Virus record (IMG/VR): IMGVR_UViG_3300032285_002884
Source of the DNA: a virus
Strand: one strand, 5' to 3'
DNA length: 64,000 bases
In this document: in pieces, positions 1 to 64,000 of the stretch
How the letters are laid out: each line of letters starts with the position of its first letter
How positions within the stretch are numbered: the first letter of the stretch is position 1
Made by a program: the position numbers and the translations under genes
Notes under the pieces: model-generated
Seen by the model: the letters and a program-made list of their open reading frames with translations, nothing else
The model's database searches: none
Told to the model about the DNA's origin: nothing

Positions 1-1
1 C

Positions 2-190
2 AAGAGGATGACCGCCGTGGGACTGCCTTGCCCCTACAAGGTAAATGCCAACCCACTCCCATGGACACAGAAGTGGATCAGCGGATCAGACGTTCAGGTT
101 GCGCCACAAGAAACTGAGATTACCAGCTACATCGGTGGCGGTGTTAAGAAGGATGTAAACAATGATACTTTCAAGGGCTTTTCTCTATAG
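2..190 (+). CDS. nrdB: Ribonucleotide reductase class Ia beta subunit, C-terminal part (runs in from upstream of window)
   Basis: C-terminal NPLPWTQKWISGSDVQVAPQETEITSY...F motif typical of NrdB. Confidence 0.93.
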   Translation, partial: KRMTAVGLPCPYKVNANPLPWTQKWISGSDVQVAPQETEITSYIGGGVKKDVNNDTFKGFSL

Positions 191-638
191 TCTAGTACTC
201 GTAGTCGGGGCTATGGGATCTACGGCGTTTGCCGGAGACCTCCCACAGACTCCTGATTCTAAGCTGACTCCGGGCGCAGTAAATCCGGCTGCGACCAAGG
301 AGATGATCTGCGTTCCTGGATATACTTCCCAGCCGGGGGTTCGCAACGTCCCTGAGTCTCTCAAGAAGCAGGTGTTCGCCGAGTACCGCATCGACTCGAC
401 GTCCGATAAGTTCGAGATCGACCACCTGATCTCGCTCGAGCTCGGCGGCGCCAACGACATCAAGAACCTATGGCCTCAGTCATACACGACTACTCCGTAC
501 AATGCACACATCAAGGACGCTTTAGAGAACAAGCTTCACAAGATGATCTGCGACGGTAAGATCGACATCAAGAAAGCTCAGCAGGAGATCGCTAGGGACT
601 GGGTCGCTGCTTATAAGAAATACGTGGAGGCAAAGTAA
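162..638 (+). CDS. HNH-type nuclease with N-terminal signal peptide
   Basis: Hydrophobic leader ending TAFA; EIDHLISLELGGANDIKNLW HNH-like motif. Confidence 0.7.
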   Translation: MILSRAFLYSLVLVVGAMGSTAFAGDLPQTPDSKLTPGAVNPAATKEMICVPGYTSQPGVRNVPESLKKQVFAEYRIDSTSDKFEIDHLISLELGGANDIKNLWPQSYTTTPYNAHIKDALENKLHKMICDGKIDIKKAQQEIARDWVAAYKKYVEAK

Positions 639-907
639 TGGGGTGGCATGACAGGTTTCTTATAGACCTAGTAGAGGCTATAAAGTTAAACGTATCTGAA
701 CACGGCGAGAGACGTCCTCTATACGATGAACTGATCAGCCTTATAAACAACAGCGATATCGATCTAGACTTAAAGTCCGCAAAGAAGATCGACAAAGTCT
801 ACGACATCGCGTACAGTGAGTCGCTCGATGAGGTAGACGATGACGTCACACCTTATATTGAAGATGAGGACGACGGTTGGGACGATCAGGACCGCGATAG
901 GTTCTAA
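638..907 (+). CDS. Hypothetical acidic protein
   Basis: TAATG-coupled to upstream gene; D/E-rich C terminus. Confidence 0.7.
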   Translation: MGWHDRFLIDLVEAIKLNVSEHGERRPLYDELISLINNSDIDLDLKSAKKIDKVYDIAYSESLDEVDDDVTPYIEDEDDGWDDQDRDRF

Positions 908-933
908 TAAATAGTGGGAGGGAGTCCCACTAT
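906..933 (+). promoter_or_regulatory. Late promoter (AATAAATA) plus hairpin covering SD and start codon
   Basis: AATAAATA 906-913; ATAGTGGGA 911-919 pairs with TCCCACTAT 925-933, loop GGGAG. Confidence 0.7.
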
Positions 934-1342
934 GTCTTATGATAACCCATGGCTCTACTTCGGAGCACCGCTGACTACAGAGCTGACCGAGGACTATGTT
1001 GGATTCGTGTACGAGATCACGAACGTAGACTCGGGAAAGAAGTACATCGGAAAGAAGCTCTTCAAGTTCTCGAGATCAAAGCAGGTCAAGGGAAAGAAGA
1101 AGAGGTTCAAGATCGACTCCGACTGGAAAGACTACTACGGCTCGAACAACGAGCTAAAGGAAGACGTCGATAGTCTTGGCACAGATAAGTTCAAGAGAGT
1201 AGTCTTGAAGCTCTGTAAGACCAAGGGCGACTGCAACTACTGGGAAGCGAAGTACCAGTTTGACTACAGAGTCCTAGAGAGTGACCTGTACTATAATTCA
1301 TGGATCTCAGTCAAGGTTCACAAGTCACACGTGAAGATATAG
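932..1342 (+). CDS. GIY-YIG family endonuclease
   Basis: GFVYEITN...KKYIGKK and YYGS motifs; ATG 932 follows GGAG. Confidence 0.85.
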   Translation: MSYDNPWLYFGAPLTTELTEDYVGFVYEITNVDSGKKYIGKKLFKFSRSKQVKGKKKRFKIDSDWKDYYGSNNELKEDVDSLGTDKFKRVVLKLCKTKGDCNYWEAKYQFDYRVLESDLYYNSWISVKVHKSHVKI

Positions 1343-1353
1343 TTCTTTATGGG

Positions 1354-1382
1354 TTGACAAAAAATAAGATCCATGATAGATT
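1354..1382 (+). promoter_or_regulatory. Sigma70-type early promoter upstream of tRNA-Leu
   Basis: TTGACA-17-TAGATT with extended TG. Confidence 0.75.
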
Positions 1383-1390
1383 AGAGATAT

Positions 1391-1467
1391 GCCCACGTAA
1401 CCCAATAGGCAGAGGTACAAGACTTAAAATTTTGGAAGTGTGGGTTCGACCCCCACCGTGGGCACCA
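1391..1467 (+). tRNA. tRNA-Leu(UAA), short variable arm
   Basis: GCCCACG/CGTGGGC acceptor, CAAGA-CTTAAAA-TTTTG anticodon arm, GTTCGA T loop, encoded CCA. Confidence 0.9.
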
Positions 1468-1484
1468 ACTTTGGAGAGTATACA

Positions 1485-1802
1485 ATGAAAGACTTCTTTA
1501 GTGCGGTCGGAGCGTTCATCGTGTTTGTCGCTGTGATCATGTTATTCAGCCTCCTCAGCTACGAGGGTTATAAGTTCTTTGCTCCTCGCTACGAGCAAGT
1601 CCGCTACGACACCTTCAAGCAGAGTCAGGCATACAACGACGGGATGCTCCGTGACCTCTACGACCTGCAGCGTGAGTACAACTCTGCCGACGCCGAACAC
1701 AAGGGCGCCATGAAGGCACTCATCATTCATCGCTTCGAGATCTTTGACAAGAACCGCTTGCCGGCAGATCTTCAGACCTTCTACTTCTCAGTCGCAAACT
1801 AA
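1485..1802 (+). CDS. Membrane-anchored hypothetical protein
   Basis: GGAG SD then ATG 1485; N-terminal TM helix followed by a helical domain. Confidence 0.8.
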   Translation: MKDFFSAVGAFIVFVAVIMLFSLLSYEGYKFFAPRYEQVRYDTFKQSQAYNDGMLRDLYDLQREYNSADAEHKGAMKALIIHRFEIFDKNRLPADLQTFYFSVAN

Positions 1803-1813
1803 CAGGTGAAACT

Positions 1814-2314
1814 ATGAATAAGTATATCATGATCGGCATCATGTCTCTCGGCCTCGCGGGATGTGAGCCTCCAGGTCCATCTTCTGACCAAGTACAGCGT
1901 CAGGCACAGGAAGCACTCTCTCAGCAGAGCAACATGTCGGTGGGAATGCCCGCCATCACGAAGTTCGCCGAGAAGCGTATCCTCAAGGACATCCTCGAGC
2001 TTCGTGACAAGATGCTTCCTACATACACCTACCTTGCGGGTGACATGAACGGAAACATTGGTGAGAAGGTATGCGACAGCCTCGGTTACGGCATCTCGTC
2101 TGCTACTCAGTACACCAACCCACAGAAGATCGTAGACCGCTCTCAAGCTGGCTACGCTATCCTGCCTCAGGCAGATCCAAATGGACTGTTTAGCCCAGCA
2201 TCGGCTGAGGGCACTTGGATCCTCTGCAAGGTTCCTGGATCTGACAAGGTAGAGCCGCAGTACATCGAGCCCCGTATCATCGTGCTGACCTACCCAAAAG
2301 AGGCACGGAAATAA
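1814..2314 (+). CDS. Putative lipoprotein
   Basis: Lipobox LAGC after a short hydrophobic signal. Confidence 0.8.
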   Translation: MNKYIMIGIMSLGLAGCEPPGPSSDQVQRQAQEALSQQSNMSVGMPAITKFAEKRILKDILELRDKMLPTYTYLAGDMNGNIGEKVCDSLGYGISSATQYTNPQKIVDRSQAGYAILPQADPNGLFSPASAEGTWILCKVPGSDKVEPQYIEPRIIVLTYPKEARK

Positions 2315-2321
2315 GTAATAG

Positions 2322-2396
2322 GGACCTGTAGCTTAAAGGTGAAGCCGGCCGCTCATAACGGTCTGAGTGTAGGTTCGAGTCCTACTGGGTCCACCA
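2322..2396 (+). tRNA. tRNA with CAU anticodon, probably Ile2 (lysidine) rather than Met
   Basis: GGACCTG/TGGGTCC acceptor with paired 1-72 (not initiator); C4-G69 and C5-G68; GGCCG-CTCATAA-CGGTC arm; CCA. Confidence 0.88.
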
Positions 2397-2411
2397 AACA
2401 AGGAAGATCAG

Positions 2412-2612
2412 ATGTGGTTTGAACAGTTTATCGGCGACTTCTACAACGCTGCAGCGGACAAGCTGCAGCATGAGGCCGGCAAGCGAGGCCTTACCATCAA
2501 TCTGATCTTCGACAACTATCACAGCATCAAGTACGAAGAGGCTGAGAACCATGCCAAGCTCAACGTCTTCATCGACTTCATAACCTATAAGATCTACAGG
2601 ATAGAAGAATGA
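2412..2612 (+). CDS. Hypothetical protein
   Basis: AGGA SD; fits operon packing. Confidence 0.65.
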   Translation: MWFEQFIGDFYNAAADKLQHEAGKRGLTINLIFDNYHSIKYEEAENHAKLNVFIDFITYKIYRIEE

Positions 2613-2812
2613 TTTTCGGAACCTACAGCGATCTTGAGATTCTGGTAATGAGAGACATGGAGGAGCTAGGCTTTGATCCTCACAACAGCTACAGCGTCGA
2701 GATGTATTGGGAATATAAACTAGGAGAATACGAAGATGATAGAGATCTACAGTCGGGATGGGTGTCAGTACTGCAAGATGGCAGCGGAGCTGCTGAAGCA
2801 GAAGAACATTGA
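2609..2812 (+). CDS. Hypothetical protein
   Basis: Overlaps upstream stop; 3' end overlaps glutaredoxin. Confidence 0.5.
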   Translation: MIFGTYSDLEILVMRDMEELGFDPHNSYSVEMYWEYKLGEYEDDRDLQSGWVSVLQDGSGAAEAEEH

Positions 2813-2993
2813 CTTCCTTGAACATAAGCTCGACGTGAACTTTACTCGCGAATATCTGCTTGAGAAGTTTCCGTCAGCCAAGACTTTTCCGGTCATCGTG
2901 GTCGACGGGTACAACATCGGCGGCTACAGCCAGCTCACCGAGCACCTAAAGAGCACTGAGACTAACCAGCAACTGTTGAACGAAGGAATTTAA
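2736..2993 (+). CDS. nrdC: Glutaredoxin (NrdC-like)
   Basis: CQYC active site, TFPVI, IGGY motifs. Confidence 0.93.
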   Translation: MIEIYSRDGCQYCKMAAELLKQKNIDFLEHKLDVNFTREYLLEKFPSAKTFPVIVVDGYNIGGYSQLTEHLKSTETNQQLLNEGI

Positions 2994-3271
2994 TGATGGA
3001 AGGATTAACTGCCGAGGGCCGCACCAACCTGCTCGTCGACCTCAAGCGCGGCGTGGTAGAGGTTCACTTTACAAAGGTAGACGGCTCAAATCGCGTAATG
3101 CGATGCACGCTGATGCCAGACTTACTTCCGCCTAACCACAACGTCAACGAGGAGAAAGAGTTCCATACAAAGAACCCGGACGTCCTCGCCGTATGGGATA
3201 CTCAGAAGGGTGGCTGGCGCTCGTTCCGTATCGATACCGTGCAGTATGTTCAGTTCTTGGACAACTACTGA
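2993..3271 (+). CDS. Conserved phage SH3/WYL-like beta-barrel protein
   Basis: FTKVDGSNRVMRCTL and WDTQKGGWRSFR motifs. Confidence 0.8.
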   Translation: MMEGLTAEGRTNLLVDLKRGVVEVHFTKVDGSNRVMRCTLMPDLLPPNHNVNEEKEFHTKNPDVLAVWDTQKGGWRSFRIDTVQYVQFLDNY

Positions 3272-3471
3272 TGTCCTACGATCGTCGTGAAGACGACGAT
3301 GAGTGGAACACGATCAGGGTTACCATGTCCGAGGCCGACAATGACTTTGAATACTATATCCAGTTGGTCGAGCGTGACAAGAAGAAAGTGATCATTACTA
3401 GGGAGGGCAAGGACTTTGCAGTTCTCGTCCCCCATGAGATAAATAAGACGTCAGAAGACAAATCCCCTTAA
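3271..3471 (+). CDS. Phd/YefM-like antitoxin-fold protein
   Basis: TGATG coupling; VTMSEADNDFEYYIQLVERDKKKVIITREGKDFAVLVP matches the Phd/YefM N-terminal pattern. Confidence 0.7.
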   Translation: MSYDRREDDDEWNTIRVTMSEADNDFEYYIQLVERDKKKVIITREGKDFAVLVPHEINKTSEDKSP

Positions 3472-3489
3472 AATTTGGAGTGAAATATA

Positions 3490-3852
3490 ATGGAAGATGT
3501 TCAGCCTTGGGGCTACCACCTCATCCTTGACTGCTCGGGTGCCGACCATGAGTCGATCACGAGTCATGATAATGTCTACAACTTTACTAAAGAAGTAGTC
3601 GAGAAGATCGACATGGTCGCCTACGGCGAGCCACAGATCGTTAAGTTTGGTTCCGGTAACAAGGCCGGCTTCACGCTCGTCCAGCTCATCGAGACCTCTA
3701 ACATCTGCGCTCACTTCTGTGACGACACAGATACTTTCTACCTAGACGTCTTCTCGTGCAAGACCTTCGACCCTCAGATAGTCCTCGATCTCTGTATCAA
3801 GTACTTCAAGGTCACGGGTCACAAGGCAGCGTTCATTAACAGACAGGCTTGA
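3490..3852 (+). CDS. speD: S-adenosylmethionine decarboxylase-family pyruvoyl enzyme
   Basis: GYHLILD, LIETSNICAH autocleavage region, YLDVFSCK. Confidence 0.88.
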   Translation: MEDVQPWGYHLILDCSGADHESITSHDNVYNFTKEVVEKIDMVAYGEPQIVKFGSGNKAGFTLVQLIETSNICAHFCDDTDTFYLDVFSCKTFDPQIVLDLCIKYFKVTGHKAAFINRQA

Positions 3853-3855
3853 TCC

Positions 3856-4827
3856 ATGGCGATCGCGATTGATGAAGTCTCAGCCAACGCCATGGGCGGA
3901 ACTGAGTTGATGAAGTTCGGGCTTCAGGATCGCATTGATCCTGAGCTCCTTAAAGAGTTCCAGATCATCGCCTCGCGAGTCCGTGATCTAGACGATACCA
4001 AGGTACGAATCCTCTGGTGTCACGACCTTCCAGGAGATCCAGAATCTGACCACCTCAAGAATGGTGGGTGGAACAAGTTCCACAAGATCGTCTTCGTGTC
4101 TAACTGGCAGATGCAGGCATACATTAACCACTACAATATCCCATGGTCTAAGTGCATCGTCATCCAGAATGCTGTTGACCCTCTACGGATGATGCAGAAG
4201 CCTAGTGATAAGATCAAGCTGATCTATACACCGACTCCTCACCGCGGTCTCGACATCCTCTATCCTGTCTTTGATAAGCTCTGTGAGAAGTACGACAACC
4301 TCGAGCTCGACGTCTTCTCATCGTTCAAGCTCTACGGATGGCCTGACAGGGATAAGCAGTTCGAGCCTCTGTTTGAAGCCCTTAGGAACCATCCTAAGAT
4401 CAACTACCACGGGACACAGCCAAACTCTGTAGTCCGCGAGGCAGTCGAGAACGCCCACATCTTTGCATACCCGTCGACTTGGGTCGAGACCTCGTGTCTA
4501 TGTCTCATCGAGGCGATGTCTGCTGGGCTGGTGTGCGTACATCCTAACCTTGGAGCTCTCTATGAGACCGCTGCGAACTGGACCTTCATGTATCAGTTCA
4601 GTGAGAACAAGAACGAGCATGCCAAGATGTTCTATACGGTCCTCGAGTCAGCAATCGAGGAATACCATCGCAATGAGATGGACGTTCGTCTGGTTAACCA
4701 GAAAGGATATACCGATGCCTTCTATAACTGGCAGAACCGCTCCAGTCAGTGGACGGCTTTGTTAAAGAGCCTGCTGAACGAGCCGAGGGCCCTGCCATCG
4801 CAGACGTTCTCATATAGAACAAATTAA
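3856..4827 (+). CDS. Glycosyltransferase (GT-B, GT4-like)
   Basis: GGTE N-terminal motif; YPSTWVETSCLCLIEAMSAG (E-X7-E) motif. Confidence 0.88.
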   Translation: MAIAIDEVSANAMGGTELMKFGLQDRIDPELLKEFQIIASRVRDLDDTKVRILWCHDLPGDPESDHLKNGGWNKFHKIVFVSNWQMQAYINHYNIPWSKCIVIQNAVDPLRMMQKPSDKIKLIYTPTPHRGLDILYPVFDKLCEKYDNLELDVFSSFKLYGWPDRDKQFEPLFEALRNHPKINYHGTQPNSVVREAVENAHIFAYPSTWVETSCLCLIEAMSAGLVCVHPNLGALYETAANWTFMYQFSENKNEHAKMFYTVLESAIEEYHRNEMDVRLVNQKGYTDAFYNWQNRSSQWTALLKSLLNEPRALPSQTFSYRTN

Positions 4828-4843
4828 AAATGCGAGGGCGGGG

Positions 4844-4872
4844 TTGACAAGATCTCGCTCTCGTGTTATATT
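4844..4872 (+). promoter_or_regulatory. Sigma70-type promoter inside a 15-bp hairpin
   Basis: TTGACA-17-TATATT. Confidence 0.8.
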
Positions 4873-4886
4873 GGGATATAACAAAA

Positions 4887-5288
4887 ATGGAATCTAACAA
4901 CGTAATCACGTTTCCCAAGGCATCTAAGGTGTCCCCTCCTATCACGAGGGAACAGATAAGCAATAACATGGATCTAATTCGTCACGTACACGTCTCTGAG
5001 ACTCTATCTACGATAGCACCGATGCTGTTCGAGCAGCTCTCACTAGCCGGCTTTGACTTCACCGAGGACAGCGAAGACTTGAAGTACGGAGCGTTCATCG
5101 TCGAGTCGATTAGGTCGATGCTGATGAGAAGCTATGACATGCCACACCCATTTCAAGAACTGGCTGGGGCTGTGTTTCAAGAAGACGCTGAGACCGGTGG
5201 CCTCAGGATAGTCGAAGAACTTAACATAAAGTTCGCCTCTAAGTTTGAGTTTGATGGACCTGAAGAAGATATTGAAGAAGAGGAATAA
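4887..5288 (+). CDS. Hypothetical protein
   Basis: ATG downstream of promoter; NNVITFP start common in T4-like phages. Confidence 0.75.
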   Translation: MESNNVITFPKASKVSPPITREQISNNMDLIRHVHVSETLSTIAPMLFEQLSLAGFDFTEDSEDLKYGAFIVESIRSMLMRSYDMPHPFQELAGAVFQEDAETGGLRIVEELNIKFASKFEFDGPEEDIEEEE

Positions 5289-5291
5289 TAC

Positions 5292-6143
5292 GTGATCATT
5301 CTAGACCTATCACAGGTGATGATTTCTAATCTTATGGTGCAGATAGGCAACCACACCAACACGAAGATCGAGGAGAACATGGTTCGACACATGGTGCTCA
5401 ACTCGATTCGAGCCTACCGCTCAAGGTTCTTCTCTGAGTTCGGCGAGATCGTGATTGCGTGTGACAACAAGAACTACTGGCGTCGTAAGCTGTTCCCCTA
5501 CTACAAGGCAAACCGCAAGAAGAACATCGAGAAGTCGGAACTCGACTGGGCCTCGATCTTTGAGTGCATGAACAAGATCCGCGCAGAGCTCAAGGAGTTC
5601 TTTCCCTACAAGGTGATCGACGTCGAGACAGCCGAGGCTGACGACATCATCGCGACCTTGACTAAGATGGTCATCGGTACCGGCGAGAAAGTACTGATCT
5701 TGTCTGGTGACAAGGACTTTATCCAGCTACATAAGTATCCTCACGTCACTCAGTACGATCCAGTGCGTAAGAAGAACATCACGAACGACAACCCAGAGCG
5801 CTACCTTGAAGAGCACATTCTCAAGGGTGACTCAGGCGACGGCATCCCAAACATCCTGTCATCAGATAACTGCTTCGTAGTCGGTGAGCGTCAGAAGCCC
5901 ATGACCCAGAAGAAGATCGACGCGTTCATTGAGCTGGGAATAATTGGTAAGTTCGACCACCCTAACTTCCGCAACTACGTCCGCAACGACACTCTCATCA
6001 ACCTCGATAGGATTCCTGAAGAAGTCTCAGTGAAGATCCAGGAATCATATATAGACCAGAAAGATAAAGATAGATCAAAGCTGTTTGACTACTTTATGAC
6101 TAATAAACTGAAGCTGCTTACAGAACACTTAGGGGAGTTCTAA
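5292..6143 (+). CDS. rnh: T4-type RNase H / 5'-3' exonuclease
   Basis: ILDLSQ, YKANR, EADDII, SGDKDFIQL, GDSGDGIPN. Confidence 0.96.
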   Translation: MIILDLSQVMISNLMVQIGNHTNTKIEENMVRHMVLNSIRAYRSRFFSEFGEIVIACDNKNYWRRKLFPYYKANRKKNIEKSELDWASIFECMNKIRAELKEFFPYKVIDVETAEADDIIATLTKMVIGTGEKVLILSGDKDFIQLHKYPHVTQYDPVRKKNITNDNPERYLEEHILKGDSGDGIPNILSSDNCFVVGERQKPMTQKKIDAFIELGIIGKFDHPNFRNYVRNDTLINLDRIPEEVSVKIQESYIDQKDKDRSKLFDYFMTNKLKLLTEHLGEF

Positions 6144-6571
6144 TGAAACTAGGCATAGCCGAGATCTTACAGAAGATCGCAGGACTGAAGAATAAAGACG
6201 AGAAGATCAACGCTCTTAGACAGGTCGACTCGTTCGCTATCAGGACCGTCTTACAAGGAGCCTTTGATCCGCGAATCAAGTGGCTCTTACCTCCAGGCGA
6301 GGTACCTTATAAGAAGAGCGATCTTCCCGACCTTCAAAGTGCTCTCTACAATGAGATCAGGAAGCTGTACCTCTTCGTCGAAGGCGGCAACTCTAACCTC
6401 AAGCAGCTGAGACGAGAGACCCTCTTCATTCAACTTCTCGAGTCTGTATCTCCTGAAGACGCTGAGCTCCTTGCTGCTATCAAGGACAAGAAGCTTCCCT
6501 ACAAGGGAATCACTTCGGCAATCGTGAAAGAAGCATATCCTGGGCTTATCGATGAGCAAGACAAAGCATAA
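6143..6571 (+). CDS. Conserved T4-like phage protein
   Basis: LPPGEVPY and RRETLFIQLLE motifs; usual neighbour of rnh. Confidence 0.8.
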   Translation: MKLGIAEILQKIAGLKNKDEKINALRQVDSFAIRTVLQGAFDPRIKWLLPPGEVPYKKSDLPDLQSALYNEIRKLYLFVEGGNSNLKQLRRETLFIQLLESVSPEDAELLAAIKDKKLPYKGITSAIVKEAYPGLIDEQDKA

Positions 6572-6743
6572 CTATTCTCTACGCCAGAACGACTTCCGCC
6601 TCGACAACGAAGACTTCCTGTTCGCACAGGCAGTCAAGGAAGACCGTAGAAAGAAGAAGATGAAGAGACTTCAGAACGCAGCTAAGACAAAAAATGTTGA
6701 CAAGCTGGATGAATATGACGAATATGACCGAGAGTATGACTGA
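6552..6743 (+). CDS. Hypothetical protein
   Basis: Overlap-coupled on both sides. Confidence 0.6.
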   Translation: MSKTKHNYSLRQNDFRLDNEDFLFAQAVKEDRRKKKMKRLQNAAKTKNVDKLDEYDEYDREYD

Positions 6744-6994
6744 TGCCAACTTATCTTTTCCTAAATAATGAGACGGGTGAAGAATTCACCGAGTTCATGA
6801 TGATATCACAGTTGGATGACTACCTCAAGGAAAATCCAAACTTAACGCAACAGGTATATGGAGCGCCTATGATTGGTACAAACATTCTCGTCGGCAGGTC
6901 TAGCAAGCCCGAGAATGGATTTCGAGACGTCTTGAGGGAGATCAAGAAGAAAAACTCAAGGGGTCTGACGAGGTCTACCGTTAATACTTTCTAA
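6743..6994 (+). CDS. FmdB-like small protein (Cys-less)
   Basis: MPTYxF...TGEEF start; GFRDVLREIKK. Confidence 0.7.
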   Translation: MPTYLFLNNETGEEFTEFMMISQLDDYLKENPNLTQQVYGAPMIGTNILVGRSSKPENGFRDVLREIKKKNSRGLTRSTVNTF

Positions 6995-7025
6995 GGCGCT
7001 CTTCAATAATAAGAAAGAGCATTTA

Positions 7026-7820
7026 ATGCCACTAACCGCCGGTCAGAGACTAACGAAAAAGCAGAGAAGGCAGCTACGACAGGAAGGAGTACTAGGCACT
7101 CAGGAGAATACATTTAAGTCCAATTTTCAAATCAAGCATTTTAGTCCTCTTACTGAGAATCAAAGAAAGACTTATGAAGCGTTTGAAGATGGGCAGAACC
7201 TCCTGCTCCATGGAATTGCCGGTACCGGTAAGACTTTTCTATCTCTGTATCTCTCAACCAGAGAAGTCTTAAAGAGTGAATCACCTTATAAGAAAGTAAT
7301 CATCGTTAGGTCTGCGGTCCCGACGCGTGACATGGGTTTCCTTCCAGGAAACAATGCCGAGAAGGCAAAGGTCTACGAGGCCCCATACATGGCAATCGCC
7401 ACCGAGCTCTTCGGTCGAGGCGACGCATACGACGTTCTAAAGAACAAGAACATGGTCGAGTTCATCTCGACGTCCTACGTCAGAGGTATCACCCTCTCAG
7501 ACTGCATCATCATAGTCGACGAAGTACAGAACATGACTTATCATGAGATCGACTCGATCATTACCCGCGTCGGCGAGAACTGCCGAATCATATTCTCAGG
7601 CGACTTTAGACAGACCGACTTTACAAGAGAGCAGGAGAAGTCCGGTCTCAGGGACTTCATTAAGATCATTAAGTCCATGGAATCGTTTGAGTTCATTGAG
7701 TTTGAGATACAAGACATCGTAAGATCACGAATGGTGAAGGAATATATCATTGCTAAGGACAGACACGAGCGCAACAAGGATCGAAGGGAAGATCTTCGAC
7801 CACAGGTTCTTGCCGAGTGA
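7026..7820 (+). CDS. phoH: PhoH-family ATPase
   Basis: GIAGTGKT Walker A, GFLPG, RGITL, DEVQN, GDFRQTD. Confidence 0.96.
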   Translation: MPLTAGQRLTKKQRRQLRQEGVLGTQENTFKSNFQIKHFSPLTENQRKTYEAFEDGQNLLLHGIAGTGKTFLSLYLSTREVLKSESPYKKVIIVRSAVPTRDMGFLPGNNAEKAKVYEAPYMAIATELFGRGDAYDVLKNKNMVEFISTSYVRGITLSDCIIIVDEVQNMTYHEIDSIITRVGENCRIIFSGDFRQTDFTREQEKSGLRDFIKIIKSMESFEFIEFEIQDIVRSRMVKEYIIAKDRHERNKDRREDLRPQVLAE

Positions 7821-8436
7821 GAAGCTCGAGAGAGTCGAGATAGAGGGTAAGCGACACTACATCACACCAGAGGGTGCCGCTTATAAGTCAGTCACTACCA
7901 TCCTAGGTGAAAAGCTCAACAAGGATGGTCTTGAGAAGTGGAAGAAGCGGGTAGGCGAGGAAGAGGCCAAGAAGGTCTCACTCCTCGCCGCTCGTCGTGG
8001 CACGGCGGTCCATGACATCGCTGAGAAGTACCTCTTAAACGAGGAAGGTTGGTCTAGAGGCGCGATGCCCGCCAACGTCGAGACTTTTAAGATGGCCAAG
8101 AAGGTACTCGACGAGCACGTCGACGTAGTCTACGGCATCGAGCTATTCTTGTACTCAGACGAGCTGATGACAGCCGGGGCCACCGACGTGGTCGCCGAGT
8201 ACGACGGCATCAAGTCCATCATCGACTTCAAGACGTCTAAGAACGTCAAGACCGAGGCCATGATCGAGAGCTACTTCTTACAGGCTACCTGCTACGCCCT
8301 CATGGCCGAGGAGAGGTACGGGATCGAGGTACCCCAGATCGTCATCATCATCATGGTGGACGACGCCCCAGAGCCCCTGGTCTTCCGTAAAGACAAGTCC
8401 CAGTACGTGGACAGGGTAAGAGAGATATTCAGCTAA
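7750..8436 (+). CDS. PD-(D/E)XK exonuclease (start uncertain)
   Basis: SVTTIL, RGTAVH, AGATD, IDFKTS, YFLQ. Confidence 0.9.
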   Translation: MLRTDTSATRIEGKIFDHRFLPSEKLERVEIEGKRHYITPEGAAYKSVTTILGEKLNKDGLEKWKKRVGEEEAKKVSLLAARRGTAVHDIAEKYLLNEEGWSRGAMPANVETFKMAKKVLDEHVDVVYGIELFLYSDELMTAGATDVVAEYDGIKSIIDFKTSKNVKTEAMIESYFLQATCYALMAEERYGIEVPQIVIIIMVDDAPEPLVFRKDKSQYVDRVREIFS

Positions 8437-8465
8437 ATAGCCTTATAATTATCATAAAATAGGGG

Positions 8466-8494
8466 TTGACAATAATTGATCCCTGTGGTATAAT
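8466..8494 (+). promoter_or_regulatory. Consensus sigma70 promoter
   Basis: TTGACA-17-TATAAT. Confidence 0.9.
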
Positions 8495-8520
8495 AATCTT
8501 ATGATAGGAAAGGAAGCCGA

Positions 8521-9000
8521 ATGTCAGTCGTAGTCCGAGGTTCTAGAACAGGTAGCGCTACACCTTCCGAGATTCGGAAGGCTACAGAGTTCTTTGCCAA
8601 GAAGCTTCTCGGCGAGCGACTCAGCCGAAACGTATGCATCGACGTCATCGTCAAGCGCAAGCTTGCACGTAAGACCGGTGCCCTAGGTTGGTGCGACTTC
8701 GTCGACAGCCAGTCTCGCCCTCGTTTCTTTGAGATCGAGCTGGACGACGAGCAGGGTCCTATCCGCCTCATCCGTACCCTAGCACACGAGATGGTCCACG
8801 TCAAGCAGTGGGCAAAGGGTGACCTCAAAGAATATTCCCGCAAGCCAGACAAGTGGTGTGGCAAGTCCGTCGACCGTGACATGCCCTACCGCGACCGCCC
8901 GTGGGAGATCGAAGCGTACGAACTCGAGAAGACCCTCTCGAAAGAGTTCTTCTCTTGGAGACGTGATCAAAAAAAGTTAGCCCGAAGGGTTGACAAATAA
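8521..9000 (+). CDS. Putative zinc metallopeptidase
   Basis: TLAHEMVHVKQ (HExxH) and PWEIEAY. Confidence 0.8.
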   Translation: MSVVVRGSRTGSATPSEIRKATEFFAKKLLGERLSRNVCIDVIVKRKLARKTGALGWCDFVDSQSRPRFFEIELDDEQGPIRLIRTLAHEMVHVKQWAKGDLKEYSRKPDKWCGKSVDRDMPYRDRPWEIEAYELEKTLSKEFFSWRRDQKKLARRVDK

Positions 9001-9020
9001 GTAGAATATGTTATTATAAG
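8990..9020 (+). promoter_or_regulatory. Sigma70-type promoter
   Basis: TTGACA 8990; TATTAT 9012-9017. Confidence 0.7.
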
Positions 9021-9073
9021 AATATAAGCTGAATACGACAAAGACCCAACCAACCTAAGGAGGAACCTACACT

Positions 9074-10063
9074 ATGGCACACATGATTGAAGAGATCAAC
9101 GGCAAGGCTCAGATGGCGTACGCTGGCGAGAAGCCTTGGCACGGACTCGGTACTCAGGTACCAGCCGACCTCACACCTGCACAGATGCTCGAGGCTGCTG
9201 GCCTCAACTGGACCGTCACTAAGGTCCCTGCCTACGCCGAGATCAATGGCAAGAAGATCGCCGTCGGTAAGTCGGCCCTCGTCCGCTCTTTCGATGACTC
9301 GATGCTCGACGTCGTGTCCGATGACTGGAACCCTATCCAGAACGACGAGGCCTTTGAGTTCTTCAATGACTTCGTGATGGCCGGTGACATGGCTATGGAG
9401 ACTGCCGGTTCGCTCCGTGACGGCCAGATCGTCTGGGGCTTGGCGAAGGTCAAGGAGTCCTTTGAGCTCTTCAACGGCAAGGACGTCGTCGACTCTTACC
9501 TCCTCTTCACCAACTTCCACCGCTTCGGCTTCGCCACCGACGTCCGGTTCTCCCCTATCCGCGTCGTGTGCAACAACACCTTGACCGCCTCGCTCAATGC
9601 CAAGGTCCAGAACATGGTGAAGATCTCTCACCGCAAGAAGTTCGACCCTGAGAACGTCAAGGTAATGCTCGGCGTGGCACACGAGAAGATGGCTAAGTAC
9701 AAGGAGATGGCTCAGTACCTCTCGACCAAGCGCTACAACGGCGAGAACATCGTCGAGTATTTCAAGCGTGTCTTCCCTGCCGGCAGCGCCAAGACCGCTG
9801 AGTCGTCAGTCGACGGCGTGATCGTCGGAGCTACCGAGCTGTCGCGCAACGCAAAGCAGGCACTCAACGTCATGTACACACAGCCGGGTGCAGAGCTCGG
9901 TGAGGGTACTTGGTGGCAGGCCTTCAACACGGTCACCTACATGACCGACCACACCCTCGGTCGCTCGGCCGATACCCGACTCCAGTCGGCATGGTACGGC
10001 GCCAGCAAGAACATGAAGATCAAGGCTCTGGAGACGGCGATTGAGTTCGCCGACGCCGCATGA
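9074..10063 (+). CDS. DUF932 / phage-plasmid-like protein
   Basis: PWHGLG, METAGSL, PIRVVCNNTL, GTWWQAFNTVT. Confidence 0.9.
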   Translation: MAHMIEEINGKAQMAYAGEKPWHGLGTQVPADLTPAQMLEAAGLNWTVTKVPAYAEINGKKIAVGKSALVRSFDDSMLDVVSDDWNPIQNDEAFEFFNDFVMAGDMAMETAGSLRDGQIVWGLAKVKESFELFNGKDVVDSYLLFTNFHRFGFATDVRFSPIRVVCNNTLTASLNAKVQNMVKISHRKKFDPENVKVMLGVAHEKMAKYKEMAQYLSTKRYNGENIVEYFKRVFPAGSAKTAESSVDGVIVGATELSRNAKQALNVMYTQPGAELGEGTWWQAFNTVTYMTDHTLGRSADTRLQSAWYGASKNMKIKALETAIEFADAA

Positions 10064-10191
10064 AGGAGTTCTTGGAAGACGCCTACGCCTTCGTGATGCT
10101 TCGAATCCTCGTAGTCCTCATGGGACTCATCATCATCACGAGTGGTCTCATCGCCCCTGAATGGACGTTCACTAATCTGATCAAGGACTAA
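10060..10191 (+). CDS. Small single-TM protein (43 aa, not in ORF track)
   Basis: ATGA overlap; MKEFLEDAYAFVMLRILVVLMGLIIITSG... fills the gap exactly. Confidence 0.6.
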   Translation: MKEFLEDAYAFVMLRILVVLMGLIIITSGLIAPEWTFTNLIKD

Positions 10192-10196
10192 TTGAA

Positions 10197-11303
10197 ATGG
10201 CAAAGAGTCTCCTCTCCGTACGTACTAAGAAGAAGCCCAAGGTCACTCGCTCAGAGGCCTACTTGGTCAACGTCAAGTACCTAGGAGAGGAGCCTGACGT
10301 CAACAAGTTCAAGACTAAAGCCGACTACATCAGGGCACTGAGCTGGTACGGCTCAATGTGCGACACCAAGGATGCTCGCGAGTATCTCAAGGACTACCTG
10401 ACTCACAACAAAGAGTTCGAGAAGGCAAAGCGCGTCGACAAGATCCCGGACAACTGGGTACCTCTGACGGCAGCGTGGCAGGTTCGCATCTTGATGAACC
10501 AGAAAGCTAAGTTTGATCTTGAGCCATACGTGAAGTTCATGGCGACTCTCGACGAGGCCTTCACACACATCAAGGAAGAGAAGTCAGAAGAAAAGAAGTC
10601 TGACAAGCCTTCTATCCAAGACCGTATCAAGGACCGTCTCAGCGACATCATCGGCGACATCGAGGAGATGATCGACTCGGGTGTCCCGTTCTCCCTGTAT
10701 GACTGGCTCAAGAAGAACGAGATCCCAGTCATGTACGCCACGAAGATCGGCGACTACTATGGTCCGATCTGGAACGAGATGGTGCAGGCACATGCCGGCA
10801 AGCTCGACGGCTATGAGAAGTGGACCAAGGCCCAGCTCAAGGCCCGCGTCGAGTTCTACAACTCTCTCGTGACGGACGCCGAGCGATACGGCAGCGTCGC
10901 CAAGAAGACTCGGGCAGTCCGCAAGCCTCGTCCGGTCTCAGTCGAGAAGCAGCTCAAGGGACTCAAGTACCAGAAGGAGTCGGCTGAGTACAAGCTGGCA
11001 TCCATCGATCCACAGAAGATCATCGGCGCTCAGGAGCTCTGGACCTTCAATACCAAGTACGGCAACATCACTATCTTCCGCGCGCTCGACCGTGGAGGCC
11101 TCAAGGTAAAGGGTACTTCCATTACCGGCTTCGACGAGAAGCAGTCCTTCAGTTACAAGACGGGACGTAAGACCGGCGACGTGGTAGATCGCTTCAGCAA
11201 GGCAACCAAGGCCGGTGTCAAGAAGGCAGTCGAGATACTCAAGCCTCACGCATTCAACGCTCGCATCAACGAGAACACGATCCTAATCAAGGTGCTCCCA
11301 TGA
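10197..11303 (+). CDS. Conserved T4-like hypothetical protein
   Basis: Long ORF; SIDPQKIIGAQELWTFNTKY and RINENTILIK motifs. Confidence 0.8.
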   Translation: MAKSLLSVRTKKKPKVTRSEAYLVNVKYLGEEPDVNKFKTKADYIRALSWYGSMCDTKDAREYLKDYLTHNKEFEKAKRVDKIPDNWVPLTAAWQVRILMNQKAKFDLEPYVKFMATLDEAFTHIKEEKSEEKKSDKPSIQDRIKDRLSDIIGDIEEMIDSGVPFSLYDWLKKNEIPVMYATKIGDYYGPIWNEMVQAHAGKLDGYEKWTKAQLKARVEFYNSLVTDAERYGSVAKKTRAVRKPRPVSVEKQLKGLKYQKESAEYKLASIDPQKIIGAQELWTFNTKYGNITIFRALDRGGLKVKGTSITGFDEKQSFSYKTGRKTGDVVDRFSKATKAGVKKAVEILKPHAFNARINENTILIKVLP

Positions 11304-11731
11304 TCAAGAACGAGTCTATCCTCTTCTCTGAAGATACCATCTCACGTCTCGAAGAGGTATACAGAGCCGTGTACGTCTGCGACTCCCAGCTCAAGACAAA
11401 GAACGGTTGGTCCGAGAACCCCGTCGCTGTCTTCTATACGGTCCATCCCCATCCCGAAGGCTCCAACTACTTCGGCATCTTCGTACGCGACAAGGTCCCG
11501 ATGATCTGCAACGCAGAGACAGCTCTAGAACCCTTCACTGGCGCGGTCAAGAAGAACGGCGACATCGTCTACAGCCGCTTCAGACACGACTACGTCGAGT
11601 TCGACGGGGCTTACTCCATCGACGGCGGTCGCGACTACGTCCGTCTAGGCGGGCCAGAGATGCCACAGACAGTTAAACTCAAGATAGAAGGTCCTATCGT
11701 CACGGTGGTCGAAGCACAGGAAGCAGCATGA
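11300..11731 (+). CDS. Hypothetical phage protein
   Basis: YSRFRHDY...IDGGRDY motif; ATGA coupling. Confidence 0.75.
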   Translation: MIKNESILFSEDTISRLEEVYRAVYVCDSQLKTKNGWSENPVAVFYTVHPHPEGSNYFGIFVRDKVPMICNAETALEPFTGAVKKNGDIVYSRFRHDYVEFDGAYSIDGGRDYVRLGGPEMPQTVKLKIEGPIVTVVEAQEAA

Positions 11732-12219
11732 AAGACAACTACTTTAGATTCCACTTTCCACACATCCACCTTCAGAGCCCCTTCGGCGACGACGGCTTTG
11801 CCATCATGGCCGAGAGGTTCGCCCGTTTCTTCGGCACCCCGATCTTCTTGATAATCCAGACAGCCTTAGTGCTTATCTGGATGGGACTCAACGTCTTTGG
11901 ATACACTGCCTTCGACGTCTATCCATTCATTCTTCTCAACCTAGCCTTCTCGACTCAGGCAGCATACGCTGCACCCCTGATCCTCTTGGCACAGACTCGA
12001 CAGGCTGACCGAGACAAGGCCCACGCCGAGGCAGACGCCCAGCACCGTGAAGACCTAGCCATGGCAGCTGCACAGCGGCAGCAGATCGCAGCAGAGCAGA
12101 CGGCCATCCTTCTCGAGATGCTTCACGAGAACAACAAGCTAGTCAAGAAGATCGAGAAGCTGACTAAAGAGATCCACACGATCACGACAAAGGGTGTTGA
12201 CAAAAATAGCAAGTCGTGA
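11728..12219 (+). CDS. DUF1003 family membrane protein
   Basis: ARFFGT...FDVYPFILLNLAFSTQAAYAAPLILLAQTRQ. Confidence 0.9.
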   Translation: MKDNYFRFHFPHIHLQSPFGDDGFAIMAERFARFFGTPIFLIIQTALVLIWMGLNVFGYTAFDVYPFILLNLAFSTQAAYAAPLILLAQTRQADRDKAHAEADAQHREDLAMAAAQRQQIAAEQTAILLEMLHENNKLVKKIEKLTKEIHTITTKGVDKNSKS

Positions 12220-12227
12220 TATAAATA
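12197..12227 (+). promoter_or_regulatory. Overlapping early (sigma70) and late (TATAAATA) promoter for tmRNA
   Basis: TTGACA 12197, 17 bp spacer, TATAAATA 12220-12227. Confidence 0.8.
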
Positions 12228-12231
12228 GTAT

Positions 12232-12522
12232 ATGCTGATGTCGATGACGAAAGCGAAATAGACATGCTGGACGCGGGGGCGGTACCCGCCGCCTCCACCA
12301 CAGATACATCGGTCGCCATAGTCGGAACAAATATGGTGTAATAGGTTTCTCCGAACATCCGATGTATCTTTGATGGGGGCGAAATAGGATCGACAGGTGT
12401 GTTAAAGGCGGACCGAGACAGAAGCATAAATAAGTTATCTGCAAACGATAATTCACTTCTTGAGATGCGCCTAGCGGCTTAATCTCTTGGGTATGGGTTC
12501 CACCTCGAAACAGAACGGGCCC
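12232..12522 (+). ncRNA. ssrA: Circularly permuted (two-piece) tmRNA; tag ANDNSLLEMRLAA
   Basis: Acceptor piece ending CGCCTCCACCA at 12300; coding piece starting GGGGGCGAAATAGGATCGAC at 12375; G3.U70; tag ORF 12441-12482; outer ends approximate. Confidence 0.93.
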
Positions 12523-12550
12523 ACTTCACACATCACACAGGAGAACTAAA

Positions 12551-12754
12551 ATGACTAAGACACCTTACGAGATCCGTCTCGACGTTCTGAACTTCGCACA
12601 GAATCAGCTGCAGGGAGAATACTTTGCTCAGATGGAGCGTATTCGCATGCAGAAAGATCTCAACTTACCCGTCGAATCAATTCCTAGCTATCCGACCAAG
12701 GATGACATCATCTTTCTAGCTGAAAGCCTTAAGAACTTCGTCGACACGAAGTAA
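12551..12754 (+). CDS. Conserved small T4-like protein
   Basis: AGGAG SD; KTPYEIRLDVL motif. Confidence 0.75.
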   Translation: MTKTPYEIRLDVLNFAQNQLQGEYFAQMERIRMQKDLNLPVESIPSYPTKDDIIFLAESLKNFVDTK

Positions 12755-12762
12755 GCTATAAC

Positions 12763-12839
12763 GGTCTCATAGCTCAGCTGTATAGAGCAGCCGCCTTCTA
12801 AGCGGCAGGTCGTTGGTTAGAGTCCAACTGAGATCACCA
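12763..12839 (+). tRNA. tRNA-Arg(UCU)
   Basis: GGTCTCA/TGAGATC acceptor, GCCGC-CTTCTAA-GCGGC, CCA; atypical D and T loops. Confidence 0.88.
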
Positions 12840-12861
12840 ATCAAGGAGTGGGCTATTGGAT

Positions 12862-13047
12862 ATGAAGATCGTACCCGTTTGGGTTGTCTACCTCGTAGCG
12901 GTCGTAGTTCTGATAGCTCACGACTTCCTTATCAAAGACTACATCTTTGGATTCTTGGCTTTCATGGCTTTTGCCGGAGCCTTAGTTATGAAGAACACCT
13001 ATCAGTTGGTGTTTATGGATAAGACGGAAGATGATGCTGACCAATGA
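12862..13047 (+). CDS. Small two-TM membrane protein
   Basis: AAGGAG upstream; two hydrophobic segments. Confidence 0.6.
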   Translation: MKIVPVWVVYLVAVVVLIAHDFLIKDYIFGFLAFMAFAGALVMKNTYQLVFMDKTEDDADQ

Positions 13048-13280
13048 ATATTTTTGGAATCGTTAACTCAAACTCGACCTTCTCGAGTGAGATTGAAAAG
13101 CTAGTAAGCACTAAGAACATCGACTACATCGACGCCATCGTTCTCTGGTGCGAGCGCAACAACCTAGAAGTCGAGTACGCCGCGGGCATGATCAAGAAGG
13201 ATCCCGTGCTCAAGTCTAAGGTTCAGGTCGAGGCCGAGAACATCAACGTCTTGAAGAAGGGCGCGAGACTGCCGATATGA
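13044..13280 (+). CDS. gp33: Late promoter transcription co-activator
   Basis: FSSEIEKLV, YIDAIV, LKSKVQVEAE, RLPI; synteny 33-59-32. Confidence 0.9.
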   Translation: MNIFGIVNSNSTFSSEIEKLVSTKNIDYIDAIVLWCERNNLEVEYAAGMIKKDPVLKSKVQVEAENINVLKKGARLPI

Positions 13281-13870
13281 TGGTGAGGAAGAGCGTGTCA
13301 CCCTTTGAATGCTACCAAGACTACCTTGCACTAAAGCAGCACTTCAGCCGCCCAGACTACGACTACGTAAAGTACAACGGCAAGGTCAACGCCAGACTAT
13401 CAAGCTTCGAGGGACGGCGAGACAAGATCTTCTTTGCCAAGCTCTCAAAGCATCCAGATCCTCACAACTTCCTCCTGTCCAATATGGTCAAGAACCCCAA
13501 GGTCTGGATCAAGGACATCGCGTACAACGAGTCAGCCCATCGTGTATACGAGGACTGGATGAAGAAGAACCAGTCCCTCACGTACCTCTTTAAGAACGAG
13601 GTCGGTAAGCTCAGGGACGACTTCGACAGCAACTTTAAGGTGCTCGACAACGAGCATCCCTACGCCCTCAAGCTGTACATGCAGGGTGAGATATCTCTTG
13701 AGACACTCGTCATCTTAGTAAACTTGACTAAGTGCCTAAAGCACTGGAGCAAGAAGATGGCTGACGATCCGGTCTGGGAAGAGATCAAGCTTCTAATCGT
13801 CAAGTATAATGCGTTCTTGAAATATGACGAGGAGAAGATGAAGAACATCGTAGTTGACAAGTATCAATGA
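13277..13870 (+). CDS. gp59: Helicase loader
   Basis: YLALKQHF...YDYVKYNGK, ISLETLVIL. Confidence 0.93.
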   Translation: MMVRKSVSPFECYQDYLALKQHFSRPDYDYVKYNGKVNARLSSFEGRRDKIFFAKLSKHPDPHNFLLSNMVKNPKVWIKDIAYNESAHRVYEDWMKKNQSLTYLFKNEVGKLRDDFDSNFKVLDNEHPYALKLYMQGEISLETLVILVNLTKCLKHWSKKMADDPVWEEIKLLIVKYNAFLKYDEEKMKNIVVDKYQ

Positions 13871-13882
13871 AAGTGTTATTAT
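13854..13882 (+). promoter_or_regulatory. Sigma70-type promoter for gene 32
   Basis: TTGACA-17-TATTAT. Confidence 0.75.
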
Positions 13883-13951
13883 ATATAGTATGGGCGAATC
13901 ATCCAGCCCAATACGATATACATCGCAATATTAAACATACGGAGAATACAC

Positions 13952-14875
13952 ATGGACTTTTCACAGCTTAAGAAGCAGTCGGGTAAATCATCTCTTGAGA
14001 AGATCGCGTCAGATCTCAGCAAGATGAATTCCAATCAACAGGAGCGTAAGTCCGACGACCGCTTCTGGTCCCCTACGGTTGACAAGGCCGGCAACGGCTA
14101 CGCAGTCATCCGCTTCCTCCCATCGCCTGCTGGCGAGGACATGCCGTTCGTCCGAGTATGGGACCACGGCTTCCAGGGCCCAACCGGTACTTGGTACATC
14201 GAGAACTCCCTCACGACAATCGGCAAGAACGATCCGGTCTCCGAGCACAACTCGAAGCTCTGGAACTCCGGCCTTGAGTCTGACAAGGAGATCGCCCGTA
14301 AGCAGAAGCGTCGCCTTCACTTCGTGAGCAACGTCTACATCGTCAACGATCCGGGTAACCCCGAGAACGAGGGCAAGGTGTTCCTCTACAAGTACGGCAA
14401 GAAGATCTTTGACAAGCTCAACGAGCTCATGAACCCACAGTTCCAGGACGAAGAGGCGATCAACCCATTCGACTTCTGGGCCGGTGCCAACTTCAAGTTG
14501 AAGATCCGTCAGGTCGAAGGCTACCGCAACTACGACAAGTCTGAGTTCGCAAAGCCTAGCCCTCTGCTGGACGACGACAAGGAACTTGAGAACGTATGGA
14601 AGAAGGAGCACTCTCTTCAGGAGTTCCTCTCACCTTCCAACTTCAAGACCTACGAGGAGCTCTCTGCGAAGCTCGCCAAGGTACTCGGCACTGACGGCTC
14701 GTCTTCGGGCGCCCGTGCAAACGCTAAGGCTAAGGCAGCCGACGAGGACGACGCTCCATGGGCCGAGGAGACCGAGGCACCTAAGGCTCGCTCGACTCCA
14801 GCTCCGCGTCAGGCTGCTACCGACGATGACGAGGACGATGGACTCGACTTCTTTAAGAGTCTTGCAAATCGCTAA
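13952..14875 (+). CDS. gp32: Single-stranded DNA-binding protein
   Basis: DDRFW, GNGYAVIRFLP, WYIENSLTT, RNYDKSEF, acidic tail. Confidence 0.97.
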   Translation: MDFSQLKKQSGKSSLEKIASDLSKMNSNQQERKSDDRFWSPTVDKAGNGYAVIRFLPSPAGEDMPFVRVWDHGFQGPTGTWYIENSLTTIGKNDPVSEHNSKLWNSGLESDKEIARKQKRRLHFVSNVYIVNDPGNPENEGKVFLYKYGKKIFDKLNELMNPQFQDEEAINPFDFWAGANFKLKIRQVEGYRNYDKSEFAKPSPLLDDDKELENVWKKEHSLQEFLSPSNFKTYEELSAKLAKVLGTDGSSSGARANAKAKAADEDDAPWAEETEAPKARSTPAPRQAATDDDEDDGLDFFKSLANR

Positions 14876-14878
14876 AAT

Positions 14879-14905
14879 AAAAAAGGGGGCTTCGGCCCCC
14901 TTTCT
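14879..14905. terminator. Bidirectional intrinsic terminator between convergent operons
   Basis: AAAAAAGGGGGC-TTCG-GCCCCCTTT. Confidence 0.92.
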
Positions 14906-14906
14906 C

Positions 14907-17900
14907 TTATGCCGCGAAGGCCCTCGAGTCGAACATCTTAGCGATGACTTGGTCAGATGGCCTGACTGATGGGACCTCTTTGTTGTCCATGAGGTTGGTA
15001 CCGCCGCTGCTTCCGCCGCCTGAAGATGCGCTCGGCGAGGCAGTCCCTGAGCTCGACGCGGAAGGAGTCTTGATGTCGGGTGCTGATGTCTCTTGTGACT
15101 TGCTCATGAGAGTAGATCCAGTAGTCGGTTGAGCCATGGCCATCGTAGCCCCGCCCTGACCGCTCTTGTCTGCGAGCTTGTCTCCGGTCTTTGCAGAGTC
15201 ACCTCCACCGGTCGCAGTCACCGCACTCCCTGTCGCCTCGCCCGCTTCGATCTGACCATTTCTTGGTATGTTGACCGAGCCGTACTCTTCTTTTGCTATC
15301 GAGAAGTGCATCGGGTCTGGAGTCTTCTTGAAGTTCATTCCCCAACCTAGGCCATACTTAGCAGCGATGGCTCCGATGTTTGAAGGAAGATCGGTCTTTC
15401 TTGAGTTGTTAGGGTTGGTGTCGTCGTTGATGTCGATCGCCGCTCCTGAGGCGTGATAGCTCTTTACCTTTGGATTGTTTACGTTTGCCCTGTCTGCGTA
15501 CCCGCCGAGTCTCCTGATGTTGTAGCCCGTAGCTTCCAACTCGTCGATGAATCCTTGGAAGTTCTTAGCATAGGCCCCAGCGACCTCGACTGACTTTCCA
15601 CTCTTAGTCTTGATCCTAGTCAGGTTAGGCTTTGTAGGAGTCTTTTTTCCTCCAGGAGTAGTAGGACCGCCGGGAGCTGCAGGCGTCGCACCTGCTGGAG
15701 CAGAGCCGCTAGGAGTCGAGGTAGACGGTGCAGATCCAGGTGTAGCCGGTGAGGGGCCGGTCGCGGGAGATGTACTCACCGAGGGAGCAGTTCCTCCTTG
15801 ACGATCACGATCTTGCTTTGCATCGTATGGCGCTACGTCTCCAGGAGTAACTGATCCACCACCGCTAGCTGAAGGACCAGCGGCTGTTCCAGGAGTAGCT
15901 GCCGTCGCCGCTGTCTGTTCAAACGTTATCTTCTCTGCTGAGAACTTAATCTCTTTAGACGTAAACGATAGTGTATCCGCGTTTATGAGTTTGTCGCTTA
16001 CTCCAGCGACTCCCGATGCACTCTGAAGTCGATTGAGATCGCCTGAAGACTCAGTAGTATCCGTATCTTCCGGATTGTCGTATGACTCTTCGGCCATAGC
16101 ATCGGTCGGAAGAGTTGGTCTCACTCCATTTACTGCAGTCTCTTTAGATAGAGATGAAGCCGAAGACTGCTGGTCTCGATCTTCTCTTCCACCACCTCTG
16201 TTCTTCTTTGGATCCTGTACGTTAGAAGGTACGTTTAGAGTCTTTTCTATTACCTTATTGTATAGAGCTGTGATGGCTCCAGGATTAAACGAGTACTCAC
16301 CGATCTTGAGAGACGAGTCTTTGTTAGCCCCTCCCCCGAGTTTCTGAAGTTCGTCTATGGTGTAGCCCGCATTGATGAGGGCCTCGACCATCTGTATGGA
16401 GTCTTCTAGCTCAGTACCAAAAGAAGCTGCGCTTCTATCCATGCCATAGTTGTCTTTGCCGAGCTTGTCCTTGCCGGTAGCGCCCCTGATTCTAGCCTTG
16501 TTGTAGATATCAGTCTTCTTAGATCTAGCCTCGTACTCTGCAGCTTGAAGTTCTTTGTACTTCTTTTGAGTCTCAGGGTCGCTGTATGTCTTGATCTTAG
16601 CATAAGAGTAGTCGTCTTCTTGCTCGGTGAATTTAGACCCGCTCTTTGTCTGCTCTTCTTCGAATGCCTTTAGGCTATCTTCAGCCGAAGACTGGTCTTT
16701 AGTACTCTGCTGATACTCGGATCTAAGATCAGACAGACCAGTTGTCTTATTGGTCTGCTGGTCTCTGTCTTCTCTTCCTTTTTTCTGAGCGATAGCTGGA
16801 GTCTGTCCTGGAGGAGCGGCTGGACTCTTGCTCTCAGGCTTTGAGCCGCTGATGTAGCTCATGACGTATTCTTTAACTTGACTGTATACCTCAGACATCC
16901 TCTCACCTGACTGAGGGTCGTCTTCAGGGAATACGCCGTACACGGCTTGGTATACGTCTCTTGCTAAAAGACCGATGTCGATTCCAATAGACGCCGCAGT
17001 TCCAGCTCCTGGCAAAGTACTGGCCGCGCCGCCGGCTACCTCTGCAGTCGCGCCTTTCCAGTCACCATCGGCGAACAGCCTCCACGCGCCGAAAGCTACT
17101 CCCGCTGCTAGACCTACTAGAGGTATCTTTGAAGCTACAGACTTTGCAATCTTTGGACTTATTACTTTCGCGATCGCTTCCTTGATCGCTACTTTTCCAC
17201 CCTTCTTAGCCGCAGCCTCGACGCTTTCTTTTGCGGCGAGTGCACCCTCTTTTACTTCAGGCTTAGCTCCAGAGCCGAGGCCTCTCGCGTCTGCGGCTAC
17301 TGCGGCGGCGTTCTTTCCGACTGTAGTCTCAGCCTTGACTACACCCTCAGCCCCGATCTTGGCAGCTGAAGCTGCGGCTTTTCTCTCTCCGCTCTTAGCG
17401 AGTCTGTTGGCTATCGACTTAGCTCCGCCGACGGCCGTTGCTCCTCCAACGTATAGGCCAAGACCTTCGAGAAGATTCTTTAGTAGACCTCCGCCTTCAC
17501 CGCCTCCTCCGCCGCCACCTGCTTCACTACCTCGCGGACCTCCCCTACCTCCCTTGAGACTGGAGTTGGCTTCATTTCTAGCTAGGTTCTCGATACCGTA
17601 CTTGATGTCGCCGAGTACGTCGATCGCTTCTCCGAGCTTTGTTACCTGCTGACGCGATACCTGTAAGTTCTGTCTAGACACTCTGTTGGTGTCTAGTAAG
17701 ATCTCTCTTATCCCGGCGTTTACGGGAGGGTTTCCTACGCCGCTGGTAGTAGTCCCGGAGCCGCCGACCGGTGCAGACCTTACTCTCTGTGAACCTTCGC
17801 CACCGCCTTCATTGGACATACTCTTATAGATGCCCTGAGCTTTCGAGACGTTGTCTCCGCCAAAGATGTACTTAGCAGCCTCTAGCGCAGCAAACTCGCC

Positions 17901-17948
17901 TGCCACTCTGCCTCCAGCCTTAAAGAGTCCGCCTGGTAATTTTGCCAT
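14907..17948 (-). CDS. gp29-like baseplate hub / tape-measure protein with M15 peptidase domain
   Basis: Ala/Gly-rich helical region with KIPLVGLAAG...GDW; SYHASGAAIDIN and DPMHFS M15 motifs; position after gp26/51. Confidence 0.75.
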   Translation of the reverse strand: MAKLPGGLFKAGGRVAGEFAALEAAKYIFGGDNVSKAQGIYKSMSNEGGGEGSQRVRSAPVGGSGTTTSGVGNPPVNAGIREILLDTNRVSRQNLQVSRQQVTKLGEAIDVLGDIKYGIENLARNEANSSLKGGRGGPRGSEAGGGGGGGEGGGLLKNLLEGLGLYVGGATAVGGAKSIANRLAKSGERKAAASAAKIGAEGVVKAETTVGKNAAAVAADARGLGSGAKPEVKEGALAAKESVEAAAKKGGKVAIKEAIAKVISPKIAKSVASKIPLVGLAAGVAFGAWRLFADGDWKGATAEVAGGAASTLPGAGTAASIGIDIGLLARDVYQAVYGVFPEDDPQSGERMSEVYSQVKEYVMSYISGSKPESKSPAAPPGQTPAIAQKKGREDRDQQTNKTTGLSDLRSEYQQSTKDQSSAEDSLKAFEEEQTKSGSKFTEQEDDYSYAKIKTYSDPETQKKYKELQAAEYEARSKKTDIYNKARIRGATGKDKLGKDNYGMDRSAASFGTELEDSIQMVEALINAGYTIDELQKLGGGANKDSSLKIGEYSFNPGAITALYNKVIEKTLNVPSNVQDPKKNRGGGREDRDQQSSASSLSKETAVNGVRPTLPTDAMAEESYDNPEDTDTTESSGDLNRLQSASGVAGVSDKLINADTLSFTSKEIKFSAEKITFEQTAATAATPGTAAGPSASGGGSVTPGDVAPYDAKQDRDRQGGTAPSVSTSPATGPSPATPGSAPSTSTPSGSAPAGATPAAPGGPTTPGGKKTPTKPNLTRIKTKSGKSVEVAGAYAKNFQGFIDELEATGYNIRRLGGYADRANVNNPKVKSYHASGAAIDINDDTNPNNSRKTDLPSNIGAIAAKYGLGWGMNFKKTPDPMHFSIAKEEYGSVNIPRNGQIEAGEATGSAVTATGGGDSAKTGDKLADKSGQGGATMAMAQPTTGSTLMSKSQETSAPDIKTPSASSSGTASPSASSGGGSSGGTNLMDNKEVPSVRPSDQVIAKMFDSRAFAA

Positions 17949-17950
17949 CT

Positions 17951-18424
17951 TTAGTTATTCCCTAACGCTGCTATCTTTTCCTGTCCGCGGGTCCAAGCAG
18001 AGATGCCTAGGATGCCGCCGAAGGCGAGGTGGATGAGACCGCCGTTTGAGAGTGTAAGTGGGACCCATGGCGTATAGCCTATGGAGATTCCGAAACTCTT
18101 CTCTATCACGGGAAGAAACATTGTGAGGGCGGGAAATATTATGAAGTCGAACGCACATATGGCCATGTACAAGAAAGCCATCGATGGGCGCCAGTAAGAC
18201 TTCATCCAAGGTTCTTCTTGGGTCTTCAGCTGAGTGTCGACGATCTTACTCTCGACCGCGACCTGCGACAGACCGACCGACGCTTGGGCCTTGGCGGTCG
18301 TAGCCATGCTCTCAGCTAATATGTTTGGATTAGCAGCTACGACAACCGGTGTGACTACCTGCTGAGAAGCTGTAGACAGAATCTTTGCAGGAGTATCATC
18401 CCAGTTGTCGTTGAACTTAGCCAT
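17951..18424 (-). CDS. Membrane protein, 3TM holin-like
   Basis: WRPSMAFLYMAICAFDFIIFP...GILGISAWTRGQEK. Confidence 0.7.
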   Translation of the reverse strand: MAKFNDNWDDTPAKILSTASQQVVTPVVVAANPNILAESMATTAKAQASVGLSQVAVESKIVDTQLKTQEEPWMKSYWRPSMAFLYMAICAFDFIIFPALTMFLPVIEKSFGISIGYTPWVPLTLSNGGLIHLAFGGILGISAWTRGQEKIAALGNN

Positions 18425-18611
18425 TTGCCAGTAGTCTCTGCTTTTCTTCTAGTTCTTTCAAGTGTTGTATCAGCATCTCCACGTAGATGTCTCGCTCGAA
18501 GACGATCAAATTCTCAACTTCACTGATAGGATATTTATGGTACTGAGTCAGAGAGAATACAGTCTTATAGTAGTTCTCTAGGGTGTTGTGACTCAGACAA
18601 ACGTAAAAAAA
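18417..18611 (-). CDS. gp51: gp51-like baseplate hub assembly segment, no own start codon (likely -1 frameshift extension of gp26)
   Basis: Hand translation LSHNTLENYYKTVFSLTQYHKYPISEVENLIVFERDIYVEML; frame opens at a T7 run. Confidence 0.85.
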   Translation of the reverse strand, partial: FFYVCLSHNTLENYYKTVFSLTQYHKYPISEVENLIVFERDIYVEMLIQHLKELEEKQRLLANG

Positions 18612-19306
18612 TCAGTTAACGTTGTCAGGTTGATGGTCTTCTCTGTGCCGAGCTTGTTCTTATATGTGATGACGTGCTTGATGTAAGGCGTGGTCGATAA
18701 GAACTCCTTAATCTTCTCGAACGTCTTGATGTCTAGAGACTGGACAAACTCGACGAGCTCTTCCTTGGTCGACAGGGCAGCGTCGGTAGCCTCGTCGCCG
18801 TCGTATACCTTGTCAATGCAGCCGGCTACTAGGTCTTCAAAGTTAGCGGCCTCGTTGCCGAATACTTTCTCGTCATCGTAGACTCGACCGGTCGGATAGT
18901 TCAGGGTGAAGCCGATCTGATCGTTTACCTTGATGACGTTGGAAGGGGCGTCCTCGGGAAACTCTACCTGAATAGTATCGAGTGGGATGTCGAAGTCGTA
19001 GACCTCATTGTCGTCTAGATCCCTATATGAGACCTTAGATACGTTGTTGATCGATGCGGCCCTGATCTTGATGAACAGATACTCGATGTCGAAGATAGGC
19101 GTCTTGTCGATGTTGAAGTCCTTGGTGATCACGCAGTTGTTGACCACTTGCTTGATAGCCTTAAAGATGTCAGCCTGTGACTCGGCCTGCTTGGCCATGA
19201 GAAGGATCTTCTCATCTTTTACCAGCATCTGTCTGAACTCGATCTTCCTCTTGGTCGAGGGGACGACGCAGTCCATAATAGGGTATTCAATCTTAGGCAA
19301 TGCCAT
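18593..19306 (-). CDS. gp26: Baseplate hub subunit / assembly chaperone
   Basis: MALPKI, FRQMLVKDEKILL, FDIEYLFIKIRA, C-terminal DFF. Confidence 0.9.
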   Translation of the reverse strand: MALPKIEYPIMDCVVPSTKRKIEFRQMLVKDEKILLMAKQAESQADIFKAIKQVVNNCVITKDFNIDKTPIFDIEYLFIKIRAASINNVSKVSYRDLDDNEVYDFDIPLDTIQVEFPEDAPSNVIKVNDQIGFTLNYPTGRVYDDEKVFGNEAANFEDLVAGCIDKVYDGDEATDAALSTKEELVEFVQSLDIKTFEKIKEFLSTTPYIKHVITYKNKLGTEKTINLTTLTDFFTFV

Positions 19307-19327
19307 TATATCACTCCACGGTTGTTA

Positions 19328-20020
19328 TTAAATTCTACCAGCAGGTCCATTGTTGTTCGTGACAATGTCTGGGATGTCTTTCGGCTTTGTTGTATAGTTA
19401 CTCTTGTCTATGTATAGCTCGTCTACGTACCAGTTCTTATAAGCGAACGTGACCGGTATTCTCATGATGGTGTTGTTGTCGGCCCAGCTCAGGTTGAGGT
19501 CGTTGACGAAGATCGGATAGCAGTCTATGAGGAACACCTTGTGAGTCAATAGACCTGCTTGGTTGTAGACTTCAATGTTCATGTCGACGGCGTAGTCGTT
19601 CTTGTATCCGAGCTCATAGGGACCCTGCGATGGAAGCAGACCCGTCGCGTCGAATAGGTTTCCCGTTCTATTATCATAGTTCATTATGATCTTCATCCAA
19701 GCTTGGAAGAATCTCAAGATCACTCCCTCTGCGTCGGAGTGTACCGACGTAGTCAAGTCTGCGAACGCTAGACCGTAGGGTCTCTTCTGAACGATACCAT
19801 AGCCGTACCTGAAGACGTCGCTCGTGCTTAGCTGGATTCCAGGAAGGTTAGATGACTCGATAAAGAACTGCAGCCCGCTCGTCAGCTCTGAGAACTCATT
19901 TACTGCGACCGAGTTGTTCATTCCTGCTGGAAGCTTTGGTACATTGACGAGGAACCTGTTATTGGTCAGGTAGCCCTTATCATTGATCTTTGCCCTGAAG
20001 TTATTAAGTGCTATTGCCAT
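19328..20020 (-). CDS. Tail tube-like / tube initiator protein (gp54-like)
   Basis: NLPGIQL, CYPIFV..LSW, VTFAY tube-fold motifs; TAATG-coupled start at 20020. Confidence 0.8.
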   Translation of the reverse strand: MAIALNNFRAKINDKGYLTNNRFLVNVPKLPAGMNNSVAVNEFSELTSGLQFFIESSNLPGIQLSTSDVFRYGYGIVQKRPYGLAFADLTTSVHSDAEGVILRFFQAWMKIIMNYDNRTGNLFDATGLLPSQGPYELGYKNDYAVDMNIEVYNQAGLLTHKVFLIDCYPIFVNDLNLSWADNNTIMRIPVTFAYKNWYVDELYIDKSNYTTKPKDIPDIVTNNNGPAGRI

Positions 20021-20625
20021 TATCGTCCAACCATCTTTGATGACGCTCCATGTGCGGTCGACTTTGGTGAACCGACGAATCTCTCGGTAGGAAGCATGAG
20101 AGCCATGTCCCACTCCTTTGGGCTTATGTACATAAACTTAGACCTTACTTGACTGTTTAGATATCTCTTGACACAGGGCTCGAAGAGCTTGAACCTGCTC
20201 GACCCCTTTAGGATCTTATAAGATGCTATGAGGCGAGTAGTCTCATCACCCTTGTTGTTATTGACGAGGGAGTACAGAGAGTCCATCAGCCTAGCCCTGA
20301 GAAGAGGCGGGAGATAGTGGAGGTTGATCCCGAGAAACCCGTCGCCGTAGATCTCGATCGGAAATATAAGCGGGTACCTGTCCCAGTATGGGAGGGTAGC
20401 CTTACCCTTGGCGTCGTAGAAGAACGAGTACATCCTGCCTATAGACCTAGCGTTGATGCTGGATTCTAGACGAAAAGGCTGGTCTGACTGTAGCCTGTTG
20501 ACGTTGACGCTCGTAACGTTCTGGGCTACGTCTCTGAACCACCCTCTGGCGTCTAAGATGTTCTTTGAGACATCGATGCCGTTCAAGGATGCCTGCTTTG
20601 CCAGTGTCTGAAAGATGTAGGCCAT
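20020..20625 (-). CDS. gp2: DNA end protector protein
   Basis: YDAKGKATLPYWDRYPL, FLGINLHYL, LPTERF. Confidence 0.93.
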   Translation of the reverse strand: MAYIFQTLAKQASLNGIDVSKNILDARGWFRDVAQNVTSVNVNRLQSDQPFRLESSINARSIGRMYSFFYDAKGKATLPYWDRYPLIFPIEIYGDGFLGINLHYLPPLLRARLMDSLYSLVNNNKGDETTRLIASYKILKGSSRFKLFEPCVKRYLNSQVRSKFMYISPKEWDMALMLPTERFVGSPKSTAHGASSKMVGR

Positions 20626-20640
20626 TAGTCGTCCTAGAAG

Positions 20641-21075
20641 TTAAATGTTGAGCTCGCGCTCTGTGAATATCTTAAACTTCCAGCCTCGGTCTTCGCAGTA
20701 GTCTTCCGCGGCCTTCCACTTCGAACTATTTATTCCCCAAGTCATAACCTCGTTTAGGTACTTCTTGGTTACTTTAGACTGCTTCTTTGGCTCTTTAGTC
20801 TGCGCTGCGGGCTTGACCTCGATTATCAGGGTCTCGACTTTTCCATCAGCCCCTCGCCTCTTTACATAGAAGTCTGGGAAGTATCTATGGACTCGACCGT
20901 CGATAGGACTCCTGTAAGGGATGAAGAACTCTTCTGAACCCCACTCAATCACGTCTCTGTGTTGATCAAGCCACATCATTAGCTTGAGCTCCCAGCTTGA
21001 CCTATAAATAATGTTAGATGGATCTCCGCGGTACTTCGACGGATTCCTTGGTTTGAAGTATCCCCTGTAGGCCAT
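20641..21075 (-). CDS. gp4: Head completion nuclease
   Basis: PSKYRGDPSNIIYRSSWE, HRYFPDF, IEVKP. Confidence 0.94.
   Translation of the reverse strand: MAYRGYFKPRNPSKYRGDPSNIIYRSSWELKLMMWLDQHRDVIEWGSEEFFIPYRSPIDGRVHRYFPDFYVKRRGADGKVETLIIEVKPAAQTKEPKKQSKVTKKYLNEVMTWGINSSKWKAAEDYCEDRGWKFKIFTERELNI
21003..21010 (+). promoter_or_regulatory. Late promoter for gp48 operon (inside gp4)
   Basis: TATAAATA about 90 nt before gp48. Confidence 0.65.
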
Positions 21076-21098
21076 AACCCTATTTATCCGAGAGACGC

Positions 21099-22100
21099 AT
21101 GCCCGATCAAGAAAAGCTGAATCAAGCAGCAAACAACATCGCTAGTCCAGTAGACCCTGTGATCGCAGCTAGACAGAATGCGCGTAATCAAGGACCTAAC
21201 TACACCTCGGCTCGCTCGGTTCTCTCATCAAAGAATCCAGATATCATTATCAACGGAAACAAGAACCCAACTTCGTCAGTCCTTAGATATCCGACTGACC
21301 TCGGTAAGTACTACATCACGTTTACGTTCAGTAAGTATCAGAGACCGAGTCAGTTTGCCCCTCTCAAGTTCTTACCAGCTGGCGCTACCCTCGCTCTTCC
21401 GGTTCCCGCAAATCTAGTCGACAGCTACAACCTCACTTACTCGACACAGGCTAGCGGACCTGCAGCCGATGCTGCTACCGCTGCTGCTAGAGGTACAATT
21501 TCACAAGATCAAGCTTCACAGACAGCTGGCGGAACAGATGTACTCTCACTCGCTTCTGATGTCTTTGGCGCAAAACTTGCAGGACTGCTTGGTGGTACGG
21601 GTGGACAAGCCGCTCTTCAATATCAAGGACTTGCATCTAACCCGTTCCTCACCGTCCTCTTCCAGCAAGTCGAGTTTAAGACCCACTCGTTCAAGTGGAA
21701 GTTCATGCCTGAGACTTTTCAAGAATCAATTGCCCTTAAAGAGATCATTGACCAGTTTAGAAAGTCAAGTCTCCCAGGATTCACAGGATCTCTATTCACC
21801 GTTCCTGACATCGTCATCCCTAAGCTCTATCCAAACGACGCGTATCTATATGAGTTCAAGCCATGTGTAGTAAAGAGCATCTCTTTCAACTATGCGCCAA
21901 ACACCCCGTCATTCTTTGCTTCATCGAACGCTCCTACTGGAATTGAGTTCTCGGTCGAGCTTCAAGAGATTGAGATCTGGACTCAAGACAACATCACAAG
22001 CTCAACTGCTGTCAATGCGACCAATGCGGCGTATAATAAAAAGTCACCTGCACCTGCTTTTGAAGAGATTCCACCTACTTACACTACTCAGGGATCGTAA
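21099..22100 (+). CDS. gp48: Baseplate tail tube cap
   Basis: LRYPTDL, NPFLTVLF..FKTHSFKWKFMP, FKPCVV; divergent from gp4. Confidence 0.85.
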   Translation: MPDQEKLNQAANNIASPVDPVIAARQNARNQGPNYTSARSVLSSKNPDIIINGNKNPTSSVLRYPTDLGKYYITFTFSKYQRPSQFAPLKFLPAGATLALPVPANLVDSYNLTYSTQASGPAADAATAAARGTISQDQASQTAGGTDVLSLASDVFGAKLAGLLGGTGGQAALQYQGLASNPFLTVLFQQVEFKTHSFKWKFMPETFQESIALKEIIDQFRKSSLPGFTGSLFTVPDIVIPKLYPNDAYLYEFKPCVVKSISFNYAPNTPSFFASSNAPTGIEFSVELQEIEIWTQDNITSSTAVNATNAAYNKKSPAPAFEEIPPTYTTQGS

Positions 22101-22997
22101 ATGACCGAGAGATACTTCGAGAAGTTTCAGACTATTAACTACAACGGTTTCAGGGCTCTCAACCTCCTGAGTCGAGTTGTCGTCTCTAGGAACACGACGA
22201 ACAACCCGTACAACTACTACGACTACGAGGTGCAAAACGGTCAGCGCGCCGACTACATCGCGTACAAGTACTACGACGATACGTTTGCTAGCTGGATCAT
22301 CTATCTAGGAAACAACATTATCGACCCATACTATGGGTGGAAGCTTGACTGGGACTCGTTTAATAAGTTCATTGTCGACGCGTATGGAAGCATAAGCGCG
22401 GCTACCAGCAAGATAGCTTTCTATAGAGTGAACTGGTACACTGACGAGTCAGTCATCTCGACAGCAGCGTTCAATAACCTAGCTTGTTCCAGCAACGCCA
22501 ACACCGCGCTAAACGTCGATCTCAAGAAGTACTGGATGCCGATATTTGACGGCAACGGTATCACACAGTACTACGTACGAAAGCCGATAGACTGGACCGT
22601 CGAGACGAACTCTATAGTAAACATGAAGACTGCCAACAGCACAGTCTTTACCTATGGCGAGGTCGTTAAGTTCTATTCGGACCAGAGACTCGGAAACCTA
22701 ATAGGTTCTTCTGAGGTCACTCACTCGAACACTTCATTTACGGTCCTTAAGAACAACCAAGGGTTCGCTAACTCGACGACGTACGCCGTCGGCACTACTT
22801 CAAACTTAGTCGACACCGTGACCACATACACCTACGTAGCTAACTCGATCCCAAACAACGGTGAGCAGGTCTACTGGTCTCCGGTCTCATGCTACGACTA
22901 TGAACTCGAGAAGAACTCTAATCTAACGAACATCAAGATCATCAATTCAGGTCTCTACAACCAAGCCGTAAACATGCTGAAGACGGAGCTGGCATAA
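22101..22997 (+). CDS. gp53: Baseplate wedge subunit
   Basis: YF.KF..I.Y, RADYIAYKYY, WIIYLGNNIIDPY..W. Confidence 0.88.
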   Translation: MTERYFEKFQTINYNGFRALNLLSRVVVSRNTTNNPYNYYDYEVQNGQRADYIAYKYYDDTFASWIIYLGNNIIDPYYGWKLDWDSFNKFIVDAYGSISAATSKIAFYRVNWYTDESVISTAAFNNLACSSNANTALNVDLKKYWMPIFDGNGITQYYVRKPIDWTVETNSIVNMKTANSTVFTYGEVVKFYSDQRLGNLIGSSEVTHSNTSFTVLKNNQGFANSTTYAVGTTSNLVDTVTTYTYVANSIPNNGEQVYWSPVSCYDYELEKNSNLTNIKIINSGLYNQAVNMLKTELA

Positions 22998-22998
22998 T

Positions 22999-24228
22999 AT
23001 GGCAGCAGTCAATCCGGGCGAAGTAGAGATCAAGACGATAAGCCTTCATACTCCAAAGGGTACGCTCAACGCGACGGAGTTGACTCTCAGCTTCGACGTC
23101 TACGAGAGCGTCTTTATGCCCGGAATCATCGCTGAGCTTATTATCAGGGATGACGGGTCACTGGCAAACTACCTTCCACTGGTCGGAGAAGAGAAAGTAA
23201 ACATTGAGTTTGCTACTCCTGGAAGGGGCACGGCTAAGTATGAGCTTATCGTAGTAGAGCTGAAAGACGGTGAGACCGAGAAGAACCTCAGGACAAAGAA
23301 CTACATCCTCAGGTGCACCTCACCGGAAGTCTACGTTCACAAGACGTCCATCATACAGAAGTCATACAACACCAACATCTCTGACATGATCAAGGACATC
23401 TGTACAAAGTATCTCAAGACCAAGAAGAGCGTCGACGTAGAGGACACCAAGGGGATTCAGCCGATCATCGTACCGAGCCTGAAGCCCTACGAGGCGATCG
23501 ACATGCTTAGACGCAGGAGCGTTTCTGACAGTAATAAGTCGTCGACCTACTTGTTCTTTGAGAACCAGAAAGGCTTGAACTTCAAGACAATCGAGAAGAT
23601 GTTCTCGGAAGGCGACGTCGGCGACAGGGTGTTCACCAACGATCACACTCCAAAGACCGACTATACTCAGACTGGATACAGAAACGTCTTGTCTTTCAAC
23701 CAGCCAAAGCAGTATGACAGCGCGTCTAAGCTAGGTGGAGGCGGGCTCAATGTTCAGACTAAGGTCCTCGACTTTAAAGACCTAAGCTACAAGAAGAACG
23801 ACAACAAAAACACTGACAACGCTAAGTTCAAGAGCGCAGACGGTAAGTTTAACCCGACAAACAGCAGTGAGTTCAACGATCAGTTCTCAAAGACTGCGGG
23901 ACTCCACACCATGATGCCGACCGACGGCTCAAAGCCAAAGACCTTTATTCCAGACTCTACAGCTGACCAGAAGTCTTTCGTGTCTCAGCTCGCACAGGGC
24001 GCACTTCACCTACAGGTCATGGGCGACTCCGAGATCACTGCTGGAATACTGATCCAGAGCAACTTGACCGGACCCTCTTCAGCTAATCAGCCAGGGGAAG
24101 ACACGCTGTTAGCCGGTAAGTACCTCGTAGCCTCAGTGAGACACATCATCGGCGTCGAAGGTAAGAAGCCTAGATATACTTGTGCGATCGAAGCGCTCAA
24201 GGGTGGATATAAGGAGAGTCCAGTATGA
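22999..24228 (+). CDS. Baseplate hub (gp27 / late control D-like)
   Basis: YESVF, PLVGEE, YLFFEN, GKYLVASVRH; between gp53 and gp5. Confidence 0.8.
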   Translation: MAAVNPGEVEIKTISLHTPKGTLNATELTLSFDVYESVFMPGIIAELIIRDDGSLANYLPLVGEEKVNIEFATPGRGTAKYELIVVELKDGETEKNLRTKNYILRCTSPEVYVHKTSIIQKSYNTNISDMIKDICTKYLKTKKSVDVEDTKGIQPIIVPSLKPYEAIDMLRRRSVSDSNKSSTYLFFENQKGLNFKTIEKMFSEGDVGDRVFTNDHTPKTDYTQTGYRNVLSFNQPKQYDSASKLGGGGLNVQTKVLDFKDLSYKKNDNKNTDNAKFKSADGKFNPTNSSEFNDQFSKTAGLHTMMPTDGSKPKTFIPDSTADQKSFVSQLAQGALHLQVMGDSEITAGILIQSNLTGPSSANQPGEDTLLAGKYLVASVRHIIGVEGKKPRYTCAIEALKGGYKESPV

Positions 24229-24575
24229 CCGAAAGAGATATGGGAAGTAACTTCCAATGGTTCTTTGGTAAAGTCGTGAATAGAAAAGATGATCCCTCTA
24301 AGTCTGGAAAAGTTCAAGTCAGGATCTACGGTATCCACGACAACGAGTCAGACATCCCGGACACGGACCTTCCTTGGGCATACCCTATGATGCCCATCAC
24401 CAGTGCTAGCTTCGAGCACGTCGGACAGAGCCCGACCGGAGTCACTGAGGGTGCTACTGTTTTTGGGTTCTTTGTTGATCATGAGAAACAGATCCCAGTA
24501 GTGATGGGAACTATTCACAGGTCAGCGCTTCCCGATAAGAACGATGAGTCTACAGGAACTACAGTAAACCCATAA
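24225..24575 (+). CDS. gp5: gp5 N-terminal OB-fold domain as stand-alone ORF
   Basis: FQWFFGKV, DPSKSGKVQVRIYG, DLPWA, VFGFF..QIPVVMG. Confidence 0.88.
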   Translation: MTERDMGSNFQWFFGKVVNRKDDPSKSGKVQVRIYGIHDNESDIPDTDLPWAYPMMPITSASFEHVGQSPTGVTEGATVFGFFVDHEKQIPVVMGTIHRSALPDKNDESTGTTVNP

Positions 24576-24585
24576 GGTAAGTATA

Positions 24586-26130
24586 ATGGATCTAGTCAAC
24601 GACATCAGTTTTATAGCTCGTGAAACCGATAAGATAAAGAACTTCAATAGAAGCATTATCGAGGTAGCGGGCGAAGGCATCAAGTCTGGACACCTTCCGA
24701 CCGTCGGCAACGTCCCGTTTAACAGTGGCGAGAAGCTGCTGAGCCTTATGCAGAGGATCGACCCGTGTAACTCTTCTGGAGCCATCTCTGCTGCTCTCAA
24801 TGCGATGCACTCGATTCAGAGTCTAATGCAGGCCCTGACTTCCGTAGCGTCTATGGCATCTATCCAGAACTTCCTATCTTCGGGAATAGCCGACGCACTG
24901 AATGGAATAGCTGGAGGACTCTTAGGCGGAGCCGCGTCTGTTCTATCTTCACTTCAGAACGCAGCATCTTTGTTGTCTGGTATCCAGTCAGTTCTCTCTG
25001 ACGCTGCAGGGTCGGTAGCCGGCCTAGTAAACGACCTCTCTACTTCTATTGGGTCAATATCTGGTCTATTGAACGGGCTAGCGCAGGCTGCAGAGTCAGC
25101 ACTTTTCGCGGCCATCTGCTCTTCGCCGTGCGGTGACTCTATGGGCAGAGGAGGTGTACTCTCTCCTCTAGCAGCGCTCGCACAGCTGGCAGGCATGTCT
25201 CTCACCGAGCTCTCTGGAATAACTGAGATACCTCTTCTCATAGAGGAGATAGCTAACACAGCAGCCTACATTCGTACCAATGGTCAGCACAATGGATTCT
25301 CACAAGAGTGTCTGAGAAGACTTCTCGATAGACTCATGGGTAATAACAATCCCTGTGGTCTTCTCGGAGCCCTCATCGGCGCAATCACGGCTATACTGGG
25401 ACAAGAATCTTTCGTTGGCGATCCAAATAAACCAGACGGCATCAAGATGCCTTCGGGAACCGGATCGTTCAGCTTCATGATGACTATCATGAATATGATA
25501 AAGAAGATCAGATCAGTCCTGAGCAACGTTCTAGGTACTCTCGACGCTTTGGCCGCTCTCGACGAGGCACTCTCCTGTTCAGGATACACTCCCTATGTCC
25601 AGCGTGACTATACTCCTCCAGTCTATCTCAGCAACAACTACGTCCCTAAAGGTGTCAACGGAGGTCCCGGAGGCTCAGGCGGAGACGTCGGGGGTGGTGG
25701 AGGCTTTGATGGCGTCATCTCTAATAACTTTATAGCCAATACTGCTAGAACAATAGCCAATACTGCTAGAATAAATGGATCAGTATTAAGTCCATATAGT
25801 ACCAATATTTCTACGAATAACCTAGCAAACAACGTTCCTAGAAACATGGAAGTCGTAGTCAAATTAAACTCGGCGGCGACTCCTCTAGATACAACACAAT
25901 TTGGAGTCGGTGGAACAGGTACTGGATCAGGTGGTGGAACAATTGGAACTGGTACTGGAACAGGTACTGGATCTGGTGGTGGAACAATTGGAACTGGTAC
26001 TGGATCAGGTGGTAGAATAACTGGAACAGGGATGCCAGTTCAAGTTACTTCCAGTAGAGTTGAAATAGTAGATACTATTCAGTTTGGATCAAACATCCTC
26101 TTTACCAACATTCCGAGGAAGAATAGATAA
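24586..26130 (+). CDS. gp5-associated middle protein, Ala/Ser/Leu/Gly-rich, unknown function
   Basis: Lies between gp5 OB and gp5 beta-helix ORFs; no lysozyme motif seen. Confidence 0.65.
   Translation: MDLVNDISFIARETDKIKNFNRSIIEVAGEGIKSGHLPTVGNVPFNSGEKLLSLMQRIDPCNSSGAISAALNAMHSIQSLMQALTSVASMASIQNFLSSGIADALNGIAGGLLGGAASVLSSLQNAASLLSGIQSVLSDAAGSVAGLVNDLSTSIGSISGLLNGLAQAAESALFAAICSSPCGDSMGRGGVLSPLAALAQLAGMSLTELSGITEIPLLIEEIANTAAYIRTNGQHNGFSQECLRRLLDRLMGNNNPCGLLGALIGAITAILGQESFVGDPNKPDGIKMPSGTGSFSFMMTIMNMIKKIRSVLSNVLGTLDALAALDEALSCSGYTPYVQRDYTPPVYLSNNYVPKGVNGGPGGSGGDVGGGGGFDGVISNNFIANTARTIANTARINGSVLSPYSTNISTNNLANNVPRNMEVVVKLNSAATPLDTTQFGVGGTGTGSGGGTIGTGTGTGTGSGGGTIGTGTGSGGRITGTGMPVQVTSSRVEIVDTIQFGSNILFTNIPRKNR
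25732..26030 (+). repeat. Short tandem repeats in an AT-shifted patch (IANTART x2; GTGSGGGTIGT units)
   Basis: ATAGCCAATACTGCTAGAA twice; GGTGGTGGAACAATTGGAACTGGTACTGGA twice. Confidence 0.85.
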
Positions 26131-26891
26131 TGGCCGACACTAGACACCCTAAGACGACTTATAATGCGCAGTATCCCTACAATAAGACATTCACGACTGA
26201 GAGCGGTCACTCGACAGAGTACGACGATACTCCTGGACATGAGAGGATAAGACACTCTCACAAGTCAGGCACTTACTGGGAAGTATCTTCCGACGGCAAG
26301 AAAGTCGAGCTAATCAGGGGCGACAGCTATGAGTACGTTAAAGGCGGCTTAACTATCTCGGTCGACAACAACGGCGATATCAAGATCTCTGGACATACCA
26401 GAATATCAATCGGAGGAGACGCCCACATCGAAGTAAAGGGTGACGTCTCAGCTGCAATCGGCGGTAACTTGTTCTCGGACGTCAATGGAAACATGGTCTC
26501 CTCGATCGCAAAAGACGTCTACCAGTCAGTCGATGGAAACTCATTCTCGTTGGTCTCTGGAAACATGAACGCCCTAGTAAACGGCGACATGGCATCGACC
26601 ATCAAGGGCACTCTCAGATCTTACGTCGGCGGTGACTCTATCACTCAGGTGAACGGCAAGACGAACATCAGGTCTAAGGGTGAGGTAAACCTACTCGCCG
26701 AGAGTAACGTCAGTGCTAGGATCTTAGGAAACCTCTCGGCTAAAGTCAACGGCAGCGCAAACGTTCAGGTGTTAGGCACTACCAGCGTCTACAGCAAGGG
26801 TAACATGAACATCAGCACCGATGGTGCCATGAACATAACTTCTAAGGGTGCAATGGTTCTAAAAGGTCAGACCATCAATCTGAACCCATAA
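26130..26891 (+). CDS. gp5: gp5 C-terminal beta-helix spike
   Basis: YPYNK..TESGH..EYDDTPGHERI..HKSGT; 8-residue VxGN repeats; ends INLN. Confidence 0.9.
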   Translation: MADTRHPKTTYNAQYPYNKTFTTESGHSTEYDDTPGHERIRHSHKSGTYWEVSSDGKKVELIRGDSYEYVKGGLTISVDNNGDIKISGHTRISIGGDAHIEVKGDVSAAIGGNLFSDVNGNMVSSIAKDVYQSVDGNSFSLVSGNMNALVNGDMASTIKGTLRSYVGGDSITQVNGKTNIRSKGEVNLLAESNVSARILGNLSAKVNGSANVQVLGTTSVYSKGNMNISTDGAMNITSKGAMVLKGQTINLNP

Positions 26892-26916
26892 ATACTTTGA
26901 TAGTGAGGGGGGAGAT

Positions 26917-27261
26917 ATGGCACAGGCGGTGGCTAGAAAAAACAATACGGATACCGTGTTCTCTCCTGACGGAACGGTGAGTGGAGAGTGCTCTCCTGGC
27001 GTTCCACAGTGTGATGCCCCAAGTATCCAGAGCACTCTAGAAGGTTCTAGTAATGTGTTCATAAACGGAATAGGTGCAGTGAGAATCGGTGATGCTATGA
27101 AAACACATACTCATGGCTGTGGGTGCGTGAATCACAGCCCTACTTTATCTACGAGCTCCTCCACCGTATTCGTTAACGGCAAAGGATTAGGAAGACTTGG
27201 TGATGCCTACGACGGAAACCATAGAATCTCTTCAGGCTCGTCAAACGTATTAGCAGGTTAG
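26917..27261 (+). CDS. PAAR-like spike tip (gp5.4)
   Basis: GSSNVFING...RIGD, TVFVNGK..GRLGD, GSSNV. Confidence 0.9.
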   Translation: MAQAVARKNNTDTVFSPDGTVSGECSPGVPQCDAPSIQSTLEGSSNVFINGIGAVRIGDAMKTHTHGCGCVNHSPTLSTSSSTVFVNGKGLGRLGDAYDGNHRISSGSSNVLAG

Positions 27262-27265
27262 TTAG

Positions 27266-27694
27266 ATGTCGATACTTACAAGAGCGGATAGAAATACATC
27301 GGTATCAAAGAGAGAAGTCAGGTACTCAGACTTCCTTACTAACTTTGATCTCAACCCTATCACGGACGAGCTATCTCGAGCCACCAACGAAGAAGCGGTA
27401 AAGCAGTCTATAAGGAACTTAATCCTTACTGCTCCAGGAGAAAGACCTTATCAGCCCGATATCGGATCTGGAATCAAGAACATCTTATTTGAGCCGATGG
27501 ATGAGATTACATCTATAGCTCTGACAAATGAGATAAAGAATACTATCAATAACCACGAACCGAGAGCAAACCTTGAAGACGTCTCGATCATCGCAAACGA
27601 GATCGATCAGTCATACTATGTGAATATCTTGTTCTCCATGATAAATAGCACGCAAGTCTCACAGATGAGCTTCGTTCTCAACAAAGTAAGATAA
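27266..27694 (+). CDS. gp25: Baseplate wedge subunit
   Basis: AVKQSIRNLILT.PGERPY.P.IGS, HEPRA. Confidence 0.95.
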   Translation: MSILTRADRNTSVSKREVRYSDFLTNFDLNPITDELSRATNEEAVKQSIRNLILTAPGERPYQPDIGSGIKNILFEPMDEITSIALTNEIKNTINNHEPRANLEDVSIIANEIDQSYYVNILFSMINSTQVSQMSFVLNKVR

Positions 27695-27695
27695 A

Positions 27696-29498
27696 ATGGC
27701 AGCAAACTCATCAATAGATCTTACCTCGCTAGATACCGATCTTATCGCGAGTAGTCTCAAGACTTACTTCAATAATCAGGTCGCGTTTAAGGACTACAAC
27801 TTCGACGGTTCAAACCTCGGCGTCTTGATCAACCTGCTGTCATATAACACGTTCCTCAACTCTTTCTATCTCAACATGATAGCGTCTGAGTCATTTCTCG
27901 ACACGGCACAGCTCGACACCAGCACCTACTCACACGCTAAAGCACTAAACTATACTCCAAAGAGCGCGACCTCCTCTAAGGCTACCGTTACCCTTAAGTT
28001 CTCTACTTCTCCGGTAAGCAACGTCTCGACTATCATCCTGCCAAAGGGAACCGGCTTTACCGCCAAGGTCGGCACGAACAGCTACAGCTTCTATACAGAC
28101 GCTACTCAGGTATTCCATTCAAGTAACAATACTTGGACTATCCCGAACATCGACATATATGAAGGCTCATACGTCACTGACACGTTCATTATGAACTACT
28201 CTGACACCAATCAGAGATTTATCCTTACAAACGACACAGTCGATATCTCGACCATAGCAGTCACGCTGATCGAAGACGGATCGACTTATCTCTCATATCT
28301 CAAGAAGCAGACCCTTCTCGACGTCACAGATCAGTCCAAAGTATTCTTCGTACAGGGCTCTGAGAACGGGATGTTTGAAGTAGTCTTTGGCGACGGGATC
28401 TCGGGCCGTCGCCCTAAAGACGGCGCCATCATCTCGATCAACTATAGAATCTCGAGTGGCACTGGTCCAAACGGAGCTTCTAAGTTTACTCTGAACTCAG
28501 ACATCACCGGCGGCGCTCTTCTAGGCTCGGCCACGGTCACTACTCAGTCCTCAGCTATCGGAGGAAGCATTAAAGAGACCGCCAGCTCGGTCAAGTTCAA
28601 CGCGCCTAGATACTTCCAGACTCAAGAGCGCGCAGTCACGCCGACCGACTATGAGACTCTAATAAAGATCCAGTTTCCCGAGATCAAGAACATCGCGATC
28701 TACGGCGGTGAGACGGTCAACCCTCCTAGATACGGCAAGGTGTTCGTCTCAGTAGATATCTCAAACGTGCAAGGCTTTCCGGACTCTAAGAAGACTCTGT
28801 ACTATAACTTCTTAAAGCCTAAGATGCCGCTCACACACGAGCCTATATTCGTATCGCCTACATATATCTATTATAGCATCAACTCTCTAGTGAGATACAA
28901 CGTTAACTTGACTAACATGACTCCGACAGAGGTCGCCACCATCGTCAAGAACTCAGTTGTAAACTTTGATTCTACGTATCTTGGAAAGTTTAACTCGATC
29001 TTGAGATACAGCCAGCTTACCAAAGCCATCGACGCATCAGATACTTCTATTATTGGCAACGAGACCGAAGTATACGCTTACAAGAAGATCTATCCAAAGC
29101 TGAACACTTCTCAGAATATCAAGATCAACTTTAACCTACCTATCCTCGATACTCTCTTCCCTATTGGAAAAGTTCATCCGATCGCCGACCTTCATGCGAT
29201 CTACTCTTCCGAGATTTTCTACAATGGCGAGGCCTGCTACCTCGAAGACGACGCTAACGGCATCATCAGGATAGTTAAGTCGTCAGGCAATAACCACATT
29301 GTAGTCAAAGAAGTTGGAACCATTGACTATGCATCTGGAGTCGTTAATCTAGTGAACTTTAGCATCGACTACTACAGTGGCCCAGAGCTCAAGATATACG
29401 CGATCACAGCAGAGAAAGACATCTATGCTGGGCAGAACGATATTCTACAGCTAGAGCCGAGTGAGATCAACTTAACAATTCAAGCTATAAGGGAGTAA
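27696..29498 (+). CDS. gp6: Baseplate wedge subunit
   Basis: FKDYNFDGS, ESFLDTAQL, FGDG, QERAVT..DY, PPRYGKVF. Confidence 0.95.
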   Translation: MAANSSIDLTSLDTDLIASSLKTYFNNQVAFKDYNFDGSNLGVLINLLSYNTFLNSFYLNMIASESFLDTAQLDTSTYSHAKALNYTPKSATSSKATVTLKFSTSPVSNVSTIILPKGTGFTAKVGTNSYSFYTDATQVFHSSNNTWTIPNIDIYEGSYVTDTFIMNYSDTNQRFILTNDTVDISTIAVTLIEDGSTYLSYLKKQTLLDVTDQSKVFFVQGSENGMFEVVFGDGISGRRPKDGAIISINYRISSGTGPNGASKFTLNSDITGGALLGSATVTTQSSAIGGSIKETASSVKFNAPRYFQTQERAVTPTDYETLIKIQFPEIKNIAIYGGETVNPPRYGKVFVSVDISNVQGFPDSKKTLYYNFLKPKMPLTHEPIFVSPTYIYYSINSLVRYNVNLTNMTPTEVATIVKNSVVNFDSTYLGKFNSILRYSQLTKAIDASDTSIIGNETEVYAYKKIYPKLNTSQNIKINFNLPILDTLFPIGKVHPIADLHAIYSSEIFYNGEACYLEDDANGIIRIVKSSGNNHIVVKEVGTIDYASGVVNLVNFSIDYYSGPELKIYAITAEKDIYAGQNDILQLEPSEINLTIQAIRE

Positions 29499-29501
29499 GA
29501 C

Positions 29502-32054
29502 ATGGCTGCTCCCAACAGCTACCCTCTGATCTCGACCCTCATCCCTTCTCAGTTCCCAGCTGTCTATAGGGAAGACGGACCGCTCTTTGTTGAGTTCGTC
29601 AAGCAGTACTATGAGTGGATGGAGTCTCAGGGGCCAGTCTACTATTCTAGAAAACTTCAGAACTTTCAAGACATCGACACGACCGAAGAATCGTTCTTAG
29701 TTCACTTCAAAGAGAAGTACCTCAAGAACATCCAGTTCCAGACCGCTACCAACACGCGACTCCTCGTCAAGCACAGTCTAGACCTGTATAGATCAAAGGG
29801 TACCGAGAGGGCCATCAACTTATTCTTCAGACTCGTGTTCGGTGAAGACGCTCAGGTCTACTATCCTGGACTCGACGTCATGAGGTCTTCTGATGCCAAG
29901 TGGTACAGCCCGACTTATCTCGAGGTAACGCAGAACGATGGTAACAGGTTCTTTGTAAACAAAGAGATCATCGGACTAAACTCAGGAGCTACCGCGTTCG
30001 TCGACGGCGTGGTTACCAGAAGGTTTCAGGGAAAGTACATCGACGTATTCTACATCTCGGGAATAACCAAGGACTTCATCACCGGTGAGACGATTACCCT
30101 TGCAACTGCAGACTCTACAGTCAGCTACGTTAACCCGATCGTTGTCGGCTCGCTTACTTCGGCTATCATATCCGATGGCGGCGCTGGATTTAGTATAGGT
30201 GAGATTGTAAACATCTATAGCAGCAGCGGAAGAGGAAAGCAGGGACTTGGACGAGTATCTTCTCTAGCCTCGATCTCAGGCGCAGCGCAGATCACACTGC
30301 TGGACGGCGGATGGGGATACAGCACCAACTCATCGTATAACCTAGTCTCCTCTAACGTGCTGAGACTTGGTAACGTCAACATCGTTCCAATCGATCTCAA
30401 TACTTTTACTTTTACCGTCGGCAAAGTAATTCAGCCACTAGCTAATATCCAGATGAGCTATGGCAAGTACGTATCAAACTCAGCTTCTGCTATGTTTGCC
30501 GTAGGCGACATAATCAGCACTTATTCAGGCGGAGTCGTCAACTCGACCGGTCGCGTCATCTCGATCTCGCTTTCTGGTACGCCAAACTCAGCCTACATCC
30601 TAGCTTCTATACTTACAGGTAACCTTCAATCTAACAGCGTATACTATAATCAGAGTAACTCGATAACCGCTAACTCTGCGTCATACGTCGACGTCTCTGC
30701 TACGGGTACTGGCGTCGGCTTATCTTCCAACGGTTACGTTAACTACAGCGGGATTGGTGGGTCTTTCTCGATTGCCGACCAGATATATCAGGTCAACCCA
30801 CTTGGCGTAGAGACAGCCAACGCTATAGTAAAGTCGGTAGTCGCTAACGGTCTAATTGGAAACCTATACGTCACCAACAGCATCGGACTCTTTATCAGCG
30901 GATACTCTATCTATAATAGATCAAACACAGCTATCGCTACAGTAAACTCAATAGCCATCGACGTCGGCATAATCCAGACCAGTAACAGCGGATTTGTAAG
31001 CTTTCCTGGCAACTTCGTCTATGAACCGAAGTACGGATCAAACGGTCAGGTATATAGCGTGTCTTCGGGTTCAGGAGCTAACTTCAACGTCGCTACTATC
31101 TCGTATACCGACGACGTCTATCTAGCTGACTTGATACTTCCGTTCAAGTCAGTAAGTCTCAACTCAGCGACTTACGTTGGTACCGGCGGAGTAACTTTCA
31201 AGCTAGCTTCTGCTAATCATGCCACAAAGCTGAGCGACGCTCTAAACAATACTGCAATTACAGTCGGTACTATCTCGACTATAACGGCAGTGAATCCAGG
31301 AATAAACTACACGTATGCTCCGTTCATCACAACGATCGAGCCGAGAATCTATAACTTCAGAAAGAGAGACTTCATCTTTACTCTCTCGAATACTAACGGA
31401 AGCTTTATTCCAGGCGAGATAGTGACGCAGGATACGACGAACGGCAGAGGTATCGTCCAGACCTCGAACAGCACCACGCTGTATGTAAGAAGGACTACCT
31501 TCTATGATAAGTTCGTGCAGGCAAACAGCACGGTAGACTATAAGATCAGAGGGACGACCTCACTCGCAAACTCAAGTCTCTTTACACTGCAGCCTCAGGC
31601 AAGTGCTTTTGCTGGATTCAACGACGTCGTTCAGACCAAGGCTGTCAGCGCTACCGGCTCAGTAGCTTCCATGGACATCGTCGACTCAGGATTTGGATAC
31701 ATCGATGGCGATACAGTCAACTTCTCTTCACTCGACGGCACGAGAACTGGAACGATCAAAGTAAGCCTTGGAAAGCAAGGCAGAGGCTCAGGTAAGTACT
31801 TGACTCAGAGTGGCTTCTTGAGCGCTGATAAATACTTATTCGATGGCGACTACTATCAAGACTTCTCGTACGTGATCAACACCGCGGTCTCTTCAGAGAA
31901 GTATTCTGACATGATAGACAAGGTCCTTCACTTGTCCGGTACTAAGCACTTCTATGGTATCTCAAAGAAGGCTTTCTCAAATACTCAGATGGTAGTGGCA
32001 AACGCTAAGATCGTCGTGAGTAACTCTTCATATTCTAACAGTATTCAACTATAA
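29502..32054 (+). CDS. gp7: Baseplate wedge initiator
   Basis: FVKQYYEWME, YRSKGT, DGDYYQDFSYV, LHLSG. Confidence 0.88.
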   Translation: MAAPNSYPLISTLIPSQFPAVYREDGPLFVEFVKQYYEWMESQGPVYYSRKLQNFQDIDTTEESFLVHFKEKYLKNIQFQTATNTRLLVKHSLDLYRSKGTERAINLFFRLVFGEDAQVYYPGLDVMRSSDAKWYSPTYLEVTQNDGNRFFVNKEIIGLNSGATAFVDGVVTRRFQGKYIDVFYISGITKDFITGETITLATADSTVSYVNPIVVGSLTSAIISDGGAGFSIGEIVNIYSSSGRGKQGLGRVSSLASISGAAQITLLDGGWGYSTNSSYNLVSSNVLRLGNVNIVPIDLNTFTFTVGKVIQPLANIQMSYGKYVSNSASAMFAVGDIISTYSGGVVNSTGRVISISLSGTPNSAYILASILTGNLQSNSVYYNQSNSITANSASYVDVSATGTGVGLSSNGYVNYSGIGGSFSIADQIYQVNPLGVETANAIVKSVVANGLIGNLYVTNSIGLFISGYSIYNRSNTAIATVNSIAIDVGIIQTSNSGFVSFPGNFVYEPKYGSNGQVYSVSSGSGANFNVATISYTDDVYLADLILPFKSVSLNSATYVGTGGVTFKLASANHATKLSDALNNTAITVGTISTITAVNPGINYTYAPFITTIEPRIYNFRKRDFIFTLSNTNGSFIPGEIVTQDTTNGRGIVQTSNSTTLYVRRTTFYDKFVQANSTVDYKIRGTTSLANSSLFTLQPQASAFAGFNDVVQTKAVSATGSVASMDIVDSGFGYIDGDTVNFSSLDGTRTGTIKVSLGKQGRGSGKYLTQSGFLSADKYLFDGDYYQDFSYVINTAVSSEKYSDMIDKVLHLSGTKHFYGISKKAFSNTQMVVANAKIVVSNSSYSNSIQL

Positions 32055-32068
32055 GCTCGGGCATCATA

Positions 32069-34132
32069 ATGGCAAATAGGCTGATAACAACCAACTACAG
32101 TATCAACAACGCTAAGTCTTTCTTGGACTCATTTAACTCTTCTGGGGAGTCATCTGTTTCAGGAGATAACAGATACTACTTCTTCGTTGGATACAGTAAT
32201 AGGGTCGGCTCTACTCCACCCGTTCCAAACGACGATACGTATGATACTCTGTCCGATGCATATAGAAACATGTTGTTTGGAAAGAAGATTGCAAATACCG
32301 ATGTCAGTCTCTGCATTCCTAGATACGACTACACAGCAAACTCGGTGTATGCTCAGTATGATGATCGAGACCCACTGCTCTTTACTAAAGCCTTCTTTGT
32401 AAACAACGGCGGCAACATCTTCAAGTGTCTCTTCAACAACTCAAACAATGCTTCAACAGTCCCTCCCGACGTAGCGCAGATCGACATCAATGATGAGATC
32501 TTTATCACCAGTGACGGATATGTATGGAAGTACATGTACTCTATTGATTCGGGATCCAACACTAAATTCACGACTTCTCAGTATCTACCGGTAGTCCCAA
32601 ACAGTTCGGTGATAGCTGTATCAGTTCCAGGCTCTATCGATGTCGTTTCTGTCGACAGCGGTGGTTCCGGATATAGTAACTACATCGCGAGTGGTACCTT
32701 TAAAGTTTTCAGCGACTACGTCGGCGGTACTATTCCGCTCAACTTGACAGGAAGCCCGACCTACTACGGCATAACCGGCGGCGTAGCGACTCCTAACTTC
32801 TATGTCGGCTGCTATATCCACATCACTGGGAGCACGGCGAGCTCACCATCGGTTGGACAGTATAGAAAGATCATAGCCTCTTCTACTACAGGAAGCACGG
32901 TATACGTCCAGCTTCAGAGCGCTTTCAATCCAGTTCCGGACAACACCTGCAGCTTTGAGATCTACCCTTCAGTAGACATCGTCGGAGATTCTACCGAGAC
33001 GATCACTGCAGTCGCTATCGCCGTCATCAATGCATCGTCGAGCAACACGATCAGTCGAGTCAAGATGCTCGAACGCGGCAAGGATTATAAGTATGCTACC
33101 GCGACTGTAAACGCTCCTATTATCGTCTCGCAGCAGCCTGGATTCTCAGCGGCCTCTGTCAGGCCGATTCTCCCTCCAAGAGGGGGTCATGGCGCCAACC
33201 CATACGAGGAGCTCGGAGCCAAGTACGTAGGAGTCAGCGTCACTCTAGCTAACTCTGAAGCTAACTCCATCATAGCCAACAACACGTACTCTCAGTACGG
33301 AATACTTAAAGACCCGCTGTTCGCGAACGTCTCGCTCAACGTCAACAACAAGATCGGTACCTTTGCTCCTGCAGAGAACATCTATAAGTTCAAGCCTTAC
33401 GCTCTTTCAGGAACAATCACTACACAGACAGGAAACTCGGTCATAGTGGGTTTCGGCACCAGCTTTAATAAGTCATATGCTGCGGGCGACTATATCTACA
33501 TCACAAACAGCTCAAACACAATATATCAGTTCGCAAAAGTCTCAAGCGTTACGAACTCTGTATATCTCACCCTAAACACTGGAGCTACCTTTACTGACTC
33601 TCTAGGCATCTATGGTGAGTCAGACGTAGTCAGCACCGGCGTCGTCGTAAGTCAGGCCCTCAACAACATTGTCGTGACTAATACATATGGTACCTTTGCT
33701 ACCAGCGATCAAGTCATCGGACTTACTACGGGAGCTGTAGCTACGGTCAACTCGGTGTCTAGAAGCAATCAGACTAAGGGTTTCCAGACCTTCGTCCAGA
33801 TGTTCTCATATGACGGCACCCTTACTTCTGGAACGTTCATCGCTGACGAGCAAGTAGTACCCTCAGATAATCAGTATGCCAACGCTACGTTCCACTCCCT
33901 TGTAGACTATGGTACCTACAAGAGGATATACTTGACAGATCAGACCGGCGCTATCACTGCTGGTGGTGGATATTTACTTGGTCAGACCAGCGGCGCGAAG
34001 TTCACCATGTCTAATAAATACTATCCGGAGCTAGTGTATGGTTCTGGACAAGTTCTATACATTGAGAACATAGATCCAATTACTCGAAAGAGTGATCAAT
34101 CAGAGAATTTTAAGCTCATCCTCGAGTTTTAA
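32069..34132 (+). CDS. gp8: Baseplate wedge subunit
   Basis: FKCLFNN, DGYVWKYMY, PPRGGHG, YIENIDPITR..Q.E.FKLILEF. Confidence 0.92.
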   Translation: MANRLITTNYSINNAKSFLDSFNSSGESSVSGDNRYYFFVGYSNRVGSTPPVPNDDTYDTLSDAYRNMLFGKKIANTDVSLCIPRYDYTANSVYAQYDDRDPLLFTKAFFVNNGGNIFKCLFNNSNNASTVPPDVAQIDINDEIFITSDGYVWKYMYSIDSGSNTKFTTSQYLPVVPNSSVIAVSVPGSIDVVSVDSGGSGYSNYIASGTFKVFSDYVGGTIPLNLTGSPTYYGITGGVATPNFYVGCYIHITGSTASSPSVGQYRKIIASSTTGSTVYVQLQSAFNPVPDNTCSFEIYPSVDIVGDSTETITAVAIAVINASSSNTISRVKMLERGKDYKYATATVNAPIIVSQQPGFSAASVRPILPPRGGHGANPYEELGAKYVGVSVTLANSEANSIIANNTYSQYGILKDPLFANVSLNVNNKIGTFAPAENIYKFKPYALSGTITTQTGNSVIVGFGTSFNKSYAAGDYIYITNSSNTIYQFAKVSSVTNSVYLTLNTGATFTDSLGIYGESDVVSTGVVVSQALNNIVVTNTYGTFATSDQVIGLTTGAVATVNSVSRSNQTKGFQTFVQMFSYDGTLTSGTFIADEQVVPSDNQYANATFHSLVDYGTYKRIYLTDQTGAITAGGGYLLGQTSGAKFTMSNKYYPELVYGSGQVLYIENIDPITRKSDQSENFKLILEF

Positions 34133-34144
34133 CAGGGATAGAAT

Positions 34145-37100
34145 ATGCCTATTACCACGAACCTCAGCGTCTCTCCATATTTTGATGACTTCGATCCGGC
34201 GAAAGAGTACTACAAGATCTTGTTTAAGCCCTCAGTGGCTGTCCAGACTCGAGAGCTCAATCAGCTGCAGACGACTCTTCAGAACCAGATCGAGCGCTTT
34301 GGTAACAACATCTACAAGCGCGGCACGATCATCGACGGCTGTAACTTCGTATTCTACAGCAACTATCCCTATGCTAAGCTCGTCGACCAAGAGCTAGATG
34401 GAACTCCTACAAATCCAGCTAACTATCTAAACCACTTCGTTAAGAACAGCGCCAACCTTATGGCCTATGTTCTCAACTACACCGTAGGCTATGAGTCAAC
34501 CAATCCAGACCTTAGCACCCTATATGTTCGATACATCAACAGCGGTACTTCTGGAAACTCCTCGGCTTTCTCGGTAGGTGACACTCTTACCGTATACGAA
34601 AGCAACAACTCGATCGGCAAGACACAGATCGTCAACGGCGGAGGCAACTTCAGCAACGCCGACAGTCTCGTCTTTGTCTCGTCTATCTTGGTAACTCCTA
34701 CGTCGACAGCTGCGTTCACGGTCGGTGAGAAGATCACTCAGTCTACCACCGCGAGCAGGGCGACGATCGTCTCGGTAGATACCTCTACGATTCAGGGCAG
34801 CGTCATCCTCGGTCTCAAGCCGTTCTCAAACAGCACGCAGAACGACTTAACAAACTTAGCGACGCCGGTATCTACTTGGCAGTTCTCAAACAACTTTGGC
34901 ATCACTGGATCGAGCAGCGGCGCTACCGGCACGGTCTCCGACATCATCGGTTCCGGAGCAGCAGGCTATCTCACGACCGATACGCAGAACGGAACAGTAC
35001 AGCAGCTGACTATAACCAGTGGCGGATCAAACTACTACTCGGCTCCTTACCTGACCATTCGTCAGTCCTCAGCGTCTGCCGCAGGCAACTACTCTGCCCT
35101 GAACCTATCTGCGTTCAACTACATCGCACAGGTCAAGGTATCGAGCAACATCGACGCCATCGGCAACGGCTACGCCTTCGGCGTCACCAGCGGCATCATC
35201 TACAAGAACGGCTACTTCTTAAACGTCGATCCGCAGACCGTAATCGTAACCAAGTACAGCAACTCTCCGAATAACATCTCAATCGGCTTCACGGCCGTAG
35301 AGTCGATCGTAAACTACAACGTCGACCCTTCTCTGCTAGACAACGCAACGGGCACCTTCAACGAGGTAGCTCCTGGCGCCGATCGTCTCAAGATCGTCCC
35401 TACCCTTCTAGTAGTAAACACAGACGTGGCTCAGGCAAACGCAGAGTTTCTAAGCATCGTTTCTTTCTCGGAAGGTTACCCTTACAAGCAGAACCAGCAG
35501 ACTCAGTTCAACTCGATCTCTGACGAGATGGCTCGCAGGACTGCCGAGTCAGCTGGCAACTTTGCAACCAATAGGTTCCAGTCTACCTCTAGGTCGCCCC
35601 TCAACTCAAGCGTCGAAGCTAATACGTTCTCAGTCATCGTCGATCCAGGACAGGGATACATCTCAGGCTACAGGGTAGAGACCCTGAGCAACTATTCTGC
35701 CGACATTAAAAAAGGTATCGACTACGATTACTCATATGGGGCAGGAATCACCGCTACATACGGTAACTACATCGACGTCATACAGCTCGGCGGCGTGTTC
35801 CAGTTCAGCACGGGCGATCAGGTAACTCTATACGATACCCCTGCTTACTTCGCCAACAGCAGCTACTCTACGGGAACTATATCACCTGTAGGCAACCCGA
35901 TCGGTACAGCTAACATTCGTCAGCTTATCCACATCTCCGGCGCTCAGGGAGACCCGCTAGCTAAGTACAGGATGTTCCTTTTCAACGTCAAGATGAATAC
36001 TGGCATCTCTTTCTCGACAATAAAGAGCGTATACTATAACAACGTATCAGCCGGTTATAAGGGCATCGCCGACGTAGTGACCGTATCTATCAGCAGCCAA
36101 GCTGGTCAGACTCTTGCGAACAGCGCAGTCCTATCTTCTAACAGCAAGCTTATATTCCAGTCTGGATTCAAGTCACTTCGTGCCGCTAACAACATCACAT
36201 ATCTAGCAAGGTCTCTTTCGAACAGCTCATTAACTATCGGCAACAGCAGCTCGAGTGTCACGACCATCACTCTGACTAGCCCTGAAAAGTTCCCTTACCA
36301 GAACAACTATACCCTGTCGTATGATGATAAGAACGACATCACCATCGTACCTCTCAATGCCGGTCTAACAGTCACTCCTTCGCTCGGCGGAACGGTATCG
36401 GCTAACAGCTCTAACTTGATCATGGTCGGTACGAGCACTACGTTCACCGCACAGAATGCAGACGGTCTAGCTACTGGAGACTACGTCTCAATCTCTGCCA
36501 ACTCAACCGGCGGTGTCTCGATCAGAAAAGTCGTGTCTGTAAACAGCGACACGTCTATCACCCTCGACGCTGCCCCTGCCTTCACCAACTCTTCAGCGGT
36601 GATCAGCAGGTACTATCCGCGGAACGTTCCTTTCCCTATCGCGAGCGCTAATGCGCGTGACAACTTCGTAATCAATACGAACTCGACTGCTACTAGCCTC
36701 AACATCTATCTAAATATGAACTTTACTGCGACTGGTAGCTCAAACGTCGTGATTACGTATCCTGTATTCAGGAACGGTGTTCAGCCTACGTCTAAGGTCA
36801 CTAACCGCGACATCTTCGTTAAGCTGAGCCTCGCAAACAACGTAGCAGGTGTAGCGGGTCCTTGGTGTCTCGGCATCCCAGATATCTTTAGACTCAAGAA
36901 AGTCTACATGAGTGACAACTTCTCAGTGTCAGACTCTGACTCGGACGTCACTGATCAGTTCTATATCGATCATAACCAGAACACCGACTTCTACGATCAT
37001 GGATTCTTGTATCTCAAGAGCAAGGCGTCTCTAGCTCTCTCGACCGCTAACTGGCTTCTAGTGCAGCTCGACGCGTTCACTGCGTCTGGTGCGTCACTCT

Positions 37101-38701
37101 ACACTGTTTCTTCTTATGTAAATCCTGATCTAGCAACTAGGTTCACCAACGACTCACTCCCTCTCTCGAGTCTAGTAAGCGGAAGCGCGCCGAACACACT
37201 CGAGATTCCTGAGATGTTCTCGGATACTGGCGGGTACTATGATCTGATCGATACTATCGACTTCAGGCCTCGCGTAGTCAACACCGCGGTACTTACTACG
37301 ATTCAGGCTAACTCGACGATTAACCCAGCCTATACCACTAACTTTGGAACGACCAGCGATCCTACTAATGATAAGAAGTTTCCAGTGTCTGGAACTGGCG
37401 TCAACTTTGACGCGTCGTTCTTCATGGGAAGAGCCGACCTTGTCTTAGTAAATACCAATAACCAGATATCGATACTTGCAGGCAAGGCATCATCTGGTGC
37501 TACCTATAAAGTCCCATCTACACCGAAGAACAGCATGCCTATCAATGTCATGGTCGTGCCTCCGTATCCTGGACTTCCATTCCAGAGGTCTCAGCAGATT
37601 GCAGACATCTTGTCGACGGGCGTAGCTAGCGAGAAGTTTAGTTTCCAGAGAAATAACAAGCATACCATCACTACCAAGTACAGCGACTCTGTTATCCAAA
37701 GCTATCAGCCGGCTGGATATACGATGGCTAACATCGGAACGCTTGAGAGGAGGATCTCTGCTCTCGAGTACTACGTCGCGTTGTCTTCTCTTGAAGGAAG
37801 CATTAAAGATCTAACGATTCCAAGCTCTGTATCTTTTGGAATCAATAGGTTCAAGTTCGGCTTCTTTGTCGACGACTTCTCTACTACAAAGTACTCTGAT
37901 CTAAAGAACCCAGAGTTCTATGCAGCCGTATCCAACAGCTTCGTGACGCCTCCGGTAGACACTCACATCGTTAAGTGGAAGCCTACCTGGCCAGTCGCTT
38001 ATACGGAATACAGTCTCGTAAGTCAGTCACTCGCTACCGTGACAAACGTCGTCTCAAATGTTCAGCCTATCATCTACAACGGGATAGTTACTCTACTTGA
38101 TCCTGACTATCTTGAAGTAAACACGTACTCTAAGCTACACAAGATGGTCCAACAGATCTGGCAGGGTAATCGCGTCCACGTCAAGATTAAGGGTCTAAAG
38201 CCTTCTACTGTACATTCTATTAAGTTAGATGACAAAGATGTGGCAAATAATATAATCGTGGTCAACTCAGGTTTCTACCCTAATACATACAGGTGTGGCG
38301 TGCTCGGTGGAACTTTCCTGACAGACACTAAGGGGCAGATTGAGTTCTACATGAACATAAAGCTTGATGAGACAGTACTCCTAGCAGACAGCGTTCTAGT
38401 GATGCACATGAAGGGAGCTACAGTAGATCCTGGTAACAAGCTGTTCAAAGTATTCAACACAGACAATACGTCACTCGCATCGTTCTTCTTGAAGCCTAAA
38501 AGAGCAGTTGCCCAGCCTGCTGATAGTGACGACAGAGATCGAGGAGGGGACCGCGACAATCGCGGACCAGAAGTATCTTCTGAACCTAGTTCTGAAAAAT
38601 CTGAATCTAGCTCTGATAGCTCAAGCGGCTCAAAAAGTACAGGTACGAAAGAAGCTGGTGGAAACTACGGAGCTACTTCTGATGGTAATGCTTTCGCTTA
38701 A
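34145..38701 (+). CDS. VrlC/DUF4815-like large structural protein, N-terminal part
   Basis: PYFDDFD...LFKP..AVQTRELNQLQ, APGADRLK, YTM..IG.LERRI..LEYY, RFKFGFFVDDF. Confidence 0.88.
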   Translation: MPITTNLSVSPYFDDFDPAKEYYKILFKPSVAVQTRELNQLQTTLQNQIERFGNNIYKRGTIIDGCNFVFYSNYPYAKLVDQELDGTPTNPANYLNHFVKNSANLMAYVLNYTVGYESTNPDLSTLYVRYINSGTSGNSSAFSVGDTLTVYESNNSIGKTQIVNGGGNFSNADSLVFVSSILVTPTSTAAFTVGEKITQSTTASRATIVSVDTSTIQGSVILGLKPFSNSTQNDLTNLATPVSTWQFSNNFGITGSSSGATGTVSDIIGSGAAGYLTTDTQNGTVQQLTITSGGSNYYSAPYLTIRQSSASAAGNYSALNLSAFNYIAQVKVSSNIDAIGNGYAFGVTSGIIYKNGYFLNVDPQTVIVTKYSNSPNNISIGFTAVESIVNYNVDPSLLDNATGTFNEVAPGADRLKIVPTLLVVNTDVAQANAEFLSIVSFSEGYPYKQNQQTQFNSISDEMARRTAESAGNFATNRFQSTSRSPLNSSVEANTFSVIVDPGQGYISGYRVETLSNYSADIKKGIDYDYSYGAGITATYGNYIDVIQLGGVFQFSTGDQVTLYDTPAYFANSSYSTGTISPVGNPIGTANIRQLIHISGAQGDPLAKYRMFLFNVKMNTGISFSTIKSVYYNNVSAGYKGIADVVTVSISSQAGQTLANSAVLSSNSKLIFQSGFKSLRAANNITYLARSLSNSSLTIGNSSSSVTTITLTSPEKFPYQNNYTLSYDDKNDITIVPLNAGLTVTPSLGGTVSANSSNLIMVGTSTTFTAQNADGLATGDYVSISANSTGGVSIRKVVSVNSDTSITLDAAPAFTNSSAVISRYYPRNVPFPIASANARDNFVINTNSTATSLNIYLNMNFTATGSSNVVITYPVFRNGVQPTSKVTNRDIFVKLSLANNVAGVAGPWCLGIPDIFRLKKVYMSDNFSVSDSDSDVTDQFYIDHNQNTDFYDHGFLYLKSKASLALSTANWLLVQLDAFTASGASLYTVSSYVNPDLATRFTNDSLPLSSLVSGSAPNTLEIPEMFSDTGGYYDLIDTIDFRPRVVNTAVLTTIQANSTINPAYTTNFGTTSDPTNDKKFPVSGTGVNFDASFFMGRADLVLVNTNNQISILAGKASSGATYKVPSTPKNSMPINVMVVPPYPGLPFQRSQQIADILSTGVASEKFSFQRNNKHTITTKYSDSVIQSYQPAGYTMANIGTLERRISALEYYVALSSLEGSIKDLTIPSSVSFGINRFKFGFFVDDFSTTKYSDLKNPEFYAAVSNSFVTPPVDTHIVKWKPTWPVAYTEYSLVSQSLATVTNVVSNVQPIIYNGIVTLLDPDYLEVNTYSKLHKMVQQIWQGNRVHVKIKGLKPSTVHSIKLDDKDVANNIIVVNSGFYPNTYRCGVLGGTFLTDTKGQIEFYMNIKLDETVLLADSVLVMHMKGATVDPGNKLFKVFNTDNTSLASFFLKPKRAVAQPADSDDRDRGGDRDNRGPEVSSEPSSEKSESSSDSSSGSKSTGTKEAGGNYGATSDGNAFA

Positions 38702-38746
38702 TGTGTGAATAAATATACTAAGAATTAAAATTAAAAGGAATCGTTG

Positions 38747-41700
38747 ATGCTGTTCAATCTGGCTCAGACTTTCTACGTTGATGGTGACGCTGTCGCAAAG
38801 TCCGATAACATTGTTCTGACAAGTATAAATCTCTACTTCAAGAGCGTACCTAAGGCTACTAACAACAAGTCAGGAATCAACAACCCTGGCGTTACCGTTA
38901 CCATCTCCAAGGTGCTGCCTGATGGGTCGCCAAACATTAATGGTCTCGTAGATAGAGCCGTATCGAGACTCGAGTACAGCGATATAGCTGCGTCGACTGA
39001 TGCTTCTACGGGTACTAAATTCTATTTCTCAAGCTACCCTATCATCCTCCAGACTAATCAGACCTATGCCATCCTTGTAAAGTACGACGGTGACGAGGAC
39101 TTCGTGCTCTGGTCGGCTCGTGAGAACGACATCATCGTCGGAACTAACCAGACAGCAGCTGGCGCATTTGCAAAGAACGTCGTAGCTTACTATGAGCTAG
39201 CAGAAGCCCTTATAAGCTCTGCTCCTCCAAGTTCTTCTAACAGCGGCTCAATAGGCTACTCGAGCGGTACTCAATCGTACTGGAAGTCACTTAAGAACAT
39301 GGACTTAAAGTTCACTGTCTTCTGTGCTAGGTTTAATGTCTCTTCTGTGGTTTCAAACGCTGCTATCTCTGGATACAGCGCTGTCTACAACAACGTCAAG
39401 AATCGTCAAGAGTTTATCACCTTCGATAAGCTTAACTCATATGCCATATACGGTGGACGCTACAGCAAGCGCGGCGGCTCTTCATCGATCCTTCATACTA
39501 TCGGCTGGGACGACTATTCAAACAAGGGTGAGCTCGTATATCAAGTCACTCCTATGCTCAACGGAACCCTTACCGTAAACTCGAGCTCCACTACCATCAG
39601 ATCAAATGATACCAGTAAGATCAACTTTACCAATGTGTATAAGCAGAACGGTACAGACGACATGTACATCGTTCTCATCTCTAACAACTACATGGACACC
39701 GATACCAGAAACTTCCTAGCTCGTCCAAAGATCAAGTACCCTACCGGCTCGAACCAGTATGATCCGTTCAGAAGCGATACCGACGTCAGAAAGATCGTGT
39801 CTATCGTAAACGCGTCGGCAATCATAGTCGATAACAACCCGACTTTCAGTGATACTACGGCGAGGATGTCGATCTCTCCTGTCGGTGTCTTGTCTCTAAT
39901 GGATAATAGAAATCATCTTCTTCCTGACTCTGATGGTGACTACGATGATACCGACGTTTTCAGGACAAAGAATCAGAACATAGTTCATCTTGATAACTCA
40001 AATGCAAACTCGGTAGTTAGATTCGTCAATAACGCCATCGAGTACATTGCTCTCAACCTGCCACAGGTAAGCTACAACGGGATATTCTCGATCTCAAACA
40101 GCTCGATAACTACTCCGATGTACGGAATCACCGTAGGCACTCAAGCCTCGGTCAATGCGATCGTCTCCGTTGGTGAGAAGCAGACTATTCAGTCGTCTAC
40201 CGATGCTATCAACTGGACTACAAAGTTCTCGAACTCTTCATCTAATGCCGCTCTATACTCCGTCATCAGTGGAAACAACATTTTCGTCGCTGTTGGAAAC
40301 AACTCGCTGGCGCTGTATTCGAACGCTTCTCTAAGCACTTGGTACAAGTCGGTGACTCCTCAGATCGACGGACAGTATGCTCTCAGAGGCGTAGCATACG
40401 GCGGTGGTACGTTTGTCGCGGTCGGCAGGTATAAGTCTGACAAGACCGGAGCATACATCCTCGTATCTAACAGCACACTTATCACAAACAGCACTGCTGG
40501 GTGGACGCAGAAGACTTTCTCCGGTTCAACTTCGAGCGGCGCTCTCAGGTCCGTGACTTATGGAGCGGCCGGAACGTTCGTTGCCGTCGGTGATAATACG
40601 TTCGCCATCTCTACCGACTACGGAGCTACGTGGAGTGCAGTATCGCAGAACAGTGTAGGCAAGGGCCAGTACTTCGATGTCACATACGGCAACAGCGTCT
40701 ATGTCGCAGTCGGAAGCTCTGGCGTCCAGACATCTACTGACGGACTGAACTGGGTCTACAGACCAATCGACAGCTCCCATGTCGGTCAGTATATCTTCAG
40801 CGTATCCTACGGCAATGGAAACTTTGTAGCTGTCGGAGGCAGGGGATCTAAGAGAGACCACTACATCGCGGTATCTTCGGACAACGGTACGACCTGGACA
40901 TACAGAGACGCCCCTAAGACTCTCAAGAGATACCTCGACCGTCAGGGCTCTTTCCGTCAGATCGGATACGGTGTCATCAACTCAACGTTTGACGTCTTCG
41001 CTGCCACGTCGATGCCGCGCGATCGCAGGATCGGCGATAGGTTCAACTACGGCTACGGTCAGTTCATATACGCTACTTCCGCCACAGTCGCCAGCATGGC
41101 TCCGGGTGCCAACGTCGAGAGCTCTACCGGAACTGGCTACTCATCTTCTGACTACATCGAGATCTCTACTGCAAATACTCAGTATCCAAGCTATGGAAAT
41201 ACTCGATGCTATGCCTATGCTAACATCGCCGTAAACGGCTCGGGCGGCATCACCTCGGTCACTATTTCAAATACGGGTTATGGTTTTCCAGGAGTCAACA
41301 CCCTTAACAATATCAAGTATAGGATCTTAAACTCGGGTGGTTCCCTCTCTTCTGGTTCAGGCGCCAACTTGAGCTTCTTTGTCGGCTCGACTGTTAGGAC
41401 TGAGCACAGCGGTCTCGTATTCAGTAACACTACAGTAATCGACATTCCGATCAGCAAGGTAGTCCCTGCTATTCGCTTAACTAGGTCTATCCACGATAGA
41501 AGCTACGATCTCAAGATGGTCTTGAACTGGACTAGGGATGCTTTGACCGGAAAGTCAAGACTAGCCAGCTCAATAAATGCCGTCCCGCTTGCGATTTATT
41601 CAAATACTCATCTTGAATCAAACAGCGTCTATGTGATGATGTCTCGCTCAAACGAGGTCCTTGGTTCAAGTTCTAACAGCGTATTGGTAGTAAACGCCGT

Positions 41701-42544
41701 CTCGAACAGCGACTTCAGCTATCCATACCCCGTCTTTACGGACGTGTTCAACGAGACCTATGTCATCAACAACGACTACAGCAACGAGAATACTCGTCAC
41801 GGAAACGCTCTAGCAAAGCATATCTCTACCAAGATCAACTTTGCTCAGGGTAAGATGGCCGAGGACATCGTAGTATACATCGACGCGTACAGGCCTGTCG
41901 GTACCGACATTCAAGTATTTGCTAAGATCTACAACAGCGCAGACTTTGACTCGTTTGACGACAAAGACTGGACGAGACTTACATACACCAACGCCGCTAT
42001 GTCCTCGGTCTATTCTGGACAGGGTAACTACTCGGATGTCAAGGAATATACGTATGGGTTCCAAGCGCAGCCGAACACAGTATTCACTTCGACTGGAACG
42101 GTTCAGACGACTCTCAGCAACTCGACGATTACTGGCTCCGGAACTACTTTCTCACTCGACTATAAGCCAGGCGACCTGATCAAGATCCAGAGTCCACTGT
42201 TCTCTAACAACTACCAGATCTCGGTAGTCAACAGCGTCGCGAACGACACCTCACTTATCTTGACTGACGTCGTCGCAAACAACAACTTAGTCGGAAGCGG
42301 TTTCAACATCGCCCTTCTCGGCCGTGCCCCGATCATTCAGTCTTCGGGTGCGATCATCTCGAGCGGATATCCATATCAGGCATTCAACAACATCACGAAC
42401 GGAAACGTCATCAGGTACTACAACTCATCTATGGTACCGTTTGATACCTACGATACTTTCCAGATCAAGATGGTCCTGCTATCTAACAGCGTCGCAGTAG
42501 CTCCTATGGTAAACAACATCAGGGCGATCGGTGTGTCTGCATGA
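38747..42544 (+). CDS. VrlC-like structural protein, C-terminal part with beta-propeller repeats
   Basis: LAQTF, TSINLYF; repeated V.YG.G.FVAVG / S.DG..W; ends FQIKMVL..IRAI. Confidence 0.82.
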   Translation: MLFNLAQTFYVDGDAVAKSDNIVLTSINLYFKSVPKATNNKSGINNPGVTVTISKVLPDGSPNINGLVDRAVSRLEYSDIAASTDASTGTKFYFSSYPIILQTNQTYAILVKYDGDEDFVLWSARENDIIVGTNQTAAGAFAKNVVAYYELAEALISSAPPSSSNSGSIGYSSGTQSYWKSLKNMDLKFTVFCARFNVSSVVSNAAISGYSAVYNNVKNRQEFITFDKLNSYAIYGGRYSKRGGSSSILHTIGWDDYSNKGELVYQVTPMLNGTLTVNSSSTTIRSNDTSKINFTNVYKQNGTDDMYIVLISNNYMDTDTRNFLARPKIKYPTGSNQYDPFRSDTDVRKIVSIVNASAIIVDNNPTFSDTTARMSISPVGVLSLMDNRNHLLPDSDGDYDDTDVFRTKNQNIVHLDNSNANSVVRFVNNAIEYIALNLPQVSYNGIFSISNSSITTPMYGITVGTQASVNAIVSVGEKQTIQSSTDAINWTTKFSNSSSNAALYSVISGNNIFVAVGNNSLALYSNASLSTWYKSVTPQIDGQYALRGVAYGGGTFVAVGRYKSDKTGAYILVSNSTLITNSTAGWTQKTFSGSTSSGALRSVTYGAAGTFVAVGDNTFAISTDYGATWSAVSQNSVGKGQYFDVTYGNSVYVAVGSSGVQTSTDGLNWVYRPIDSSHVGQYIFSVSYGNGNFVAVGGRGSKRDHYIAVSSDNGTTWTYRDAPKTLKRYLDRQGSFRQIGYGVINSTFDVFAATSMPRDRRIGDRFNYGYGQFIYATSATVASMAPGANVESSTGTGYSSSDYIEISTANTQYPSYGNTRCYAYANIAVNGSGGITSVTISNTGYGFPGVNTLNNIKYRILNSGGSLSSGSGANLSFFVGSTVRTEHSGLVFSNTTVIDIPISKVVPAIRLTRSIHDRSYDLKMVLNWTRDALTGKSRLASSINAVPLAIYSNTHLESNSVYVMMSRSNEVLGSSSNSVLVVNAVSNSDFSYPYPVFTDVFNETYVINNDYSNENTRHGNALAKHISTKINFAQGKMAEDIVVYIDAYRPVGTDIQVFAKIYNSADFDSFDDKDWTRLTYTNAAMSSVYSGQGNYSDVKEYTYGFQAQPNTVFTSTGTVQTTLSNSTITGSGTTFSLDYKPGDLIKIQSPLFSNNYQISVVNSVANDTSLILTDVVANNNLVGSGFNIALLGRAPIIQSSGAIISSGYPYQAFNNITNGNVIRYYNSSMVPFDTYDTFQIKMVLLSNSVAVAPMVNNIRAIGVSA

Positions 42545-42762
42545 TTGATCTAGAAAAGACAAACGCTGCTGGACTGATGCGAGACAAGTCTACAGGCGCA
42601 ATTATAAATACGAATGAGTCAGAGTATCTCACGTATAGAGAACAGGTCGCTAGGGCTAAAGAGGTAAACTCTCTTAAGAACCAAGTCGACGATATAAGAG
42701 GCGAAGTAAGTGAGATCAAAGACATGCTCAAGTCAATCCTGCAGGCGGTAAAGAATGGCTAA
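42541..42762 (+). CDS. Conserved small coiled-coil protein
   Basis: LMRDKSTGAIINTN...EIKDML. Confidence 0.8.
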   Translation: MIDLEKTNAAGLMRDKSTGAIINTNESEYLTYREQVARAKEVNSLKNQVDDIRGEVSEIKDMLKSILQAVKNG

Positions 42763-43384
42763 TACATATCTACCAACGGTCAACGTCTCTTCAGATACTT
42801 TCGACTCATGGATAGCCGCGACCAACAGCGCCATCTATGCGCTGCAGAGCATAGTAGTTACCGCTTCCCCTACCGGCGCCGGTGACTACACTTACGGCAA
42901 CGGCTACGTTCAGGGCATCCTCGGTGCAAACACCCTAGTCGCTACCAACATCAGGTCGGGTAACGTACAGGGAGCAAACTCTACTCTGTACATCCAGTCA
43001 AACACCGCTTTCTCTGGTAACTCGGTCAGCGTAAACGGTTACGTCTCAGTTGGACAGGGACTCTCGGTATATCAGTCAGCTAACTTAGTCGTCAACTCTT
43101 CTGCTGGACAAGTCATCGACACGTTCTCGAACTCGTCTTTCAGGACCGTCAAGTACGTCATAAGCATCAAGGACAACAACGCCAACAACTATCAGGCTAC
43201 CGAGATAATGCTCCTCCAGAGCGGAGGCAACGTGTACGTGACGGAGTACGCCACGCTCATCAGCAACAGCTCACTCGCTCAGTTCTCGGCCAACGTCGCT
43301 TCGGGTAACGTAAACCTTCTCTATACTCCTGGCGTCTCTACGAATAGCACCATCAACATCGTCAAGACAATGGTATCGGTGTAA
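42755..43384 (+). CDS. Structural/fibre-associated protein
   Basis: DTFDSW..TN N-terminus; IDTF...YQATEI...YVTEYA C-domain. Confidence 0.75.
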   Translation: MANTYLPTVNVSSDTFDSWIAATNSAIYALQSIVVTASPTGAGDYTYGNGYVQGILGANTLVATNIRSGNVQGANSTLYIQSNTAFSGNSVSVNGYVSVGQGLSVYQSANLVVNSSAGQVIDTFSNSSFRTVKYVISIKDNNANNYQATEIMLLQSGGNVYVTEYATLISNSSLAQFSANVASGNVNLLYTPGVSTNSTINIVKTMVSV

Positions 43385-43385
43385 C

Positions 43386-43718
43386 ATGGCCGTCAAGTCG
43401 AACCTAGTCATAGATCAGGGAAGTACCTTCAGCGCTACCCTCACCGTGACCGACGTAAACAACGACCCGATCGACCTCACCAACTACACCGCGTCGGCTA
43501 AGCTCAGGAAGTGGTACACGTCTAACAGCTCAGTCTCTTTCTCGACCTCTTCAGGAAACAGTTCGGGTCTGATCACCCTCTCACTCGACTACGTCACTAC
43601 TGGATCTCTTGACTCAGGAAGGTACGTCTACGACGTCGAGCTTACCGACACTGTAGCCAACTCGGTCTACAGGGTAATCGAGGGCATAGCTACCGTGACT
43701 CCACAGGTCACTAGGTAG
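43386..43718 (+). CDS. Conserved virion structural protein
   Basis: NLVIDQGSTF, GRYVYDVE, RVIEG.ATVTP.VT. Confidence 0.82.
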   Translation: MAVKSNLVIDQGSTFSATLTVTDVNNDPIDLTNYTASAKLRKWYTSNSSVSFSTSSGNSSGLITLSLDYVTTGSLDSGRYVYDVELTDTVANSVYRVIEGIATVTPQVTR

Positions 43719-43921
43719 TGGTCAACAACAGCATAGTACAGTCGAGCTTCGACTCAAGTTCTTCTATAAAGACTTCGGTCTCGGCTAGGTCTTCTAACCT
43801 CACTTCTCGAGTATTCCCACACTCGGTATCTATCGCTGCGTCTAGCCCGTTTAGGTCTTCTATAACCGTCTCAAATACTTCTTCTAAGACAACAATTTCT
43901 CAGAAATCCATACCCGTCTGA
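43718..43921 (+). CDS. Ser-rich small hypothetical protein
   Basis: Coupled GTG start; fills gap. Confidence 0.4.
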   Translation: MVNNSIVQSSFDSSSSIKTSVSARSSNLTSRVFPHSVSIAASSPFRSSITVSNTSSKTTISQKSIPV

Positions 43922-43933
43922 TCTCTTCTTTTT

Positions 43934-43941
43934 ATAAATAA
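43934..43941 (+). promoter_or_regulatory. Late promoter for fibre operon
   Basis: TATAAATA in an AT-rich intergenic gap. Confidence 0.8.
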
Positions 43942-43975
43942 AAGAAAAAGAGCCAACCGGGAAAGGGAACGGAGA

Positions 43976-46900
43976 ATGGCGGATAAAGACTTTGTCGTCA
44001 AGAACGGCATCGTGGTCAATTCCACACTCATTGTTGCGACTGCTGGATCAGTAGGTATCAACAGCGCGTCTGCCGACGCGACCCTCGCCGTAGTAGGCAC
44101 AGCCAACGTCTCCGGCAACGTCAAGTTCGCTTCCAATCTCACAGTCATCGGTACGTCGAACTCTGCTAACTTAAACGTCAGTGGACTCGCTAACGTCGCC
44201 AACCTAAACACCAACGTCGCCAACTCGGTGTCGGTAATTACCTCGACGGTCAACTCGATCTCGGTAAACTCCGCGACGGTAAACGCTACCACCTCGGTAG
44301 TAGTCGGCGCTAACTCTACGCTGAACACCTCTGCCATTCAAGTCGGCACCGCCGCTCAGCAGTTCACGGCGAACGCCTCGACGATCTCGGTCGGTAACTC
44401 TACCGTCAACACATATTCAAACTCGACTCACTTCTTCTCGGGTAACTCTACCTACTACGGCTTCGGTAACAACACCGCAGAAGTAGTAGTGAACCCGCTC
44501 GGCAACACGGCTATATTCGCTACCGGCGTCACCGTCAACTCGACGTCTGGTCTGGTCATCGTCGGTACCGCAGCCAACGCTACTGCTATAAACACCACTG
44601 CGATCTCGGTAGGTAACTCTACCGTCAACTCGGTAGTAGGAAGCGGCGTAGTCAATACGGTAACGATCAATACGACTACCATGTATGGTAACTCGGTCGG
44701 CCTACATACCGGTAACGTCTTAGCTGTAATCGTCAACGCCGTTACGGTCAATACCTCGACTGTAAATGCTGTCTCGGTCAACTCTACTTCGTTTACCTCT
44801 ACCGGTCTAGCAAACGTAGCCAACCTCAACACGAACGTGGCCAACTCGTCTACGCTGAACGTGACTGGTCTAGCGAACGTTGGCAACCTTAATACCAGCG
44901 TCGTAAACTCTTCTTCGCTCAACGTCACGGGTCTGGCTACGCTAGGTAACTCGACTGCCAACGTATCAAACTCTACTACTCTGAACGTTACCGGACTCGC
45001 AAACGTCGGTAACCTCAACACGTCAGTAGCGAACTCTTCTTCGCTCAACGTTACCGGACTCGCAAACGTCGGCAACGTCAATACGACTACGGTCAACTCG
45101 ACGTCGATCAACGTCACTGGGACGGTAAATGCCGTAACCGTCAACACGTCTACAGTAAACGCAGCGTCGGTCAACTCCGCTACCGTGAACGCTACTACGA
45201 GCGCGGTAGTCGGCTCAAACGTCACAGTAAACACCTCGGCGGTGTTCATCGGCAACAGCACTCAGCAGCTGATAGCAAACAGCTTCGCTGTATCGGTCGG
45301 TAACACTACCGTCAATACTTTCTCGAACTCGACTCACTTCTTCTCTGGTAACTCTACGGTATACGGCTTTGTCAATAACGTATCAGAGGTAATAGCGAGC
45401 CCTTCGGGTAACACGACGGTAAACTCTACTGCGATCTCTGTCAACTCTACTTCTGGACAGATCATCGTCGGTACAGCTGCTAACGCTTCCGTTATCAATA
45501 CAACCGCCATCTCTGTCGGCAACTCTACTGTAAACTCAGTAGTAGGAAGTGGCGTCGTCAACACCGTCACGATCAACGTCACCACAGTCAACGGCAACAC
45601 CGTCGGCCTACATACCGGTAACGTCAACTCGACAGTCGTCAACTCGACCTCGATCAACACGACCGGTCTAGTCACCGCGGCCAACCTCAACACCAACGTC
45701 GCCAACACTACCAACGTAAACGCGACTACGGTTAACGCCCTAGCGAACGTCCAGACGAACACGGTCTTTGCGACTAACGTCTACGCGACCTTCGCCAACG
45801 CCGCTACAGTAAACTCGGTCACCATCAACACGTCGACGGTCAACGCGGTATCTGTCAACTCGACTACGGTGAACGCGGCTACCTCGGTCGTGGTCGGCTC
45901 GAACGTTACCCTGAACACCTCTACACTGTCTATCGGCAACAGCACGGTCAACTCGGTCATCAACAACGGTAACTTGGTAGTTACAGGTCTAGCCAACGTA
46001 GGAAGTGCGAACATCGTCGGCAACCTGTTTGTCGGCGGTAACTTCACGGTCACCGGTACCTTGTCATATAACGGTACGGGCAACTCGTCGATCTTCCCGT
46101 CAAGTAACAGCCTGCAGCTAGGTAACTCTACCGCAAGGTGGATCGTGTACGGCATGACCGGCGACTTTGCAAACGGCTTGAACGTAACCAGCGCCGGCAT
46201 GATCTCGACGTTCGGTAACACGATCAACGTGACTTCCGGTAACGTCAACATCCTTGCGGGTAACTTCAGCGTCTCTAACTCAGCTTCTGCCAACAGCATA
46301 TCGGTCGGCAACAGCACGGTCAACGCGTCCATCAACAGCACGTCGTTCTCCGGCACCGCTGCCAACGCTGCTTTGCTCAACGCAAAGACTGAAGGTAACC
46401 TAAACGTCAACTCGGCAGCGTATCTCGGCTCGATCGCTGCTTCTGGATACCAGACGACCGCTGGCTTGTCGGGCAACGTAGCTACCCTTACGTCGAACTC
46501 GACTACGTACTTCGGTGGTCAGCTCGCCGCATACTTCGCTGCCAACTCGGTAGTCTACTCGACGTTCGCCACGAACACTTACGTCAATCAGACGTTCGCG
46601 AACATCACTACCCCTATAGTCGCAACCTCAGTGACCGTAGGCAACTCGACAGTCAACTCGGTAGTGAACAGTACGGCCTTCACCGGCACCGCGAACAACG
46701 CTACCTACGCTTTCGGTAAGACTGAGGGTAACTTAAACGCTAACTCATCTAACTATCTCGGCGGCGTGTCAGCTGCGGGATACCAGCTGACGAGTACACT
46801 ATCTTCTAACGTGGCTACCCTAGCGTCAAACTCTGCATCGTACTTTGGCGGACAGCTTCCTACTTACTTCGCATCTAACTCCGCTGTATACTCTACGTTT

Positions 46901-48601
46901 GCGCAGAACTCTGCAGTATACTCGATATTCGCTCAGAACTCTGCAGTGTATGCTACTTTTGCTCAGAACACCGCTGTCTACACTACGTTCGCTCAGAACT
47001 CTGCTGTCTACGCTGCTTTTGCTCAGAACACCAGCGTCTACTCAACGTTTGCACAGAATACCGCAATCTATGGATACGCTGCCTCCAATGCCTATGTCAA
47101 CTCGACATTTGCTCAGAACACCGCTGTCTACACTACGTTCGCTCAGAACTCTGCTGTCTACGCTACCTTCGCTCAGAACTCAGCGATATATGCGTATGCC
47201 GCTTCAAATACATACGTTAACAGCACATTTGCACAGAACACTAGCGTCTATGCTACCTTTGCCCAGAACTCAGCGATCTATGCATACGCTGCTTCTAACA
47301 CTTATGTAAACGGTAACTTCGCAAACATTACTACCCCTATTATCTCGACTTCTGTCACAGTCGGCAACAGCACAGTCAACTCGGTCATCAACTCGACCTC
47401 GTTCGTAGGCACGCACACGGGTAACGTCGTCGGAGCTACCTCGGTCAACACCGTATCTCTCAACACGACCGGTCTGGCTAACGTAGCCAACCTCAACACA
47501 AACGTGGCTAACTCGACTACTCTTAACGTTACGGGTCTCGCTACAGTAGGTAACTTGACCGCCAATGTCGCCAACGCCGTCACAGTAAACGCGTCGACAA
47601 TCAATGCTGCATCGGTCAACTCCGCTAGCGTCAACGCTACTACTTCAGTCATAGTCGGCGCCAACGTCTATATCAACACTTCATCGATTGCAGTCGGTAA
47701 CTCTACCGTCAACTCAGTCATCGGCAGCGGTACGCTTACAGTCAACAGTCTAGCGATCGTCGGTAACCTCAATACCAACGTAGCTAACTCAATCAACTTA
47801 AACGTGACTGGTACGACCAACGTAGCGACATTTAACACTTCTGGACTTGCAAACGTAGCCAACTTGAACACCAACGTGGCCAACTCGACCACGCTGAACG
47901 TCACAGGCCTCGCTACGGTAGGTAACGTCAACGCCAACGTAGCGAACGCGGTCACCGTTAACGCGTCTACCGTGAACGCTATCTCTGTCAACTCAGCTAG
48001 CGTCAACGCTACTACGTCGATAGTAGTCGGTGCCAACGTATTCATCAATACCTCAGCGATAGCAGTAGGTAACTCTACAGTCAACTCGGTAATTGGTAGT
48101 GGTACGCTTACAGTCAACAGTCTAGCGATCGTCGGTAACCTCAATACCAACGTCGCCAACTCGACCACTCTTAACGTGACTGGTCTGGCTACCATAGGTA
48201 ACGTCAACGCCAACGTAGCAAACGTTACATCCCTGAACGCTAATAGCACCGGTACCATCGCGGTATTCTCGAACTCGACGGTTAGGTCTGTAACGATCAA
48301 CTCGTCTGCCGTATTCCTAGCTAACTCGACGGGTATTGTAGCCAACAGCTCTCTCGGCAACGCTGGTCAGGTACTGACGTCGAACGGTTCTGGTCTATAC
48401 TGGGCCAACTCGACGGCGGTCGGCAGCAGCGGTACGGGTACGGGTAACTCGAGCGGTACCGACACAGCGTTCTTCATCAACGGCCAGACGGTCAACAGCG
48501 ACTATACCACGGTAGCTACATCTAACTACCTTTCGGCTGGTCCAATTACCGTCAACGGCAACGTAGTCATCACGACCGGCTCACGCTGGGCCATCGTCTA
48601 A
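43976..48601 (+). CDS. Long repetitive Asn/Ser/Thr/Val-rich fibre protein
   Basis: DFVVKNG N-terminus; LNVTGLANV and VGNSTVNS repeats; SAGPITV...GSRWAIV C-terminus. Confidence 0.85.
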   Translation: MADKDFVVKNGIVVNSTLIVATAGSVGINSASADATLAVVGTANVSGNVKFASNLTVIGTSNSANLNVSGLANVANLNTNVANSVSVITSTVNSISVNSATVNATTSVVVGANSTLNTSAIQVGTAAQQFTANASTISVGNSTVNTYSNSTHFFSGNSTYYGFGNNTAEVVVNPLGNTAIFATGVTVNSTSGLVIVGTAANATAINTTAISVGNSTVNSVVGSGVVNTVTINTTTMYGNSVGLHTGNVLAVIVNAVTVNTSTVNAVSVNSTSFTSTGLANVANLNTNVANSSTLNVTGLANVGNLNTSVVNSSSLNVTGLATLGNSTANVSNSTTLNVTGLANVGNLNTSVANSSSLNVTGLANVGNVNTTTVNSTSINVTGTVNAVTVNTSTVNAASVNSATVNATTSAVVGSNVTVNTSAVFIGNSTQQLIANSFAVSVGNTTVNTFSNSTHFFSGNSTVYGFVNNVSEVIASPSGNTTVNSTAISVNSTSGQIIVGTAANASVINTTAISVGNSTVNSVVGSGVVNTVTINVTTVNGNTVGLHTGNVNSTVVNSTSINTTGLVTAANLNTNVANTTNVNATTVNALANVQTNTVFATNVYATFANAATVNSVTINTSTVNAVSVNSTTVNAATSVVVGSNVTLNTSTLSIGNSTVNSVINNGNLVVTGLANVGSANIVGNLFVGGNFTVTGTLSYNGTGNSSIFPSSNSLQLGNSTARWIVYGMTGDFANGLNVTSAGMISTFGNTINVTSGNVNILAGNFSVSNSASANSISVGNSTVNASINSTSFSGTAANAALLNAKTEGNLNVNSAAYLGSIAASGYQTTAGLSGNVATLTSNSTTYFGGQLAAYFAANSVVYSTFATNTYVNQTFANITTPIVATSVTVGNSTVNSVVNSTAFTGTANNATYAFGKTEGNLNANSSNYLGGVSAAGYQLTSTLSSNVATLASNSASYFGGQLPTYFASNSAVYSTFAQNSAVYSIFAQNSAVYATFAQNTAVYTTFAQNSAVYAAFAQNTSVYSTFAQNTAIYGYAASNAYVNSTFAQNTAVYTTFAQNSAVYATFAQNSAIYAYAASNTYVNSTFAQNTSVYATFAQNSAIYAYAASNTYVNGNFANITTPIISTSVTVGNSTVNSVINSTSFVGTHTGNVVGATSVNTVSLNTTGLANVANLNTNVANSTTLNVTGLATVGNLTANVANAVTVNASTINAASVNSASVNATTSVIVGANVYINTSSIAVGNSTVNSVIGSGTLTVNSLAIVGNLNTNVANSINLNVTGTTNVATFNTSGLANVANLNTNVANSTTLNVTGLATVGNVNANVANAVTVNASTVNAISVNSASVNATTSIVVGANVFINTSAIAVGNSTVNSVIGSGTLTVNSLAIVGNLNTNVANSTTLNVTGLATIGNVNANVANVTSLNANSTGTIAVFSNSTVRSVTINSSAVFLANSTGIVANSSLGNAGQVLTSNGSGLYWANSTAVGSSGTGTGNSSGTDTAFFINGQTVNSDYTTVATSNYLSAGPITVNGNVVITTGSRWAIV
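46865..47325 (+). repeat. Degenerate 30-nt tandem repeat (FAQNSAVYxT decads)
   Basis: About 15 ten-codon units such as TTCGCTCAGAACTCTGCTGTCTACGCT. Confidence 0.9.
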
Positions 48602-48615
48602 GGAGCATCTAGAAT

Positions 48616-49362
48616 ATGTCAGTCTTAAGCGTAACTACAATTCAAACCGCAAACGGAACTACAGACCTTACGATCACTACCGGCAACAGCTCAGGACCGT
48701 CTATTGTAATGTCTTCTACTACCGGTGTAACTACTTTTGGCAATACAAATTTTACTAATACTGCTGTTCGAGGATTTTCTAGTACCTCAAATGGTGTCTA
48801 TGGACTATCTAATTCAGGAATTGGTGTTCTTGGATCTTCAAACTCTTCTGCTGGTGTACAAGGCAACGCAAACAATGGTTATGCAGTACTTGGATATGGT
48901 GGTTTATCTGGCGGAACTGGTATCGGCGGAGCATTTTATTCAAACTCAAGCACAGGTATCTATGCTCAGTCAAACACGGGTACAATAGCACAGTTCGCTA
49001 ACTCTACAGCTACGATCGCGACCGTAACGCAGGCTGGCATGAACGTGCAGACTAACACGTTCAACCTCGGCACCTCGTCAGTCGTGGCAAACGGCTACTC
49101 TCGCCTACCGAACGGCCTGCTGATGCAGTGGGGAACACAGACGGCAACTGTAAATAACGCGTCTGCAGCTACAGCTACTTTCTCTGTCCCGTTTACTTCT
49201 CTCTATTCGGTAACTGTTACTCTGCTGCAAGCAAACGCAACAGCCGCGACCGCGCTAGTAGCTGTCGCTAATACTTCAAACAGCACTTCGGTTACTTGGA
49301 AGACTACTGCAGCAGCGGCTGCTTCTTCACAGACCATGAACTATCTGGCAATAGGAGTCTAA
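48616..49362 (+). CDS. Tail fibre protein with LPNGLLMQWG C-terminal domain
   Basis: NGYSRLPNGLLMQWG...YLAIG. Confidence 0.82.
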   Translation: MSVLSVTTIQTANGTTDLTITTGNSSGPSIVMSSTTGVTTFGNTNFTNTAVRGFSSTSNGVYGLSNSGIGVLGSSNSSAGVQGNANNGYAVLGYGGLSGGTGIGGAFYSNSSTGIYAQSNTGTIAQFANSTATIATVTQAGMNVQTNTFNLGTSSVVANGYSRLPNGLLMQWGTQTATVNNASAATATFSVPFTSLYSVTVTLLQANATAATALVAVANTSNSTSVTWKTTAAAAASSQTMNYLAIGV

Positions 49363-49365
49363 TTC

Positions 49366-50115
49366 ATGTCAACACTACAGGTTGCAAACGTCTGGCTCGA
49401 GTCTACTGCCAACAACCGTATCCAGATGGGTGCGAGCAACAACTACGTATTTTATGCCGGCGGCCAGTCGGTCATGTCGGTCAACAGCTCATCGGTCGTT
49501 GCTGGCGCTCTAGTCGCCAACGCTACCGGCGTCGTACTTCCTCCGATCTACGCCAACGGCTCTATAGGCACGGCAGGTCAGGCACTGCTGTCGAACAGCT
49601 CGGGTACTTTCTGGGGATCTCCAAGCTACACCGGCGCGAACGTCTTTACTTCCAACAGCACCTTCACGGTCCCAGCGGGCGTCACTAGGGTCAGGGCACA
49701 GGTGCTCGGTGGCGCCGGCGGCACCGGCAGCGCCATGTCTAACTATATTACTACTTCTTTTGGAGCGTATATAACCGGTACGGTCGGCTCTGTGGGCGCT
49801 ACGGGCACAGCCTCTGGCGCATCCGGAGGCGCAGGCGGTACCGGTACCAGTGGAGACGTAAATATCTCCGGAGGAGCTGGCACTCGTACCTTCGGCACTC
49901 AGGGCAGCGTAGGACAGGGAGGTCAGCCGGCATACTTCGGTGGAGTCTATGCTGGAGAAGTTGGGAGTTGGTCGGCTGCGGGCTGTATGTGTACCGGTAG
50001 TTCACAGGGTGGTGGTGGCGCGGGCGGTTATGCCATGAAGGTCATCACGGGCCTCACGCCCGGATCTACTATCGCCGTCACGGTCAGGGGCGGCATCTGT
50101 GTCGTTGAATGGTAA
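49366..50115 (+). CDS. Glycine-rich fibre/adhesin protein
   Basis: FTSNSTFTVPAGVT...GGAGG; ends GGICVVEW. Confidence 0.8.
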   Translation: MSTLQVANVWLESTANNRIQMGASNNYVFYAGGQSVMSVNSSSVVAGALVANATGVVLPPIYANGSIGTAGQALLSNSSGTFWGSPSYTGANVFTSNSTFTVPAGVTRVRAQVLGGAGGTGSAMSNYITTSFGAYITGTVGSVGATGTASGASGGAGGTGTSGDVNISGGAGTRTFGTQGSVGQGGQPAYFGGVYAGEVGSWSAAGCMCTGSSQGGGGAGGYAMKVITGLTPGSTIAVTVRGGICVVEW

Positions 50116-50130
50116 CAAGGAGAGTATAAG

Positions 50131-50388
50131 ATGAGATGGGCTTTAATTTCACCTAATGAAGAGATCTATGACCTTGACGAGACTACAGTTCTCGGTTCTA
50201 GGATATGCGACGTCGTCGACGAGAAGTTCGACGTAGCCGAGCCTCTGTTCTGGGAGCAGGTCGGGACCGATATATTCCGTGATATATACTACTGGGATGG
50301 TACCGGCCCTGCCGAGAATCCAGTGTACAAGAAAGTGACTTCTGTCACGGTAAACGCTATGCCCGGAGGACCTACAATTGTTAATTGA
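50131..50388 (+). CDS. Small fibre-associated protein (possible chaperone)
   Basis: ALISPNE...RICDV..FDVAEPLFW. Confidence 0.7.
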   Translation: MRWALISPNEEIYDLDETTVLGSRICDVVDEKFDVAEPLFWEQVGTDIFRDIYYWDGTGPAENPVYKKVTSVTVNAMPGGPTIVN

Positions 50389-50680
50389 TAATGAATTTCT
50401 ATATGGAAAGCTAAAGGGCGTCATCTATGACTTCAAGGAAGTAGGCGACGTTCTGAACCGCCACGCACACGACGCGGACACAGTACACATCAGCATCATA
50501 GCGAAGGGAAGCTTCAAGGTGTCTGGGGACGGCTGGGAGTACACACTTAACTCCGGCGCGCTCCTAGACTGGGAGCCTGGAGTATATCATGAGTTCGAGG
50601 CTCTCGAGCCTGACTCTAGACTCTATAACATCTTGAAGAACTATACTCCTCGACAAGTACTAGGTAACACCGTTGAATGA
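50378..50680 (+). CDS. Cupin-fold protein
   Basis: H.H...HISIIAKGS and HEFEALE motifs. Confidence 0.8.
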   Translation: MLIDNEFLYGKLKGVIYDFKEVGDVLNRHAHDADTVHISIIAKGSFKVSGDGWEYTLNSGALLDWEPGVYHEFEALEPDSRLYNILKNYTPRQVLGNTVE

Positions 50681-51266
50681 TCTGTTTGATGAGATAAAGA
50701 GGCTTACAGTTATAAAGTCTCCGATATTCGTACCGGAGATCAAGCTCTACAGCGTGCAGCCGTTCGCTATAAAGTATCCGTACGACGTAGACGACTTTAA
50801 CGCGATGTTCGGCTACCCTACCTGGAGCGGTATAGCACTCTCTAGGTTCATACTCGACAACCCGTCGATGCTGAAGGACAGGGTAGTCGCTGACATAGGC
50901 TGTGGATCTGGGGTCGTCGGAATCGCGGCAGCGAAGACTGGGGCTAAGGTGACGTGCATTGATAGGGACGTCTCCTCTCTGTACTTTACCGAGCTCAACT
51001 TCAAGCTGAACGGTACCGAGGCCGATATAATGTGGGGTAACTTCAACGATGCTCTGAACTACGACGTCGTCCTGATGTCTTCTCTGTTCTATAGGTCTGC
51101 AAACTTTACATCTATAAAGACTGTGATGGAGACCAAGAAGTTCATGATAGGTTCTATCGACGACAACGTCGAAGAGTATCTTGAGAAAGAATACGTCAGG
51201 GGCCTCACTAAGGTCTCGCTGGGAAGAGACGACACAAGAAGGTATTATGTATATCATAATATGTAG
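50673..51266 (+). CDS. Class I SAM protein methyltransferase (METTL20/PrmA-like)
   Basis: GIALSRFILDNP..K.RVVADIGCGSGVVGIAAAK.GA.V.CID. Confidence 0.85.
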   Translation: MNDLFDEIKRLTVIKSPIFVPEIKLYSVQPFAIKYPYDVDDFNAMFGYPTWSGIALSRFILDNPSMLKDRVVADIGCGSGVVGIAAAKTGAKVTCIDRDVSSLYFTELNFKLNGTEADIMWGNFNDALNYDVVLMSSLFYRSANFTSIKTVMETKKFMIGSIDDNVEEYLEKEYVRGLTKVSLGRDDTRRYYVYHNM

Positions 51267-51279
51267 GAGAGACTAGAAT

Positions 51280-52251
51280 ATGTCGACTATCAAGGTAACG
51301 GGTCTGCAGGTCAACGGTACGCTGACTGCGAATACCATAACGAACAGCAGGACAGGGACGTCGATCAACTCGACGATGCTGGTGTTCGGTAACAGCTCAC
51401 TCACAGCCAACTACGCGGTCGTCAACTCCTCGTCTGTATCGGTCGGGACTTCCGGCGCCAACACTATCTTGCAGGCAACCATCAGCGAGGGAAACATAAC
51501 GGTCGGCGGCAACACCGTTACTTCTCTTCCGACAGGCAGCAGTGAGATCTGCAACGTTCAGATCTTCACCGCGAACGGTACATGGACTAAGCCTTCATGG
51601 GCCACTACCGGCTACGAGCTGGTGTTCGTTCACATGTGGGGCGGCGGTGGCGGTAGCAATACTGGTGGTACTACTCTGAATGGTGGCGGAGGCGGGGCGT
51701 TCGTATACGGCATCTATATGGGAAGTCAGGTCAACTCAACCGCTAACGTAGTAGTAGGTCTTGGTGGAACTTTAGGCGTAAACGGTGGTAACAGCTCTTT
51801 CGCTAATAGCACTGGCGGTTTGCTAACCGCATACGGCGGAGGCGCTGCTAACACAACATCCAGCGGTGGCGGTGGCGGTTGGCTTGGCGTAGGAGCTCCT
51901 ATTAATGGCGGTGGCCCGCTCGGTGGAAACTCTACAATCAATGCTTCCACTTTTGGAGGAGGCGGAATGGGCGTTAACAGTCAAAATCCAGGATCTTCGA
52001 TATATGGTGGTGGGGCAGGTGGTTATTTTAACAATACTGCGGGATCTTCAATATATGGTGGCGGTGGAGGTGGAGGTGCTAATGCATCAGGTAATGCTGG
52101 AATATCAATTTATGGTGGATTTGGAGCTAATTCTACAGTAGCTGCTGGTATTCCAGGTGGAGGAGGAGCTTTGGCAAATAGTACATTTGCAAACAACACA
52201 GCGGGTGCTCGCGGTGAAGTAAGAGTCTACACACTAAGGAAGACCGCATGA
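51280..52251 (+). CDS. Glycine-rich adhesin-like protein, paralogue 1
   Basis: QIFTANGTWTKP, WGGGGG, GARGEVRV. Confidence 0.82.
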   Translation: MSTIKVTGLQVNGTLTANTITNSRTGTSINSTMLVFGNSSLTANYAVVNSSSVSVGTSGANTILQATISEGNITVGGNTVTSLPTGSSEICNVQIFTANGTWTKPSWATTGYELVFVHMWGGGGGSNTGGTTLNGGGGGAFVYGIYMGSQVNSTANVVVGLGGTLGVNGGNSSFANSTGGLLTAYGGGAANTTSSGGGGGWLGVGAPINGGGPLGGNSTINASTFGGGGMGVNSQNPGSSIYGGGAGGYFNNTAGSSIYGGGGGGGANASGNAGISIYGGFGANSTVAAGIPGGGGALANSTFANNTAGARGEVRVYTLRKTA

Positions 52252-52263
52252 AAATATACTTTT

Positions 52264-52291
52264 TATAAATACTCTCAAATATAGGAGTATT
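52264..52291 (+). promoter_or_regulatory. Late promoter plus RBS-sequestering hairpin
   Basis: TATAAATA 52264-52271; AATACTCT pairs with GGAGTATT. Confidence 0.78.
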
Positions 52292-52295
52292 ATCT

Positions 52296-53018
52296 ATGGA
52301 AAGTTACGGTTTCATTTATCTTTGGTATGATAGAAAACATAAAAGATATTATGTCGGATGTCATTGGGGAAGAGAAGATGATGGGTATGTATGTAGCTCA
52401 TACTGGATGATGCAAGCTTATAAACGTAGACCTGAAGACTTCAAACGTCGTATGCTAAAAACAAACATCTTAGACAGAACATGTCTTTTAGATGAAGAGT
52501 ATAAGTTTCTGTCTCTTATAAAAAAAGAAGAGTTAGGTAAAAAATACTATAACATACAAAATAATCACTTCGGTCATTGGTCAAATGATCCAAATAATAG
52601 AGACAACGCTATAGAAAAGATGAGACAAAAGCTCATCGGCAAGAGTCTATCAGAAGAACACAAAAAGAAGATCAGTAAAAGTAATAAAGGAAAGAAGAAA
52701 GCTCCATTTACTGAAGATCATCGAAAGAATATAAGTATATCAGCTATTGGAAGAGTTCCAACGGAAGAGACACTTAAGAAAAGATCTATAGCTATGAAAG
52801 GTGAAAATAACCCTAATTGGGGTAAGAAGTTTACTGAAGAGCATAGACATAAGTTGTCTATAGCTAGAAGAAAAAGAGTCATCAGCGAAGAGACCAAACA
52901 AAAGACCAGAGAATCTATGAAGAAAGTAGTTCCTAGACGTGGTCATAAACTGACTGAAGAACACAAGGCCAAGATTAGTCTTGGAATGAAGAAGAACAAA
53001 GAAAGTCTGAGTAACTAA
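52296..53018 (+). mobile_element. Free-standing GIY-YIG homing endonuclease (Seg-like) with NUMOD3 repeats
   Basis: GFIYLW...YYVGCH; repeated SEEHKKKIS / TEEHRHKLS; AT-rich relative to flanks. Confidence 0.9.
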
Positions 53019-54014
53019 ATGGGAACGATCAACGCAACTACCGTCTTCGCAGACGACTACCTAGTAGCAAACTCAATAGTAGTCGGTAACTCGACTAGCA
53101 ACCAGACGATCTCTGCTAACTCGACTCGCTTCTCTGTAGGCTCTAACGTCGTCATCAACTCGACCGCGATCTCTGTAGGCAACTCGACTGTCAACTCGGT
53201 ACTCACGTCTACTGGTCTGACCACTAACAGCATCACGATCAATGGTACTACCTACACCACCTTAACCAAATATGGTAACGTATACAACTATCAGGTGTTT
53301 ACTGCTAACGGCACTTGGACTAAACCCGCAGGTGCTGGTCCTAACGACCTCGTCACAGTCATAGCTTGGGGCGGCGGTGGCGGTGGAACTAACATTCCGG
53401 CGCTTGACGCCGGCGGCGGGGGAGGTGGTGCCTGCGTTATAGTTAACTTACTGGCCTCACAGTGCAACTCGGTCTGCAACGTAGTGGTCGGACTCGGCGG
53501 GACAGGTGGCGCTTCGAGCGCCAACGGAGCGAACGGAACTTCCTCTATATTCTATGCAAACTCAACCGTTCCAATTACGATAACATCATACGGTGGAGGT
53601 GGGTCTTTTGCTAACGCTTCTCTAGCAGTTGGTGGTCCAGGTGGAGGCTGGTTTGGACAAGGAGTCTTAAACGGCAACGGCGGCGGTCCCCTAGGCGGCA
53701 CGATCGGCAATCCTGGATCTAGTTCTACTTTCGGCGGCGGCGGCGGGGCTAACTCAGCAGCTGGCGGTGATGCATGGGGCGGTTCTTCGGTATACGGAGG
53801 TGGTGGAGGCGGTAAGTTTACCTTTGGAGGCGGTGGAAACAGCGTCTTCGGGGGCGGTGGCGGTAGCTACCAAGGCTTAGGCGGGGTCTCTATCTTTGGT
53901 GGACAGGGAGGAAACGCAACTAATAGCTCAACTGCTCCTGGCGGCGGAGGCGGCGCTGGTTCGGGAAATGGTGCTCGCGGAGAAGTACGCGTCTGGGTTC
54001 AGAAGGTAGGCTAA
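53019..54014 (+). CDS. Glycine-rich adhesin-like protein, paralogue 2
   Basis: QVFTANGTWTKP, WGGGGGG, GARGEVRVW. Confidence 0.82.
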   Translation: MGTINATTVFADDYLVANSIVVGNSTSNQTISANSTRFSVGSNVVINSTAISVGNSTVNSVLTSTGLTTNSITINGTTYTTLTKYGNVYNYQVFTANGTWTKPAGAGPNDLVTVIAWGGGGGGTNIPALDAGGGGGGACVIVNLLASQCNSVCNVVVGLGGTGGASSANGANGTSSIFYANSTVPITITSYGGGGSFANASLAVGGPGGGWFGQGVLNGNGGGPLGGTIGNPGSSSTFGGGGGANSAAGGDAWGGSSVYGGGGGGKFTFGGGGNSVFGGGGGSYQGLGGVSIFGGQGGNATNSSTAPGGGGGAGSGNGARGEVRVWVQKVG

Positions 54015-54015
54015 C

Positions 54016-54954
54016 ATGATAAACTTAAATGTAAGCAACTCAAGCGTATCAAACGCGATAGTGACTCAGTCAGTCACCGTCAACAGCGTATACATCGACG
54101 ACTCGCTAACGGTAGGCGCAGTCTCAGTCAACTCTTCACAGATCACCGTAGGTTCTTCGGTCGCTAACTCTTCTGTGTTCTCTGTACCACAGCTGACTCT
54201 AGGTGGAGTCGCTTGGATTGGTAGTTCATATGGTGCGATCGTCAACACTCAGATCTTCACGGCCAACGGTACGTGGACAAACCCAATATCAAACTCTTCA
54301 CTGGGTCTTACTGGCAGTGAGCAGGTCTTAGTCATGATGTGGGGTGGCGGCGGAGGTGGCTATAACGCAAGTGGTCCTGCAGGTGCTGCGGGCGCCGGCG
54401 GTGCGTGTGTTGTTGTAAACTTACTGGCGTCTCAGTGTAATTCCGTGTGTAACGTCGTAGTTGGAGCTGGAGGTGGCGCCAATACAAATGGAAGTAATAG
54501 TATATTTTACGCTAATAGCAGTGTTCCAATAACTATAACCGCTTACGGTGGTGGTGCTGCTATAAGTGGCGTTGGCGGTGGCGGCGGAGGATGGTTTGGT
54601 GTCGGATCTGCTGGAACTGGCGGTGGACCTCTAGGCGGAGCTACTGGAAGTCCTGGCGGTGTATCTACGTTTGGAGGCGGCGGAGGAGGTGGATCTACTG
54701 GAGCTGTTGCAGGGGGGAGTTCAGTGTATGGAGGCGGAGGTGGCGCGAGAGACTCTGCTGCTGGTGGTTCATCAATATATGGCGGTGCTGGCGGTACAAG
54801 AGCATTAGCAGTAGCTAATTCTGTTTTTGGCGGAAATGGTGCTAATAACACAACAGCTGCAACTGCACCAGGAGGCGGTGGCGGTGCGGGCGCAGACGTA
54901 ACCACTTACATTGCAGGAGCGCGCGGTGAGGTCCGCGTCTGGGTGATCAAGTGA
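54016..54954 (+). CDS. Glycine-rich adhesin-like protein, paralogue 3
   Basis: QIFTANGTWTNP, WGGGGGG, GARGEVRVW. Confidence 0.82.
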   Translation: MINLNVSNSSVSNAIVTQSVTVNSVYIDDSLTVGAVSVNSSQITVGSSVANSSVFSVPQLTLGGVAWIGSSYGAIVNTQIFTANGTWTNPISNSSLGLTGSEQVLVMMWGGGGGGYNASGPAGAAGAGGACVVVNLLASQCNSVCNVVVGAGGGANTNGSNSIFYANSSVPITITAYGGGAAISGVGGGGGGWFGVGSAGTGGGPLGGATGSPGGVSTFGGGGGGGSTGAVAGGSSVYGGGGGARDSAAGGSSIYGGAGGTRALAVANSVFGGNGANNTTAATAPGGGGGAGADVTTYIAGARGEVRVWVIK

Positions 54955-55017
54955 AATATATACTTTAAATGAAAATTGCAGGCTCTTTGAAACAGTATTT
55001 TGCTAACCAAGTAAGCC

Positions 55018-55025
55018 TATAAATA
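55018..55025 (+). promoter_or_regulatory. Late promoter for neck genes
   Basis: TATAAATA followed by AGGAG and gp13 ATG. Confidence 0.85.
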
Positions 55026-55044
55026 GCTAAAATAGGAGTTACCC

Positions 55045-55785
55045 ATGGCGATACCCAACAGCCGCTCGTCTTTCAAGGAGTACTGCCTGCGCAAGCTAGG
55101 TAAGCCCGTCATCGAGATCAACGTCGACGACGACCAAGTAGACGACCGCATCGACGAGGCGCTGCTGTACTTTGCCGACTACCACTTCGATGGTACAGAC
55201 AAGACGTACTACAAGTACCCGATCACGCAGCAGGACATGGCTAACAAGTACATCCAGCTGCCGGACAACATCATCGGTGCCGTGAACATCTTCGACGTCG
55301 GCGACGCCATGAACACCAACAACCTGTTCAACATCCGCTACCAGATCGCCCTCAACGACCTCTACACGCTCACGTCGGTCTCGATGGTGCCCTACGTCAT
55401 GGCCCTCACCCACGTCCAGTTCCTTGAGCAGATCCTCGTCGGCAAGCAGCCCATCCGCTACAACCGCCACGTCAACAAGCTCTACATCGACATGGACTGG
55501 ACCAAGCTACAGGTAGGCAACTACCTAATCGTCGAGTGCTATCAGGTAATCGACCCCGACGTCTACACAAAGACATGGGGCGACCGCTGGCTCGCTCGCT
55601 ACGCCACCTGCATCATCAAGCAGCAGTGGGGCGAGAACATCAAGAAGTATCAGGGCATGCAGCTTCCAGGCGGAATGACATTCAACGGTCAGAAGATCTA
55701 CGACGAGGCCATCGAGGAGAGGGCGGCGCTCGAGAAGGAGATGATCGAGAGCTACAGCATCCCAGTCTCAGACATGATCTACTGA
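55045..55785 (+). CDS. gp13: Neck protein
   Basis: YCLRKLGKPVIEINVDDDQ, KQQWG.N..KY.G.QLPGG. Confidence 0.96.
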   Translation: MAIPNSRSSFKEYCLRKLGKPVIEINVDDDQVDDRIDEALLYFADYHFDGTDKTYYKYPITQQDMANKYIQLPDNIIGAVNIFDVGDAMNTNNLFNIRYQIALNDLYTLTSVSMVPYVMALTHVQFLEQILVGKQPIRYNRHVNKLYIDMDWTKLQVGNYLIVECYQVIDPDVYTKTWGDRWLARYATCIIKQQWGENIKKYQGMQLPGGMTFNGQKIYDEAIEERAALEKEMIESYSIPVSDMIY

Positions 55786-55786
55786 C

Positions 55787-56512
55787 ATGGCAACTAACTT
55801 CTTCTTCAACAACTTTAAGTCGTCTCAGGAACAGCTTCTCATCGAGAATTTGATCATCGAGGCTATAAAAATTTACGGAGAAGACATGTACTATCTGCCT
55901 AGGACGCTAGGCAACCTAGACAAGATCTACGGCGCCGACGACTCTTCAAGCTATGACAAGGCAGTCTTGATCGAGATGTACATCAAGTCAGTCGACGGCT
56001 TCGGCGGCGACGGAAACTTCATGTCGAAGTTCGGTCTCGAGATCAGGGACCAAGTGGTGTTCTCGGTCGCCAGAAGGGTGTTCAATGAGGAGGTCGCATC
56101 CCTCACCGCTCAGATCAGGCCTAACGAAGGCGACCTCATATACTTCCCACTGAACAGCAAGTGCTTCCAGATCAAGTACGTCAACAAGTTCGAGATGTTC
56201 TACCAGCTCGGTGGACTCCAGACTTGGGAGCTTACGTGTGAGCTCTTTGAGTACTCAGGCGAGGTGTTCAACACCGGCATCTCTGAGATCGACAGCATCC
56301 AGGTCAAGTACAGCGAGAACATCTTTGACTACGAGATCCTCGACGAGGACGGCGTGGCACTGGCTACTGAGGACCTCGACTACCTCGTCGTCGAGTCGTT
56401 CAATCCAGCTACCATCGACCCTCTCGCAGAAAATGACGAGATACAGACACAGTCAGATAAGTTCGTTGACTTCTCCGAACACGACCCATTCTCTGAGACA
56501 GGAACCTTCTGA
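55787..56512 (+). CDS. gp14: Neck protein
   Basis: EQLLIENLIIE.I..YG, SKFGLEIRD, RPNEGDLIYFP. Confidence 0.96.
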   Translation: MATNFFFNNFKSSQEQLLIENLIIEAIKIYGEDMYYLPRTLGNLDKIYGADDSSSYDKAVLIEMYIKSVDGFGGDGNFMSKFGLEIRDQVVFSVARRVFNEEVASLTAQIRPNEGDLIYFPLNSKCFQIKYVNKFEMFYQLGGLQTWELTCELFEYSGEVFNTGISEIDSIQVKYSENIFDYEILDEDGVALATEDLDYLVVESFNPATIDPLAENDEIQTQSDKFVDFSEHDPFSETGTF

Positions 56513-57342
56513 TGTTCGGACAGTCATTCTACTTCAGCAGCATCAAGAAGTACGTCGTGCTATTCGGCACGCTCTTCAACGACATATACATCATCAGGAC
56601 CAACAGCAGCACCGGAGACGAGACAGCGATACTCAAGGTCCCTCTGACCTACGGACCACGCGACAAGATGCTCGCCCGAGTCGAGGCAGACCCCGACATC
56701 AGCCGTCCTACTGCCATCTCTCTTCCTACTATGACTTTCGAGCTCAAGAGGCTGAGCTACGACGGCAACAGGAAGCTGCCTACCATCAACACACGAGTCA
56801 CCGCAAACAGCACGACTGCCGACTCAGTAAACTACCAGTACAATCCGGTAGCCTATAACTTTGACTTCGAGCTGACTATCCTAGTAAAGAACGCTGAGGA
56901 CGGGTCTAAGATAATCGAGCAGATCCTTCCGTTCTTTACTCCTGACTGGACAAGTACTGTTAAGCTCATCCCTGAAATGAACGTAGTCGTCGACATCCCA
57001 GTGATCCTGAACAACGTCACCCTCAACGACGTATACGACGGCGACTTCAAGCAGAGGAGGACTCTGACTTGGACCCTCGACTTCACGATGAAGGGCTACA
57101 TCTATGGGCCTGTCAAGCAGCACAAGACCATCAAGTTCGCCAACACGAACTTCTACATCGCGAACACCGCAAATATAGCGGACGCGGTCGGTAAGGTAGT
57201 CAGTCAAGTCTTTATCCAGACACAGCCTGGACTCACCGCCGACGGCAAGCCTACTTCTAACACCGCCAACTCAGTCGACCCTCACACGATCTTAGCGACC
57301 GACGACTTTGGATACGTCATCAGCGTGACGGAGGAACAATGA
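56512..57342 (+). CDS. gp15: Tail sheath stabiliser/terminator
   Basis: FGTLFNDI, KVPLTYGP, EQILPFFTP, WTLDFTMKGY.YGP. Confidence 0.96.
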   Translation: MFGQSFYFSSIKKYVVLFGTLFNDIYIIRTNSSTGDETAILKVPLTYGPRDKMLARVEADPDISRPTAISLPTMTFELKRLSYDGNRKLPTINTRVTANSTTADSVNYQYNPVAYNFDFELTILVKNAEDGSKIIEQILPFFTPDWTSTVKLIPEMNVVVDIPVILNNVTLNDVYDGDFKQRRTLTWTLDFTMKGYIYGPVKQHKTIKFANTNFYIANTANIADAVGKVVSQVFIQTQPGLTADGKPTSNTANSVDPHTILATDDFGYVISVTEEQ

Positions 57343-57761
57343 GTGATGAGAAGAAAGACCCAATAGCAGACGCCTTTGGAATGATTCCAATGTCTACTTC
57401 GAGTCAGGTCTCTGAGATAATCGCCAAGGCACACAGCGACAGCGCCAAGGATGACTTTGAGACGGCGCGAGCAAACATCTACAAGGTGATCGAGGGTGGA
57501 GTCGAGGCTCTAGACCAGCTCGGTCAGATCGCCGACCAGTCACAGAACCCTAGGGCGTACGAGGTCTACTCTACCCTGATGAAGACCATCGTCGACGCCA
57601 ACAAGGACCTGCTCGACATACAGAAGAAGATCCGAGACCTCAGCGGCGCGGACACGCCCATCAACGCCGCGGCCAAGACCATAAACAATAACCTGTTCGT
57701 CGGCTCGACTGCCGAGCTTCAAAAAGTGATTGAGAACTTAAAGAATGGCGGAGCAGAGTAA
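57339..57761 (+). CDS. gp16: Terminase small subunit
   Basis: PRAYEV, NNNLFVGSTAELQK. Confidence 0.94.
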   Translation: MSDEKKDPIADAFGMIPMSTSSQVSEIIAKAHSDSAKDDFETARANIYKVIEGGVEALDQLGQIADQSQNPRAYEVYSTLMKTIVDANKDLLDIQKKIRDLSGADTPINAAAKTINNNLFVGSTAELQKVIENLKNGGAE

Positions 57762-59385
57762 CATAACCTCGTTCAAGGGGTACAACGGCAACCCGAACAT
57801 CAAGCGCTCGGGCATAGCCGTCGACTGGACTCCAGACCTAGTCAGCGAGTACATGAAGTGCTCACAGGACGTGGTGTACTTCACCGAGAAGTACATGAAG
57901 ATCATCAACGTCGACAAGGGTCTCATCAGCTTCAAGCTATATCCTTATCAAAAAGAAATGCTCAAGTCGATGGCCGACAACCGATACACGGTAATCGGTA
58001 CGGCTCGTCAGGCCGGCAAGTCGACTACTACCTGCGCGTTCATCCTGTGGTACATCATCTTCCATGCAGAGAAGACCGTAGCCCTACTGGCCAACAAGGG
58101 CGATACCGCCCGAGAGATCCTAGGCAGGATCCAGCTGGCCTACCAGCACCTTCCTAAGTGGCTCCAGCAGGGCGTCGTGGAGTGGAACAAGGGATCGTTT
58201 GAGCTTGAGAACAACTCGCGAGTCATCGCAGGAGCTACCTCTGCCGACTCCATCCGCGGCTACTCCATCAACATGCTGTTCATCGACGAGGCAGCATTCA
58301 TCGACAACTGGGATGAGTTCTTCACCTCGGTATTCCCGACCGTGTCTTCTGGTCAGACGACAAAGATCGTGCTCGTGTCTACTCCAAACGGGCTGAATCA
58401 CTTCTACAAGACTTGGGTCGGAGCTGAGGAGGGCAGGAACGGATACAACCCGATCAAGGTCGTGTGGCAGGACGTTCCGGGGCGCGACGAAGAGTGGATG
58501 AAGAACACCCTCGCCGCTATGAACAACGACACCGAGAAGTTCGCACAGGAATACTGTGTCGAGTTCCTTGGTTCTTCCGGTACTCTAATCGACGGATGGA
58601 AGCTCAAGGAGCTGGTGTACCAGCAGCCCGTAGCATACCACGAGGGTCTGTACCAGTACAAGAGACCCGAACGAGGCAGGAACTACGTACTAGTAGTCGA
58701 CGTCTCAAGGGGCAAGGGTCTCGACTACTCGGCTTTTCAAGTGATCGACATCACAGGGATGCCCTATGAGCAGGTCTGCACCTACAGAAGCAACACCATC
58801 ACTCCTATGGACTACGCCGACGTCGTCAACAGGATAGGTAAGATCTACAACTCAGCTGGCGTGCTCGTCGAGATCAACGACATCGGAGAACAGGTATCCA
58901 CCTCTCTGCAGTACGACTTTGAGTACGACAACCTCCTCTATACCGAGAGCTTCGGTAGGTCTGGAAAGAGGATCACTACCGGCTTCGGCGGAGGCAACGC
59001 CGACCGAGGAGTCAGGACCACTAAGTCGGTCAAGGCCATCGGCTGCTCGATGCTCAAGATGCTGGTAGAGCAGAACCAGCTCATCATCAACGACTTCAAC
59101 ACCATCAACGAGCTGTCCACTTTCTCGAGAAAGGCACAGTCCTACGAGGCCGAGGCAGGCTGTCACGACGACTTAGTCATGCCTCTGGTCTTGTTTGGAT
59201 GGATGTCTGACCAGAACTACTTTAAAGACTTCACCAACATAAATACACTGATGAAGCTTAGAGAAAAGTCTGATGAAGATCTCTTAAGTGAGCTGATGCC
59301 TTTTGGATTCATGGACTTTGGCTCTGAAGAGATTGACTCGAGAGAAGTCATCGACGGTGACGAAGGCAATTGGCTCCTCAGATAA
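57745..59385 (+). CDS. gp17: Terminase large subunit
   Basis: RQAGKS, FIDEAAF, STPNG, DVSRGKGLDYS, HDDLVM. Confidence 0.98.
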   Translation: MAEQSNITSFKGYNGNPNIKRSGIAVDWTPDLVSEYMKCSQDVVYFTEKYMKIINVDKGLISFKLYPYQKEMLKSMADNRYTVIGTARQAGKSTTTCAFILWYIIFHAEKTVALLANKGDTAREILGRIQLAYQHLPKWLQQGVVEWNKGSFELENNSRVIAGATSADSIRGYSINMLFIDEAAFIDNWDEFFTSVFPTVSSGQTTKIVLVSTPNGLNHFYKTWVGAEEGRNGYNPIKVVWQDVPGRDEEWMKNTLAAMNNDTEKFAQEYCVEFLGSSGTLIDGWKLKELVYQQPVAYHEGLYQYKRPERGRNYVLVVDVSRGKGLDYSAFQVIDITGMPYEQVCTYRSNTITPMDYADVVNRIGKIYNSAGVLVEINDIGEQVSTSLQYDFEYDNLLYTESFGRSGKRITTGFGGGNADRGVRTTKSVKAIGCSMLKMLVEQNQLIINDFNTINELSTFSRKAQSYEAEAGCHDDLVMPLVLFGWMSDQNYFKDFTNINTLMKLREKSDEDLLSELMPFGFMDFGSEEIDSREVIDGDEGNWLLR

Positions 59386-59456
59386 GAAGCACAAACCCAT
59401 AAATACATCAAAGCTTCTCGCAATAATATCTTTCGGAGTCATGAAAGGAGACAAAC

Positions 59457-61547
59457 ATGGGATTCCAAGTCAGTCCAGGAGTAAGTGTTACTGAGATCGA
59501 TCTAACGACGATCGTCCCTGCAGTAGCGACTACTCAAGGCGCCGTCGCTGGCGTTTTCCGCTGGGGTCCGGTCGAACAGCGCGTTCTCGTAGACACAGAG
59601 GCAACCCTAGCAGCACGCTTCGGTAAGCCTAATTCAAATACCGCCGAGACTTGGTTCACAGCAGCCAACTTCCTCGGATACGGTAACATCCTCTACGTGA
59701 CCCGTGCAGCTAACACGACCGACGCCAATACCGCTAACAACAACGCTTCTTACAACGCCCTCGCACTAGCGAACACTCTCGCTGTCAACTCGAGCTCGGC
59801 TAACCTCCTCCTTTCGGTGGTAAAGAACCAAGACGACTATAACTCAAAGAGTTCCTTCCCAGCCGACGTAAACTTCGTCGCTAAGTATCCTGGAGCCATC
59901 GGTAACTCACTCAGGATCTCGATGTGCTTGAGCCCTAACGCGTTCAGCAACACGATCTCGCTTACATCGAACTCAACCGGTGCACTCGGTAACTCGTCTG
60001 TCTGCGCCATCGCTTTCTCGCTTAACACGAACACCGCTACCGTCACGATCCAGTCGGCTGACGGTACACAGGGTGTCACGAACTCAATCTCTGACTTCAT
60101 TAAGTCAAAGCTCACACTCGGTGACTACATCACCGCAGGTAACAACCTCATCGGCACACAGAACCTAAAGATCTCGAGTTTCAGCAACACGACATATCCT
60201 GGATCTGCTGGTAACCCTGCCACATTCACCATTAACTTCTATGACACTTATCGTCTCTCTACCGCTTACTCTTCAAACTCTGTAAGCCGTAAGTGGGAGT
60301 ACTTCAACATCGTCGACTCGGCTCCGACTCAGTCGAGCTACGTCAACCAGTTCGGCAACTCGGCTGCGATCGACGAAGTACACTTAGTAGTCGTCGACGA
60401 GAACGGCGACTTCTCAGGCGTTCCTGGAACGGTACTCGAGCGCTTCGCTCACCTCTCACGCGCTACAGACGCCAAGTCGCCCGACGGCGCTACACTCTAC
60501 TACAAGACTGTCCTAAACAACCAGTCCCAGTACGTATGGTACGCGAACGACGGTCAGGCGACCTCGGCTAACTCGCAGACAATCGCGAGCGTCTCTTCTA
60601 CGATCGCACCTTACACGGTGTCTTTCTATCAGGGCGCAGACGGTCAGTCTGAGTCGAATATAGCTATCGGTGATCTAACCCGCGCATACAACAAGTACGC
60701 CTCAGTAGAAGACATCGACGTATCGATGATCCTTGCAGGTAAGTCAAACGGCTATACCCTAGTCAACTGGCTCATCGACAACATCGCCGAGCAGAGAAAA
60801 GACTGCATGGTGTTCTTCTCGCCTCAGTACACTGACGTCGTCAACAACGTCGGTAACGAGCGCGACGCGATCCTTGCTTTCCGCAACAACATGAACAGGT
60901 CGTCTTCTTACGCCGTGATGGATTCAGGCTACAAGCAGATGTACGACCGCTACAACGACTTGTATCGCTTCATACCTCTCAACGGCGACGTTGCAGGCCT
61001 CTGTGTCCGCACAGAAGTCCAGCGCGACGCTTGGTTCTCACCAGCCGGCTTCAACCGTGGTCAGATCAAGAACATCGTCAAGCTCGCCTACAACCCAACC
61101 AAGTCAGATCGCGACATTCTCTATCCACAGGGTGTCAACCCAGTCGTATCGTTCCCAGGACAGGGCACGGTCCTCTACGGAGACAAGACCCTTCTCTCCA
61201 AGCCATCTGCCTTCGACCGCATCAACGTTCGCAGGCTCTTCATCGTCCTTGAGAAGGCCATCTCGACTGCGTCGAAGTTCACGCTATTCGAACTCAACGA
61301 TCAGTTCACTCGTGCACAGTTCGTCAGTCTCGTCACTCCTTTCCTGAGAGACATCAAGGGTCGCCGTGGAATCACTGACTTCCTCGTAGTCTGCGACGAC
61401 ACAAATAATACTCCTGAGAGGATTGACCGTAACGAGTTCTGGGGTGACATCTACATCAAGCCAGCTCGCTCGATCAACTTCATCCAGCTTAACTTCGTGG
61501 CTGTCAGGACTGGCGTTCAGTTCTCAACGGTCGTCGGCCAGTTCTAA
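59457..61547 (+). CDS. gp18: Tail sheath protein
   Basis: SPGV...EIDLT, WFSPAGFNRG, FDRINVRRL, IKPARSINFIQLNF. Confidence 0.98.
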   Translation: MGFQVSPGVSVTEIDLTTIVPAVATTQGAVAGVFRWGPVEQRVLVDTEATLAARFGKPNSNTAETWFTAANFLGYGNILYVTRAANTTDANTANNNASYNALALANTLAVNSSSANLLLSVVKNQDDYNSKSSFPADVNFVAKYPGAIGNSLRISMCLSPNAFSNTISLTSNSTGALGNSSVCAIAFSLNTNTATVTIQSADGTQGVTNSISDFIKSKLTLGDYITAGNNLIGTQNLKISSFSNTTYPGSAGNPATFTINFYDTYRLSTAYSSNSVSRKWEYFNIVDSAPTQSSYVNQFGNSAAIDEVHLVVVDENGDFSGVPGTVLERFAHLSRATDAKSPDGATLYYKTVLNNQSQYVWYANDGQATSANSQTIASVSSTIAPYTVSFYQGADGQSESNIAIGDLTRAYNKYASVEDIDVSMILAGKSNGYTLVNWLIDNIAEQRKDCMVFFSPQYTDVVNNVGNERDAILAFRNNMNRSSSYAVMDSGYKQMYDRYNDLYRFIPLNGDVAGLCVRTEVQRDAWFSPAGFNRGQIKNIVKLAYNPTKSDRDILYPQGVNPVVSFPGQGTVLYGDKTLLSKPSAFDRINVRRLFIVLEKAISTASKFTLFELNDQFTRAQFVSLVTPFLRDIKGRRGITDFLVVCDDTNNTPERIDRNEFWGDIYIKPARSINFIQLNFVAVRTGVQFSTVVGQF

Positions 61548-61578
61548 TAAATAGAAGAAAAGCACAGGAGTAACTTAG

Positions 61579-62181
61579 ATGGCTTTTAATATCGACAACT
61601 TCAAGAGCTACGGCCTAACTAAGGGGGGAGCTCGTCCTTCCCTCTTCGAGATCCAGTTCGCCGCACCTCCTTCTATCTCTCTCAACAACTTGGCAGTGGG
61701 TAACAAGTTTACCCTACTCGCCGAGGCTGCTGAGCTACCAGCATCATCGGTCGCCGCCGTCCAGGTTCCCTACTTCGGTAGGAACATCAAGGTCGCCGGC
61801 GATCGTACCTTCGCCGACTGGACCGTAACGATCCTGAACGACGAAGACTTCGCGATCCGCGCCATGCTTGAAAAGTGGCACAACGATCTCAACACTATAG
61901 TCTCGAACGTTCGTCTCCATAGCCGTCCATTCGCCTACAAGGCTGACAACGTCATCGTTACTCAGTTCGCTAAGAGTGGTCAGAGACTTAGGTCTTACGA
62001 GTTCGTTGGTCTATTCCCAACTGAGATCTCAGCTATCCAGCTCGCTTGGGACACTACTAACCAGATCGAGCGCTTTACCTGCACGTTCTCGTACGACTAC
62101 TGGAAGCCGGTAGGCGCAGACGAGAACTCAAACTTCGATACGTACGCACAGGACGTCGAGAAGTTCCCAGGAACGATCTAA
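61579..62181 (+). CDS. gp19: Tail tube protein
   Basis: GGARPSLF, KVAGDRTFADWTVT..NDEDF, FSYDYW. Confidence 0.97.
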   Translation: MAFNIDNFKSYGLTKGGARPSLFEIQFAAPPSISLNNLAVGNKFTLLAEAAELPASSVAAVQVPYFGRNIKVAGDRTFADWTVTILNDEDFAIRAMLEKWHNDLNTIVSNVRLHSRPFAYKADNVIVTQFAKSGQRLRSYEFVGLFPTEISAIQLAWDTTNQIERFTCTFSYDYWKPVGADENSNFDTYAQDVEKFPGTI

Positions 62182-62231
62182 TCAGTCTCAATATATAGTA
62201 TGATGCCTCAACTATAGTGAATGTAATTATG

Positions 62232-62264
62232 AAGGGGGCTCATGATAGGGCCCCCTTTTATTTT
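62232..62264 (+). terminator. Intrinsic terminator after gp19
   Basis: AAGGGGGCTC...GGGCCCCCTTTTATTTT. Confidence 0.85.
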
Positions 62265-62276
62265 AGAGAGAGACAG

Positions 62277-64000
62277 ATGGCCGAACTATTCGGATTTGAG
62301 TTTAAGAGAACAGCTCCAAAAGAAGCTACCACCTCCTTCGTCCCTCGCCAAGAAGACGATGGGGCCGCGGTCGTCTCGGCTACCGGTTCATATGGAACCT
62401 ACCTCGACCTCGACGGCACCGTAAGGACAGAGGCAGAGCTGGTCACCAAGTACCGCGAGATGTCGCTTCAACCAGAGATCGACACCGCGTGCGACGAGAT
62501 CGTCAACGAGATGATGTCGATCGACGAGGACCAGATCGTAAAGATCGACCTCGACAATCTAGATCTATCCGACAACATCAAGAAGACTATCGAGTCAGAG
62601 TTCAAGAACTGCTTGAACATCCTCGACTTCAACCGTCACGCCTACGAGATCGCTCGCAGGTGGTACGTCGACGGCAGGATGTACTACCACGTCATCATCG
62701 ACGAGAAGAGTCCTAGAGACGGAATCAAGGAACTCAGGTACATCGACCCGCGTAAGATCAGAAAGATCCGCGAAGTAAACAAGAAGAGAGTAAAGGGTGG
62801 TGAGCAGGGCGACGCCGTCATCCAGAGAGTACAGAACGAGTACTTCATCTTCAACGACCGTGGGTTCAACTACGGTAACAAGTCGGTAGGTCCGTCGACC
62901 ACCGGCCTAAAGATCGCCAAGGACGCCATCGTATACATTACCTCAGGTCTTACAGACACTCAGGGCACGATGGTCCTGTCATACCTTCACAAGGGAATCA
63001 AGGCTCTCAACCAGCTTCGCACCCTCGAAGACTCACTCGTCATCTATCGACTAGCGCGCGCTCCAGAGCGTCGTATCTGGTACATCGACATCGGCAACCT
63101 TCCTAAGATGAAGGCTGAGCAGTACGTCCGCGAGATCATGGTCAAGCACAAGAATCGCCTGATCTACGACGGCAGCACCGGTGAGGTCAAGGACGACCGT
63201 AAGTTCATGACGATGATGGAAGACTACTGGATCCCACGCCGCGAGGGAGGCAAGGGTACCGAGGTCACCACACTTCCAGGTGGTCAGAACCTTGGACAGA
63301 TGGACGACGTCCTCTACTTCCAGAAGAAGCTCTATCAGACCCTGAACGTGCCGGTAAATAGACTCAACAGCGACGCACTCTTCTCGCTCGGTCGCGCCAC
63401 AGAAGTCACCCGTGACGAGATCAAGTTCAGCCGCTTCATCTCTCGCCTCCGCGGCAGGTTCTCTTCTCTGTTCATCGAGGTACTCGGTAAGCAGATGGTG
63501 CTCAAGGGTATGCTGTCGATCGAGGACTGGAACAACATCAGCCCAGACATCAAGTTCGACTTCTCTCGTGACAACCACTTCACCGAGCTCAAGGACGCAG
63601 AGCTGCTGATGAACAGGATTCAGGTCCTCAACAGCATCCAGCCGATGGTCGGCACCTACTACTCACACGAGTGGGTGATGAAGAACGTCCTCATGCAGTC
63701 TGACGACGACATCGAGGAGATGCGCGAGCAGATCGAGGAAGAGATGAGCGACCCTATCTTCAACCCTCCGATGCCGGAAGACGGTAGTCAGCCAGCAGAC
63801 GGTACCGAAGAAGACTCATCACAGGGTGCGCCCCCGCCTACCGATGGCGGAGACCAACCAGATGACCCAAGGGCAGAGAAGATCAAGAAGATCGCTCAGG
63901 CTAGGGCAGAGTATAACTTAATAATGAAGAAGGCAGTCAAGACTAAGTCCGACGAGGCTAAGCTTAAGTCGGTCTCTCAGATCGTGGCAAAGAACAAGTA
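62277..64000 (+). CDS. gp20: Portal vertex protein (open to window end; absent from ORF track)
   Basis: MAELFGF start; WYVDGR, YRLARAPERR.WYIDIGNLPK.KAEQY, EDYWIPRREGG.GTE. Confidence 0.96.
   Translation, partial: MAELFGFEFKRTAPKEATTSFVPRQEDDGAAVVSATGSYGTYLDLDGTVRTEAELVTKYREMSLQPEIDTACDEIVNEMMSIDEDQIVKIDLDNLDLSDNIKKTIESEFKNCLNILDFNRHAYEIARRWYVDGRMYYHVIIDEKSPRDGIKELRYIDPRKIRKIREVNKKRVKGGEQGDAVIQRVQNEYFIFNDRGFNYGNKSVGPSTTGLKIAKDAIVYITSGLTDTQGTMVLSYLHKGIKALNQLRTLEDSLVIYRLARAPERRIWYIDIGNLPKMKAEQYVREIMVKHKNRLIYDGSTGEVKDDRKFMTMMEDYWIPRREGGKGTEVTTLPGGQNLGQMDDVLYFQKKLYQTLNVPVNRLNSDALFSLGRATEVTRDEIKFSRFISRLRGRFSSLFIEVLGKQMVLKGMLSIEDWNNISPDIKFDFSRDNHFTELKDAELLMNRIQVLNSIQPMVGTYYSHEWVMKNVLMQSDDDIEEMREQIEEEMSDPIFNPPMPEDGSQPADGTEEDSSQGAPPPTDGGDQPDDPRAEKIKKIAQARAEYNLIMKKAVKTKSDEAKLKSVSQIVAKNK

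Follow-up and report, generated by a model that had tools for sequence, protein, structure and literature searches.

A stretch of 64,000 nucleotides (the window; bases 64001-128000 of a 150,648-bp T4-like IMG/VR virus record estimated to be 91% complete) carries a phage-encoded, circularly permuted tmRNA gene (ssrA) of the alphaproteobacterial type, an assignment that leaves hardly any room for doubt. The gene is found well above chance by two independent detectors: default ARAGORN places a permuted tmRNA (tmRNA*) at 12207-12573 with the tag ANDNSLLEMRLAA*, and the Rfam models RF01849 (alpha_tmRNA; 113.6 bits, E 3e-30, cut-off 50) and RF04321 (tmRNA_permuted; 94.2 bits, cut-off 47) are both matched over their full lengths, with several of their helices deleted or mismatched in the window gene. 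ARAGORN and RF04321 are also the detectors recommended by the tmRNA database (PMC11915505). An initial annotation of this DNA had proposed that the gene be checked with a covariance model or with ARAGORN, and the outcome bears it out, but its prediction that the gene would escape standard scans is incorrect, since default ARAGORN and Rfam each detect it. Furthermore, sequence comparison makes it likely that the gene is a functional permuted ssrA that has long been resident in a clade of T4-like (Kyanoviridae-like) phages from marine and aquatic environments, is transcribed from a phage-type promoter and acts in host-assisted ribosome rescue.

Anatomy of the two-piece RNA

The order of the two halves is as initially described, with the CCA end of the acceptor piece lying upstream of the start of the coding piece (Table 1). 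The acceptor stem is a 7-bp stem of the alanine type, in which the sequence verifies the pairing of GGGGGCG with CGCCUCC including G3-U70, and A73 and CCA are likewise present, as is a T loop in agreement with the Rfam alpha consensus (GGCRGUA). The tag frame was also read correctly, as confirmed by ARAGORN: its 13 codons have the canonical ANDN start and the hydrophobic LAA degron end of bacterial alpha tags, begin at a GCA resume codon and are followed by a stop codon enclosed in a hairpin.

Table 1. Positions in the window of the two-piece tmRNA gene, its promoter and its neighbours
Feature	Position	Strand	Basis or remark
DUF1003 protein	11728-12219		upstream of ssrA
Promoter	12197-12227	+	sequence; -35 TTGACA 12197-12202, 17-nt spacer, TATAAATA 12220-12227
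Extended -10 TG	12217-12218	+	sequence
Acceptor piece, ~69 nt	12232-12300	+	Rfam alignment, covariation; 5' end predicted
Acceptor-piece 5' strands of inter-piece helices	AUGCU 12232-12236; UGUC 12239-12242; ACAU-CUG 12262-12269	+	
T arm, loop GGCGGUA	12273-12289	+	
Acceptor 3' strand CGCCUCC	12290-12296	+	discriminator A73 at 12297; encoded CCA 12298-12300
Intervening segment, 74 nt	12301-12374	+	fold; too short for a gene
Spacer-closing stem, perfect, 11 bp	12302-12312 with 12359-12369	+	fold, covariation
Coding piece, ~149 nt	12375-12523	+	ARAGORN tag, Rfam; 3' end predicted
Acceptor 5' strand GGGGGCG	12375-12381	+	
D-loop analogue AAAUAGGAUCGAC	12382-12393	+	agrees with alpha consensus (Rfam)
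P2 3' strands	12394-12400; 12417-12420; 12424-12428	+	
Resume codon GCA, tag ORF and stop UAA	12441; 12441-12479; 12480-12482	+	
Hairpin enclosing stop codon	12462-12486	+	fold
Terminal H-type pseudoknot	S1 12489-12492 with 12502-12505; S2 12495-12500 with 12517-12522	+	
67-aa ORF, no known family	12551-12754	+	AGGAG ribosome-binding site ahead; between ssrA and tRNA-Arg
tRNA-Arg(TCT)	12763-12839	+	ARAGORN; Rfam tRNA 65.3 bits
gp33 late-transcription coactivator	13044-13280	+	PHROG 254; PF16805 Trans_coact, E 1.9e-16
gp59 helicase loader	13277-13870	+	PHROG 269
gp32 single-strand DNA-binding protein	13952-14875	+	PHROG 224

The spacer between the pieces does fold back on itself as had been claimed, closed by its perfect stem and with a folding energy of -22.2 kcal/mol when taken alone, and it is predicted to be removed during maturation by analogy with the Caulobacter two-piece tmRNA, as the latter is summarised in PMC9004378 and PMC11915505. 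Since a consensus scan showed no terminator downstream of the coding piece, the 3' end of that piece is only a predicted one. The precursor as a whole has a minimum free energy z-score of just -2.06, and the structural case therefore stands on covariation and not on energy. Two minus-strand ORFs over the locus (12139-12456 and 12182-12427) were dismissed, because the RNA gene accounts for the conservation.

Conservation among viral relatives and absence of PK1

When the structure derived from the window is mapped onto an alignment of 38 sequences, 80% of the cells are paired compared to 67% in shuffled alignments, and 290 compensatory cells are observed compared to 104, neither value being reached in any of 500 shuffles, while slid controls all fall far below the observed pairing and compensation values. 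The T arm is paired throughout, with four of its five pairs compensated, and the inter-piece helix P2a (ACAU-CUG with CAG-GUGU), which had been proposed from the window sequence, is 90% paired with compensatory changes in six of seven pairs. The spacer-closing stem is 86-96% paired with all 11 pairs compensated, and is typically 10-12 bp long in the viral contigs scanned as opposed to 4-9 bp in bacteria; stem S1 of the pseudoknot is 87% paired. The structure thus appears to be under selection, and the T arm, P2a and the spacer stem are individually supported by the covariation. The U-G pair of the acceptor stem (G3-U70) is found in 38 of 38 relatives, an invariance of the stem that is partly due to how the sequences were chosen.

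Two further inter-piece helices were considered in an alignment of the 14 sequences of the window's sub-lineage. One of these, P2c (UGUC/GACA, 12239-12242 with 12417-12420), is paired in all 14 and covaries, and it fits better than the outer P2 helices of the Rfam models (GUCGA/CGGAC), which are at odds with the window and were rejected. The other, AUGCU/AGCAU, had been put forward in the initial annotation as holding the two pieces together, and it is indeed complementary in the window and in the closest relative among the matches listed, but support elsewhere is only moderate, its UGCU/AGCA core being mostly invariant.

The gene belongs to a widespread viral group. At least 119 IMG/VR contigs contain the 20-mer GGGGGCGAAATAGGATCGAC, which in 63 of the contigs listed lies beside gp33, gp59, gp32 or other neighbours known from the window, in the same orientation. 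The permuted order, with the acceptor 3' strand upstream of the 5' strand, is found in 58 of the 64 T4-context loci listed, 48 of the T4-context loci listed are called by ARAGORN, mostly with ANDN...LAA tags, and seven sampled viral loci all score 94-141 bits with RF01849. The divergence of the tmRNA furthermore tracks that of the adjacent gp33 (rho 0.66, p 3e-4), which is alone in doing so, the correlations with gp59 and gp32 (rho 0.34 and 0.29) being not significant. Among genome contigs, GGGGGCGAAATAGGATCGAC is nearly exclusive to Alphaproteobacteria. No bacterial gene was found to resemble that of the window beyond ~48 nt of the tRNA-like core, and the best bacterial match points to no particular host or donor lineage, since it covers this core alone.

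Selection on the tag is indicated by its ends: of 78 viral tags among the matches listed, 76 close with AA and 66 open with ANDN. Phage tags vary more than those of bacteria, and they are sometimes rewritten; those of two loci (L083 and L084) end in AASA. In the closest relative among the matches listed (L055), the tmRNA is 91% identical to that of the window over 249 nt, gp33 is 78% identical and gp32 80% identical, but the similarity of the tmRNA ends at the resume codon and the tag has been rewritten to AKKAHNDNINYSAMKIAA, so that in phages the tag sequence is not under tight conservation.

From its 5' end to the resume codon the coding piece measures 66 nt in the window, whereas 115 bacterial alpha-type genes have 82-95 nt, and in the alignment the window's row has a gap where the PK1 segment would stand; on account of this length and alignment, the stretch linking helix 2 to the resume codon contains no PK1 in the window gene. 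A short form of 58-72 nt is shared by 16 viral loci including the window among the matches listed, and most viral genes scanned retain the bacterial-length form that carries PK1. PK1 is typical of the bacterial members without being defining, and the RF04321 model does not include it. The segment that is missing is the one in which the longer phage genes form PK1, whose stem 2 covaries in these genes when judged by eye (UGGUC/GACCA, UGACC/GGUCA, UGGAU/GUCCA), but gives a modest formal count (62% paired, 14 compensatory cells compared to 6.6 expected, 1 of 500 shuffles as high), partly because of misalignment.

In the short forms the acceptor piece opens with an extra AUGCU(G) directly after the promoter, and this can pair with AGCAU where PK1 would sit. 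An additional helix, formed by the 5' end of the acceptor piece with the region preceding the tag, thus appears to take the place of PK1, moderately supported as this pairing is. Of the pseudoknots, PK1 is held to be the only one of importance for tagging in E. coli, and an RNA without it could be altered or reduced in activity.

Promoter, genomic setting and published counterparts

The promoter had been read in the initial annotation as serving both sigma70 and the T4-late machinery, and TATAAATA does read as a sigma70 -10 element (TATAAA) plus a T4-late box, with a transcript start predicted from spacing rules at about 12232-12233. The composite TTGACA-N17-TATAAATA occurs a single time in the window, where TATAAATA as such is found at six sites, all on the + strand, compared to 0.75 expected, an eight-fold enrichment; none of the other five sites has a -35 box, and a ribosome-binding site and an ATG start codon follow at least three of them. 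Of the 46 T4-context loci among the matches listed, 35 have TATAAATA at a distance of 65-73 nt ahead of the CCA end; 28 of these 35 also have TTGACA, a single mismatch being allowed, and 22 have TG, and the cultured phage Melnitz has the identical TTGACA-17-TATAAATA architecture (L242, 2435-2465). Upstream of bacterial ssrA the motif is found in 0 of 103 genes. Conserved in the phage loci and absent from bacterial ssrA, the late-type box is by this comparison phage-specific. The reading of the promoter as early plus late is supported by the conservation of both elements. The sigma70 -10 TATAAA lacks the conserved final T, which is why a consensus promoter scan did not list the site and why early activity is not assured, although an extended -10 TG is present. 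The promoter of the Melnitz ssrA was called early by its authors (PMC9004378).

Downstream of ssrA, the 67-aa ORF has no PHROG or Pfam match and is conserved at 44-59% identity adjoining ssrA in seven viral loci (tblastn). The tRNA-Arg(TCT) is probably co-transcribed with ssrA, and two relatives (L055 and L041) likewise have tRNAs downstream of the gene. The genes gp33, gp59 and gp32 that follow form a module conserved downstream of ssrA in phages, the order being repeated in Melnitz and in the 63 viral loci. A further point in favour of a phage-type promoter is that gp33, the late-transcription coactivator, is encoded close by. The gp32 protein is ~65% identical to cyanomyophage gp32, with no cultured phage close, and a BLAST search with the locus and the surrounding 20 kb against 50,697 phage records returned no close relative, the only matches being cyanophage gp32 and a 56-nt block of the Sinorhizobium phage Phosso. 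A glutamine riboswitch (RF01739), which is present in one relative (L059), was found neither in the window at the gathering threshold nor at E values up to 1 across 12100-13100. The initial annotation had noted that smpB is missing from the window and had suggested a search of the remaining genome; no smpB (PF01668) was found in the whole 150.6-kb record, so that host SmpB would be needed, but with the record being ~91% complete an smpB gene may lie in the missing part.

Although the initial annotation implied that the gene was novel, phage two-piece tmRNAs have already been published. The tmRNA of Melnitz (a phage of OM43, Methylophilales; Buchholz et al. 2022, MZ577097) is in two pieces and encoded upstream of gp33, related ssrA genes were noted in pelagimyophage genomes, and a survey of 18,146 phage genomes counted 402 that bear a tmRNA and, out of 133 unique genes, 53 that ARAGORN called as two-piece (PMC9004378); a 2025 tmRNA database holds 79 unique phage tmRNAs (PMC11915505). 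The window gene hence adds an example to a kind of phage ssrA already published at the same genomic spot. Melnitz and the window share a T4-like (Kyanoviridae-type) genome, an alpha-type two-piece tmRNA upstream of gp33-gp59 on the same strand (the order ssrA-gp33-gp59 is that of the GenBank annotation of Melnitz), the TTGACA-17-(TGn)TATAAATA promoter, an ANDN...LAA tag and the lack of smpB, and 34 nt of a 39-nt query covering the T arm and the acceptor 3' strand align at ~85% identity. They differ in what lies between ssrA and gp33, which is a glutamine riboswitch in Melnitz and the 67-aa ORF and tRNA-Arg(TCT) in the window.

With alphaproteobacterial tmRNA of the Caulobacter type the window gene has in common the permutation, the acceptor stem with G3-U70, the GGCRGUA T loop, AAAUAGGAUCGAC, helix 2, the ANDN tag start and the conserved ...AACAGAA... 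3' pseudoknot, whereas it is set apart by being viral, by the lack of smpB and of PK1, and by the T4-late-type box. Phosso carries a 3' pseudoknot block of 56 nt that is 91% identical to 12471-12526 of the window and scores 108 bits with RF01849, but its tmRNA, which is unannotated, has a spacer of ~410 nt instead of 74 nt. Several cultured alphaproteobacterial phages have no annotated feature under a tmRNA-like match, and Phosso alone was confirmed as an unannotated tmRNA. As in the window, tRNA genes accompany the tmRNA, in large sets, in DSS3_MAL1 (where it is annotated), in the Sinorhizobium jumbo phages AP-J-162 and Phosso and in mycobacteriophages, but phage families and genomic contexts are different, and the mycobacteriophage genes are furthermore, unlike that of the window, one-piece or without a CDS (PMC11915505).

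Proposed function and alternative explanations

We consider it likely that the gene gives rise to a processed, alanine-charged trans-translation RNA that uses host SmpB and sustains rescue and tagging during infection. A single transcription unit, running from the phage-type promoter through the acceptor piece with its CCA and the stem-closed 74-nt spacer to the coding piece, would be cut by the tRNA-processing enzymes of the host, with RNase P acting at 12375 and 3' trimming to the CCA at 12300, and the two pieces would together rebuild the alanine-type acceptor stem, the T arm and helix 2. The resulting two-piece RNA would be charged by host AlaRS and would then bind host SmpB and EF-Tu, rescue stalled ribosomes and tag the nascent peptides for proteolysis of the ClpXP type. 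Since the promoter combines sigma70-type -35 and -10 elements with a late box of the gp55/gp33 type, the RNA could be made on both sides of the switch to late transcription, and rescue capacity would be kept up once host transcription stops, as phage tRNAs are thought to do for their part. Host ssrA is known to stay abundant through T4 and Kayvirus infection (PMC13478754). It should also be mentioned that Melnitz has an alpha-type ssrA and yet a host outside the Alphaproteobacteria (PMC9004378), and compatibility with host SmpB is therefore an assumption.

It may be asked whether the RNA instead out-competes host tmRNA for SmpB and stalled ribosomes and so alters the tag, and with it what becomes of the tagged proteins, or damps trans-translation by the host, with no added rescue capacity as its main effect. 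Such a competitor would have to share the SmpB pool of the host, which is what the lack of an encoded smpB implies, and the absence of PK1, the rewritten AKKAHNDNINYSAMKIAA and AASA tags of some relatives and a tmRNA without a CDS from phage DS6A, for which inhibition of endogenous tmRNA was reported in work cited in PMC11915505, may be counted in its favour. The window tag however retains the start and end of bacterial alpha tags, and the tRNA-like domain, the resume codon and the stop in its hairpin are all intact. Nothing in the sequence points to inhibition, and we regard this explanation as unlikely. A dedicated function in counter-defence, suggested in the initial annotation, by which the RNA would release ribosomes that stall when host abortive-infection nucleases cleave mRNAs or tRNAs, is more doubtful still and is a matter of speculation: it has plausibility on its side, given that tmRNA acts naturally on non-stop mRNAs and that the promoter could act throughout infection, but the locus has no linked gene for defence or anti-defence, its neighbours being gp33, gp59, gp32 and a tRNA, and the element is conserved over very diverse phages at this one housekeeping locus, which fits better with a general role in maintaining translation.

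That the gene might be a mere passenger, captured recently with host DNA or left over from the attachment site of a temperate ancestor integrated into ssrA, is suggested by the fact that tmRNA genes are common integration sites and that prophages often carry fragments of ssrA (PMC9004378, PMC11915505). The gene is however complete in length and includes both pieces as well as the tag, no tyrosine integrase (PF00589) was found in the whole record, the promoter is of a phage-specific kind absent from the 103 bacterial genes, the bacterial similarity stops at the core, and the helices have been kept by compensatory changes in the 38 phage relatives. The intact gene, the lack of an integrase, the phage promoter and the covariation effectively exclude this possibility. 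A maintained trans-translation RNA that depends on the host is accordingly the explanation we prefer, and a more far-reaching version of it may be offered tentatively, namely that the short form is a phage-specific, minimised two-piece tmRNA in which PK1 was lost and replaced by an AUGCU/UGUC inter-piece helix, and which is made both early and late from a dual sigma70/gp55 promoter. If this were true, phages would have evolved a streamlined trans-translation RNA of their own, beyond merely borrowing a host gene.

The locus is one more well-resolved example of a phage tmRNA, and it goes modestly beyond the published description in the reading of the phage-specific promoter as early plus late, in the maintenance of the spacer stem by compensatory change and in the existence of one sub-lineage that is without PK1. 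As far as comparison of sequences can tell, it shows ssrA to be conserved, and maintained by vertical descent, across uncultured T4-like phages that make up a very large group, and the presence of tmRNA genes in phages suggests that ribosome rescue can limit phage replication.

A permuted tmRNA gene and probable further tmRNA genes in cultured phages

Both Rfam models for permuted tmRNA recognize an unannotated gene in the Sinorhizobium phage Phosso, with covariance-model scores of 108 bits for RF01849 (alpha_tmRNA) and 113 bits for RF04321 (tmRNA_permuted), and ARAGORN makes no call for it. Its spacer is about 410 nt long, extending from the CCA (about position 974 of L241, the Phosso locus) to the 5' strand at 1385, and it contains two small ORFs, 57 and 51 aa long. 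Furthermore, the acceptor half of the tmRNA is matched at 85-97% identity in cultured phages whose hosts are Erythrobacter, Mesorhizobium, Ruegeria/Roseobacter, Rhodobacter and Phaeobacter (OL955261, MT188704, KT870145, MH015255, OP186293, MT270409 and PV416404). In none of these seven records is a feature annotated beneath the match, and, judged from this short acceptor-half match, they probably carry unannotated tmRNA genes.

Surroundings of ssrA and late-type boxes

Upstream of the window's ssrA, the stop codon of the gene for a DUF1003 protein falls within the spacer of the ssrA promoter. On the other side, the 67-aa ORF following ssrA is kept beside it in seven viral loci at 44-59% identity, and no Pfam or PHROG family was found for it. 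In L059, one of the viral loci compared, a glutamine riboswitch (RF01739, 60 bits) begins at the base with which the tmRNA match ends, an arrangement resembling that of the OM43 phage Melnitz, where such a riboswitch is reported; it is absent from the window and from its sub-lineage of short phage tmRNAs without PK1. Since tRNA genes follow the tmRNA in L041 and in L055, the closest relative of the window, with a gap of only about 10 nt in the former, the coding piece could in some phages receive its 3' end when RNase P cuts the adjoining tRNA.

The T4-late-type box TATAAATA of the ssrA promoter recurs exactly at five further positions in the window, none of which has TTGACA as a -35 element. 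A ribosome-binding site and an ATG follow at least three of them (43933, 52264 and 55018), so they are probably ordinary late promoters.

Coordinates of features in the window and in related loci
Feature	Location	Remark
DUF932 protein	window 9074-10063	farther upstream than DUF1003 protein
DUF1003 protein	window 11728-12219	stop codon 12217-12219
67-aa ORF	window 12551-12754	between ssrA and tRNA-Arg; good ribosome-binding site
TATAAATA boxes	window 21003, 42603, 43933, 52264, 55018	all +
Phosso permuted tmRNA	L241:866-1555 (PV764938.1 about 349553-350242)	RF01849 + RF04321
L059 glutamine riboswitch	L059:1903-1956	RF01739
tRNA genes 3' of tmRNA	L041:2586-2659; L055:3331-3403	

Variation of the tag

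The minimum free energy fold of the window's tmRNA predicts a hairpin (12433-12453) whose stem would pair AGUUAUC with GAUAAUU and whose 7-nt loop would contain the resume codon GCA. The tmRNA of L055 (3654-4007) is 91% identical to that of the window as far as the resume codon, and its tag is rewritten to AKKAHNDNINYSAMKIAA; two further viral loci, L083 and L084, encode the tag AKKSTTF...AASA. As read from these sequences, the tags of phages are evolving faster than the remaining tmRNA.
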